Assembly: GCA_001662655.1 (NCBI GenBank) | Contig: KV460212.1 | Length of the DNA: 64,000 nucleotides | Direction: 5' to 3' (one strand) | Source: Pseudogymnoascus verrucosus | Lineage: Eukaryota | Made by a program: the position numbers and the translations under genes | Notes under the pieces: model-generated | Told to the model about the DNA's origin: nothing | The model's input: only the letters and a program-made list of their open reading frames with translations | The model's database searches: none | Shown: piece after piece, positions 1 to 64,000 of the stretch | Numbering within the stretch: position 1 is the stretch's first letter | Layout of the letters: the number at the start of each line of letters is the position of its first letter

Positions 1-875
1 TCCGCCGTATCTCCATTTGCATAGGTATCATTGGCCCTCATGGGTAATACCAAGACCAAATGCTATCTTTTCTCTCGTACCTGGACCCCGTGGGGTTCAG
101 GAACAGGTATGGTCCACGGGTAATGTGAATTTGCAAAGGTCGAGTCACGGTGAGAATAAACAGTCTAGTGGTGACAGAGTCCTGCTACGCCGCAAATGTG
201 CATGAAGCAGGGTCCAGCCGGAAGCCGGATTGGCTTACAGATCAGTCTAGAATAGACACACACGACGAATTGTCATATAGCCTCATCTCGGACTTGTGGG
301 ACTTGTGTTGGATGTCCTGGATTGGATAAGGCGTGGACCGAGCGTATATTGGGAATTATCGCTTCCACTCACAGGCCTCCAACATGCATATGGTGGCTGG
401 GCTCCTGTCCATATACGGAAATTAGCCAATAATCGAGTTATGAAATGCAGGTACCTTTCATACTAACGATCGGAACAAGCTCCGCGGCGTCTTCCCGTCT
501 TCCCACCACATGGAGACCAGGTCAGAGATCAGCTCTGATCAGCACACTTTGATCGAAGGTTCTTCTATTTAAGCTGCACCCTAAACACGCAGAGAGTAAC
601 ACGTTTGTAGATCCGTAGGACAGAACAGACGCAAGACGCGGGGAACTGTGAAGTTCAAGCACCGCCCATATAAGATCAATAGTACTAGTAAAGAGGCAAA
701 AGAAAAGCTTTATTGAGATATGGTGGGCCTGACATCCAGTAGTGCCCTGTCCTTGCCGCTGAGTGTAGCGCTGCCTAATTATACATACTCCGTTAGTTGG
801 GATGGTTGGGGAAAGCAGAGGTCGCTTGGCTCTCCTTCTGGCTCCTTCGTCAGTTTTCCACTGTCAATGGTGGTA

Positions 876-884
876 TCACGTGAC
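876..884. promoter_or_regulatory. bHLH E-box (Cbf1-like) upstream of CDC37
   Basis: TCACGTGAC; a CACGTGAC also lies at 36011-36018 upstream of DHFR. Confidence 0.35.
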
Positions 885-1054
885 TACACATATAAACAGA
901 GCAAACATAGCAAACTAGCCGTAGGTGTGTGTATCTCATGGAAGGTTCGACAACATCACCATAGAAATTATTGGGCGTGTTATATGCTCTAACACACATT
1001 GACACCTTCAATTTTTTTACTAAAACTACTCTAAAGACCCTTGAATACTTCAAG

Positions 1055-2669
1055 ATGCCTTTAGATTACAGTAAATGGGTATGTACTTAACTCCCATCTA
1101 AATCCGAAGCTTTATTCTCTACCCCACCAACCCCGCGTTGTCCAAGGCTGACCACCACCTCAGGATGCTCTCGAGCTGAGTGACGACTCGGACATCGAAG
1201 TTCACCCAAACGTGGACAAACGCTCCTTTATCCGCGCGAAGCAGAATCAAATCCACCAAGAGCGTGATCACCGCAAGCTCCAAATTGCCACATTTAAATA
1301 TGAGCGCATCATCAATGACGGTTTCCTCAAGCGTATTGAGGGGCTCCTCAAGGCTTTAGAATCCCACAAGTCTGAGGCCGAATCTCGTAATGCCGATGAA
1401 ATTATATTCCAATCTCTTATGGAATCAGCAGATCCAGACAATGATCAGCCCCCTGCAAGACCACAGGGTGTCCACACGGACGAGAAGGAGCTGCCTTCAT
1501 ACTCCAAAATGATTGCCACCCTCATCGACCAGGTTAAAGCCACAGTCGCAGAAAAGAACGTGGCCGACTCTAACAAGCTGCCCGCGTACCTTGAAGAAGT
1601 GAAGCAGCACAAGGCAAAAGTGGACGACCTACAGCGCCAACTCAATGAGAAACTCACGGAGCTCGAGCTCACCGATAGCAAGAAAATCACCAGCGAAAGC
1701 ATACACACCGGCTTCGACTCCTCTTCCGTCAACAAATCCAACCCTCCTCCACCTACAACAGCAAAACCCTCTGGTGCGAAACCAAGAGCCAAGAAAGTTG
1801 AAGTCCTGAATCCGCAAGCCCTTGACAAGACACCCAGCCGAGATTCCGGCGCAGACGCCGATGTCGACGAGCCTATAGCAGCAGCACCAGGTGACTCCTC
1901 CGACGATGAAGAACACCACGCTACTGAAATTGGCAAGAAATTTGCACGCATCAAGATGGGCGACTACCGCGCCTGCGTCAACTTCATCGGGGAGCATCCC
2001 GAGGTGATCGCCGAGCGTGAGACAGACGGCCTCTTAATCATGGCGTTCGACGCCGAGCTTGCCGGAAAATCCAGCGTGGCACAGCAGTGTGTCCACCAAG
2101 CACTACTGTTGCAATACTGCAGGACGCTCGGACGCGACGGTGTCGGCTTGTTCTTCAAGCGCATCACTACCCCAGGACATCAGGCGCAGAAGGTCTTCAC
2201 GGACGACGTAAAGGATACGTACCTGCGTATCCACAAGCGCGCGAAGGAGATCCTGAAGGAGCGCGAGAAGGAAGAGGAGGCCGGAGGCGTGGAGCAGATC
2301 CAGCTGCATGCCGTGGAGCCAGGGACTGAGATCAAGATTTTCGTGCCGCCGAAGGAGCTGCTTGAGTCGGCGGATGAGGAGGAACGGAGGAGTCGCGAGA
2401 TCTTCGAGGCCTTCCCGCCTGGACTGCAGCGTGCGCTGGAGAGTGCGAGTCTTGATGAGGTCAATAAGGTGCTGGGGAAAATGAGTGTAGATGAGGCTGA
2501 GGAGGTGGTGGGGCAGCTGAGTGAAGGGGGGATGTTGAGTTTGGGGGAGCAGATTATTGATACCACGACGGCCGAGGGGCAGGCTGAGTTGAAGAGGCTG
2601 GAGGAGGAGGAGAAGGAGTCGAAAGAGGAGAGGGAGAAGTTGGACAAGTATGCTGGGGACCCAGAGTGA
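1055..2669 (+). CDS. CDC37: Hsp90 co-chaperone Cdc37
   Basis: Exon 1 MPLDYSKW (1055-1078), intron 1079-1163 (GTATGT..CTGAC..CAG), then DALELSDDSDIEVHPNVDKRSFIRAKQ, the hallmark Cdc37 N-terminus with the CK2 SDDSD site; continues in ORF 1212..2669. Confidence 0.96.
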
Positions 2670-3112
2670 ATAGAATGAACCAGGAGCATGTTGCGTGGGA
2701 TAGCGACGAGTAGTCACTCGCTCTCAAAAATGCATCTTGCACCTTAAAATAGTGTATTTACATACCAATATTATTTACCACTACTCGTCTTGTAAGTCAG
2801 CAAAGCGATTCGTTGAAGCAGCCCGACAAAACTTTTCCTATGTTTAAATTATCCGCGGACGCGGTCACGATAGTTGCAATTTAAAAGTTAAGTGACTTGT
2901 TCTGTTCCTATCTGCCCAGGCAGCTTATATCATACACAAACGTTACAAATAACCAGCGGCCTTCTCTCCATCTAGCTGCACCGCCTACAAGCCCCATACT
3001 ATTCCGCCGAAAATAATATTGATCACACTTCCAAATGGCTCAAACCATTTCATTGAACGTCAGTACGCCTTTACTGTCTATTTCAGACGGCCTGTGTCCC
3101 AGATAGTGGCGT

Positions 3113-4504
3113 CTAATACGGCCCAGTTGAATCTTTCCTCAGAATCTCCGCCACATCATCATCAATCCCGTCCATGTCATCACCGCCCATCTCAGGGAAG
3201 TCATAAGCCAGATTCATCTTTCGCCTCTTATTCGCGCTGCCCTCGCCGTTCTCGTGCCCATTAGTTGCGGAGAGCTGGCCGTAAGGGCCGGCGGAGAGGC
3301 TAGCAAGGAGGTCTGAGCCAGGAGCCGAGGAAAACGATTGAGTGGCTGTTTCTACTGATGGTTGGCTTACGTCGGCTTGTGCCTCAGGGGCGGGAGGCGG
3401 GGTAGTTGCCTCGAAGGGAGGTGGAGTCAAAGCTTCGACTTCGGGCCTGTCGGCTTCTGGAGCTGGCGTGGTCGGTGAATGTGATTGCCCGGGAGTTGCA
3501 TCAGTGGGCGTAGCAGGATTGCTGCCGGTACCAAAGCCCTTCATTATGACATCCTCAACTTCGCGCTTCTTGGAATCGATTTCTGTGCGCTGAGCTGAGA
3601 GATCGGCAAGCTGTTCCTGCTCCTTCAAAAGAATGGTGCGGTTCGAATTGAGGATTTTCTCGAGGCCTTCGATGAGGAGGGTGCGCGCTTTAATGCTTTC
3701 GGCCACGGCCCCTTCGGCGTTGGCGAGGGTCTTGAGGAGACCGTTTAGGCGTGCGGCGTGGACTGGAGCAGATGGAGGAACTGCAGCTGGGTCGGTGAGC
3801 TTTTCATAATCCATGGTAGCAGCATTGACGGCGGTTTTTGTAGGTGCTGCAAGCTTCGTGAGGGCTTGTTGTGGAGCGACGAGTGGCACAAGCTCTGTTG
3901 GGACAGAGGCGCCACCTTTGGAAAATATACCGCCATCGCCGAAGCCTCGTTTGCCAGACGACTTGTTTTTATCAAGTTCATCAATACGAGACTCTATGGA
4001 GTCTTGGATTGGTGTCTCAAATATCTGTCGCTGCCTCCAGACTTCAACGACGCGCCTCAGTTTTTGTTGGACGTCGTTTGTGGCTCCTTTGTAAGCAGTT
4101 GCTGTTGCTTCTGCGATGACCGGCGAGAATGCAATCAGGAAGTCGTCCTTCTTGCGGGCTTTTGATTGCTGTGCTACCTCTGTATGAATAGTTAGCATGG
4201 CTCCTACGATCTCGGCGATTTCAACATGATGATTGCTGGGGGATACAACGTACCATTGGCGAGGTAAACCAGGTTCAATCTCTTATTGCTATTGGAGTCC
4301 TTGAGGCGCTGGAGCCAGAGCTGGCCCGTCCTATCTGCATGTCTCCTGTTTGCGAGTGTCAGTAACTGCATAGTGCCGCTGAGTCTGATTCATTTGCGTT
4401 TCGTACCTGTGGAACATCACCCATTGGGCGACAGTGACGATGCTTTCTTGAGTCTCATTGAGAGCGGAAAGCTTCGCAAGGACGGCATCATCAGTGTAGG
4501 CCAT
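3113..4504 (-). CDS. RTT103: Pol II CTD-interacting domain (CID) protein, Rtt103/RPRD-like
   Basis: N-terminus MAYTDDAVLAKLSALNETQESIVTVAQWVMFHR|RHADRTGQLW..KRLNLVYLAN|EVAQQSK..LRRVVEVWRQRQIF is a CID domain; 2 introns; coiled coil downstream. Confidence 0.8.
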
Positions 4505-4955
4505 GATTTGCAGCTTTGGCAGGTATAAGTTGATTAAATTTCGCAATATATGGATCGGCGATGAGTTTCTTGGTTTGTTGATTCCGACTACAAAGCCTTG
4601 CGTCGAACGGCGATGTTTGTGGTTATGGCAATTATCTCAGCAATCAAGCAATATTGTTATGGTGCTCTTCAAAGAGAGGACTTGTAGAGAAGGCAATATA
4701 GGGGATATGTTCCACTACATGTAGGCATGAGGAGTTGCATATGAGAGTTGTTGCATGTACGTGGTGATAGCTAAAGCTGATACTGTAGCTGCAGCGCTGT
4801 GGGGCTTTATTGTGAGGGCGTCTCGGGTAGTTCCGTGGGGTCGACCTCCAGGTCCCAACTTCATGGCCCTTCAGACCAAGCGTCGCATCTAACCCTATAA
4901 TTCGCATCAACGATCACCAAACCATCCTCAATCCCGTCATAACAATAAATACAAT

Positions 4956-5784
4956 ATGGCGGATAGATTCCCTTCCCTCGAAGAGTTTGACTCCGGAGGT
5001 AAGCACTTTATAGAGGTGATCTCATTCTGGCTTATCTGACAACACCGTAGCCCAAACCGAGAGCAAGGGAGAGGCCAACTTCGATGTCAGCTCCCCAGCC
5101 GGCGACGACTTCCTCTCTCGTGAGAGGGCAGTTCTAGGAGAAGATGCCACCCAATTCGCGTCGAAGAACGACAAGGCCGCTTTCGTGGATGATGATGACG
5201 AAGACGATCTGCTTGGTGGAGGCAACAACGGAGGAGAGGAGGTGACTGAGTTCCAGAACAACTATCCTGACGTCAATGCCAACGATAATGTCCGCATCCC
5301 AAAAGCCTTTATCGCCTTGACAGATTATACTGACAAATCACAGTTCGGTCCCACTGGTGGCGCCATAACCTCAAGCAACTACCCATCCTCTTACACCCCC
5401 CCAAGCAACGAGCCAGAACCAGAAGTTGTCCGTGAATGGCGCGAGCGCAGAGACCTTGCTTTACAAGATCGCGAAGAGAAGTCGGAGCAAAAGAAGGCAG
5501 AGACTATCAAGGACGCCCAGCAGAACATCGACGATTTCTACGATAACTACAACCAAAAGAAGGAGAAGACTGTCGCCCAAACGCGCCGTGAAGCCGAGGA
5601 GTTCCTTGCGAACAGAGAGGACACCAGCGCCGGGGGCACCAGCTGGGAGCGCATTGCGAAGCTCGTGGATCTCAGCGGAAAGGGTACCAAGGGAGGCGCC
5701 AGCGGAACTGGAAAGGAGAAGTTCAGGGAGCTGCTGCTTAACTTGAAGAAGGATGAGAAAGCTCCAGGTGCAAGTGGACTTTAA
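4956..5784 (+). CDS. CLC1: Clathrin light chain
   Basis: MADRFPSLEEFDSG, DFLSRERAVLGEDA, EPEVVREWRERR, GTSWERIAKLVDLS, KFRELLLNLKKDEKAPGA; 2 introns. Confidence 0.95.
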
Positions 5785-6302
5785 GTGCTGCGTCGTTGGG
5801 CTTGTAAATTATATTGCGTTAAGGGTATTTGAGACGGAGCCAGATCTCACTCCCTGAAACTGGCTGGCGTTAGGAGAATAATAATCCGTCATACACTACC
5901 ATAGTTAATCCCTTTTGCTAAAAGCGTGATATTTACCCCACAACTGGCACTGTTTGAGCCTGGTGCCTTATTGCATTTGTAATATGTGGTTGGTTCGATC
6001 GATCTAACACTGTAAAATGCAACCTGACATTTGGTTCACCTAAATACCAACAGCGGAACTCTATATTTCAGTCAAATAGCCATCTTAACGATAGATCACG
6101 GCATACGGGACACAAAGACACTAATATCCTCCTCGGAAGCTCATTCTGATGGGGATGCACATGTTTTTCGATACAAATGAGATGTAATGAGATTGCGGCG
6201 ACCTGTTCAATGTCTTCTATCTTCATGTACAGTACAATAATCGTCCAGATGCCGCCATCAGTGGTATGTCCAATCCCCGTTTACCCATTGGCCTATCATC
6301 TC

Positions 6303-6797
6303 CTAGTTCTTGCCGAACCACGTCTTGTGTCCGAGAACCATGCGGCTCATCATGTACATCGACCCTATATTGAACGTCAGGAAAAGCTCGGAACTTCGAC
6401 TGTTGCGCCACGCAACCAGATAAAAGCTTACCAGCCAAGCCACCGAAGAGGATGGTGTAGTATGGGTAGAGAAGGATCTTGCTTCTTGCGGTCTGTATGA
6501 CGAAGTTAGTTCCAAGTTCAAATATTTGTCTTCCCTGCCGAGCAAACGGGTTGTCGAAGACGTGGGAGGCAGCATACCTGGTTCCATTGGCGGACACCAT
6601 TCTTTTGGCCCTCCTGGAATAGGCGCTGGTAGTAAGGGACGCGATTCTCGCGGTTGACGAAGCTGTCGGCAAAGATTGATTAGCATTCTATTCGGATAGT
6701 TCTGGATCGGGTGAGGAGCCATTGGAAGGGCAACGTGGTGCCTGAGCGTAGCAGGTTTGCGCATAGTGTGTACACAACTTTTGACTTACCCTGCCAT
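6303..6797 (-). CDS. COX7: Cytochrome c oxidase subunit 7 (COX7/VIIa family)
   Basis: Four exons join to MAG|FVNRENRVPYYQRLFQEGQKNGVRQWNQ|TARSKILLYPYYTILFGGLA|GSMYMMSRMVLGHKTWFGKN; NRVxxYQxxFQ motif plus one TM helix; canonical introns. Confidence 0.85.
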
Positions 6798-7057
6798 TGT
6801 GTCTTGTTGTGAATTGAAGCGCTTAAGAGTGGTTGAGTTGTTGCGATGCGTTGCGTGGGCTGATGAGCAGTGAAGTTCCGAGGACATCGGAGGAACCAGG
6901 TTCGGATGACTAAGCGGGATTTGCTCGGCGATCAAATACCTACGTACATAAATTCTTGGTGCTAGGGTGCCAGTATGACTTTTGCTCCAGAGAAACACAG
7001 TGGCGATGGCATCTGTAATGCTATATCATGCTACTAGGCTAACGGTTATGAAATAGT

Positions 7058-9661
7058 ATGCGCCCAGCGCTTCAAAGGCTTCTTTCAAGGCCTTCGTCGC
7101 TGGATTTATTGCGGCTCATCGTCGATGGCCCGCTGTGCATGAATTCGACGTTGCCTCAATACAGAAGCCAATCGCTGAGGCCACGACGAACCTCAGCTTA
7201 CAGTTCGACATCAAAAGCCAAATCTTCAAATAAACTATCTATAACGCCTTCGGATAATAGCGATGCCCGACTGGAAATATCGAATCGGAAAGGAGGGAGG
7301 CCGTACACATCTTGTACTCGGCAGCAGAAGCACGAAGCTCATGGACAGCTACCCAGTGTACGACCTGAAGTCCAAAACAATACTTTTACCAAGCGGGGTA
7401 TAAACGAAGCCGAACCTATACCAAAACTGTCCGATTTAGACTTGAAATCCGTTGTTGACGAGCTGAAGAAACGTCAATTGAACACTTCAACCGCAAGGTC
7501 TTTCGGAAATACGGTTGAACAAGAGAGCACGGAGCGGCTGTGGAGTTATGTGGAGTGTGGACTGCATCAGGATGGCAGTGAAGCCGTGCGAGATATATGG
7601 GAGTATATCAGGTCGACAGGCTTGCATCTCCCTGTGCAGGGTCCTTCAGCAATGAGCAAAGGCGGCCTGGCGGACAATATCTGGGTGCCTATCGTCGAAC
7701 TTGGGTTTAAAGAACCCGAAACATTGGACGGTATATGCCAATATGCCAATGAAATGTACGATGCGTCTGGGACACGGTGGTTAAAGCTTTACTTCTATGT
7801 TATTCAACATATGCTTCTAAATCATCGTGGCTCTGATGCCGTTCACTGGCACGATATCTTGTCGCGTCGTCACCGCCCTGGACCAGCGACCTTTCAGCGT
7901 CTGATGCGAAATGTCATTATTTCCAAGGAGGGAGACCACAAGGCCCTGAAAAAGATTTATATCCGGAATCCATACCGGTCAATATACTCGAAAATTGTCC
8001 CCGTTTTGCTTCAGAATCAAGAATTTGATAAAGCTTTCGATTGGCACATGTTTCTGCAACATCATCGCGATTTACCTCTCAATGCGGACATTGTTCAGCC
8101 GCTGATACAATACTTCTCCATATTCGACCCAAAGACGGCAAAGGGGATCTCAAGTGGCCTCACAGCTTCTGGTAACAGCTTGGCCCTCGGAACAACGACA
8201 GAAGGAGGCGAGGATAAGTCTGACTCTCGAGAGGACATGCTGAGCATAATGAGTGGCGAGGCCCCAGGCTCTGTAGTAAAGGGGTCGCAAGCCGACCTGT
8301 GGGTTGCCCGTTGGTTTGCAACGAAATGGGTGACGTTGGACATCGCCATCAATACTGCGCATGCTCTGAAAGTCGAATCTATCGGACCACTTGCATTACA
8401 GGCGATTGCTCTCCGTGAGCCAGTAGCTGCAGATATCACAAGCAGAATAGGCCAGCTGGAACAGCGCGGTATCGGTGTTGGACAATCGACATATTCAAAG
8501 GCGCTGACATCATTCGCAAAGCGAGGCCAGCAAGGCCTTTTGGAAGCCCTATTAGAAAGTGACCAGCATCCACTATCTTTCGATGACCGGGTTCTGCAGG
8601 AGAAGTTGTTGACGGCCTATGCGAAGGCAGGCGATTGGCGTCAACACCAACTTATCTTGGCTGTGCAACTTGCCAGCGCTATTGATCCAGTGATGGAACA
8701 ATACAACATGCAGCTCCGTAACCATGCAACACAGAGAGACCAAGCGGCGATAGTCAAGGTACTGGAAACTATGCGCATGAATCGAATCGCCGTAGAGATT
8801 GCAACAATACGCTTTATCCTGCGAGCTATACTTCGTCCTCGAACCCGTGGCCATGGGCCAGACAACTCAGTACCCGGATATGTGGAACAAGATATTGGCC
8901 TGGCCATCTCAATTCTGAAGAACATTATGGAGTACAATAGATTCGTCCCTATAACGGTATGGCGCGAGGTGACACGGAGACTAGGCATGTTGGGTCGAAT
9001 GAACGACCTTCATGGCCTCAGCCTGTGGCTCGTCGACCAATACGGCCCCGATAATAATGGACGCACTCGAATATTAGGCACCAGTCCGACGCTTCCTACC
9101 CGCCAGCCTCAGCTCTCAACCGGCCACCCACTGCATCCTCTTCGACTATTATTCTCGGACGTCAGGCAGCGCTCAATTGTGGAATGGGGCTTCATCTGGG
9201 GCCTGATGTCATATGCCACGTCAGTGGGTTCTAGCCCAGGGCTCATAGCAGCAACCACTGCCGAAGAACAGAAGAACCTTGCTTTGGAGCAGATGACGCA
9301 AGGAATCCGTTTCGTGAAAGAGCTGCAGAAACGTGGTGTTTATATCAAAGAGAGCAGTGTCCGCCGCGCGGTGCGGGTGCGTCTTGTGATTCTATATGGC
9401 CGCAAGGAATCTGTCCAACAGCACAATCGCAAGTGGCGCTCCTACAACCCGCTAAGTCTTGAGGAAGTAGTGAAAGGGGCAGAAGTAGCGTGGGGAAATC
9501 CGCTATTCCCGAGTGTCGAGGCTGTACGCCTTATGATTGAGAATGGGGGGAAGCAAGCAAACCCTCCACCACGGGCGCGGGGACCTGTGACAGGCATTGC
9601 TGGAAGCTCTGTAAATGTTGATTTAGATGTTCGCAGGAGATATGATAGACAGGCAGTTTAA
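7058..9661 (+). CDS. Putative mitochondrial helical-repeat (PPR-like) protein, 867 aa
   Basis: Single long ORF; Arg/Ser/Leu-rich N-terminus like a mitochondrial presequence; PPR-like segments (TYSKALTSFAKRG, LLTAYAKAGDW, YNMQLRNH..LETMRMNRI, VWREVTRRLGMLGR). Confidence 0.65.
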   Translation: MRPALQRLLSRPSSLDLLRLIVDGPLCMNSTLPQYRSQSLRPRRTSAYSSTSKAKSSNKLSITPSDNSDARLEISNRKGGRPYTSCTRQQKHEAHGQLPSVRPEVQNNTFTKRGINEAEPIPKLSDLDLKSVVDELKKRQLNTSTARSFGNTVEQESTERLWSYVECGLHQDGSEAVRDIWEYIRSTGLHLPVQGPSAMSKGGLADNIWVPIVELGFKEPETLDGICQYANEMYDASGTRWLKLYFYVIQHMLLNHRGSDAVHWHDILSRRHRPGPATFQRLMRNVIISKEGDHKALKKIYIRNPYRSIYSKIVPVLLQNQEFDKAFDWHMFLQHHRDLPLNADIVQPLIQYFSIFDPKTAKGISSGLTASGNSLALGTTTEGGEDKSDSREDMLSIMSGEAPGSVVKGSQADLWVARWFATKWVTLDIAINTAHALKVESIGPLALQAIALREPVAADITSRIGQLEQRGIGVGQSTYSKALTSFAKRGQQGLLEALLESDQHPLSFDDRVLQEKLLTAYAKAGDWRQHQLILAVQLASAIDPVMEQYNMQLRNHATQRDQAAIVKVLETMRMNRIAVEIATIRFILRAILRPRTRGHGPDNSVPGYVEQDIGLAISILKNIMEYNRFVPITVWREVTRRLGMLGRMNDLHGLSLWLVDQYGPDNNGRTRILGTSPTLPTRQPQLSTGHPLHPLRLLFSDVRQRSIVEWGFIWGLMSYATSVGSSPGLIAATTAEEQKNLALEQMTQGIRFVKELQKRGVYIKESSVRRAVRVRLVILYGRKESVQQHNRKWRSYNPLSLEEVVKGAEVAWGNPLFPSVEAVRLMIENGGKQANPPPRARGPVTGIAGSSVNVDLDVRRRYDRQAV

Positions 9662-10217
9662 TGATACCCCTTTTTAATATCGCACTCAATACACTCTGAT
9701 ATATGCTCGCATGTGCTTCATAGCTGGACTTTACGGTGGATTTCACATGGCAGAAACAAATGTCAATGCAGCAGGTCATTGCAATCACTCAGGGAAATCT
9801 CTCACAACAGGCGAAATGCCTGTTTGCAGGTTTGCAAGGTATCAATAACTGTAGCTTGCATATCTTCCCCCTGTTATGCCGTGCTATTTATCGCAAAATT
9901 GGGTAAAACGGCCACCAACGAGCAGCAACAACCAAACAATCAGAAACCAATTATGCTTCTGGATGTTGTTCTACCCCGCACCTAGAAGCAATTCTGCTGC
10001 CTGCAGAGTAGCGCGATATCTCATACATACGCCGACGCGCCGTTTCCATGTGTTATGCCTCTATGACCGTTTTTGCTGCAATCCGGCGAGCCCACCATAT
10101 CCCCATCCGTTACCCGTAATTGTACGCCGGTCGCTAATGTCAAAACCTTCAAAAACTGCGCCAAGAGCCATCCGCGAATAGCGGAATTCGTTACGTCGTC
10201 CAAGTTCGTACCCAGAT

Positions 10218-13200
10218 CTAAACATCGGCATCATTCATCTCATTTCCGCTAGGGCCACAAATATCCGATACGGGATCCAATACTTCTGACGAGCTGAACG
10301 CATCGTCGGAATTCTCCCATTCTATCTCCTTTTAGCCAAAGTCATATTCTGTAAAGGGGTATCAACAAACCTGAAACCTCATCTTCAGCCAGTTCGTCAA
10401 CTGTCAGCCTCTTCAGCTGCGAAAGCACGCCTACATATTGTTTAGCACACGTCGTGGTATCATTTGGAAATAGGCACTCACTGGTATAATAGTCTTGAAA
10501 TGGTATTTCATCAGGGTTCTCGATCGCGTCGTCGTAGTATGGCTTGCAAGCTTCAATGACCGCCAGGATATTCATGATGTTAGCCTTCACCGCTTCTGCC
10601 CTCCGCCTGACGTGTTTCTCATGGAGATATCGAAGGCATGCAATACCAAGCAGCCGTATGGTAGATGTAATGACCTGAGAATTCGCTTGAGCCTCGGTGG
10701 AAATATCGTCAGGTAGCTGCGCTCCATGACGGAAGAGAGTTGATTGAAGATAGTCTTCTGTTTCGCGCCGAATTGCTGACTCGTCATGAGTAAGTAGGTT
10801 AGGTGCCCACACCTGAATTTGGTCAACGGCAAAGCGGAAGAATGCACCGTGGTCGATATTGGGGTTTTTGGAGGGAACCTCAAGAAGCTCTTTGAAGAAT
10901 CGAAGAAAATCTCTACCCTCAGAGCTGTCAATACCGCGAGCGACGTTGCTGACATGGTAAACCATCTTTTCAATGCTTTCCATCGAGTCTACGGTGCGGC
11001 AATATGTCACAGCAGCAGCAAGAAATGGTGCTGCTGACGACGTTGTGCTGGGCGCCTTGCGAATACCCTGGCGGATGGCATTGAAGACGCAGGTGTAACT
11101 ATCGTCAAAGTGTTCCAGCAGAAGTCCAATTACTGCCTGTGTAGATCGTGGATTCTGGTTATAGTTCAGCAACTTCTCTGTCAAAATGTTCATATTGCCT
11201 CTTGTCCAGTGCTGGATAAGAAGATTATACTCGGGGGTACTGAGCGGTAGAAGTGTGTCTTCTTCTGCCAAGGCAAGTCGACTTATACGCTCTGAGATGT
11301 GCCCAGCTGCGAGATCGCACGATTTGAGTAAAACCTCCAATAGGCCAATGATATTCTCCAACGAGACAGGTCTCGTAACTGATCTTTTTTGGATAATAGT
11401 AAGCATACGCGCGTACTGCGGGTGTGTCGGTAGAGCCGAATCTGCAGTCAAAACTTCGAGTACTTTGAGGAGGAACCCCGCGTCAAGAAGGGAGGCTGTC
11501 TCAAATGTGCCTAGTCCCACAATGCGAATTAGGAGGCCAAAATATTCTGGCCAGGCCTTTATGCTCATGTGGAAGCTATCCCAGAACCTCAGTAGTATGC
11601 CGACTACCTTGGCGAACAGCCTTGGGCTTTCGATAAATTCAACGTCGTCCTCAACTTCGCTGCCATATCCACTTAAACCGTAGTCAAATGTGGCATCTTC
11701 TTTCACTTTGTTGAGGGCGGCCATAACAGCCAAGGCAATTTCGCTCCGTACCATATGATCTGGGTTTCGCATCAATAGCTGCCTAAATGCTTCTTGGTGG
11801 TGTGCCAGCCAATCTAAGAAATCCTCGCAACAATCAGTGCAGGATTTTAGTCTGTGGCATAATGTCAGCATGTATGTGCCGAAATCCGGAAGATCTTTCG
11901 CTCGCGCGATGACTTGATCCAGATGAAGCAGGGTAGTTGACAATGCCAGTCTGCTTAGACTGTGGTCATCTGGCGAGCGTCCGTTGCGAAAATGTCGATC
12001 ATTATCCATCATTCTTAGCACAAACTGCGCATGTGACTCGTCGTAAAGGCAGTACTTCCTCAGGAGCATTTCATTCTCGCGAGTTATGTAATTGCTGAAG
12101 AGCTGCGGTATTGGCAGCTGGAATGTGCGTTGGTTGGTAGCTGCCATTAGCTCCTGTTGGTGTTCCTCGACGACAGATGACCGCTGGTAGAAAAGCATAT
12201 ATGCACTCCAGCTCTTGTCAAATTGAAATGACCCATTCTCGGGGCCGCGGTAGTCAAGGCCGCCAAAGCAACTGGCTTCGATACTGTTGGGATCAAAAGA
12301 AGTGACATGATCATCGTTGAATTCAACCCATGCCGGATGCTTCCCATGCGATGGTCTCTCTCGAATGTACGAGTAATAGTGGCCAGACTCCGCAGTTCCT
12401 GAATGAACAAGTATTCCAACAAGTTCAAACATATCGCTTGGTATTTCCCCATCCATAAGATGCTCCACTTTATACGGACGCATGTCGATCTTATGCGGAA
12501 AGCTGAAGTAGTCGTTGATCTTGCTTCGCTGCATGGTGCGCAGGTTGAAGTCGAATCTCTTGAGATGGAAAATCAGATTGTCAGGGACGTCTTGTAGGCA
12601 GGCCCTTTTGACCGCATTAACATCCCTATCACATGTCGAACATTTATACTTGTTGTCTCCTTCCATGACCTCGCCATCAACATAGGCCTGAAGGCTCTCC
12701 TGGAGCGAACTTTTGCCTTTAATGTCGCATTGTATGGCCGAGAATGGCTCTAGACTCTCCGAGATATGCGGGCATTCCTTGGATTTCACTTGATGAACCA
12801 GCTGCCCGCCATAGAAAGACCGAAATAGTAGCTTGTCTTCTGGAGATGATATCTGGCTTTCCCAGCGATCTATGAGTAGATTGTAGAATTCATCCACGTC
12901 CATCTGGATATTAACATCAATGTTGGTATCGTCATATGTTCGAATAGAAAGTGCAAGGCTGGTTGGGTCGATGAATCGTTTGAAGCTATTTTGCATAAAT
13001 CCGAAGAGCTTTTGAGTCTCAGCGAGCAGCTTTTGATTCGAACTACCTTCTGACAAGGGGTCCTCTAATAAGGGGACGTTCAGCATGAAGCCTCGGAAAG
13101 AGATATTCATAAAAAGTTGGGTGAACAGAGAGTTCAAGTAACATGTGTTCGATAGGTTCTTCAAGCCAACGTATCCAGTCGGCGAGCGCAAATATTTAGA

Positions 13201-16200
13201 CCTATCAAAACCATGCTGGAGATCAAGTACATAGGGAACTGTATGCGGTTAGCTTGGTTTAGAGAGGTCCGTAGGTGCATACTTACTGTCATCGTTAGGA
13301 TCGTACGGCGCGAGGCTCTCCATTTGATTCATTATTTCCTTGTACTGCTCAACATCGTCTCTGGTTAGATTTACGATTGCATCCGCGAGATATCTGCGAG
13401 TTGTCGAGTTCAAGACTGGTACATTCTCTGGGAGCATATCGTCATCTTCCATATCAGAAAGGGGCGGGAACAAGTGTTTATTGAACAGTTGTATGCCCAA
13501 TTGATTCGAAGGTATCGGATGCTCAGAAGCTTTGGCAAATGATGTACACCAGTACAGAAGATTCGAGAGCCCCCGGGCAATAACATCGATTTCATCTGTG
13601 GACCCTACAGTCTCTTGTGCCGTATGTTGGGTTAAAAGGGTGCCCCATTGAAATAGACAGGCGTCCAGATCCACGCTATTAACTGACGACTCGGCGAGGT
13701 TTCGAAACACCAGGAGCGCAACAGAGAGAGCCTCTTCGCACTGGTCGGGAAGTGACACTGCGGAGGGAATCATGTCACGAAGAAGAGGCCAGAAAGCTGT
13801 AGTGATATCCAGCGTCGAAAGAGCAGACAGACTTGGTGTAAAGGTACACTTGCTCGTCATCTGCTTCATAATACTCTTTCGCAATGAACTTCGGTGATCT
13901 TCCAAGAGAAGTTTACTGACAAACTCGGGAGTAGATGGTGCTGTAATAAAGCTTGTCCAGAAAGACTGGCTATGAAGGGAAGCTTCTAAAATAGCCTCAA
14001 ATGCACTGGAGACCATTTGAATGGAGTTCTTCGCCGCTTTACTCAAGCGAGCAGACTCTAAGATCTGCAAAAGGCACTGCAGGAGAGTCGTTGTCAAACA
14101 GTTCGTGACAGTCTCGACTGGAATGGGCTCTCGCAGCAATTGCATGAGGCATTCGACAAGTGCTTGAGCAAGGAGGCTTCTAAGGTCCTCATTGGCACAA
14201 CTATCAAGAACTTCTTGATTGGTAATGGCAGAGACTATCAAACCTAGTGATCTAGATAGGAGACGGCTATCGGGCTTCCCCTCTCGCATTCGAGCCTCCA
14301 GGGTTTCGCGGAGGGCGTGAACTGCATATAAGCATTTGAAAGGCTGCCCAAGTGGGAATATTTCAGTCCAGGCTGTGGTGTCATCTTCAAATGCGGCGAG
14401 AAGTTTAGGATAGACCGGAAATTTGACGAGAAAATGATAGATCTCCTTTGAAAGCCTTTCCTCCATGCCAAGATAGTCCCAAAAGGCGTCAAAATGGTTT
14501 ATGACCTCAACTTCCAGGCTCGTCGTTCTCGATTTCGGGCTACCGCCTCGTGGATGCTCATCGTCCTGCCGGGTAACGAGCACTAAGCCTTTTCCAATTT
14601 GCAGGTCCTCCAATGTGACTCCTTGGGTACTCGCATTGTCAGAAATTTCCGCGCCCCAATGGTAGAGCTTAAAATTCTTGAATTTGGTCGTCATTTCGAC
14701 AATAGCAAAAAGCTCTGCCACGGTATTCGATTTTCCAACCTCCAAACCGCTCACAGGGCCATGCTCTTGGCCATCAAATATTTGATATTTGAAATCCAGT
14801 GTCTCGCCTTTTACTTCTGTGGAAGGGCCGGGCTCTGTAGGTCTTGGCTTTGGCACCGCAAAGTATGGCTTTAACTGATACGCGCGTAAAAACTCACGGA
14901 GGAGGACCAGTGAGCGTGTGAATATCAGTTCTTCTTCGCCAATGGACTGCTCTGTTGAAACGATGGCCATTAGTTCATCATCACCGGCAGCGACATTGTT
15001 AGAACCCTTCAACTTTCCGGCGGCATATGACATTTGCTCCAAACAACGATTAACAAGCCTCAAATGCACAGTATGGGCCCTCGGTCGAGCCATTGATTGA
15101 ATCATCGGACTGTCCACATAGAGCTCAACCAGCATGTTGATAGCTGGGTCTTCAATCGAATTTGATGGAGCTGTCAAAATCATTCTCCAAAGATGCTCAA
15201 GCCCATGACATCCTGATGCTGTATCCTCATCCAATAGGTCTCCCTGTACGCCTCGCAACCACGCCTGGATGGCCTCTCTAGTAAAGTCCAGGGATCCGAT
15301 AGTGTAACATTGAGGCTCAAGTTTTGGCAGGTAGTTTTCGAAGCACGTCGCAATAAATATGTTTCTTGACGACGCCTTGGCGGCCGCACTATTCAGTATC
15401 TGCCATGCTATCTCTCTATCCGCTGGGCTTTGCCCTCCATGCCCAACAAAAGCAGTCCATAGCCGTTCACCGAGATCAGGCGTTATGGACCCTGGCTCAT
15501 TAAGAATGATTGCAAGGAGGAGGTCCCGTCGAGCTTGGCGGGCAGGGCTGTTGAAATTTGGTGACACTGAGTTCGGTTCTTGGGGGCGATTGGTATATTC
15601 AACTTCCTCAATCATTATCTTTGTGAGATCACGCTCTGCTGTAAGAATACGCAGGTCGGTTGCGAGATTTTGGCTCAGTAGCCCATAGAGTGCACAAATG
15701 CTGCCAGAGGCAGTTGAACTTCTGCTTGCTATGTCTTGGATAGAAGCTAGGTAGATCGTATTCCGGATCCCAGCTTCTGGGCCATGGCGAACGAGTTCGC
15801 GGAGCCGATTCGTTGCCCAGTGCTGTACGTCCAGGAGGCCCAGGGGTGCATCTGGACGAGGCATAGATGATTCCCTAATAAGCCGAATGCAGAGTTCATA
15901 AGGCGGCGCATCAAGATATTCGGTCTTATCATCCCCGGTAGCTTTCTCAATCAAAAGACCAATTACTCTTTGGCAATGATCTCTCATGGCCGGCGTAAAC
16001 GCTTCAATTGGTAGAGCACTTGCTTTGTCGCACAGATAGAGCAACTTGTCGTAGTCAAGCAGATTGAGTACAGTGGCAAGCATTCGGAGGACTGCTTCTA
16101 CCACTCGTGGATCTTGACTTGTGGTGACTGTTTGCCAAATGGTATCTGTTTCCTTGTTTGTGTAAGACTTCGTTGCCATGAGGAAACCGACAATATTGCC

Positions 16201-18062
16201 ACTTTCGCTAATGATCTCAGGGTGGGAACCAGTTCCAACTATGTAGTCGACGAGCTTATTTGCCATAATATATTCGGCGAAATGAATGAGGATTGGTTGG
16301 CGAGATGAATCCTCCCTTTTATGCTTCGTGTAGAGGCTCAGAAGTTCTGTGCACATAGTCGTCACTCCACATACGCGCAACTGCATCTGGCCACACACAA
16401 TAATCTTCTTGAGCATGGAGAACTTCCACTCGGCAGATATGACTATGCCACTGTACTTCGGCGGCATGGTAGGATGCGACTGTAATTGATCGCGGATGGA
16501 TTCTTCAACGGGAGAGTTCTCCGAGTTTAAGGCTGCGAGATAAATCCGAGAGAGTCCAATAATGTGTACGAGAGCGGCCTCGGCTGTCAGCATTGTCGCA
16601 TGCTTCTCGATAATGGTATCAAGGGCTGGCGCAAGGACTTTGAAGAATTGGTATCCTTGATTGATAAGTAGCTCGCTATTCTCCATTGGGGACCGGTAGG
16701 CGGGGCCGGGATTGTTGTAATATGATAAACTGGAGGAGATGGCCAGGTCAACGATGCGTGATGGTTCGGTCAAATCTTCGACTCCTTTGGGATATTTGGA
16801 TATTAACGCCAAGTGCCCTCGAACAAACCGAGTGAGTGCAGGTATACTGCCGACGCCATCGATGAAATGCCTCACCATGCTGCTCACTTCATCACCCCAG
16901 TCGAAGCGGTAGTGTTGTTCCAAGTTGTGGCCAATGTTGAAGTCCCTTTTCTGAAGTAGCCATCCAAATGCCGTGAGATATGGTCTGGAAACCAGCATTG
17001 GTTGGGAGGTCTGATCGTCAAGCTCTTCGTACTTGGCAAGAGTTCTAATATCCATCGACACAAAGCGAGCCGTAAGTTCCGCATATTGCATGAAAAACTC
17101 CGATAGAGCGAGCCGACTATCGCGACTCTTCTGTAGGAAGCTCCCGAAAAAACTTCTGCGGCAAATTAGTAAAGTTCGGCTTTAGAAGGCTTAGAAACTT
17201 ACCTTCGTCGGCTAAGAGCCGTGACGATGTCAGGAAACTTATTCCAGAACTCTGGGTGTTTCTCGTAGGACTCAAACCAAGAGACATCGGAGTCCTTCGT
17301 AAGCTGGAGATAGCTAGCTATCCAGTCTCTTAATCTGCAGAACATGTCGTCGCCATCCACGGCGTCTGTGGACGTGTCAGCATCTACCTCACAATATATG
17401 AAAGGCTGCCTACCATGTTCGAAGAAGTGTGCAATTTTGCGGACGGTTACCATCACTGGCTCATTTCCAGATGCGTATGGGAAGTCCAGGACGGGGTCGC
17501 AGTCAAAAAGAAGTTCGTCGTCGTCGTCGATAACGGCCACAGGTGGGCTCTGTCCATATTCGATATCCTCGTCCTCCATAATGAGCTCCACCTTTGGGCT
17601 TCCCAACGTTGAAGAAGAAGAGGAAATAGTTTCTGGAGGGGCATCAACTCCATCTGAATCCACTTCTATGTCCAGTTGTGGGATTTGATCTGTGCCCGAC
17701 ATTTTGGACGGCGTGGTGGGGGAGAAGGAAGGAGACGATGTCAGGTCGATTGCTTTGTTCGACCTTAGGTTGATTGTAACCTTGCTGGATGTAGGTTCTG
17801 GTATGGCTTTATTCGAGTGAGTTCGAGAGGGCGTCTGTGGTTGAGTGAGCCTAGCCTCTATCGATGGGCTGTGTTCCCTGGGAGTCGTAACATAGGTCGA
17901 TGAAGCCTTGCCAGTATCCGCTGATCTGCTTCGTGATCCGCTCGAGACACGCTGCCTCTTTCTTGCGGAGTATTCGGAATCGTCGAAAGGTTTAGGTCGA
18001 GTTGAACACGGCTCGGACGATACCGCACGTTCTCGCGACACTTCGATCGCTTCGAGGTCCAT
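10218..18062 (-). CDS. Large ubiquitin-specific protease (USP34/USP24/USP9-like), about 2500 aa
   Basis: ORFs 17199..18080, 13249..17091 and 10342..13191 joined by introns; Cys box GLKNLSNTCYLNSLFTQLF, QMDVDEF, HLKRFDFN, His box LVHSGTAESGHYYSYI, FNDDHV; short acidic last exon ending TAG at 10218. Confidence 0.9.
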
Positions 18063-18828
18063 CTGGCCGAACCAGAGCACTGATTGTAGGTAAGGCCAAG
18101 GTGCTCTGGTACAGTGTGATTAGGCACAGTGACTTTGAAATCACAGACCTGCTTCGGATGTGGTGCTGTGTAGAATCGCCATATGGAGGGGTTGTGGATA
18201 GGCAACGATGGTAATAACAAGCTTTTGGGCGGCGTGGTCGTGGTGCAAACGAATATTAGATAGAAGGTGGTGAATAGAGAGCCCCGCCTTAGCTGTCTGG
18301 AAATAGCTGTAGGTGGTGCAGGCACTTGTCGATAAGGTAGACGAGCTCACAAGCGTGTCGGATGGTGATCAATCGCGAGCTACCCAGTCCACAAAAGGTA
18401 CAACCACCCCACGTATAATTTAGAGTGCTTGGATGTACCGTTACAGTACGACTACAACACAACCTCGTACGTCGCAAATATCAACTCTTAAATCTCATGA
18501 GCGACGATTTGTTCTGTGTATGGGCTGATTTATATTCTTTGGGCTTCTATAGACCTCTATATTTATTGCAGTCCTTCATTTCATCTGTCCATGGCTTTCT
18601 TTCGTCTCAGCACAATTTTTTACATTAAAAATTATGGGAATTATGATATGTTGACTTCTATAATGAAATAAATATAGCCTGGGATATATGAGCATACTCA
18701 TATTTAATTCACCTGCAGAGCATCCAAGATTTTGCAATGTCATCTGTTCATTAATTTTTTTTACTTGATCTATTTTTCAGCCATACTCCATTCCATAAAC
18801 CCGCCTCTAATACTGTCCAAGTGGTTAA

Positions 18829-20910
18829 CTATTCCAGCTCGATGGTTGCTGGAGGCTTGCTTGTGATGTCAAGCATAACGCGGCATACTCCCTAAAATAC
18901 AGTTAATACCGTGCACATATATGGATACGGAAGAGCAATTCGGTGAGTTGGAAATGGGAGTATTTTACCTTGACGTTGTTGACAATCTTGGTTGAGACCT
19001 GGTTGAGGAAGTCGTGGCTGAATGGGAATGCCTTGGCAGTCATGACTAAATCAAAGTTAGAAATTTTTTTCTCCATGATCGAGCTGAAATTCTCCAAGGA
19101 ATCGAGAAAGCACTTACAGTCTGTGGTCTCGACAGCGCGTAGGATAATAAGATGCTCGTAAGCACGCTGGTCGCCCTGAAATTATGAATTAGCCTCTGAA
19201 GTGTGATCCACACGTTTATGGAATCAAGTGCTCACCATCACGCCAACGGCCTTGCTGGTGTCCAAAGCAGCAAATGCCTGGGAGATTTTGTCGTACAGAC
19301 CCCATTCACGGATCATGCCAATGAAGATATGGTCGGCTTGGCGCACCATCTCGACACGCTCAGGTGTCACCTCACCCAGAATGCTGTTCGTGTCTGGTTA
19401 GCGGTTGAAAATAAGGTGGCATGGAGGATCATATTACCGAATAGCAAGACCGGGACCTGGGAAGGGGTGTCTCATAACAAGGTCGTGGGGAATGCCAAGT
19501 TGCCTTCCAAGATCACGGACCTCGTCCTTGAAGAGCTCTCTCAGAGGCTCAATAAGCTTCAGCCCCTGACCGTCGAGCATGCGCTGAGGAAGTGCAAGGT
19601 TGTGATGGGTTTTGATAGTGGCACTGGGGCCCTTGAAGGAGATGCTATAAGTTCAATGTTAGTAATTATCTCAATGAGGTCATCTCATAGGACTCGACAA
19701 ATCTAGATATGGAATCTCCATGAAGGCTAAAAAGTAAACTCGTTGGGATACTAACCTCTCAATAACATCAGGGTATAGAGTTCCTTGCAAGAAGAACTCG
19801 ACTGGTCCAGCCCTGTCAGTCTTTGCGGCCGCAGCCTCAATCTTCTTGGCCTCCTCCTCGAAGACTTCGATAAATTTCCCTCCAATGAACTTGCGCTTCT
19901 TCTCCGGGTCGGTGACGCCCTTTAGGCCGTCAAGGAATTCCTTTGAAGCATCTGCCACAGTCAAGTTGATTCCCATATGCTCCGAAAGCATAGTCTTGAC
20001 CTGCTCGCACTCGTTGAGGCGCATAACACCGTTGTCAACGAGAACAGCGTGGAAGCGGTCGCCAATTGCGCGCTGCATAAGCTTAGCCGCCACAGTAGAG
20101 TCAACACCACCGCTGACGGCGCCAAGGACCTGGCCATCTCCAACAAATTTACGGATGCGGATGATTTCTTGGTCAACGAAGTTGGCCATTGTCCAATTCT
20201 GCTTTGCGCCGCAAATCTTAACAGCGAAGTTCTCGAGGATCTTCGTGCCGTTCTCGGTGTGTGTAACCTCTGGGTGTAGCTGGAGGCCGTAGATGTGCTT
20301 GCTCTCGTGGCAGATGGCAGCGTATTCGGAGTTGGGGGTAGTGGCGATGGTGTGGAAGCCCTCTGGGAGCTTGGCGAGCTTGTCGCCGTGAGACATCCAC
20401 ACCTTGAACTCGTTCTCGAGTCCATCGAACAGGCGGTCAACGTGACCATCGACCTTCCTGGCCTTGAGATCGGCATGGCCGAACTCTCTTGTGACGCCTG
20501 CAACGACGTTGTCCTTGCCGCTGCGGTAAGCAATCTCCTGGAGACCGTAGCATATTCCGAGAATCGGGACGTTCAGATCGAAGTATGCTGGGTCGACATG
20601 GGGCGCACCCTCTTCGTATACGCTGGAGGGTCCACCAGACAGGATAATACCGGCTGGCTTCCAGTCAAGGTCGGCCAGTTTCTGGGTGCACGGGAGCATC
20701 TCAGAGTAGACATGGAGATCTCTCAGGCGGCGGGTAATCAAGTGAGTACTAAGGGGGAAAGTCAGTCACCAAATCGAAGACATAGGACTTCAGAAATTGG
20801 ACCCGGGTGGGCACGCGTACATACTATTGGGAACCGAAGTCCAAGGTTAGGATGGTGTCGAAGGACTTGTGAGGAACCACCTCGGGTACTTCTTCTGTTG
20901 TGTTTGACAT
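18829..20910 (-). CDS. GUA1: GMP synthase (glutamine-hydrolysing)
   Basis: [68 protein letters not shown]-terminal [13 protein letters not shown]; multiple introns. Confidence 0.97.
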
Positions 20911-21016
20911 GATGTGAAATGAAGAAGGAGCTTTAATTTAAAATTATGGCTACAAGATATCTTCAGTGCCGTTGTGAGCGGCGATAATAAATAAAGACTC
21001 AGGGTATCTGAGAAAA

Positions 21017-21035
21017 GAAAAATTTAGCTTATCGC
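21017..21035. promoter_or_regulatory. RRPE-like plus PAC-like ribosome-biogenesis elements in the GUA1/POP3 promoter
   Basis: GAAAAATTT immediately followed by GCTTATCGC (reverse complement GCGATAAGC). Confidence 0.45.
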
Positions 21036-21453
21036 ACAACCCCTCATTATGCGTCAGAAAAGATTAGCGATTGTGAGGAGGCCCCGCACTTGACGCGATA
21101 CCAGAAACAGCCCACTTGTACCGTGTTAGCCTTTCCGAAGTCAAGGGACTGACGACAGGGTTTGCACAAGGCTGCGCTATGATATTATAGTACTAGAGTT
21201 ATACTAGAGTTTCTAATCTATATAAATTATGGTCCTGGGCAAAGTACAAGCAGTATAAGCAGTATAAGCAGCGCTCCAACACCTCTGTAAGTTACGAATA
21301 CTGCTGGGAAACAGAGTTCCATAGAGCCTCAGGCTTGGAGCTTCGATCTCTGGTATTAACGTCGTACATTCGGGGACCCAATGTCCCTGAATCAAGCCGC
21401 CCAGGTCAGACACCATCAACAAGCGCTTGCAGCTAAGCTGCCGTACGTGCAAT

Positions 21454-22338
21454 ATGCCTCCAAAAGCAAAGACGATGTTTGAGCTGGATAGCCCTTATTC
21501 AGATGTTGCACTGTATGGCAATCTTTTCTTTCAACCTTCACGTGAATGCTTTCGAACTGGGTAGCTGACATCTACTCAGGCCTCAACTAAGCCCGGCTGA
21601 TCAGGATACTATCCTTAATCTTCTTACCAGGTAGGTGTGCGAGTTCTCTTCTGTCATCTCATTTATGTTGTATACGCTCTAAAGTACATATGAACTATAT
21701 TAATGTCCCTCAGCTTCCTCTCGCCTATCGGCCACTACCACACCACCCACATTACCCCCTCAAAAGGAAAACGCAGCAAGAAGGCCAAGCGCCGGGAACT
21801 CAAAGGTGGTGCGGCCAAACCAGCCCAAGACGAAGCCTCAGTGCCACCCCCCGAGCTAATCTCGCATATCCTCGTCGGTCTCAATAGCATTACCCGGCAC
21901 CTCGAGTCTCAATCTCGGAAAGCCTGTCCACCATCACTTGGTGTGCCAATACCCAGTTATGACGGGCCAGCAAACTCACAACGACATCTCGCCGTAGTCG
22001 TCACGACTTGGCCCTCCGTACCTACTATCCTCACCTCTCATCTCCACAAGCTTGTTCAGACAAGCTCCTTGCTCCACCACAATCTCCCGCCGACCCGGTT
22101 CGTCACCCTTCCAAGGAGCAGTGAAAAGCGTCTCTGCAGTGCCCTTGGTGTTCCACGTGCGGGTTTTATCGGGATATTCGATGGTGCTCCTTCTGCTACA
22201 GCAGTGATTGACTTCTGCGTCGCGAATGTACCCGAATTAGAGGTCGATGGTTGGCTGAAGGTTGATAAGAGCGCCTTCATGCCACTGAAAATAAACACCA
22301 TTGAAGCGGCTGATTCTGTTGTGCAGAACAAAGTCTGA
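21454..22338 (+). CDS. POP3: Probable RNase P/MRP subunit Pop3 (L7Ae-like)
   Basis: MPPKAKTMFELDSPY|..DQDTILNLLT|SFLSPIG..SKGKRSKK..HILVGLNSITRHLE..SEKRLCSALGVPRAGFIGI; pattern recalled from fungal Pop3; 2 introns. Confidence 0.65.
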
Positions 22339-22737
22339 ATGAATGAACTACATTACCCACCTGGCGGCTTCCCACTGCCTGCCAACCCAAGTGCACGTGT
22401 CATACAAGCCATGGAGTATTTGAATTTTGTAATATTACTATGCTCAAGTGGCCGCTAAAACGGTGTCTAATGGTCAACTCGACAATGAAAATGACCCAAT
22501 AGCAATGCATTCGCCGAGAGACCCCCATAAACGCAAATACCCAAACAAACCATCAAACCAGTACAAATCCCATACAACCCTACTTTATCAACCACGTCAT
22601 CCGACAGGCCGGCCTATTTTTTGAATGAGGAATTAAATCCCGTGGGAAAGAAACGAAAGTAAACCCAGTCATCGTATCATTTCCGATTCATCATAAGTCG
22701 TTCGCGTTGCCGCATCTCTCTTCATGCGCAACTTACC

Positions 22738-25700
22738 TTAGATGATCATGCTCTTCGTCCTCGCGTGAAAGCGCGGTGGCTTCTCCCCAGAAGCTTTGCG
22801 GATCTCCTTGCGCTTCAGGCTGTCCTCTCTCTTGAGCACCATGTCGCACCAGCTGACGCCATTTTTGGCCTCGCTGCTCGTGCCAATGCATTGATCGAGG
22901 ACCTTCATCCACCCTTCCTTGTCTTTGGCGGTGTCGGCGTAGAAGTCAATGACCTCGCCGTTACCGAAGCGGATGCGGAAGCCCTCCTCAACGAACATGT
23001 AACCCTCCTCCTCTTCGGCGAAGCCGGACTTGCGGCGGCTACCTCCTCTGCCTGTGGTTTCCTTCTGCGTCAATGCCCTGCGGTCATCGATAAGCTTAGA
23101 CGCATTGGCGAGGTTGATCGTTGCACGAGGTTGGCCAGTCGATTCGTGGTAAGCCGTCAACTTGCTACCATTGAGCTTGAACATGCGACGACGCCAGTAC
23201 TAGAACATATTAGCATAATGAAATTAATATCTTTCATTTGGTGACTTACAGGACAGTCTCCACCCTGTTGGCTCAAGTAGCCACTGTGGCATCTAGCCAC
23301 TGCTTCCTCAGCCTCCTTCATTGCGCGAATGCAGGAGTTCATGCTCTTGGGGATATCATCGTCGCTAGCACCCTTGGGCTTCGGGACAAATAGAAGCTGC
23401 AGCTCAAGCTTTCCAACCTTGTAAGGTGCCCGGCGGCGGGTTTGAGTAGCTCCCGTCTTGCTCTTGACGCTGCTCATGCCACCAACTTCCTCGGTCGCCC
23501 ACTCGTTGAAGCAGTTAACATCAACGACGTATGGCCTTCCAAAGCAGTGTTGCTCATGATCCTTCAAGCAGACGTATGATCGACCGAAGCTTCCATCATC
23601 TGCGGCAAGAGGGGAGAGTAGATCCCACGCGGTAGGTTGCTGAGACATGCGCTTAGCAGCCATCTCGCTCTGTTGCTTATCCGCAGCACGTTGCTGTTCT
23701 TCCTTTTGCCTCATCTCAAGCTCCTTGCGCTTCTTCGGCGAAGTAAAAACGCGGGAGAATGTAGATGGCTTTGGGGCCTTCGCTTTTGTTGGCGATTCAA
23801 CAACGCGCTGTGGCGGCGGCTTTTGAAGCTTAGCATTCAGGGTGAGTTGGAATTCGAGTTCGTTGGGGACGACTAGTTCAAACTCTTGGCCGATAGGGGC
23901 ATTCTTTCCAAGTTCAAGCCATGCTGTCGTGACACAGTGAACCCCATTGTCCAAAGTGAGGGCAAACCAGGTGCGCTCATCTTCAAAGGAGGTTAGCAAC
24001 TACATAGAGAGGAGAGGGTTTATACTGACTTTTTGGCAATGGAAGGCCGAGATCCTTAACACCGATAACCTTGACGAACAGTCGGCCTCTCTCGCCATTG
24101 TCGGGCTCGTTGATATCGACCTGAGCATCTTCTGCAACCATTCCCAAACCAGTGCCAGCGACATTGCTCTGTTGCCCAGGTAAAGGAGGTGCTGGTCCTG
24201 ATGGCATCCTTTTCCTGCCACCAGTGCTGTCTCTCGTGCTTCTCTTCCTCGGCGAGCCATTCCAAGGCTCCACCGTCCATGATTGTGGGCGGGGTTGTTT
24301 TACGGGAGAATTGCCTGCAGACCGAGTGTCACGGAAATTTTGAGCTTCAACGTCAGTACCACTGCTCGCAACTACAACCTTCGTGTTTTGACGCATAAGG
24401 TATCCGCGCTGTTTCCGAGGAGTAATGTTAGCATGCATTTCTTCGAATTTTAGAGCACCGGCTTGTAACGTAGACACTTGTCCATGGTAACCTTGGGAGT
24501 CAATTAGGTGGTAATGAGAAAGGTTAAACGCAACCTTTTGAGCTTCAATCAGTCGATCGAAGTCCTGGTCGAGACTAAGGCCAAGATCGCTTCCGATGTC
24601 CAGCGTAAGGCCATCCCGTTTGAGGCTTGGGATTCGCTTCATTCCCTCGTTCTCAGAGACAGCTTCCGGATCTTCTAAATCGCGCTCCATGCTCTGAGAA
24701 GGGCGGTTGCGGTGTCGCTGTGGGATGGGTGGGATTGGGTACTCGGTGCTGATTTGGCGCCTAGCTTCCCTCATGGCCATAATATCTGACGGAGTAGCGG
24801 AAGGTCGGGTCTTGAGCTTTGAACCAGATGATGATTTGATAGTTGCGGTTTGCTCTGGGACAACTGGCGACTCTGCGGGAGGAGATTCCTCATAAGACAC
24901 CGCATGATGCACAACTGATTCAGGAGTGCCAACTTCTTCCTCACTCTCTGAACCCCAGCCAGCGCCGTCATAATCGGGCTTGGGAAGAGCATATTTTGCG
25001 GGGGTACCTGGTGGTGTAGAGGTACGTTCAACGTCAAGAGGCTCAATGACAGCGTCCGATGTGATGCTCGTTTCATCCTTTGGCGGGGGAGGTGGGGGAG
25101 TAGGTGTTATGTATGATTGAAGACTCAGCCCGAAATTGTTGGTGTCCAAGAACCCAGGCAGCGCTGGCAAAGAGGCTTGGTCCTCCATGTTTTCAGTGTC
25201 AACTGAAGGGATGTCTGATGTTGGCGCGGTTAAGCGGGGGGTTGGTGGTCCCTCATCTTCCGGCACGTTGTTGGACTCAAGCTCCGGGCTTTTGTTTTGT
25301 GGAGTCTCGTCTGAATATTGGCTCTCCAGATCTTCACCCTCGCGAACGACAGAGTCATCGCGGACGACAGAATTGTTAATGTCATAGTCTTCTACTCGAG
25401 ATTCGGGGCGTCCCTGATACATCTCGGGAATGTCGTAGACATCAATCTCCGAATCTTCTTCTTCAGGCTTAATAATCACGCTGCTGTCATCATCGGCGAT
25501 CGTGACATCCTCGGTGGATGGAATAGCCACATCAGGGTCTGGTACAGTTGTGCGCTCCTGTCGAGAACTTGGCGGTGGAGAGGAAAAGTTGTACTCTGAG
25601 TCCAGTGTAAACGCATCGTGGCCGTTGACCTTGCGCAGAATAGACTCCCTGGAGACTCGCTCTGGGAGCTGATATTCGCCTAGATCCGCAAGAGTATCTT

Positions 25701-27238
25701 CATCTTCGTGAATTTTGATTTCGCCATCATCCACTTCTGGCGTTGCGCTGCATCGGTCACGCGCACCGCCACGTCTCATTCGACGCTCTCGTTGAGTCTC
25801 TGCCACTGGCTTAGCTTTGTCGTCATCCTGGATCATCATCAGACGAAGACGTTCTTCAAGCGGCATGCGCCCTCCGGTTAAACCTTGGATATCGGTCTTG
25901 CTGAAGGAAGCTGCCGGAACCGCAGTGCCTCTTGTGACATTGCTAGCTCGTTCAGCCGCCGCAAAGAGTCCCGAATTCCTCTTCTCTGAGGTACCTGGAA
26001 GTGGTGGTAGTGGGCGATGATCTGCGCTAATATTCCTGGTCACTGTAGGGGATGATATTTCAGACCCAGTGAGAGGGCTCGAAGGTTCCAGCTGGGCACC
26101 AAATGGGTCCGAGCTGCCTCCGTTGTTGGAAAAGCGCCAGTCATCCGGTCCGACAACTGGAGTTTTATCCGTATCTTCGAGTGATGCGTCGAAGCTGTCA
26201 TCTAGCTCCAACGAGCCAGATCTATTGTAACTCTCTTCGTCGTCATCCTCGGCTGAGTCGTAGCTGTTCTCTCTGGAATTGGTTCCGACAGAGGATAGAT
26301 CCGGAGTTACCATTTCGTACTCGTTAATTTGAGGTGCTGCATCAAAGGTAACGCTCTTCGCATGACGGTGTAGGCTGCGGCCTTCTGGAAGCTCGTGTTC
26401 GCCGCCTGAGTATTCTGGCGAGCTGATTTTGTCTTCATCATATGGCAATTTTGAGCCAAAGCGGGTAGTCGCAAGCGATGACTTCATTGGTGAAGTTTGC
26501 TCTTTTGTCGGCGATTCTCGTACCACAGTTGATGTAAGTGGAAGCTTCGTCGGCGAGTATGGCGAGACAATGTCTTTGCTTGGGGCTCGGCCATGTCCGA
26601 ATGCACGTCCTCGCTCCTCAGAGCGCAATCCATCTAATCCCTGGCCGCCATATGCGTTTCCTTGGATTTGCTTCGCAAGTGGTCGCTCAATGTTTGGAAT
26701 TGATGTTGGGTCATATTCTTGCTTCTGCTCACGAGCAAACATGTTGCTGTTCTTGACTCGCGAGGCACGTTGGAGTCTCTCAATCGACGATCGCCTCGTT
26801 GGCGATGGCGACATTTCCCTCTTTCCAAATATGCCATTCTCCGAGTTGAATCGATTACTGGGAGTCGCTGGGTCACGACCTTGCCAGAATAGTCGTGGCG
26901 ACGAGTTCCCCTCTGACGTATTGAAGGGGGAAGATTGGAATGGAGACGAATCCATATTGATAGCCATTTTCTGTTTCCTTGCTGTCAGTATGTGTAAGGG
27001 CGCTGGGATGTGCATGTTGGGGTTTCTTACTTTTGGAGAGCCTTGGTTGTAGCTTGGGGAGTTTTGCCTCCTCTCAGTAGGTGCCAATTCAGTTAAAGCG
27101 CGAGGAATTGAGCTCCCCATCTTGACAGGAGATGTGTTTGGTGTGCTCTTTTGAATCCTGAGCGGATGTACCTGCGTAACATTGTCAACAGTTGTAAGCT
27201 TGGTGGACTCAATGTTTACATACTGGTTGCGATGTCAT
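22738..27238 (-). CDS. BUD4: Anillin-like septation/axial landmark protein Bud4
   Basis: RSSIERLQRASRVKNSNMF, RHAKSVTFDAAP, DFDRLIEAQK|RGYLMRQNTKVVVAS, GRLFVKVIGVKDL, anillin-homology region, C-terminal PH domain (GYLSQQGGDCP|YWRRRMFKL..IDFYADT..GW); exon 1 MTSQP. Confidence 0.92.
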
Positions 27239-28069
27239 TGTTGCTTCATTCAATCTCGAGCTAGAGGCCACGAGGGTATATTTGTATTGTTTCAAGCAAG
27301 CAATGCTTTGGGGTTGTTGTATGCAGGAGTCTGCAGCATGCGAAGAGTGAGGACAACAAGGTGAAGACGGCGAGATGGTGCGTGGACTAAGACCTCGAGT
27401 ATGTCTTGGAATTGTTTGAGACAAAAAGACCGTATTGTTTTCAGAGTAGTAAACCACAGAACATGAAAGATTGGTCCGGTATATCAAATGTTCCTCATAC
27501 GTATGCCGACTGTGGATGCGAAGGGTGAGTGTATCGTGCGCTTTGGATTCTGCGAGGTGAGGTTGTATTGTAGGCGACCCAGGGTGTGGTTGGCTTGTTT
27601 GCCATCAACAACTGGTTGCCTCAGCAACCTATTGATGTCACACACAGCCTCGCGATCCTAGTGTGTTTCATAATTTATTGTGAGCAATTTATGTTTCCGG
27701 CTTATATTCGAGTTTGTGCGTAACTCTGGATACGGAGAGAAAAGTTCAATTAAATGTACAGTGATCCAATGAGGTGGTTCAAGTCCTCGGTTTGGAGGTT
27801 TATAGAGAGATTGACGCCATACCCGCCTCTTTGATAACGATCAACCAAGCAAATAGTGCGCTGAAGCGGAAGCTATTATTTATAGTCCTATGCTCAGCTA
27901 TGGAAACATTAACCTCGCATACTCGAGAACTTTATAATACAAATGCAGTTTCCTGATTTTGCCCAAGACCTTAAGTCCTAAGCAACCGTGCGACACCATA
28001 TCGTATCAAAACATTGCGATGTTGCCAAGCAATTATTTACCCCTCTTATAGTTACATCACAGACCAAAC

Positions 28070-29114
28070 CTAGATCTGGATATGCCTTTGGCGCTTGCGA
28101 GAGCTGCCGCTTGGGGTACTGTGCGGTTTCTCGCGGGTCTCGTTCTTGAGCTTCTCGTCCAAGACGCGGGCTATTACAATCATCAGCATGAGAAACTAAA
28201 ATTATATGAAACAATGCTTGATAAAACTAACTCAGCACATCGAAACCAAACTGAGGGAATTCCAAACACATCTTCCTGAATTCATCTTCCGCTTCAGCGC
28301 GCAGGACATGGGATCTATGCGCCCAGAACGACGCAACGGGCCTGCGGATTGTGGTATCATCTTCGGCGGTATTTGCGTAAACGTAGCGAGCGTATTGAAT
28401 CTCGCCCTTTGCGTTGGAATTAACGCAGTGAACTGTGTTATATGTTAGATACCATCGCTCAAGAATATAGTGATACGTGTTAGCTTACTCTTTGAAAGTG
28501 CGAGTGCCTTCAGTGCGTCAACGCCAAACTTGCCAGCCAGGGTATAGACCCTTGCATGCTTCAGCAGTTGCTCGCCCGACTCGTCCAATTCTGGCATCGT
28601 GGGGTCTTTGACTAATCCGCGCTGTCCGGTGACTCTCTGAGGGAAGTATTCGCCAGTATAAAGGTACTCCAAGAAGCAGCCGACTGCATCGAGGTCCTCC
28701 TCTGACAGGTCGATTGACCTCCTCTAGCATAGTTGTGAGTGGGTGATTCTAGTTACCTGGAAATTAGTTATATCATACCGGTGTATCAGCATCGAAATGA
28801 GCGCAAGCGTCCTCAAAGAAGGGGCTTTGCACCAACAGCGCTTGATGGGAACTGAGGATGATTTCAGAGTCACCTTGTCCAACAACGAGCTCTACGATAG
28901 GGCTTTTCAGATGGTCCACATATGTGATTCGCACCGGGATGACTGGTGCCTCTTCTTCTTCCGCAATTTCCTGGTCTTTTTCTCCGTCGTCGTTCCTGTC
29001 TCCTCCATCCGTGGTTGTTGCGACCTCCACTACATCGTCCCCGCCCATCTCGACGTCTGCACTTCCGCCATTCTCAGTCAACGTATTGTCGCCGGTAATC
29101 TCGATGTCCGGCAT
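28070..29114 (-). CDS. BTB/POZ-domain protein
   Basis: SPIVELVVG..HQALLVQSPFF..|IDLSEEDLDAVGCFLEYLYTGEY..HARVYTLAGKFGVDALKALAL; 3 introns; basic C-terminal tail. Confidence 0.8.
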
Positions 29115-29648
29115 TATGCGCTATCCTCCAGAACAGAGAAAACTCTCAGTGTGATTGGATGAGTGAGTTGTTTGGCGCGGCGAGCTCAGTGGGTTGGGTC
29201 GAGGGCATATAGGTGTTAAGTGCGTTATTCGAGTAGTTCTTGGATTCGTTCGGGGTCTAAATGGTTAATTGGAAGCCAACGGACGATTCGGAAGGGCTAC
29301 ATACATGGAATTAGATAGGCGTATTTGCTTGTGGCGACAATGTTATTAATTTGAGCTCGCTTTGGAACCTCCCAGCCCACTGATTTCGTTTGGACGTGGA
29401 ACCTGAAGCGCAAGGCTGTGGCACAATCAAGGTACCCTGCAGGGGAACTGCACCCCCAACTTGTGACCCACCAATCCCCACAATCTTGCCCACCTACAAG
29501 GCTGACAGATTTTCAGGTACGAGATTAGCGTATGGCTTCATTACTACAAAGGATCACTAGTGGCAATGATTAAATTGTTAAATTGGTAATTGGGAATAAT
29601 TTTGCATTTTTTAATCAATTATATAGCATAGCAATTCGTTGTTTGCGT

Positions 29649-31681
29649 TTATAAAGTGAGCCGACCCGGTTTCCTCCTCAGCCTTTGCGGTCTCGGGCGC
29701 TCTTGCGTATCCGCCGTGGTCTCGACAGAAATATTAGAAACAACTGGGCTACCTGTGGAGCCGCGGCTTCTTTCTCGTTTTCTGATAGATCTCTCTTCGT
29801 CAGGCCTGATAAACCTGTGGATAGTGCGATGGTCTAAAATCCTTTCTTCCGAGTCATTTCGCCCTTCCTTATCCGTCTTCGGCCACTGATATCCATAGAG
29901 CTTGCTGTGACGCTCACACCTTGGGCACGATGAGCGGGTTAAGTAAGCGTCCAGTTGGACGAAATATTCATCGCAAATCTTGCACGAAATCCAGGCTGAA
30001 GCTGGCTGCGACAGTAGTAGCGGCGTCAAGACATAATCTCGCGGCTTCCTAATTTCTGGTGCGTGGTCCTTGTCTGTGACAACAGGTGCCCTTTTCTTGA
30101 CATATTTCCTCTTTTTGGTCGTGCTTGCAAGCGTCTTAGTTAACAGCTTCGTTGACGGTCGTTTTAACTTGCGCGAAGATTTTGGTTCCAAAGCGTCCGA
30201 GTCCGTCGCGCCCAGTGTTGTAATCGAGGCCACAGCGGCGCCAATCTCGCCAGCAAATTCAGCCATTGCTATCGCTGCATCTGAGACGGGGTTGTCCGCT
30301 TCCACAGCGGCAGGGCTAGATTGCTCACGAACATCTTTGCGAAGGCGTGAATGGCTCTTTTTGCGAATCGGCCGAACTATAATCGTATCTTCATCCACCG
30401 ACGTTGTATCCGTCAGGTTGCTGTCATGGGAGGGCAGCATCTGTGTTGAATCATGCCTTGATTCAAAAACCGAACTAGCCCTAGAGCTCTCGGGTGTGGA
30501 GTACAGACCGTCTAAATCCCTAGCATGAATGCTTTCCTCTTTGACGATTCCTTCAGTGCGTTGCCGTTTCCGTGCCGTGTGTTGTTCGGCCGTCGGCGCT
30601 TCATCTCGCCATTCTCGCTTCTTGTTAGACTCCATAAGTTGCTGACTGGGCGAAAGTTCTGGTGATGTCGGTTCCTTCGCGATTTTATTCGATCTCTTTG
30701 GTGTTCCCTTGAGAACACGAGGCCTGAGGTCAGGAGTTACCGACGGAGTCCGGGAGGAGTCCACAAAGTCGGATCTCCTTCGACGTAGTGAATAGCTACC
30801 AATGACTACCGTGGGCTCCTCAATAGAAGGCTTTGTAGCTGGGGTGCTTGAACCATCGTCGTCTTCCAACTCCCAACCGTTCTCCCGGTTGTCTTCGCAG
30901 GTCTTGCAGAGACACTCACAGTTATCTTCGCCAAAATAATTGTCTCCGTAAGTAACCGTAATCTCATCCCCCACCTCAATATCCCTTACAGCGATGATTT
31001 CCATTCCTGCGGCTCCCGTTCTCATAAGCTCAGCATTGGCACCGCAATCGTGGTTCGCAAATCGTGCTGGGCCCAAGAATAATGAAGCAGATTTGTTGCG
31101 GCTTGAAACAACGATGCTGAAGTCGCGCCTACGCTGGTTGATGTCGGCTTCCTCTTCTTTAGTCATTATGACTTGGACTCCGCAGAGGTATTTCACTGTT
31201 TCGCCCTTTTTAATCAACCTCCGGGCCGTCACGGAAGCCTCATGGGTCACCACAGTGTATCGGTTGGTGCTTGTGATTTCAAACGGGCAGTCCGGTAAAT
31301 ATATGTTGACATATCTCCGCATGTGCTTTCGGAAGTCGTCCCTTTCTTTTCCAGGAGGTAAACTTTCCAGAAACTTTCGAAGTCCTGGAAGTTGAAGGAG
31401 TTGCGCTTCTGCTTTCTCCGCGTCCTTGCCAATTATGACCATGTTTTGCAAAATAGGGGTAATATCCTCCTCTCGAACACCTCGTGAGGCATGGTATAAA
31501 TTGCGATTCTTGCGAATAGTCGTCCAGTAGTATACCTTTTTCACAACTGTTAGCGAAGCACATCTTGGACTTGGTGGGATCTTACATGGTCAACTAAAGC
31601 GTCCGTGAGGATATCGTCGTAAGATGTCAATCGCGCAAGCGTTAGACGGTGTTTTTTCTCCGAGGGACATTTTGGCGGCAT
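29649..31681 (-). CDS. SET9: Histone H4K20 methyltransferase Set9
   Basis: Exon 1 LTLARLTSYDDILTDALVDH|VYYWTTIRK; SET motifs LFLGPARFANHDC and EITVTYGDNYFG; post-SET CECLCKTC. Confidence 0.93.
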
Positions 31682-32242
31682 CGCAACACGTATGTGGTTT
31701 TTGGTTCATGCGACAGCCCTTCCCGAATCGAATGGCCTCAATTCGAATCCGGGAGTAATTTACAGTTTCGACGGCACGGCGCGGCTGAGAATGCGCGAAG
31801 AGGCTCGAACAAAGCAATCCAAGTTTATGAGGTCGTGGAGGATCGCAAGAAATAGTCCAGAGTAGTGTGTAGGTTGGTCTTTGTATTCGAAAGGTGTGAC
31901 TGAGACTCGAGTCTAATAACGGTGTCCTGGCGCGCGTCGCCGCACATCTCCTTTCGCATTCCCCGATCTCACTCCAGTGGAGAGTTCCCTTGGTACCTCC
32001 CTGCACGTCCCTTCCCTGTCGTGCAGTGGTCTAGCACCAGACTGGACGGCTGGACTGGCGCGTAATTTACTGCCAGTAGTTTGCGCCTCAATCACCAGCC
32101 ACATTACAGCCTTGGCCTGGGCTGCGAGCCTACAACATCAGGCATTGAGGCGCTAGCCGCATTCGCGAAACCCGAGCCAAATCTTTATGTCGATGCGAAT
32201 AGAGCATAGCTAGATGTTGCGACAGCAAACCTTTGAATCAAG

Positions 32243-32817
32243 ATGATCCAATTAAAGGTGAATATATCTTGAAACTGCCGAGTCTAGTGTTTATGGCGAC
32301 TAATTTTATTCGCAGACGATGCTTAATTGCATCGATAATTCCGGCGCCGCCGTCGTCGAATGTGTCAAGGTCCTCCGAATGAAGAGACATGCGAAGATTG
32401 GTATGACCACCCTATGAGTGTGCAGGAGCACATGGAGCTGACATCTTTCAGGCGATCGCATTATCGTTGTCGTTCAAAAGCAGCGCAATTTCGGTCCGGA
32501 GTCGGGTCCAGGCAGTGGCAGCGTATCGACATCTGCCGCCAACAAGGTTCGCCGTGGAGATATGAGACACGCCGTTGTCGTGCGCACAAAGAAGAAGCTG
32601 CAAAGGCCAGATGGAAGTGTAGTGAAGTTCGACGACAATGCCTGCGTCCTGATCAGCAAGACCGGAGACCCCATTGGGACCAGATTGAACGGTTAGGCCT
32701 CCCCTCAATGCAACTTCGCAGTGGCATCCACTAACTTCTTTCCCAGGTATTGTCGGCACTGAATTGAAGAAGATGAAGTGGTCGAAGATCTTATCACTGG
32801 CACCAATGCATCTATGA
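32243..32817 (+). CDS. MRPL38: Mitochondrial ribosomal protein uL14m
   Basis: [82 protein letters not shown]; 3 introns. Confidence 0.93.
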
Positions 32818-33074
32818 ACAAATTGGGGTTATATCAGAATGTACTCATACTGTATAAAGAGGTAGACGGGTCACGGCGTTACACATGCGATAATCATTAA
32901 AACCTCTCGAAGAGGTCAACAACTATTGTTCTCCAATCATTTTATTACGGCCTCTCAATAACTCATGTGCATGATCGAAACTCCAGCTATGCGATCTTCC
33001 CTAACGCCTGTGACATGTTTTCCGCCCAAATCCCCAACTCCAATATCAAGTGTAAAAACGCTCCGGGTAGATTA

Positions 33075-33650
33075 TTACTGGAAGATGTGACCGCAACCAC
33101 AGCAGACATAGAAGAGTTTCTATATGGCTATCGTCAGTGTGGATCTAAAGGATAAGAAGACAACAATACCATTCCTGTTTCAGCCGAACGTTGTTGCGAC
33201 TGGAAGAATACAGCATCCTCGGCCTTGCACTTGGGGCAGGCCTTGTTTGATCGGGGAAGCTGAAAAACAGTAATGTTAGCGCTCATACTTTCAATAGAAC
33301 AGAACATTTCTAGCAAGGCCAAGCTATTCATTGAGAAGGGAGCACAAACAGTTGGGTCCGATCCAACATCCTGTGTGACACCAGCCGTCTCACCCACAGC
33401 GTTGTTCAATACATTCCGGAAAACACAGGATGAAATAGCCGGTTCACTGTACTGGCAGGTGCGACAGGCGAACTGTAGCTGGCGTGTGTCGTTGTCTTCC
33501 TTTGGGTACAACATATTCGAGCTATACATAGGTTAGTATTTAATAGCATTAGAGATACATAAATGCATGCCATTCACTGCAGAAACGGAATGTAATCTGC
33601 TCCATGTTCTTTCTTGGCTCCTCGCCATGGCTAGGTGAAGGTGAAGACAT
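33075..33650 (-). CDS. RPB9: RNA polymerase II subunit Rpb9
   Basis: FRFCSEC|SNMLYPKED..ACRTC..DPT|LPRSNKACPKC..AVFFQSQQRSAETGM|KLFYVCCGCGHIF; two Zn ribbons; 3 introns, the first GC-AG. Confidence 0.96.
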
Positions 33651-34259
33651 CGTTGCTTGTTTTTGACAGGTTTGGGGGGCGATAGAAGCTGTTCAGGATA
33701 TCGCTCGGAGCTTTGATAAGTGTTCGGCGACGGCAAATGTATCGATAGTTAAAGGTTTGGTCGCGCTGGTCTGGGGTATCTTAATAGTGCTGTCCCTTAT
33801 AATCGCCGCCGGTTTGTGGGCTTCAAGTAAAATCTTTTGAATGCTTGAACGCTTGAAGGCTTCAAGATCGCCAGCCAAACATATGCGCGCGCCAGTGACA
33901 AGGCGCAAACTTAAACGGAACAATACTCTTCCGTTCCATACCCTTCGCGCGCTAAAGTCGTTTGTCATCCAACATGGGGTTGCATGGTGCACGGGCTTCT
34001 TCTTAGCCCCTTCCCCCGCAAAGGTGCGATGCGATAACCCAAACAATAACAGTAAGACCAGGATACTTCCGCCAAAAGTTACAAAACTCAGGTCTCGATA
34101 TTCTCCGAGCTTTTTTGCACTATCATATCCTGTTTCAGGTGCCACGAACGCAAGAACAGCCCCTTCAAACTTGAAATTTAGGAGGTTTACGTCAAACTTC
34201 CCCGCTATTTCTTGTATCACGCTCCAACTGAATCAACAACAGCTCTACAAATCCTCACA

Positions 34260-34986
34260 ATGGTCAGTAACGAAGCTCGATTGAAGCTAGCATACTCTAT
34301 TATAGCACCCCGTATATCGGTAGCTAACTATCAATCAGAGTGACGCAGGTCTTCCAGCTGGGTGGGAAGTCAGGCACTCGACCTCCAAGAACCTGCCATA
34401 CTACTTCAACGCCTCGCAGCAAGTATCACGATGGGAGCCACCGCAGGGAACCGATACCGACAAATTGAAGAACTATATGGCTAGGAATCACAGCGCATCA
34501 GAGATCAAGCCAGAGCCTTCTGCTGCCAACGGAAATGAGGGCAAGATTCGTGCGGCGCATCTACTGGTTAAGCACAAGGATAGCAGGCGACCAAGCAGTT
34601 GGCGCGAGGTACGGTATTATCATGGAGGCCCTCAGCACTAGCTAACATATTGATTGTTAGGCCGATATTACTCGCACAAAGGAGGAGGCAATGACCATCA
34701 TCCTGGCCCATGAGCAGAGAATCCGAAGCGGACAGACTACTCTGGGAAACCTTGCTGTGAGCGAGTCCGACTGCAGCAGCGCACGCAAAATGGGAGATTT
34801 GGGCTACTTCGGCAAGGGTGATATGCAGAAGGAGTTCGAGGATGCTGCGTTCAACCTGAAGCCTGGTGAGATCAGTCATGTTGTCGAGACCGCGTCTGGA
34901 TTGCACTTGATTGAGAGGTATGAGAAATAGTCCCCACTGTGATATAAGTGGTGAAAGCTAATATCTGCCTGTACAGAATCGAGTAA
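34260..34986 (+). CDS. ESS1: Peptidyl-prolyl isomerase Ess1/Pin1 (WW + parvulin)
   Basis: M|SDAGLPAGWEVRHSTSKNLPYYFN..SRWEPP (WW); IRAAHLLVKHKDSRRPSSWRE, ESDCSSA..GDLGYF..MQKEFEDAAF..SGLHLIER|IE; exon 1 coding part is the ATG only. Confidence 0.96.
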
Positions 34987-35158
34987 ATACTGCAGTTACC
35001 TATGGTATTTTGCCAGTAGCTGGGAGCAGTTAATAACATTGTAGTCCTCGAATCTGGGGGTGTTGGTGCCGGATATTTGGAGAAGAGGGGTGTCATTTTT
35101 AGTTTGTGGCGATCGTAATGAACAATACATGGTCTGCCCATGCTTGTGACACTTGGAT

Positions 35159-35864
35159 TCATTCTCTTTCATACATCTCGAAGACATACTTAATGCCGTT
35201 CTCTTCCTGTTCTCCTGGGGCAACATCCTCGCCGACCCAAGCGTCCAGTTCCTCCTTGCCCTTCTTCGTCCATTGGCCATCGTCTCCCGGCAGTGATATT
35301 GGGAAGAACGTGTCGCAGTCGAAATCGGAGAGGATCTTTGTTACCAGAATCCTCTTGGTTGCCTGCTCTTGTATCGCCATCCGGTAAATTTCAGCCCCAC
35401 CAATCACAAATACCTTGCCAATCTCGTTGCTGGCCTCAAGTGCTTTCAAAGCATCTGATAATGATGCAGCTCGTAAAGGTTCCTCATCAGTATCGATCTC
35501 CGGAAGCGGTTTTGGAGTCGTATGTGAGCGGCTGAGCACGATATTCACTCGTCCCTTCAACGGCCTAAACTTGAGGGGGATGCTGTCCCAGGTCTTACGA
35601 CCCATTATGACTGCATTTCTCACGGGCTTGGGGGGCTAAGGCACATGGGTCAGCAGTCTCCAAATAGTTTTTGGAGAGACGCGACGCTACTTCTGGATTT
35701 GGGGTAGCAGCCAATGGGGTACGCTTCGTGACACGTGCAAAATATGCCATCTCCTTCCTGAGGCCGGTCCAGGGAAGCTCGCCGGCGCGGCCGATACCCA
35801 TGTTTCGGGCAGTGGTAGCCACTATGATGGTCAATTCTTTGGGAACCATGGTCTCAGAAGTCAT
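35159..35864 (-). CDS. DFR1: Dihydrofolate reductase
   Basis: LTIIVA..MGIGRAGELPW..EMAYFARVT|..NAVIMGRKTWDSIP..RPLKGRVNIVLSR..FVIGGAEIY..CDTFFP; 1 intron. Confidence 0.96.
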
Positions 35865-37133
35865 CGTTGCCAATACACGGATGTGAAGGAAGAGTTATTG
35901 CTCATCGGCTTGGGACTAGAAACGCGAACGCGGTATCAGTTGGACAAGGCTGGGCGAATACCATATGCTTATTGCCATTCGTCACCGCCTAGGAGTGGCC
36001 GATTGTTCCGCACGTGACCAGATACTTTTTTTTTTATCGTGCCTCGGCATTTCCATTTCAAGACAGATTAAGGAGGGATGATGGGATGGCGGGATGGAGG
36101 ATGGAGAGTGGAGAGAAGTAGTGTACAGCACAAAACAAAGCACAGCTGTACCAAAAATGACTTCCGATATCGCCCTGCTTCAAACTATTTCATCAAAATG
36201 CACAAGCCGACTTCGTCCGACCCCAGTTCATGTGCAAGCAAAAGCTCAAATAGACACTATCCATATTGCGGGAATGCGGGGATTAGATAGGCTCGCAGAA
36301 GGACAATGGGGGAAATGGCTGTTGAGTACGGTACCTACTCCGTAACACGCTGCGGAACAATTGCTTGCAGATTCAAGAACACACGGACGTCATCGGAACC
36401 TTTCGACCGAGGATAACTAGGAATTTCCGCTTTTAGTGGGTACCGCACGCAAGGCTCGCGAGGCTGAGCGTCGAAATGCCGAAGCCAGCCAGCCGACTGT
36501 CAAAAACATGCCGCAACTGAAGTCTCGGACTGTGATCCGTTCAATAGAGTAAATAGAGTAAACTCGTTCCTTAAATTAGGAGAAAGGACATCAGACTTGC
36601 AGCTTCATGACAATTAAAGAAGCATTTGGCTCTATAGACCGTTGAGCGTGTTGTGGTGCTTCCGTTCGGCCATCCATGAAATCCACCTCTCTCACCGGCT
36701 TGTACCTTTCCCGCCGCCCAGAGCTGTTCCAATTAATCCCCCATAGCCGCGGTGCAACTTGGGGTTATGGAGAAGATCCCTCCACCTTACTCTCTTTGAT
36801 CTAGTTTTGGGTACTAAAGTAGGCTCGAACTGGTATGGAGAGGAGTCCCCGAATGCACCTGACTGTACTCTGAGAATATTACCCCAATACTCCTCCTCAT
36901 CTTTTGACTTTCTTGCTCATCCCCAACTTTCCCACGAATATATATTTTTGCTCTCTTCGCTGAGAAACCGGCGCTGTATATACTACTTTATACTTTTAAC
37001 AGGGTCATTGCTGCAGCTGTTTCCAGACCATTTCAACTAAAGCAACTACGCTCGTCACCGGTACTGAGTTCACAAGAAACTCTTGCCACGAAGTTAGTCT
37101 TGTGACGCAGAGAGTCATAAGCCGGTAGCAAAT

Positions 37134-38519
37134 ATGCCTCCAAAGACCAACGGCCGTGATGGGAAGCCCCCGCCCTCCGCCGCGACGAACTTGATCGGTG
37201 AGTCCCAATCGCAGTTTTAGATCTATTGCGCCAATGGCTTCTAACTTTCCATAGCTGGCGGTGGTGCAGGAATGATGGAGGCGCTTATCTGCCATCCTCT
37301 CGGTATGTTCACCTCGGCGATTTTCAATGGGCCAGGATTCTGACATTGTCATCTAGATACTATCAAAGTTCGCATGCAACTTTCTCGTCGCGCGCGTGCC
37401 CCAGGCGTAAGTGGAGATGCGCAGCCCCAGAGACCTGGCATCGTTCTAACAAACTATATAGGTGAAGTCAAGAGGCTTCATCGCCACGGGATCAGAAATC
37501 GTGAAGCGCGAGACCCCCCTCGGTCTCTACAAAGGTCTTGGCGCAGTGGTAACTGGTATTATGCCCAAGATGGCCATTCGCTTCACGTCGTTTGAGGCAT
37601 ACAAGTCCATGCTCGCAAACAAGGAGACTGGTGCCGTCAGCACAAAAGCAACCTTCTTTGGTATGATTCTGGCATTCCGAGTGTAGCCGCGCAAAAGCGG
37701 CTGCAACTCTAAAAGTTGTCTCAGCGCTGACGATTTAATCCTAGCTGGTCTCGCTGCTGGTGTCACAGAGGCTGTCGCAGTTGTGACGCCCATGGAGGTC
37801 ATCAAGATCCGTCTCCAAGCACAAAACCACTCCATGGCCGATCCCCTCGATGTCCCTAAATACCGCAATGCCGCACACGCATTATACACTGTGGTCAAAG
37901 AGGAGGGTTTTGGAGCGTTATACCGTGGAATTTCGCTTACAGCTCTGAGGCAAGGTATGAGTCGCAATGCTTGGTTTCCCCATTCTCGCCCCTCCAAAAT
38001 CACAAGCACGTGATAGCTATTTCCCCAAGTTATCACTTTCACATGTCAAATACCTCAACCCCACCACTCTCGGATTGCGCCACCACTCAGATACTAATCG
38101 GTCACGCAGGAACCAACCAGGCTGTTAACTTCACTGCGTACACCGAGTTCAAATCTGCTCTCCAAAGATGGCAACCCGCCTACGCCGACTCCCAGCTCCC
38201 CTCCTACCAAACAACCCTCATTGGTCTCGTCTCTGGTGCCATGGGACCCCTCTCCAACGCCCCCATCGACACCATTAAGACGCGCCTCCAGAAGACCCCC
38301 GCAAAGGCCGGCCAGAGCGCATGGAGCAGAATAACATACATCGCAGCGGACATGTTCAAGACGGAGGGTGTGCACGCTTTCTACAAGGGTATTACGCCGC
38401 GTGTGATGCGTGTCGCTCCCGGCCAGGCCGTTACGTTCACAGTGTACGAGTTCCTGAAGGAGAAGCTGGAGAACAGGACGACGCTCGCGGAGCTTGTGGG
38501 CGGTAAGTACGAGGAGTAG
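37134..38519 (+). CDS. SFC1: Mitochondrial succinate/fumarate carrier
   Basis: NLI|AGGGAGMMEALICHPL|DTIKVRMQLSRR, GIMPKMAIRF, PMEVIKIRLQAQ, LRQ|GTNQAVNFTAY, PIDTIKTRLQK, GITPRVMRVAPGQAVTF; three PxD/ExxK carrier motifs; 5 introns. Confidence 0.9.
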
Positions 38520-39205
38520 ATAAGCTGTATTTTACCATGATGGACGGGTCATGTTGGGCATTGTTGGAGGCAAGGCATTTTCATACGAGCGGCTAAAAGC
38601 GTTATGGTGACCTCTCTGTATATAGACGCTGTGCGTAGATTATATAGTATCGAATATTTATATCCATTTATATCAAATTTGCTGGGTACAATCTTGTGGG
38701 ACATTGGTGATCATCACAATGCTGCGTCATAGTGCATTTCGAGCTCGTGCCTCTCATGTCCGAAAAGGGACAAGTAAGAACCTGCAGATAGGCTCTAGAG
38801 CTGATATGAGTATTTACAGCAATAGTAGAGGGAATAGAGCCCCTCGATCGCCCAGGGTTATAATAGTCTATCATATTCCGGTCTTTTAATGAGTTATGTG
38901 CCCAGAAATCGGTCCAAAGACAAGGTTTATCTTAATTACAAGTATTCCTCCTCAGCTCCCCAAGGCATTTCTCCAATTTCTGGGCACCATGAGTGGAGTA
39001 TCGCTCCTAGGAAAGAGTAATTTCAAGACATAATACCAAAAAGCATCCCAATATGAAATTCTTTGGTATAAACATCCACAGCAACTTTTGATTCGTGGTC
39101 ACTACTTAGGTCTACAACTGTTGTGCTATGGTTAACATACAGTTTCTCTATGAAGTGAAGTATATGTTCCAAGAAATTCTAACCCGTGGTCATTCCCTAT
39201 GAACC

Positions 39206-40337
39206 TCATCTCCTTCCCGGCCTCTTCGGTCTATCAAATGCCTTCTTAGTCTCCACCTTCGGCTTGAACTCCTCCTCGATACTCTCCGGGCTAAGCTCAT
39301 CTGGGTCGCTTGCTTCAATCTTCTTGACGACCTTCAAGGCCGCTCCCTTCTCCGCGACAGCGATAACGCCCTGTCGCGAACTGGCGTAAAGCATTCGTTC
39401 CTTGATCTTGCTGGCGCCGGGACAAGTGTATATGAAGATTATAGAGGTTGAGGGAGAGCCATTGGGAACATCATGGCTGTGGTTGAAGAAGGAGAACCGG
39501 GGCTCGGTGGAAGAGATGACAGTAGATAGTTCCGGCAATGTAGCGGAGGATGTGGACGCCAACTCGATCGTTTCGGAGGCAATATTGATTTTCTAAGAAG
39601 CATATTAGCTCCCTCCATTGCCATTTATACACAAAGGGTGGGGGTGGGCGGTAGATTGGTCGTACCAGTTGGACAAGGTTATCTCCACCCGCAGAGTCCC
39701 CCAACTTCTTCAAGGCGCCCAGAGCATCGTCAGATATTGGCATTGCAAAGTGGTCACTAATGTGGCTTCTCTTAACATTTGATCCTCTGCCCTCCTCAGA
39801 CTCTGCCCTCTTTACTGCGCCCAGCGCCAGCTCCTCTTCCGTCAAGGGCGCTTCTAACTCAACATGCTTATCGTGCTTCCTGAACCCATCCGCCGTCAAC
39901 TCCGCCTTCGTTGTCGCGAAAATGGTCTCCCTAAATCTTTCGATTCCTAATTCGCGAATTAAAGTGAGGCGAGTGGATGCAAAGAGCATCTTTTGTCTCA
40001 CGGGCGCGGCATCGGGGACGTAAGTCACGGCGATGAAGCTGTCGCTGTCATCGGGGTAGCGGCGTAATATTATGTATGCCGCTTCCTTGTCCGTGACGTG
40101 GGGAGCAAGAAGCTCTAGATCATTGAAGAAGTCGGAAGTGGAGGGCTCGATGGCGGGTCCAGGAATGAGCTTCTCCTTGTCGATTTTGACCAGTAGTCCA
40201 CGCTGGCTGGGAGATGCCACGAGGTTGTTGAAGGCTGCTACGAGCTCGGCGGAGGCTAGAGCACCTTGGTATCAGCAGGAAGCTCCCCCCGACGCACCCC
40301 CGAATTGAATCTGGTTACCTGCAATTCCCGACTGCAT
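39206..40337 (-). CDS. TWF1: Twinfilin
   Basis: MQSGIA|ASAEL; two ADF-H domains (YVPDAAPVRQKMLFASTR; IYTCPGASKIKERMLYASSR); C-terminal FDRPKRPGRR capping-protein-binding tail. Confidence 0.94.
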
Positions 40338-40839
40338 TGTGAATTCTTTCTTTCTCTGATTGATTTACGTGGCAGCTACTGTAACTTCGGGATACATTGA
40401 TGACGCTCTGGCGGTTTCGAGGTCGGCGCTAGATGGAGGGGTAATACGCGAGCTGACAGGGTTCAGTGCTACCTGAGGAGATGCAGCAGATTTCTATCGC
40501 GTAGATATCAACATGCGCTTTGGAGCACCCATGAACATCCGACCTGTATAAACATTGTCAACGCGCAAAGGAGCGACTGCGCGGTTATTAGGCGCACAGA
40601 AGTTGTAGTTGTGCATCTCATATGTAGCAATTGTGGCCATGGCCACTTCGCAGCGAACCACGGACGCCTTGTTGGGTGAGTGGAAAGTTCACTTCGTTCC
40701 CCATCTATCTCGCCGTCTGTCTCCTTTATTCTCAGTCTGAACAACTCTGCCTCTGCAAGTGCAAATCATCAAAAGTACAATTGCCTGCCATCTGAGTATT
40801 CTTTCCATCAAGTTCTTTCATAAATACAACAAGTAAATC

Positions 40840-41411
40840 ATGGAAAGGACACCAAGCATGTCAATCGATCGACGCAGTCGCAGTCGCTCAGCGTCGGCCG
40901 ACCAAACTGCAAATGAAGCCTCCCAAGCTGCCATTACACACGATGGCGATGTCACTCACGTGTCACCCCTTTCTCCTCCAGCGTCTCTTCCTCCATCTGT
41001 CGATGCACGCACGGGACCAAGTACTAACGAGCTTATGGAACGCGAGCAAGGAATCGTCGATGCCATGCTTCTCAGATTCAAGAACATCATTGAGCTTGCT
41101 ACCACGAACAAGGGAGATGTGACTGCGGAAGTTGCTGCTGCCCAAGCTTTCCAGACGAATGTCGAGACGCAGGCTTTGGTATGTCTACTGTTATTTGATT
41201 CAAGTTGAGATTGAGAAGCTAATAAATACGCCAGATCCGCGCCGCTCAAGACCTCCTCTCACTTACGCGGGAGATGAAGGAGTTGTGGCTTTTCGGCCCC
41301 TTGAGAGGACTGGGTGAAGGAGAGGAGGGTGGTTCGATTGATGACAATTCCAAGAGAGTCGTCGAGATGGTTGAAGCAATGATTCAAGAGCGCACAGGAA
41401 GAGAAATGTAG
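40840..41411 (+). CDS. MED22: Mediator subunit Med22 (Srb6)
   Basis: LLRFKNIIELA..ETQAL|IRAAQDLLSLTREMKELWLFG motif; 1 intron; TAG at 41409-41411. Confidence 0.85.
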
Positions 41412-41453
41412 ACACGATGATTTACGAGCGTACGAGAATAGAGGCATAGGGAG

Positions 41454-41589
41454 AGATGCAAATGATAACCCATTTCATATTTAATGCTAAGTCTGCTGCC
41501 CGATCGATCCGTGCTGTGATTCCGTCCTTCCAAGTATAGCAAGATGCAAATGATAACACATTTCATATTTGATGCTAAGTTTGCTGCCC
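41454..41589. repeat. 48-bp direct repeat, two copies, 40-bp spacer
   Basis: 41454-41501 and 41542-41589 (AGATGCAAATGATAAC..GCTGCCC), 3 mismatches. Confidence 0.9.
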
Positions 41590-41908
41590 ACACCCCAAAA
41601 CCAACCTTCCCAATGCCCGTCTAACTACCCAAAAATGACATGCAATATTCGCAAGCCTGGTGTAAGTTATGATAGCCTGTAATAACGCTATTGTGCAACG
41701 GTAATAATGGTTCATCCCCCAGCTTCACGACATGCAACATGCCCTTCACGTCTCATTCATCCATTCATTGCATCATATGTGCTTCGTGCATTCCCAACCA
41801 TGAGGAAACCGAGTTGGTGTGCATCAAGAATCTATCCTTGCCGTGAATAAAAAATGTTCTTTAATCGGATAAATGTACTCCTCTACCGCATCGGTGAGCT
41901 TTGAGAGT

Positions 41909-43428
<1,520 letters not shown>

Positions 43429-44772
43429 AGAGCAGTAAGATTTCCTGGGCAAGGCACAAAGTTGCCAATATGGCGTTGGATTTGGGAGCAGATAATGGCC
43501 GTCAACGGTAGTTGTTTGCCGATCGGTGAGACCAATGTGTCGCAGACAGACGTTTACGACAAAACGTATGAAGCGGATATGGCCAGTTCAGTCTCAGGGT
43601 GAACTGCCCAGCCTGGAGTGATCAATTGGGTGAATTTGATCGCTAATGTTGAATATTGAATATCGAGGTTCAGCCAGTGTTAAGAATAAATTGGGTGATA
43701 ATGATGCTGAACAGCAATGACGCTGTGGTGTCGTTTCGGGTCTGGACGCGAACTCCGGGTAGTGTTTTCGATATAGTAGCAGTGGTGAAGAAAAGGAAAG
43801 GGTCGGGAGGTAGAAGAAGAATATTTACCTCAATTCTGTATTGGATTGAGGCGGAATAGAGAGGAGAGGAGGTTGTAGTGTTTTGAAGTCGTGAAAGCGT
43901 GGGGAGGGTAGAAGCGTAAGAGAGGGGAGGGATGTTGAAGTGGGGTGGTGAGGTGACGAGAGGTGTGGGAGGTGGGAGGGTTTGGGTTGGCTCGTGCTGG
44001 TTGGCTGTATGTTTGGCTGTGTGTGGAGGAGTATTTTGGCTTTGCATGTACTGATCGTACTCTATTGATTGTATGTAACTAACTGCACATGTATGTGTAT
44101 GTATGTATGTACTGCAAGAGATGTAAGAGGGTATAAAGCACTTGTATATACAGCACAATTCGGGCTCTATTTCTATATATTTGAATCGTACGGTTTGTCA
44201 CTCTACCTTATAGCTATGGCTGGTCGACTTTTGAGCTGTGGTGGACTGGCAATGACGGGCATCCGGCCGATAGCAAGTGGAAGCAGCTCAGCTGGCAGCG
44301 AAGTCATTTACAGCGTGTGATGTATAGCTGCGGGAAGTTGAGCTGGGAATATTGAGCTTAAGCTGCCGTTTCTGACTCTGAGTGGCTCTAACTGGCCCAA
44401 AAGCGGAGTTTACGGTACTATGGATAACGGAGTCTATCATATCATGTTAGTGCATAGTGGAGAGAATGGGACTACCCCAGCCTATGGGATTGTTTATACC
44501 GGCCTATGATTGCTTATGATTGCTTCTAATGGCCCATGATTGTCTGTGGTTGAACTATGGGGTTGGCAAATGTTGCATCATGGACTTTGGTTCAGGCTAG
44601 TAGGCTAGTTGAGCCCAGAACCATACATCGTCATACAAAACAGACCATAAGGCGTGAACCCCACAACGACGACCCGTCATCGTGATCCGCACTTCTCCAT
44701 ACACCTACACCAGGCTTACGAATGCTGCATGTCATTTTTAGGTAGCTAAAGATGGGACATTAGTTCTCGATA

Positions 44773-44860
44773 GAGTATGTATGTGTTAGACGGGCATTGG
44801 CTTTCAATGGAGTATATATGTGTTAGACGGGCACGACCTTTCAATTGGAGTATGTATGTG
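44773..44860. repeat. About 37-bp tandem repeat, 2.3 copies
   Basis: Unit GAGTATGTATGTGTTAGACGGGCA..CTTTCAAT starting at 44773, 44810 and 44848 (partial). Confidence 0.88.
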
Positions 44861-45000
44861 ACATTGGCAGAATTAGCAATAAGGGTCGCCTTTGTGGGAA
44901 ACCAAATTGGCCCAAACGAAACTACAGATAGTGGCTAGCTTATAGAACCCTATCTATACATGTACATCGCACCCTTTCCTATCTTTCAGGGAGCTCCGGT

Positions 45001-46990
45001 TCAACCCTCTTCGGCACCATTTCCACCCTCATCTTCAGAGCCCAATCCCACCGCTTCGTCCGCCTTACTGGGGACTTCACCCTTGCCCAAGGCCTGTTTG
45101 GCAGCAGAGATGCCGGTGGAGGTAACCCATAGGAAGTACTCTGAGCGATAGTGATCGATATGGTGGAAGAAGGTATGGAATCTGCAAGGGGTTAGTTTTT
45201 AATATCGGAATATGGGTGGACTACATACTGGTTCTCCTTCTCTTCTTCCCTGTATATTCTCTCGTAAATCTCCCGTTGTTTGAACTCGTTGATCTCTGCC
45301 TCATACTTCGTAAAATCAATCTTCTCTCGTTGAAGGTCCTCGACGGCTCTCTTGTTGTAGCTATCGAATACGGGCCTCTCCAAAAGGAGACCAAGCCCAG
45401 GCGCTTTTGGAATGCTGATTTTATGGTTCTGGTAACTTTCATTAATGCGCTCGATTGGAGTGCCGCATCGGACCACCAGCGCTGCCATAGCCACCATCTT
45501 TCTGATTTGGTGCATCATGAAAGATTGCCCATGGACCTTGAGAGACAACCATTCGGTGTCATTAACGTAAACAGGTTCAGGGTTTACAGTGAATGAGCGG
45601 ATGACTCGCTTTGCGGAATCTTCCTTGAAACTCTTCTGAATCGTATAGTTGTGGAAGTTTCGTGTTCCCAGATATGCGGACAGTGCTTCTTGCACTCTAT
45701 CGCGGCGAGTCTCGGAAATTCTATACGCCTTCTTGGCTTTAATATAAGCCGCCTTAACTTCTTTAATGGCCGCCTCCAATGGAGTGAGAGGTTTCGGTAT
45801 CTTCTCTATCTTCTCGCCCGCTGCGGCAGTGATAGTAGCGGGTAAGTCCTCCTTGTCATCCGTTGTCTCAGGAGATGTTTTCGCATCCCCCGTAGAATCT
45901 GTTGATGTGCTCTCCTTAACTTGACCACCTTCGGATTCATCTTTTAATGCAGGAGTAGCAGGTTTCCCCGAGGAGGTTTTCTCCTCCTCGGTATTCTCAT
46001 CAGGGTTCTCAACCACATCCTCTGTATGGATAGCTGACATAACACTGGCTCGTAGCTCTGGGTCAAGTTTTTCAAGTATCGGCTTGATGTATTTCTCCTC
46101 AGTTTCAGCCCAGAAACCAGCAACCTCTTCCTGGCGAGAGTTGTAGGATTCCAGGTTTCCCTCTGCGGTAGCGGAATCAACCAGCTTCTTTGCAAGATAG
46201 CTCTGGGGATGGGGCGGCAAGAACGAATGAGTCGGGATGAGATATTCATACCATCTGGAATCGCATGTCTGGTAGCAACTGAAAGATGCGTTGGTTCTCT
46301 CTATGCCCCAGACCCTGATCTGTGGAGGCAATGCAGCGTTTATTTTCTCCACGATGCCTTCCTCATCGATGATCAGTTTTAGAGATATGACATTGCCTGC
46401 AGCGTGGACACCTTTGTCCGTTCTCGCACAGCGGACCAGCGAAGACTTCTTTGGGTCATCTGCATTGGCTTTGGAAATGGCCCCTGCCGTCACAAAGGCG
46501 GAAAAGAGGTCTCCTTCAATGGTCTTCTCTGTCGTATTTATTTGCATGCCCTTGTATCCAGATCCTGCATAACCAATAAGCACAGCCACTTTGCGCTTTG
46601 GTCTGCGCTCCTCTGCTGCTATTTCCTCTTTCGAAAATGGTGATTCAGGGACAGCGCCCTCTCCGAACTCGGCGATTTTTCGTCTCTTTGACTCTTGCTC
46701 CTCCTCATTCCTCTTGCGCTTGTCAACTAGATTTCGGCTTATTTAGTTAGTCGGAAGTCGACGTAGGGTTTCTCATAAACAAACCTCCATTCCCCCCTAC
46801 CCTTCTCTGTCTTCGGCTGGCGCGAACCATGGTTATTACCCCCGCGGCCCCCGCGCCCTCTGCCTTTCCCAGATTCTCGCCCGCCGTCATTCCCGCGCTT
46901 CCTGTCTTTGCCATGGCGGTCGCGGTCATCGATAGGCCTCGAATTGGTTGCGACTGGAGCATCGCCAGAGGATTTGTTTTGATCCGCCAT
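45001..46990 (-). CDS. PUS1: tRNA pseudouridine synthase Pus1 (TruA family)
   Basis: KRKVAVLIGYAGSGYKGMQ, catalytic ARTDKGVHA, GTRNFHNYT, GQSFMMHQIRKMV, PKAPGLGLLL; 2 introns. Confidence 0.94.
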
Positions 46991-47462
46991 CTTGCCAAGT
47001 ATCTGATGCTTATCATCGCCAATGTCTGGCGTTCTGAGTTTATTTTCAATCCAGTTCCAAAAATTTAACGCTAGGGGCGCCTAGGAGACGCCGCTTGTGC
47101 ATGAACGGCGCTTATCTACTCTATCAGCCTTACAGCCTTGCCGATAACCAAGATCCTTCAAAGTCAGGTAGAACATTAACTTCCTAGTCGTCAAACACTG
47201 ATATACTGGTTCAGTTTTAACTAACAACGAGCTCTATTCTACCTATTCTCTTCAAAGCAAATCTCATGACCACAGCGCATGGTGCATCTGGCCATGCATG
47301 CGCGCAAATACAACTACAGTTAATATAATCCATCCGCCAACCTTCCTGCCACCACAGATCATCCGGTGTTCACTTTTCTAGGCGCATTAGAAATAAGGCT
47401 CTTAGATTTCAGCCCGGCATACCTATCAACATAATAACTACTTTCAGGTTAAGAAACCAACT

Positions 47463-48910
47463 ATGGATCTCGCCCAGACACTCGTACGCTCTGTCATGAG
47501 AGCCTTTTATGACACAAAGCATATTCTGGTCATTGATGCATTGATTATACACTCAGCGTATGTCCCTTGGGGTGGTTTGTAAACCTGATTGTGGTGTTGA
47601 CCAGGACAGCTTGCGAGATGACGATATGGCCTTTCTGATGGGTATGAACACCAAAGAGCTTCACAAGTTATGCGGAAAGCTCAGGGAAGACAGGTTCTTG
47701 GCAGTGTATGTTTGAACAGGCCTTCCCAGAGATAACTTTCTGACATGATTCCTCAAACAGACATACCCGATCTGAGACAAAAGAGGGCCAACAACGTCCC
47801 ATAAACAGGACCTATTACTATATCGATTATCGCGCCACGGTGGATGCAATCAAGTGGCGGGTATACCGTATCGACAAGAATGTTCAAGGCAATACCATCC
47901 CGAAGGAAGAGAGGAAGGAATATGTCTGTCCACGTTGCCAGTCTGAATGGACACAATTGGAGGTTCTGGACAAGATCGACTACAAGCTGGGTTTCTTGTG
48001 CCATAAGTGCAGTTACCCGCTTGTCCCCAATGAGCACGGAGACAGTGGTGGCCATGAGCAATCTACAAGACTCAATGCTCAATTCAGATTTATCACGGAC
48101 CTACTTCCGAAAATTGATCAAGTGGTTATTCCCGATAGCACCTTTGAGGTCGCCTACGCAGCTGCACGACCAGTCATTCGAGATGCCTTGCTCAATCCTG
48201 CAAATGAGACAGTCCCTGTCGACTCGTTATCTAATAGGCCCACAGCAGTCAAAGGCCTCACAAATACCGGCCCAACAAGCATTGCAGTCACAGTTACAGC
48301 CTCTGAAGGGCCAACAGAGGCAGACAAGGCTGCTGAGCAAGCGCGCAGAGAAGCGTATTTGGCGCAAAATGTGCTTCCGGCTCATTTCACACACAGTACT
48401 GTGACTGGTGAACAGATTATCCCTACCTCGCAACCAGCCATGAAGTCAGAGTCTCTGGAAGAAAGCAAGGACAAGAAAGATATTGTCACCACGCCATCAT
48501 TTTCGGGTGATGGAGCTGCGATTGATGACTACTTTGCACAACTTAAAGCCGAACAGGCTCGAGAAGCAGAAAAGGAGGCAGAAGATGAGTTCGAGACGGA
48601 TGAGGACGAAGATGAGGATGAAGATCTGGGTTTCGAGGACGTAGTGCCAGCTACCGGGTCTGGGGTTGGCACACCGAGCAGCGCCGTTTCGGATTCTAAG
48701 CCGCACGCCGGTGGTCTTGCCAGCGCACTGAGGAAGTCCAAAGCGGGGACAGGCAGTCCCAGTGGGGGCACGAGCACAGGGGTTGGTAGCCCTGCGACAG
48801 GACCAGGAACTCCAGAAAGTGGGAGAGCATCGAAGAAAGTAAGAATTGAAGAGCCGGCGGCGGCAGAGGAGGTTGAGAGTGAGGAGGATGTTGAATTTGA
48901 AGACGTTTGA
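47463..48910 (+). CDS. TFA1: TFIIE large (alpha) subunit
   Basis: LVRSVMRAFY, LHKLCGKLREDR, TYYYIDYRATVDAIKWR, Zn ribbon CPRC..FLCHKC, acidic tail with GFEDV and EFEDV; 2 coding introns. Confidence 0.94.
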
Positions 48911-49351
48911 TCTGCCGGTGGGCAGATAGCGTAGATTCAACTTGGAGGACTAGGACTGTTTAAGGGGTAGGGAAATCACACTTGGGGTGGGGGAGTTGTA
49001 CTCGTCGAACTGGGACGCTGAGATATTGCTTTTGCAGTCTGAGACATACGAGATAGCTCACCCCACCAGCCACAGCAATACTCTCAGCCCTACCCTCAGA
49101 ACCCCAAACGGCGTAGCAAAAGGTAGCGGCATGTTGCGGAGGGAACAGTCTGGAAAGCTGGGTTGCAAAGCACCATATAATGACTCCAAATCCACCTAAT
49201 ACAAATAAAAACTTGCATTTGTCAGAGACTTATCACTAGGAGACCCCTGCCCCAATCCAGTGATATAAGTTTGTTTGAAATTGCTAATTGAAAAAAATCC
49301 CATAGGCCGAACAAATTCCTCCAGAGCCATTTTAATTTAATATTTACATGC

Positions 49352-51247
49352 TTAGCGCTTCTGATTCTCGTCCATTTCACCATCCGTGATGCATCCACGG
49401 CTGGCATCGCTGACCAACCTAGCGTACTTCGCCAAAGTTCCCTTCTTGTACTTCAACGGGGGTGCAACCCAGGTTTTCCTTCTCTCAGCCAGCTCCTTCT
49501 CCGATACGTTCAGATCCATCCTCTTCGTCTCCGCATCAATGGTAATCTCATCCCCATCTCTCACAAGTCCGATTGGTCCACCCTCCTGGGCCTCAGGGAC
49601 AACGTGACCGATCAAGAAGCCGTGGGATCCACCGCTGAAGCGTCCATCAGTGACCAATGCACAGTCCTTACCGAGACCAGCTCCCATAATGGCGGAGCTG
49701 GGCTTCAGCATCTCTGGCATACCAGGTCCTCCCTTGGGGCCCTCGTAGCGGATGACAACAACGGTCTTCTCGCCCTTCTTAATCTCGCCACGCTCGAGCG
49801 CCTCAATGAAGAGACTCTCAGCGTCGTAGACCTTCGCCTTACCAGTGAATGTCAGGCCCTCCTTTCCAGTGATCTTTCCAACGGAGCCGCCAGGGGCGAG
49901 CGAGCCACGGAGAATCTGGATGTGTCCAGTCTCCTTGATTGGGTTGGAGAGCGGGCGGATGATGGTTTGGTCGCTTGGGAATTCTGGGAAGGCCTCCAAG
50001 TTCTTGGCGAGCGTCTTTCCGGTAACAGTCATGCCAGTGCCGTCGATTAATCCTTCCTTCAGGAGGAACTTGAGGAGCGACGGTGTGCCACCAATGTTGT
50101 GAAGGTCGGCCATGACGTACTTTCCGGAGGGCTTGAGGTCGGCCAAAAATGGAATGCGGTCAGAGACGGCCTGGAAGTCGTCGATGGTAAGCTTGATGCC
50201 AACGGAGTCGGCAATGGCAATCAAATGCAGGACGGCGTTGGTAGAGCCACCGGTGATGATGACAACGATCATGGCGTTCTCAAAGGCCTGGCGAGTAAGA
50301 ATGTCACTGGGACGGATGTCTTCTTGCAGGAGAGTCTTGATAGCACCACCCGCAGCCAAACACTCAAGGTACTTCGCCTGGGACTCAGCTGGGTTAGACG
50401 AAGAACCTGGCAGGGTCATGCCCATGACCTCAATTGCGGTAGCCATGGTGTTGGCAGTGTACATACCACCACAAGCACCACCTCCTGGGCAGGCGTGGCG
50501 GATGATATCGTAACGAACTTCCTCCGTGATCTCGCCGGTAATAAACTGTCCGTATGCCTGGAACGCAGAGACAATATCGATATCAGCGTTGCCTTGGGTC
50601 GCGGAGCAACCTGGCTTGATGGATCCTCCGTAAACCATCAATGAGGGGCGGTTGACACGGCCCATTGCCATCATCACACCAGGCATGTTCTTGTCACAGC
50701 CTGGAATTGAGATGTTTGCGTCATACCATTGTCCGCCCATCACAGTCTCAATGCTGTCTGCAATCAAATCTCTCGACTGCAAACTGTAACGCATACCGGT
50801 AGTTCCCATGGAAATACCATCTGATACACCAATGGTGTTGAATTGGTATCCCACAAGTCCAGCTCTTTCAACACCTTCCTTAACTCTGTGGTTGAGGTCG
50901 AGGAGATGCATGTTGCAAGGGTTGCCAGAGTGCCAGACGGACGAAATTCCAACCTGCGCCTTGTTTAACCTCTCCTCTGTCATGCCCGTGGCATACAGCA
51001 TAGCCTGCGAGGCACCTTGCGATTTTGGCTGCGTGATTGTAGCCGAGGTCTTGTTGAGCTGTCGCTCCGAGTCCTTGGGGGCTGCATTGCGGAGAGGTTG
51101 TGCGGATGATAATGAACGACTGCGGTTATATAGTTAGCAGCTACATCATATCCATAACAAATCATAGAGATAATCGTACATATAATTGGGAGCTCTGGGG
51201 AAGTTGAGAACACGGGCATTCGCCCGGACTCTCAATCGTGCGTGCAT
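49352..51247 (-). CDS. ILV3: Dihydroxy-acid dehydratase, mitochondrial
   Basis: [68 protein letters not shown]; Arg-rich presequence in exon 1. Confidence 0.97.
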
Positions 51248-51400
51248 GACGGCGATTGACGTCAAAAGCTCAAAGCTTCTAGAAACCTTGCTTTCGTGTC
51301 AACAAGGTCGTGCCAAACTTTCGATTCCTCGTCAATAGCTAAGCTATGCCTCGAAAGACACTACAGCGCAGTGCCACTTGTTAATTGTGAAGTGGTGAGG

Positions 51401-51407
51401 TGACTCA
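51401..51407. promoter_or_regulatory. Gcn4/CpcA (cross-pathway control) site upstream of ILV3
   Basis: Perfect TGACTCA about 155 bp upstream of the ILV3 ATG, an amino-acid biosynthetic gene. Confidence 0.65.
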
Positions 51408-51440
51408 AAAGTATACCTTCTAATATTTTAGAGCAACTCT

Positions 51441-51450
51441 CCGATTCCGG
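51441..51450. promoter_or_regulatory. Leu3/LeuB-type site upstream of ILV3
   Basis: CCGATTCCGG fits CCG-N4-CGG, upstream of a branched-chain amino acid gene. Confidence 0.55.
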
Positions 51451-51805
51451 GGAGCCGGAAGATCTTAACTCCGGATGTGTTTGATATCTCACGATTATAA
51501 TTGGTCAATCCACGCTTATGAGGGGAGAGCTGTTGCACAGACAATTGTTCGAATCTCAACTGAGGCACAAAACCAGATTCAGGATCCAAGGTCTCAATTA
51601 ATGGTCATCCTGTTACCCGCCTATAATGTTTGTACAGCTGTATCTAAATTGCCAACCTTTCCGTTCCATTATCCCCGAAGTTCCCTTGCCCCCCTTTGTC
51701 AGAACCATTCCTATGTGACAAACCCCACCTTTCCCAAAACTCCTTTAGTATTCACGGTAATGATTGTCCAATAATTAAATATACAGGCGGACTCTCCTGT
51801 CAGTA

Positions 51806-54033
51806 TCATAATAACTCTATGTCGTCCGCCTTTCCCACCTCTTCTTCGTTCCGAAACCTAATGCCGCCATCAACACGAATAGCATTTTTCACCCACTCAA
51901 TCTGTGCCACCCTGTCTACAGTCCATCGACTGCGCGCTCTTTTCAAAAGATTTTCGGTTATTTCCATTGCCGTCTTCAGGCCAGCAGCTTCAAATTTCGC
52001 TTCATCTGCCTCATGGTCGCCGTCTTCACCTTCCCACATGACCCATCTCCACTCTACCCTGGCAATCCGGTGGGAGGTTCTGGATCGCTGCTTGTGGCCC
52101 TCCGATAGCCCAGGGTTGGGGTCAAAAGGAAGCCTCGACTCCAGAAGGGCATAGAGAAGGACGCCCAGGCTCCAGGCGTCTACGGCACGACCATCATATG
52201 GCTGGCCCATGATCACCTCTGGAGCTGCATAATCATCGCTTCCACATCTTGTCGTAAGCTTCTCATCATCCGTTACATATCTTGCCAAGCCAAGGTCCGT
52301 AACAGTTATGACAGAGTGTGGGTATGTACTCCAGTCGGTGGGTTTTGTTAGCTCCGAGTGTGGGAGATTGACCAAGACATCTACCATTGTTAGGTACGTG
52401 ACAAAAGGCTTGCAATCAGTTTTCACTTACTCTCTAGCTTGATATCGCGATGAACTATGTGGCGCTCATGCAAATATTGTATAGCAGAAACGATCTCCGC
52501 GAATATCCGTTGGAGAAGAGATGGACCAAGGATTGAAGGGCGCTGGCTTGCAACTTCGAATAGGTCTCCGCCGGGGCAGTAACCTAGCACAAGAATCGCT
52601 CTAGACTCCTCCATGCTCCATGCTTGTAGCTCTACCAATGACGGGTGGTGTATCGATTTCATAAGCTCCAGCTCTCGTTTCAGAGAAATTTCCACTCTTT
52701 CTTCAGATGCGCCTCCTTTAGGGCCATGCTCACATATCTTGACAGCTACCAGTTTCTTGGTGTCCGCCTCAGTTAATGCGGCTTCCGTGGCGCCATTATC
52801 TGGAACAGATACATCATCTTCATCTACCGTATTACTGTCTTTTTCCAACTGGCTTGTTGCTAGGACAACTTTGCTGAAAGTGCCTTCTCCCAATAGCTTC
52901 AATGCCCTCCATCTTCTTTTCCTATTGTCGGCGATGGTGACCGCATCGAAATAAATATGTTTAGACCTCTTTTTATAATCCTTTACTATTGGCTTTGTTG
53001 CGCTGGAAGCAGCCGAATCACTCTCGCTGCTCTCCCCTCCGGTTCGACTGGATGGCGGCGTTGGCGGCCGTGGTACTGGCGCAATGCCTCTCTGCAGCGC
53101 AAGATTCGGCTCTCTGCGCATATGGGAATCTACGGGTGGAGCATGATCAGGAGGCATGTCTTTAGGATAAGTGCCTGAAACAGACTGCTGGCGTTTCTTA
53201 GGCGCTTGCGGATCAGGCGTGTATTCGCTCAGGCTTCTATTCCTTGCGTGAGTTGAGTTTTGTATCTCTCTTTTGTAGCTAGACGGTTTGGAGGCAACGT
53301 CTTCTGAGTTTAGGAGAAGTCCGTGGTATGCGCGACGCTTAGACTCGTTCGCAATAGCTGACGGGATCAGTTCTCCGTTTGGCGTCACGAGAGCCGTATC
53401 CCCAGTCAGCGGGGCCGTCCTGGATTCATTGTATTCGGACCTAGATATGCGCCGCCTCCATGGGCCAGGAGAGTCATTTGACATAATTGGGGACGGAAGG
53501 GGTGTAAGGTCCGGCATTGCATTCAGTTGAGGCGAAGATAAGGCCGAGTTTGGTGCGGAGCCAGTATACGAGTTTGACCCAAAGCTGCTCGCAAGAACCT
53601 GCTTTATACTCGGTGTCCTCGCAATAGGGATGGCCTTTGAGGCACGCCGTTCTTGGTTGGTATCTGACGCATCGAGCTCCGGTGGCCGTGAAGTGAAGCT
53701 TCTTTGTACTCGTAGCCTGGATGCGCTGACAGGGCTTGAATCAGGACTCGAAGCGCCCGAATATCTCTGCTGCGCCGTATTCAGGGAAGACAGGGCCGTT
53801 CGTAATTGCGACGGGGCGCATAAGGTCGGTGGGGGTGGTGAGGGTGCTATCGTCGTAGAAGTGAAGACAAGGTCCTCTGGTGTGCGTCGCGGCAGCGCCT
53901 TAACGTCGTGTGTATCATTTTGGGTAATTAGAGGCTCTTCATGACCTATTAAATGTTGGGCTGCAAAATCCGTCTCTGAGTCGTTGTCTTCTTCGCTGCG
54001 AGCGGTTGGGATGTGGTGGTTCGGGTCCGTCAT
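51806..54033 (-). CDS. Ser/Thr protein kinase (Prr1/Nnk1-like, CAMK-related) with long disordered N-terminus
   Basis: LGEGTFSKV, VAVKI, GGDLFE, HRDIKLE|N, DLGLAR, TRCGSDDYAAPE, DAWSLGVLLY; 1 intron. Confidence 0.88.
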
Positions 54034-55083
54034 TGTTGCACCACGATGGGGACGGCCTCAATGATGAGCTGCTGTGCTCGCTCTCACGAGAGAAATAGGA
54101 ATAGGGCCAGTTTAGGAATGCTGATAACAAGCAACATTGTTTTGGACGTGTATAGATTCGGGAGAAGGTGAAAGGGTGTGTAACGTTGGTGGTGAAGATC
54201 CGTACGGAGGAAATTGCTTTTGACCTTGACCTCTTTCTCTTGGGGTCAGATGGGATGATGAGTCTGCGTTGTAACGTCGTTCTAAGGTGACTGGCTGGTT
54301 GCAAGTCGCTGTCACGAAAGGATCCAGAACCTACGGGCGATAGGACTAGGATAAATTAGGTTAACGGGGTTTTAACAGGGCCAAGGTGCTGAGCCGTGTG
54401 AGTGAGCGCAGATGGGATTTTGTGGTTTGAGCGGACGGAAAGGGCGCCGTTCTCGTGTCGTACCCTCAAAGGAGATGGTGGGATGGGATGGAGTACCTGC
54501 CGGCTTTTTGCCTGGGTTCTTCCAGAGCTTCCTTTCCAATGGTTAAAGTACAGTATATATATAGAGAGAATCCTCGCGCCAGAGGTCAGATTACAATTAA
54601 GGAAATAAGTTGTTGCATAGCAGGTATAGTACGTAGTAAGTTTGTCAAAAACAACATCGTGGAAGTGGGATGAGGAGGTGTTTTTAAGTTTTTCTGGTCC
54701 CTCTCTCATGGCGCGGCTACAACCGAACCTACATGTACTGTAGCTCAGTTACATCAGTGTCCCCAGCTTGACGTCCAGTTAGAAATGCGCATCAAGCACG
54801 ATTGAGAATGGATTGGGAAAGTCCGAGGCGGCGATGGTGGAGTATGTTCGAGTACAAGTGTGTACGGTATGCACAGTACTATACTGTATGTAACCTTGCA
54901 TTTCCTTGGACGGCTGGACGACGGAAACCCCTCATTCAGCCAAGCCATTACAGTTCCACTTACCCCGCAGACAAACTCGTACTGTACATAGACAGATAAT
55001 ATGGATCAATTAAGGGCATAGCATAGTGTGAACAAAAAATTATATCTAGAATTTGCCATTTTGCCATTTTGGGGGTTACTGTC

Positions 55084-56152
55084 TCATCTGATCTTCTTAG
55101 ACCAGGCTCCTACAAATGCTGCCTTATCCTTGACCGTGAGTCCTACCCTCTTGACTCTCCCGAGTCTCGCCAATGCCTCACCCACCTGGTCCAAAACCTT
55201 CTGTTCCTCAGCATTAACCACCCTCTTTCTCATTCCCGAGCTCGTATCAGAAGAATCCTCTTCGGGAAGATCAAGGAAGTTAACGAGGTATTTGTCCTTC
55301 TTCTCGGAAGATACATCTCCTGGCTTGGCTGTGTTGTAAACGGCTTCCGCGATACGGACACGGATACAGTGCGTCTGCTGGGATAGAAGATTCCATAAAA
55401 ATGACCAGTAGCGGCCTGGTACTGGTGTAGTAATGTCTGGGGGCGAATACCGCAGGTTGATGGGGAATATCTTTGTGGTTGACGGAACATTCAGAAGGCT
55501 GGGGCTCAGTGGGAGAATTCCCTTCCCATTCGTCGTGGTACACTCAGGAAACACCACAATCACGCTGTCCGGGTTTTCGGATACGAGCGTCCCAAGGTCG
55601 ACAAGCTTTACACCTGCAGGTGGAGCTTCTTCTGGTCCAGATAGTGCACGAAGCATCGCGCCCAAGAGTGATATAGGACGCACTTGCCTTGTGCTGGGGT
55701 AAGAGACTGTAAAAACCGGGTCGAAGATTGCTGCCAGGTACAGGGCGTCCACCGGAGATGTGAACGAAGAAGCTATTATGCTTGACGGCGCCGGAAGCCT
55801 TTGTTTCTCGCGTGCGAGAGAGCCTTTCTTCACTCCGTCAATTTGCAAGTCGATCCACCAAATTCCCGGTGCTCCGAGTATAACCCATAGCATAGCCTTT
55901 CTGATAAATGCCCCAAGCGGAAGCCATTGTAAAAAGAAAAAGTAGGCCACGGTGATCGCAAGAAACAGTGGAAGCTTCACGACGAAGAGAAATATATTGA
56001 CAGGAAGATAAAGGGTGGAAGTTGGCGAGGTGACGGGAAAGAAAGGCGCGATGCCAGATCCTACGAAATCAGTTTAGCTATGACCTATCACTGATGCAAC
56101 AGATGTGGTGTTAATATTCACCTCGATCCCGAAACTGAGAATACTTCTCCAT
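55084..56152 (-). CDS. LOA1: Lysophosphatidic acid acyltransferase Loa1/Vps66-like
   Basis: MEKYSQFRDR|GSGIAPFFP, TM segments, SSFTSPVD, VVFPECTTTNG acyltransferase motif; C-terminal KKIR fits a KKxx ER-retrieval signal. Confidence 0.85.
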
Positions 56153-56623
56153 CTCACCGTAACGTAATCGTCGAGGTGAGAAAGCGAATGTAAATAAACG
56201 GGAGGGCAGACGTGGGTGCGACTGCTACTCCGTCACAGTAAGGAGATAACTTATCTCGTCGCAGCTAGCGACAGGTCGCCTTCTCTATACGACAAAAAGC
56301 TCGTTCACTCCAGACTTTCCCATCAAGGTGTGGATTTGATATTCCTGATTTTGTGTAGAGTCGCTGGCTTGTGATCGCGTTGAATGTCGCATACCTGTGG
56401 TCGCATGCATTGATGCCTAAGATTTGAGGTTGTACTGTGCAAGGCTACTGTGGAGTTTGTTTACTCTCAATCCATATTTGGACCCGAGACAACTTGTATC
56501 AAGACCAAAGACCAACGACAATCACAACGACAATCACAACTTCGCCAACCAAACTCAATCCGCTCGAAATACTCTGGGGCATGGTTGCTCAAAGTCAATA
56601 GACATTCCTTATTGTTGTGCGCC

Positions 56624-59600
56624 ATGGACGAAGTAGAAAGCACCGTAAGTTCCACAGCAACCAACCTTTGCGACCGGTTCTCGGGTACTCGTACATCGAA
56701 ACCATAACTAAGTCATTTCACAATCAGATTATGAAGAAATCCCAGATTCGCCCACCAAGCCGCATACCATCACCTGGCAAGGGCTTGTCGGAAATAACTG
56801 AGTCGCAAAACAATTCTCGCCTTAGGCCTCCCGGAACAGTGCCGCAAAGCTTGAAATACACATACTGTATGGTCTTGATTCCGATTAAAACATGCCCAGC
56901 TAACACAGTCACCAACAGCAACAGCCTCCTTACAGATGGTCGGCAATGATGAGCCAAAACGAAAGACACTTGTGGAGCGCGCTGGAGAGCCTGCGAAACC
57001 AAATACAAGCTTTGCGCCAGGACGCTCAGTAGTCAAAGGGACCTCTCTCACCAGTGCACGCAGCACGTCTATGGCCTCATCAACATCATCCCGGCCACAG
57101 TCTTCCTCCTCAAGAAATACCTCAGCCAGCAGCTTTGCAAGTAGCGTCGGGCCAGGAGTTCGTCCTCCGTCGTCATATGGGGCCCGGCCACAGACTTCAA
57201 TGTCCAGGGCCAGGTCGAATACAGCCTCATCTAAGCGCCCCGCAACAGCAATGGACGACCACCTTGATCCTGGAGGCGGTCCAGCAACCGGAAAACGACA
57301 GGGTAGGACTCACTATTCACATATGTCCTCACATCCTTCCCACTCTGGACATCATCAGTTACAGTACCACAAGACGCGGCGCTCCCCTCCCCAATTTGAG
57401 CCCCAAGGTCCATCGTCAAGAGAAGTCTCTATCAGCACTGCTCTAAGTAGACTACGAATCGATGACCACGAGGCAGAAAGTTTGCTGCCAGATGCCACCA
57501 ACCCATTCAATTATTTTCCAGGGTTGTCAATGGGTCCACCTGGTACTGTACCGCGGGAGTTACGGAACGACTGCAATAATAATTCTCTGGTCTTGTTTGG
57601 AGCTTCCGAGAAGAGCTCCAGTCTCCCCAAAACTCCTTCTCAGATTCCAATTCCATCCAAAGCAGAAGTGTCAAGTGCTACTCCAGCTACCCCATCAAGG
57701 GCTCCAATACCTTCCCCCGTGAAAACTCCCTTTTTATCCAAAGATTCTAACATAACCGGCTTTACAGGATGGGATGTTCATGGTCGCATTGCAGACATGG
57801 AAGCGATGTACTTCGAATTGAAAGACACTATGGCAGATACCAATGTGGAGCGAAAAAGTCTCGAGGAGACCGTTAGGCACTACAAGATCAAACGTAAGTG
57901 GCAGCTTGTGAATCAAGAGAGTGTTTAACGCTGACTTTTGCCATAGTACTACAGCTGGAGTCGAAGAATTCTGCACTTGAAGCCAAGAAAACGGCGTTGG
58001 AATCCCAAAACATGACTTACGACTCGAAAATAGCTTCTCAGCAGGCGGAACTGGATGCTGCAAGGCAGCGCGCTAATACTATGATGACAGCTGCAGATGA
58101 TGACCGACGATCTCATCGCATCGAACTGGATGATGCCATTCACAACCATCGTCGGGAGTTGGATCAACTACGCCGAGATATGACAGAAGAGATTGACCGC
58201 CTGAAGAAGACTCACCAGAGAAATACTGATGACGAATTTGAAAGATTGGATAAAGCCCATCGAGACGAAATCCGAGAACTAGAGCGCCGAAATGCTTCGC
58301 ACCTTGAAGAAGAAGAACGTCGCCGTGTACAAGACCTCTATGAAGTAAAGAAGCAAATAACTCTTGAACAACAAAATCTCGATCTGGCAGTTGGTAATAA
58401 AGACCGCGAAATCCAAAGTATGCGGGAACAAATTGAGCAGATGAAGGCGGAGCTTGATCAAGAACAAACCTCCAAGGCAAACCTGCAGAAGTCACTGAAT
58501 GACTCGTCTTCGTCTGTTGTGAACCTCGAGGGAACTGTGCGTTCATTACGTGACAGGATCCAGTTTCTTGAATCTGGAAGCCAAGCACAATCTGACCGAT
58601 TTGAGCTCATGGAAAAGCAGTTGCAGGACGCATTAGAGCAGGCTCAAGAATCGAAATCTAAGCTCACCAAAGAAGAGACTCTCCGCCGCATTCTTTTCAA
58701 CCAAGTCCAAGAGCTTAAAGGTAACATTCGAGTCATGTGCCGAGTACGACCGACAAATCCATCGGAGGAGGTAGCGAAGATTCTGTATCCGGATATTGAC
58801 AAGGAGTCCAAAGAATTGGAACTCCAAGGGCCAGAAGAGAAGAGCAGCCTTGGGACAATAACTCGGAAGACCAACGCATTCACGTTTGATCGCACCTTTG
58901 GACCATCTACTACAAATGAGGAGGTTTTTAGTGAAATATCACAGCTTGTGCAGAGCGCATTGGATGGTTACAATGTTTGCATCTTCTGTTATGGCCAAAC
59001 AGGAGCAGGAAAGACGCACACAATGTCTTCATCGGACGGCATGATTCCACGAGCCACACACATGATATACGAAAAAGCCACTGAGTTACAAGACAAGGGG
59101 TGGACGTATTCAATGGAAGGTTCATTTGTGGAAGTCTACAACGAAGAAATCCATGATCTTCTGGGCAACCCCAGGGAATTCGACAAAGTCAAGCACGAAA
59201 TTCGCCACGACGAAAAGAAGAAACAGACGGCTGTCACCAACCTTAAATCCGTTGAGCTCGACTCACCAGATGCTGTGGAATCTATCCTAAGGCGAGCTGA
59301 CGCCAACCGGAGCGTGGCGGCTACGAAATCTAACGAGCGTTCTTCTCGGTCGCATTCTGTCTTCATTTTGAAGCTTATTGGTCGCAACAGCACCACTGGC
59401 GAGACTTCGGAAGGGACATTAAATCTTGTCGACCTGGCTGGATCAGAGAGACTTAAGCAGTCGGGTGCGGAGGGTGATCGAATGAAGGAGACACAGAACA
59501 TTAACAAAAGTTTAAGCTGTCTGGGAGATGTAATCGGCGCTTTGGGCCAGGGCAAGGAAGGAGGTCATATCCCTTATCGGAACTCGAAGGTAAGTTATTC

Positions 59601-59820
59601 CATGGCATTTCTTGTTCCAGAACTAACGTGTACACAGTTGACCTACCTTCTCCAATACTCCCTCGGAGGCAACTCCAAGACGCTCATGTTTGTCATGATC
59701 AGCCCTCTTGAGGCTCATATAAAAGAGACGTTGACGAGCTTGAAGTTTGCCACGAAGGTGCACAACACTCACATCGGGACAGCCAAAAAGACTACCAGAG
59801 TGAAGGAGAGGGATGCATGA
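56624..59820 (+). CDS. KAR3: Kinesin-14 minus-end motor (Kar3/KlpA)
   Basis: C-terminal motor domain: ELKGNIRVMCRVRP, YGQTGAGKTHTM, NERSSRSH, LVDLAGSER, HIPYRNSK|LTYLLQ; coiled-coil stalk; KRKTLVERAGE tail motif; several introns. Confidence 0.95.
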
Positions 59821-60324
59821 TATGCCACTGCGTAATGTTAGAAGCAACCTGTAGATTGGCTGGTAGCCACTGCTACCTGCTATTGTAAGCATTGGGCATG
59901 ATGAGATTACGGACTATTTGGGGCTGGAGTTGAGGCGTATCGGTATTGGACTTATTGTGGCGATTTATGTATCACACACCTATAGTGCTCCTGGTCTACT
60001 ATAGGTGATTTCTGAATGGAAAAGAAGTATTACAGTTAGTTGTATCTGGTACAAGCATACCCCGTAATGATTTCAAATCCACTCATTACAAGTCATATAA
60101 TATTAAACTGAGCATAACAAAGTGTATTAATTTTCCACGTTCCAATACCCATAAACTATAAGATCAACATGTCCGCCTCAACACGTTTCCCTATCAACGG
60201 TATGCCTCAAGATTAAAGGGGCCGCTGACATAAGCGATGTTGATTGTATCCCCTGCAACTTCGTTCACCCTCATAATCCATCACGTGCTATAGAACCTCC
60301 CAGGTCACTTAATCTGATATAAGC

Positions 60325-62115
60325 ATGCCAGTCAAGGCCCCCTCTGTGCTCTTGACCGAGTGTCTTCAGGACAGAAACTTGACTGTCAAGTCGTCTGATC
60401 AGCTGAGGGATGTAGACTCAGGAGACGACAAGTCGTTCAAGACTTGGATTATGGAGACCATAGATTCCAAGACCATGCTCACCAAAGAGGAGTTAAACCT
60501 GTATGCCTACCAATACCAAGAGAGAACTAGATGCTAATTACTGTGCAGATATAACTCGCTTGAAGAAATAGGCGAAGCCAGGTTGCTTGGGTCCTTGGTG
60601 GATTTAGGACAAGTGCGAGCGTTTGAAGACCTTGATATCCAAACCGCGACAAGGCAACTACAGAGTTCCACAGCTGCCATCGATAAGCAAAATGAAATTC
60701 TCAAAATTCAGCAAGCTGCTTTATCAACGCTGGCCGCGACAGAATTACAGCAACGGCAGCGCAGGTCTATGGCAAATGCCGTACAGCACAGGTTGTGGAA
60801 GGAGGCGCTAGACCAGGTTAATGCCGAAGTAAGTTGACCGTAAAGACCCAAGATATATCCCATTCTCATACGGATTAGGTTGAAGAAGCAGCCAGTGCGC
60901 TGTCAGAACATGTCAGCAGCAATAAGACACAATGTGCCGCGATGGACGCGGCGTTAATCCAGCAGTCAACTAACCTGCTACGGTCCGACGACAAGATCAT
61001 TTCTAGCCTTCAGAAACTATCAAAGACATTGCAGTATGGGATGTCCCCAGAAAATGATACGTTTGAACGGATACGGAAGCTCTGTACCAGGTAATTCCCA
61101 AACATCGTTAACCACTTGCTATTGCTCATGTGTATATAGTCTCATAAAGTACACGGTGGAGGGTGTCCGGCTGCGCCTTGACCGAGCCTACATCGAGGCC
61201 TTGGGCGTGCATCAAGTGGAGAGGAAAGGCACTCCTCAAAATGAACAGGAGGTCATGGAACTTCAAGCGGAGCTAGACTCCCTGTACTCCGAGATTCTTC
61301 CTGTCGCACAGATGTCTGCCGAGCAGCGATACCTCGACTGTGCCGTTCGAGCTATTGCCTCCCAGGACAAGCAAGGACTTGAGAAGTCGAAAACGATTAT
61401 AGAATATGTCCGTTTAAGCACCGTTATAAATATTAAGTGCTATGCTAACCTTATTTAGATTTCGGAATCCACCACCTTTCTCATCGACCGCGCTGAGGTC
61501 TTCAAGCGTCACGTGGAGGCGTACCAGAGTCACATTGCAACATTAAACGCTGTTTTGAAACTCCTCAGCTCAGAGATAAATTCCATTGACCTCTCTCGGC
61601 CCAAAAAACCCGAGCAGCCCCGAAGTCCGCTCCAATCCAGGAGCCACAAGCCTGCATCGCCCAGTCTATCCCGATCTGCCCACCGTCGCCGCTCATCCGC
61701 CTCCTCCTTCGACGAAAGCACCCCTCCAGACCAACAAATTCTCCGAATAATGGGGATTCCGCCACTCGAGGAGTTATGTCGTGATCGTGCCCCAGAAGCT
61801 GTCCTCCATGAAACCCTCAGCGACAAAATCCAGAAGCTTAAGGCGCACGAACAGGGCTTGCAGGCGTCATCTGAATCCGCTATTGGAGATCATCTACAGG
61901 ATGCATTTGCAACGCTGCAATTGCTCAGTGATACGATGTTAAGTGAGACCAAGTATCAGGAAATCCGGCTCCTCGATGAAGAAGTCCAGGAAGCCATTTC
62001 AGGACTGGACCAGGAATTGGCTGACCTGTCGAGTCACCTGCAGAGTCTCGATTTTGAGAGACTAAAGGAGCGTAATTCTCACAAGGAGGCGTTTATTGAA
62101 AGATGGGCCCATTAG
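60325..62115 (+). CDS. Coiled-coil protein, probable augmin subunit HAUS3/Dgt3/Aug3 homologue
   Basis: Five exons join in frame (introns near 60501-60548, 60829-60878, 61091-61139, 61408-61458); N-terminal SFKTWIMETIDSKTMLTKEELNLYNSLEEIG resembles the HAUS3 N-terminus. The gene is solid; the product call is tentative. Confidence 0.55.
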
Positions 62116-62216
62116 TCTATGAATCACCTTGTCTCGTACCAGTGGCACCCTCGAGTGGTGAGTATTTCCAATTCTGAAGTCTATATGATTTTCCCAGTTC
62201 TAATAATACAGTCAAT

Positions 62217-62347
62217 CCGCCCCATCTATAGGTTCCACCGTCATATACAACACGATCCCTTCTGCCTCTTGGCCCAAATCCCTTCAGTCCGCCCATCTAT
62301 AGGTTCCATCATCATATACAACACGATGCCTTCTGCCTCTTGGCCCA
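62217..62347. repeat. Tandem duplication (period 71 bp) of the 3' end of the 62284..63396 CDS
   Basis: CCCATCTATAGGTTCCA..ATATACAACACGAT..CCTTCTGCCTCTTGGCCCA at 62221 and at 62292. Confidence 0.9.
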
Positions 62348-63396
62348 GAGCCCTCGCTCACTGTGAACCGCCTCTTCAACCTCTCTTTCTGCGCCTCCTC
62401 TGCCTCTTCCGCCTCAAGCCTTTCCCTGAGCAGCCTCTCACGCGATTCAGCTCTTTCTCGATCGGCTATCGCCTCGGCAATCACCCGTTCGCCTCGAATG
62501 CTTAAGCCCAAGTCATCGATGACATTTGTCCACCTCCGACTTTGATCAACGACAGGCCTCAGGATCGACCGTAGTCTGGGTGCTGGACTTGGGAGGCGGA
62601 CTGGGCGGGCATTGATCTCGGCGTCTTGGAGCATCAAGAACTCCTCGCGGAGCCGGCGTTCACGTTCTTCCTTAATTTCCGCCACCAGCCTTGCCTCCCG
62701 TCGGTCCCGCAACTCCCGCAGCTCTTGGCGCTCACGCTCTTCCTGGCGCTGCCGGCGTCGCCGTTCGTCTTTTCGGCGCTGGGAGGGAGAACGTTGTCGA
62801 CTGGGGGAGGTGTATCGGAATTCTATCGATGCCGAACGTGGACGACGTGATGTTTCGTGGATGATTGGCCTCTGGCGGCCCCGGGATGGTGATACTTCAA
62901 CGATATAAGCCTCTTCGTTGCTCTCATACCGTGGCGACATGGGTGGCATGAAGACTCTCGGGTCGTAGTATATGGGCGATGCGGTTGGTGGAGGTGTGCG
63001 AGGTCGGGTCGGCGAAGGCGGTGCGTTAATGATGACCACCCGCTCCCTTGACTTGGATCTGGAGCTCCTTCTCCTTCTCCTCGTCGTGCTGGGAAACAAG
63101 GCTCCCATGACCAGGTTGGACAGGGGCCTCCTCTTCTGTTTGGCTCTGGGCGTTGTTACCTCCTCGATGACTTCGACCATGTTCGGGGGCGCAGACGAGC
63201 GCGGTGGGCTCCTGATCTGGGATATGATAAACTCGGAGGTCGGCTCGCCGTACTGTATGAATCGGATGGGTTGCTCCTTCACGACGTGCAGGTCACATGG
63301 ATCTTCTGGATACCCATGCTGGCAGAGCTTCACCCGGTGAAACTCCACTTCTGCGCCGTCAGGATAGGAATCAACAAAGATCTCTGTGACGCACAT
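62284..63396 (-). CDS. Hypothetical Arg/Ser/Pro-rich protein, 370 aa
   Basis: Uninterrupted ORF; N-terminal Cys/His-containing segment, RS-like tracts, R/E coiled coil, C-terminal VVYDDGTYRW. Confidence 0.75.
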   Translation of the reverse strand: MCVTEIFVDSYPDGAEVEFHRVKLCQHGYPEDPCDLHVVKEQPIRFIQYGEPTSEFIISQIRSPPRSSAPPNMVEVIEEVTTPRAKQKRRPLSNLVMGALFPSTTRRRRRSSRSKSRERVVIINAPPSPTRPRTPPPTASPIYYDPRVFMPPMSPRYESNEEAYIVEVSPSRGRQRPIIHETSRRPRSASIEFRYTSPSRQRSPSQRRKDERRRRQRQEERERQELRELRDRREARLVAEIKEERERRLREEFLMLQDAEINARPVRLPSPAPRLRSILRPVVDQSRRWTNVIDDLGLSIRGERVIAEAIADRERAESRERLLRERLEAEEAEEAQKERLKRRFTVSEGSGPRGRRHRVVYDDGTYRWAD

Positions 63397-64000
63397 CCTG
63401 GAACTGTGAAATGCGCGTGGGTTTGTGTGTTGCTGGTGAAGTGTGTTGCTGACTTTTGCTGTCTTTTTGTGAGATGTGATATCGTGTCTCAGTCACCAAA
63501 TCCCAGTGATCGAGCTCCTGTCCTTAAGCTTGCTTTGAGAAACATATAGACGACATAGGTGGAGAAAAGATGGCAAGTTTCTGAATTTGTAGTGGGTTCT
63601 GGGTAGGTCTGTGGCCGGGTGAGAGGTGATAATGTGAACAATCTGTATGTGTAATGGTCCGTGATATGCGGTGAGAGTAAATGTATGGACATGAGTGGCC
63701 GGGTTGAATATATATATACTGGAGGGCTGTAGGAAGTGTAGGAAGTGTGGAGAGTCGTAGGAGGTGTGGCTGGTGCCTTTGAAGGACGGGGTGTGAGTGT
63801 GATAACGGGCAAGAACCAGGACAAAGGGCTGGCGTCTATGGCGGTTGGGGGTCTGCTGTGCCACTTGTTGGGGTCAAGCCACTTCTAGCCCTTGTCAATA
63901 AGCGCAACGGGAGAGGGCAAGTGGAGGCCACAGTGGAGAGGTGTGGCTGGTGGCTGGTAAACTTGTGATCCTTCCTCATGCTCACCACATTGTGGACAGG

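What the first reader, a model, noticed from the sequence alone, without database searches (positions are those of the whole stretch)
57303..57767. Candidate 465-nt exitron in the kinesin-14 tail that adds an SxIP motif and an SP/TP cluster
Seen: inside the open ORF 56936..57928 there is a complete set of intron signals. These are the donor G|GTAGGA at 57303, branch CTAAC at about 57747 and acceptor TTTACAG at 57767. The span is 465 nt (155 codons), in frame and stop-free. Splicing gives GKRQG|WDVHGRIADMEAMY, which resembles the short tail-to-stalk junction I recall for Aspergillus KlpA. Retention inserts a Ser/Pro-rich segment containing PKTPSQIP (SxIP at 57638-57649) and several SP/TP sites (ATPATPSR, PSPVKTP). 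With equal codon use, 155 stop-free codons has probability (61/64)^155, about 6e-4, and most other introns here are 45-155 nt. Established: SxIP motifs bind EB1 and SP/TP are proline-directed kinase sites. Inference: splicing switches between two kinesin-14 isoforms that differ in plus-end tracking or cell-cycle control. A second SxIP (SRIP) lies in exon 2.
Basis: partly seen in the sequence, partly recalled or inferred. Interest (0 to 1): 0.7.

Follow-up and report, generated by a model that had tools for sequence, protein, structure and literature searches.

The report
Conserved spliceable coding insert, kinesin-14 tail
A 465-base stretch in the tail of a fungal mitotic motor gene is both a real intron and conserved protein-coding sequence, so one gene probably makes a short and a long motor that differ by a flexible segment carrying a microtubule-tip-binding motif.

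Summary
The gene is a KlpA/Kar3-type kinesin-14 of a Pseudogymnoascus-like fungus. Window 57303-57767 is a phase-1 GT..AG interval of 465 nt with a TCTAAC branch site. It is in frame and stop-free.

In RNA-derived contigs of a roughly 95%-identical relative, the flanking exon contigs (depth 273 and 381) break exactly where a 57302|57768 junction predicts. A depth-14 contig runs through the interval, so about 4-5% is unspliced. The junction contig itself was not listed.

Evolution shows the interval is also coding. In 10 distinct lineages it is 462-501 nt, always 3n, with no in-frame stops. Its translation alone matches distant orthologues (E=1e-21, 6e-20, 1e-6). dN/dS is 0.24-0.43 in 8 of 9 pairs. 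The SxIP core and two [ST]Px[KR] sites are conserved.

The splice signals are fixed at synonymous sites. Public annotations split into about 19 long and 18 short models, sometimes within one species.

Verdict: a deeply conserved exitron-type alternative intron. A translated long isoform, EB1 binding and kinase control remain untested inferences. I found no description in the searchable literature.

The parts
56624..59820 (+). Kinesin-14 (KlpA/Kar3-type) coding region. The spliced form is 831 aa and the insert-retaining form is 986 aa.
   Evidence: Exon joins come from the RNA contigs. Both forms are in frame with no internal stop. Pfam kinesin motor PF00225 scores E=2e-106 and PF16796 scores E=6e-58 on the 97.6%-identical model P0002. 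The retained form matches P0002 at 962 of 986 positions.
56624..56644 (+). Exon 1 (MDEVEST).
   Evidence: Intron 1 is 56645-56727, GT..AG. It is skipped in contig 24 of run X3.
56728..56866 (+). Exon 2, which holds the N-terminal SRIP motif at 56758-56769.
   Evidence: An [ST]x[IL]P motif lies N-terminal of KRKTL in 36 of 41 orthologue models.
56919..57302 (+). Tail exon upstream of the exitron. It is Ser-rich and basic, and ends ...GKRQ + G.
   Evidence: Contig 24 of X3 covers 56919-57303 at depth 273.5 and stops there.
57303..57767 (+). The exitron. It is a 465-nt phase-1 GT..AG interval, in frame and stop-free. It encodes a 155-residue disordered insert.
57303..57308 (+). Donor GTAGGA. The exon ends AGG.
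   Evidence: A phase-1 GT sits at the homologous place in 12 of 12 loci that reach it: GTATG in 7, GTAGG in 4 near-identical loci, GTACG in 1.
57747..57751 (+). Branch-site consensus CTAAC, inside codons GAT TCT AAC (D S N).
   Evidence: Among the 10 distinct lineages, TCTAAC is present in 8. One has TCTAAT and one has TCTGAC. The Ser codon is TCT in 10 of 10, against a background of 0.231.
57761..57767 (+). Acceptor TTTACAG. The G of AG is the first base of a Gly codon.
   Evidence: The last codon is NNA and the next base is G in 10 of 10 lineages, while the residue varies among T, A, V, S and L. Contig 26 of X3 starts at 57767.
57419..57466 (+). Conserved motif REVSISTALSRLRIDD. It holds the only predicted helix of the insert.
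   Evidence: R39, S42, S48 and L50 are invariant in A2. The motif aligns in Acephala and Monilinia. The helix spans insert residues 43-48.
57638..57649 (+). SxIP motif (SQIP) within PKTPSQIPIPSK.
   Evidence: P, T, P, S, I and P are invariant in both alignments. S[QHKS]IP is present in the long models of Leotiomycetes and Candelaria. It is absent in the Sordariomycete long models.
57689..57724 (+). Two proline-directed kinase consensus sites: TPSR at 57689-57700 and SPVK at 57713-57724.
   Evidence: T249, P250, T252, P253, S260 and K263 are invariant and P261 is nearly invariant in A1. That [ST]Px[KR] is a CDK-type consensus is my own knowledge.
57768..57893 (+). Start of the stalk (WDVHGRIADMEAMY...), up to the next intron at 57894-57946.
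57947..59589 (+). Stalk and motor exon.
   Evidence: Contig 26 of X3.
59638..59820 (+). Last exon, ending in the stop codon.

Best explanation
Window 57303-57767 is an exitron-type alternative intron in the tail of the fungus's KlpA/Kar3-type kinesin-14.

The spliceosome recognises a phase-1 donor (AGG|GTAGGA), a TCTAAC branch site and a TTTACAG acceptor. Removing 465 nt gives an 831-aa motor in which the microtubule-binding tail abuts the coiled-coil stalk (...GKRQG|WDVHGR...). This was the major RNA form in the one informative run.

The interval is 3n and stop-free, so unspliced mRNA would encode a 986-aa motor with a 155-residue disordered insert between tail and stalk. The insert carries four conserved elements:
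- a short helical motif (REVSxSTAxSxL);
- an SxIP motif in a basic Ser/Pro-rich context;
- two [ST]Px[KR] sites just after the SxIP;
- an FL(S/T)KDSN motif whose codons double as the branch site.

Shown here: the signals, the splicing pattern in a relative's RNA contigs, and purifying selection on both the encoded peptide and the splice signals across Leotiomycetes, Sordariomycetes and a lichen-forming lineage.

Inferred: the long isoform is translated. Together with the constitutive N-terminal SRIP, it would give the tail two EB1-binding motifs, as in fission-yeast Klp2. That would strengthen phospho-regulated loading on growing microtubule ends. The longer tail-stalk linker might also affect the coupling that sets KlpA directionality.
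For: RNA. Run X3 is about 95% identical to the window, and its contigs skip the four short introns, so it is RNA-derived.
- Contig 24 (depth 273.5) ends at 57303 and contig 26 (depth 381.4) starts at 57767.
- Contig 25 (depth 13.9) spans 57274-57796, which is a 30-nt overlap on each side.
- These ends are what a k=31 graph (k inferred from the 30-nt overlaps) gives for a branch at a 57302|57768 junction, because base 57303 equals base 57768 (G) and base 57767 equals base 57302 (G).
- A deletion between the ACAGG direct repeats would put the ends at 57302 and at or before 57764.
- The DNA-like runs X19 and X20 run straight through.

Other spliced evidence.
- P0030 is an 843-aa uninterrupted ORF on a Logan contig of at most 3,022 nt, with the junction GKGKA|FDID.
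- The short model P0004, 97% identical to the window's tail, has exactly ...KRQG|WDVHGRIADMEAMY.

Coding conservation.
- The insert alone hits the homologous place in Acephala (E=1e-21), Monilinia (6e-20) and Thermothelomyces (1e-6).
- All 13 metagenome loci read through it.
- The window plus 12 loci with both ends (10 distinct lineages) have GT..AG, lengths of 462-501 nt, all 3n, and 0 in-frame stops against 3-12 in each other frame.
- dN/dS is 0.24-0.43 in 8 divergent pairs.
- 64 cluster representatives match the insert profile at E<=1e-3, and 46 at E<=1e-10.
- Indels inside the interval in relatives are 3, 6 and 6 nt. Of 8 listed indels outside coding sequence, 1 is 3n. Two further indels were not shown.

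Splice-signal constraint.
- The Ser codon at the branch site is TCT in 10 of 10 lineages (background 0.231).
- The last codon ends in A and the next base is G in 10 of 10, while the residue varies.
- The donor codon is mostly Met (GT ATG).

Annotations. About 19 long and 18 short public models exist. Both forms occur in Pseudogymnoascus, in Thermothelomyces heterothallicus, and under one Diaporthe vaccinii locus tag.

The insert is predicted disordered, with mean pLDDT 56.

Functional analogy. Two tail SxIP motifs load Klp2 on microtubules through Mal3, and nearby phosphorylation blocks this (PMC3510020, passages read).
Against: - The 57302|57768 joint itself is not in the joint table. It is inferred from contig ends and depths in a single run of a relative, not of the window's own strain.
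- The retained contig covers only the interval plus 30 nt on each side. It could therefore be unspliced precursor RNA rather than mature mRNA. At about 4-5% it is within the range of splicing noise.
- Absence of retained contigs for the four short introns is uninformative, because contigs drop rare variants.
- I found no transcript that keeps the insert with the other introns removed. P0069 keeps the insert and lacks the next intron, but it ends abruptly and is probably genomic.
- No peptide evidence exists.
- Many long public models may be ab initio read-throughs.
- The near-identical pair L003/L005 gives dN/dS of about 2 in the insert, on very few changes.
- dS exceeds 1 in several pairs, so the ratios are rough.
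- The SxIP is absent from the Sordariomycete inserts, so EB1 binding cannot be the universal reason for conservation.
- [ST]x[IL]P is a short motif that is common in Ser/Pro-rich sequence. The insert has three matches.
Confidence: 0.7

Rival explanations
1. Both isoforms are made, but the insert does not work through EB1. It acts as a flexible spacer, or as a docking site for another partner, that changes how the tail and the motor cooperate. Examples are tail-motor coupling, directionality and spindle-pole targeting. On this reading the SxIP is incidental or lineage-specific.
For: - The most widely conserved parts are REVSxSTAxSxL and FL(S/T)KDSN, not the SxIP. The SxIP is missing in the Sordariomycete long models, which instead share a KFEDTL-like motif.
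- In KlpA the tail acts as a directionality switch (PMC5216134). Per the TinA preprint's citation of earlier work, a flexible peptide inserted in the stalk reverses direction (bioRxiv 10.1101/2025.02.11.636922). Passages of both papers were read.
Against: - Within Leotiomycetes the six SxIP-context residues are invariant, more so than a mere spacer would need.
- Part of the FLSKDSN conservation is explained by the branch site lying in it.
Confidence: 0.15
2. The interval is an ordinary, constitutively removed intron. The depth-14 contig is unspliced precursor RNA, and no long protein is made today in this genus.
For: - The spliced form carries about 95% of the depth in run X3.
- mRNA-like ORFs of other species (P0030, and the Botrytis cinerea model P0035, which is also seen in Logan) lack the insert.
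- No mature retained transcript or peptide was found.
Against: - An intron that is never translated would not keep 3n length and an open frame in 10 of 10 lineages.
- It would not keep dN/dS at 0.24-0.43.
- It would not keep invariant peptide motifs across fungal classes.
- The frame is also open in at least 10 Pseudogymnoascus sequences: P0002, P0017-P0019, P0123, P0125-P0127, P0130 and P0131.
- Its GC content (0.486) is like the coding sequence (0.490) and above the four short introns (0.396-0.458).
Confidence: 0.08
3. The interval is plain exon in the window's own strain. The break seen in run X3 would then be particular to that relative, or a reverse-transcription or assembly artefact. Exitron artefacts of this kind are known (PMC8240250; I saw only its listing and the start of its abstract).
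For: - No RNA run of the window's own strain gave cover here. In X1, which is 99% alike, the interval and its exon edges are simply uncovered.
- The window's donor GTAGGA is weaker than the GTAAGT or GTATGG of the neighbouring introns.
- A 5-nt direct repeat, ACAGG, lies at both edges.
Against: - The contig ends at 57303 and 57767 fit the GT..AG junction and not a deletion between the ACAGG repeats.
- No longer repeats lie in 57200-57900.
- Donor, branch site and acceptor are conserved at synonymous positions in 10 lineages. That conservation makes sense only if they are used.
- Relatives with the same GTAGGA-encoding 'GRT' (P0018, P0019) keep the layout.
Confidence: 0.05

Closest known systems
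Exitrons of Arabidopsis and human genes (Marquez et al. 2015, PMC4484396; abstract and outline read)
   Same: - It is an intron with canonical signals inside what annotations treat as a protein-coding exon.
- It is 3n and stop-free.
- It encodes a disordered region with modification sites.
- Splicing gives an internally deleted protein.
   Different: - It is fungal.
- It is the major spliced form rather than mostly retained, at least in the one run seen.
- Both its splice signals and its peptide are conserved across fungal classes.
- The branch site and acceptor are embedded in conserved codons.
- Translation of the retaining transcript is not shown here.
Fission-yeast kinesin-14 Klp2 and its two tail SxIP motifs (PMC3510020; passages read)
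   Same: - It is a kinesin-14 with a disordered N-terminal tail.
- The long isoform would have two [ST]xIP motifs in basic Ser/Pro-rich context, with phosphorylatable sites close by.
   Different: - In Klp2 both motifs are constitutive and binding to Mal3 was shown.
- Here one motif lies in an alternatively spliced interval and binding is untested.
- The kinase in Klp2 is Sid2. The sites here look proline-directed.
Aspergillus nidulans KlpA (PMC5216134 and bioRxiv 10.1101/2025.02.11.636922; passages read)
   Same: - The architecture is the same: tail, three-part coiled coil, neck and C-terminal motor.
- The spliced form joins tail and stalk directly, as the KlpA domain map does (coiled coil from aa 153).
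   Different: - No isoforms or splicing are mentioned in either paper. The terms 'isoform' and 'splic' had 0 occurrences in the preprint, and 'isoform' had 0 in the Nature Communications paper.
- Whether Aspergillus has a homologous insert was not tested here.
Budding-yeast Cik1-Kar3 with Bim1/EB1 (PMC7545359; passages read)
   Same: A kinesin-14 complex is recruited to EB1 through an SxIP plus other short motifs in a disordered N-terminal region.
   Different: In yeast the motifs sit on the non-motor partner Cik1. No splicing is involved.

Membership tests
Exitron (exonic intron; Marquez et al. 2015) | It lies inside a protein-coding exon, with both flanks coding in the same frame. | tested here: met
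   One ORF spans 56879..57928. Public models such as P0002 and six further Pseudogymnoascus models annotate it as exon.
Exitron (exonic intron; Marquez et al. 2015) | It has canonical splice signals and is actually spliced. | tested here: met
   GT..AG and TCTAAC are present. The contig ends and depths in run X3 of a relative fit 57302|57768, although the joint itself was not listed. The spliced mRNA-like ORF P0030 comes from another species.
Exitron (exonic intron; Marquez et al. 2015) | Retained and spliced transcripts coexist in one organism. | tested here: inconclusive
   In run X3 a depth-13.9 contig runs through the interval, beside exon contigs of depth 273 and 381. Whether that RNA is mature mRNA is unknown. 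This is one run of a relative only.
Exitron (exonic intron; Marquez et al. 2015) | It has no in-frame stop and its length is a multiple of 3, so retention keeps the frame. | tested here: met
   The interval is 465 nt with 0 stops. The same holds in all 12 loci with both ends, which are 462-501 nt.
Exitron (exonic intron; Marquez et al. 2015) | It has exon-like sequence properties and is under purifying selection as coding sequence. | tested here: met
   GC is 0.486, against 0.490 for the CDS and 0.396-0.458 for the short introns. dN/dS is 0.24-0.43 in 8 of 9 pairs. Peptide motifs are invariant.
Exitron (exonic intron; Marquez et al. 2015) | The retaining transcript is exported and translated. 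| not testable with these tools
   No proteomic or ribosome data were available.
EB1-binding SxIP plus-end-tracking motif | It has an [ST]-x-[IL]-P core. | tested here: met
   SQIP lies at 57638-57649. S, I and P are invariant in 10 of 10 sequences in A1 and in A2.
EB1-binding SxIP plus-end-tracking motif | It is embedded in a disordered, basic, Ser/Pro-rich stretch. This rule is recalled; the Klp2 paper's legend notes basic residues flanking the motif. | tested here: met
   Mean pLDDT is 56 with no fold. The insert is 17% Ser and 14% Pro. Lys lies 4 residues before the Ser and 6 residues after it, in PKTPSQIPIPSK.
EB1-binding SxIP plus-end-tracking motif | It binds the EB-homology domain of EB1/Mal3/Bim1 and tracks plus ends. 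| not tested
   No EB1 homologue of this fungus was at hand, and no complex prediction was run.
Kinesin-14 (KlpA/Kar3/Ncd type) | It has a C-terminal kinesin motor preceded by a coiled-coil stalk and an N-terminal non-motor tail. | tested here: met
   PF00225 matches residues 644-969 (E=2e-106) and PF16796 matches 619-784 (E=6e-58) of P0002. Named orthologues include 'klpA', 'Bckar3' and 'kinesin-like nuclear fusion protein'.

The most novel reading that the evidence does not exclude
Filamentous ascomycetes carry an ancient splice-controlled switch in their mitotic kinesin-14. It is shared by Leotiomycetes, Sordariomycetes and lichen-forming lineages. One 460-500-nt interval is read in two ways at once. 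As an intron, its donor, branch site and acceptor are frozen inside codons. As an exon, it encodes a kinase-regulated, EB1-binding linker between tail and stalk. Regulated retention, for example in mitosis or sexual development, would then retune plus-end loading and perhaps the KlpA-type direction of the motor without a second gene.
Probability: 0.3. Interest if true: 0.8.

Novelty: new member of a known kind. Interest (0 to 1): 0.65.

Why it matters
Functional alternative splicing that yields two proteins is rarely documented in fungi. Intron retention there is usually treated as noise.

Here one interval shows selection on both readings. The peptide is conserved, and the splice signals are conserved at synonymous sites. 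That makes it a clean, testable case of overlapping codes.

The interval sits at the tail-stalk junction. In KlpA the tail decides processivity and direction. The insert also brings a second EB1-type motif like the pair that loads Klp2 on microtubules. It could therefore explain how a single kinesin-14 serves different spindle and nuclear-movement tasks.

There is a practical consequence too. Public annotations of this gene are inconsistent, with about 19 long and 18 short models, two partial ones, and fusions with the downstream gene. Orthologue sets and length-based comparisons are affected.

Tried and rejected
- **No RNA holder on record.** All 24 runs listed were kinds 'RNA?' or '?'.
- **No cover in X1.** In run X1 (99% alike, low depth) bins 57368-57851 have no cover and 57247-57367 almost none. 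Other exon bins are also uncovered, so this says nothing.
- **No genome held.** No whole genome is held for the window, so genome-wide intron statistics could not be made.
- **Search for a mature retained transcript.** The 76 proteins P0061-P0136 were screened for what follows the stalk start.
  - P0072 (832 aa) and L004 merely read the next intron through in frame.
  - P0069 lacks that intron but stops after ...TATT, on a 5,116-nt contig. It is probably genomic with another intron layout.
  - None of these proves a mature retained mRNA.
- **Wrong exon 1 coordinates.** One search used a wrong start for exon 1 and gave a frameshifted translation. This was corrected. The shuffle result does not depend on it.
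- **Pfam.** There was no family for the insert at E<=0.1.
- **Rfam and repeats.** There was no Rfam match in 56000-60500 and no repeat of 12 nt or more in 57200-57900. A non-coding RNA or a mobile element is therefore not supported.
- **Minus-strand ORFs.** ORFs over the interval are 65 and 112 aa with no support.
- **Literature.**
  - 'exitron' + 'fungi' gave 24 papers. None of the 15 listed concerns a fungal exitron.
  - 'intron retention' + 'in-frame' + 'filamentous fungi' + 'protein isoforms' gave 0 papers.
  - A 2-of-6-term search around 'exitron' and fungal names listed no paper that holds 'exitron'.
  - 'Pseudogymnoascus destructans' + 'alternative splicing' gave 11 papers, none on this gene by title.
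  - 'kinesin-14' + 'alternative splicing' + 'isoform' + 'fung' gave 7 papers, none on a fungal kinesin-14 isoform by title.
Full report
**What is there**

The + strand of window 56624-59820 encodes a kinesin-14. The 97.6%-identical public model P0002 (986 aa, Pseudogymnoascus sp.) has a C-terminal kinesin motor, with PF00225 at E=2e-106 and PF16796 at E=6e-58. Named orthologues are called klpA, Bckar3 or 'kinesin-like nuclear fusion protein'.

Exon joins come from RNA-derived contigs and from reading the sequence. The exons are:
- 56624-56644
- 56728-56866
- 56919-57302
- 57768-57893
- 57947-59589
- 59638-59820

With 57303-57767 removed the CDS is 2,496 nt (831 aa). With it kept the CDS is 2,961 nt (986 aa). 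Neither form has an internal stop.

**The observation**

- Donor AGG|GTAGGA at 57303.
- CTAAC at 57747-57751.
- TTTACAG ending at 57767.
- 465 nt, phase 1, no in-frame stop. The other two frames have 3 and 7 stops.
- SQIP at 57638-57649. TPSR and SPVK follow it. SRIP lies in exon 2 at 56758-56769.

A stop-free frame of this length arises in 229 of 200,000 shuffles. The gene's other introns are 83, 52, 53 and 48 nt.

**Is it spliced?**

No listed run is on record as RNA. Run X3 is nevertheless RNA-derived, because its contigs skip all four short introns at GT..AG. Its organism is coded and is about 95% identical to the window. Only three X3 contigs were laid.
- Contig 24, depth 273.5, ends at 57303.
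- Contig 26, depth 381.4, starts at 57767.
- Contig 25, depth 13.9, covers 57274-57796, which is exactly 30 nt of overlap with each neighbour.

That is the shape of a de Bruijn graph branch. I infer k=31 from the overlaps. Base 57303 equals base 57768 (G), and base 57767 equals base 57302 (G). A 57302|57768 junction therefore predicts breaks at exactly 57303 and 57767. A deletion between the ACAGG direct repeats at the two edges would predict 57302 and 57764 or earlier.

The high-depth path that must connect contigs 24 and 26 was not listed as a joint, probably because such a contig is only about 60 nt long. The junction is therefore inferred and not seen. By the tool's own standard, one run is a weak hint.

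By depth, about 4-5% of the RNA runs through the interval. Runs X19 and X20 are DNA-like and continuous.

Independent support for splicing:
- P0030 is an uninterrupted 843-aa ORF on a Logan contig of at most 3,022 nt, so it is mRNA-like. Its junction is GKGKA|FDID.
- The Botrytis cinerea model P0035 (834 aa, short form) is also recorded from Logan.
- The annotators' model P0004, 97% identical to the window's tail, reads ...KRQG|WDVHGRIADMEAMY.

**Is it coding?**

- The 154 full codons alone (P0016) align to the homologous place of distant orthologues. Scores are E=1e-21 for Acephala, 6e-20 for Monilinia and 1e-6 for Thermothelomyces.
- A word-based search found 11 proteins holding it. Nine of them are ORF-type calls from unnamed assemblies.
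- An exhaustive profile search found 64 cluster representatives at E<=1e-3, 46 at E<=1e-10 and 24 at E<=1e-30.
- A scan of metagenome contigs gave 13 loci with DNA, from about 9 distinct lineages. All 13 are open through the interval.
- For the window and the 12 loci that reach both ends, the interval is GT..AG and 462-501 nt long. It is always a multiple of 3. It has 0 in-frame stops, against 3-12 in each other frame.
- dN/dS in the insert is 0.24-0.43 in 8 divergent pairs. The upstream tail gives 0.05-0.17. The near-identical pair L003/L005 gives about 2 on very few changes. dS exceeds 1 in several pairs, so the ratios are approximate.
- Invariant residues include the PxTPSxIP core, TPxTP, S..K and R..S.....S.L.
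- Indels inside the interval in relatives are 3, 6 and 6 nt. Of 8 listed indels outside coding sequence, only 1 is 3n. Two further indels were not shown.
- The insert has no Pfam family. It is predicted disordered, with mean pLDDT 56 and one helix at residues 43-48.

**Are the splice signals themselves under selection?**

Yes.
- A phase-1 GT sits at the homologous place in 12 of 12 loci. It is mostly GTATG, which makes the first insert residue Met.
- The branch site lies in codons D-S-N. Among the 10 distinct lineages, 8 have TCTAAC, one has TCTAAT and one has TCTGAC. The Ser codon is TCT in 10 of 10, against a background of 0.231.
- The last insert codon ends in A and the next base is G in 10 of 10 lineages, while the encoded residue varies among T, A, V, S and L.
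- The lineages are related, so the nominal probabilities (about 2e-6 each) overstate independence. Synonymous sites elsewhere are close to saturation, however.
- Synonymous divergence in the insert is lower than in the upstream tail exon in 8 of 8 pairs. This may reflect further RNA-level constraint.

**Public annotation mirrors the duality**

The distance from the KRKTL motif to the stalk start is bimodal, at 115-132 or 252-307 residues.

By my reading, about 19 named models keep the whole insert:
- Pseudogymnoascus, Acephala, Monilinia, Venustampulla, Bisporella, Xylogone and Scytalidium;
- Lachnellula, Rutstroemia, Cudoniella, Botrytis sinoallii and Podosphaera;
- Candelaria, Thermothelomyces heterothallicus CBS 203.75, Chaetomidium and Zalerion;
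- Rhypophila, Colletotrichum karsti and one Diaporthe vaccinii isoform.

About 18 models splice it out at the same place:
- three Pseudogymnoascus and three Thermothelomyces;
- Botrytis cinerea, Clarireedia, Mollisia and two Cytospora;
- Podospora, Diaporthe eres, Colletotrichum fructicola and Cordyceps;
- Lasallia, Taxawa and Viridothelium.

Two models, P0003 and P0050, use an internal donor with the same acceptor. Both forms occur within Pseudogymnoascus, within T. heterothallicus, and under one D. vaccinii locus tag. Many long models may be ab initio read-throughs, so these counts describe annotation and not biology.

**How it most likely works**

Shown: the interval is removed from most transcripts in a close relative. 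Both its peptide and its splice signals are conserved.

Inferred: a fraction of mature mRNA keeps it and yields a 986-aa motor with a 155-residue flexible insert between tail and stalk.

In Leotiomycetes and Candelaria the insert has an invariant SxIP in a basic Ser/Pro-rich context, followed by two [ST]Px[KR] sites. Together with the constitutive SRIP of exon 2, the long form would carry two tail SxIP motifs. This is the arrangement that loads fission-yeast Klp2 on microtubules through Mal3 and is switched off by nearby phosphorylation (PMC3510020, passages read). EB1 recruitment of kinesin-14 by short motifs is also known for Cik1-Kar3 (PMC7545359, passages read).

The insert sits where the KlpA tail meets coiled coil 1. 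The tail acts as a directionality switch there (PMC5216134). Per the TinA preprint's citation of earlier work, a flexible peptide inserted in the stalk reverses direction (bioRxiv 10.1101/2025.02.11.636922). A change in tail-motor coupling is therefore a second, more speculative effect.

The Sordariomycete inserts lack the SxIP and share another motif, KFEDTL-like. EB1 binding therefore cannot be the only conserved function.

**Comparison and novelty**

The element meets the sequence-level criteria of exitrons (PMC4484396, abstract and outline read). Coexistence of mature isoforms is inconclusive here, and translation is untested.

Five literature searches found no description of a fungal kinesin-14 exitron or isoform. 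The two KlpA papers I opened do not mention isoforms.

It agrees with this report but is not independent evidence. Another note, e1-7647328, reports a coding intron in fungal Rvs161.

I file this as a new member of a known kind. It is of above-average interest because the two overlapping codes are conserved so deeply and the function is directly testable.

Noticed in passing
window 56758-56769 (exon 2): The N-terminal SRIP lies in the conserved stretch (L/I)RPPSRIPSPGKG. An [ST]x[IL]P motif occurs N-terminal of the KRKTL motif in 36 of 41 orthologue models. The motif is short and easy to get by chance.
   Followed up: partly
window about 60313-62115 (+), downstream of the kinesin: Public models P0005 (1,340 aa) and P0129 (1,518 aa) fuse the kinesin to the downstream gene. 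The C-terminal part of P0005 matches the ORFs at 60313.. and beyond. This is probably an annotation error.
   Followed up: no
L004:417-3056 and protein P0072: In two lineages the next short intron (the window's 57894-57946) is also in frame and stop-free, so the genomic ORF reads on into stalk and motor. This could be chance or a second small in-frame intron.
   Followed up: no
L003 versus L005 (insert region): These two near-identical contigs differ mostly by non-synonymous changes in the insert (pN 0.032, pS 0.016) and show no change in the 42 stalk codons. The cause could be low-coverage errors or relaxed constraint in one copy.
   Followed up: no
protein P0069 (JGI, contig of 5,116 nt): This ORF keeps the insert and continues correctly past the position of the next intron (…YKAR|VAELELLRAQ…). 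It then ends after …TATT. Either that lineage has another intron layout, or this is a fragment of a retained transcript.
   Followed up: partly
long models P0051, P0052, P0053, P0060 (Sordariomycetes): Where Leotiomycetes have PKTPSxIP, these inserts lack the SxIP and share another short motif: MLDKFEDTL, IDQFEKVF, IFNKFEDTL and MNELEDAIL.
   Followed up: no
window 57303-57767 versus 56919-57302, in 8 locus pairs: Synonymous divergence is lower in the insert than in the upstream tail exon in 8 of 8 divergent pairs. This may point to splicing-regulatory or other RNA-level constraint inside the insert.
   Followed up: no
run X19 over window 56400-60000: The run holds two versions of the locus. 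One is about 99% alike and the other about 86-90% alike. The second has 3-nt and 6-nt deletions in the insert. Two strains or species appear to be in one data set.
   Followed up: no
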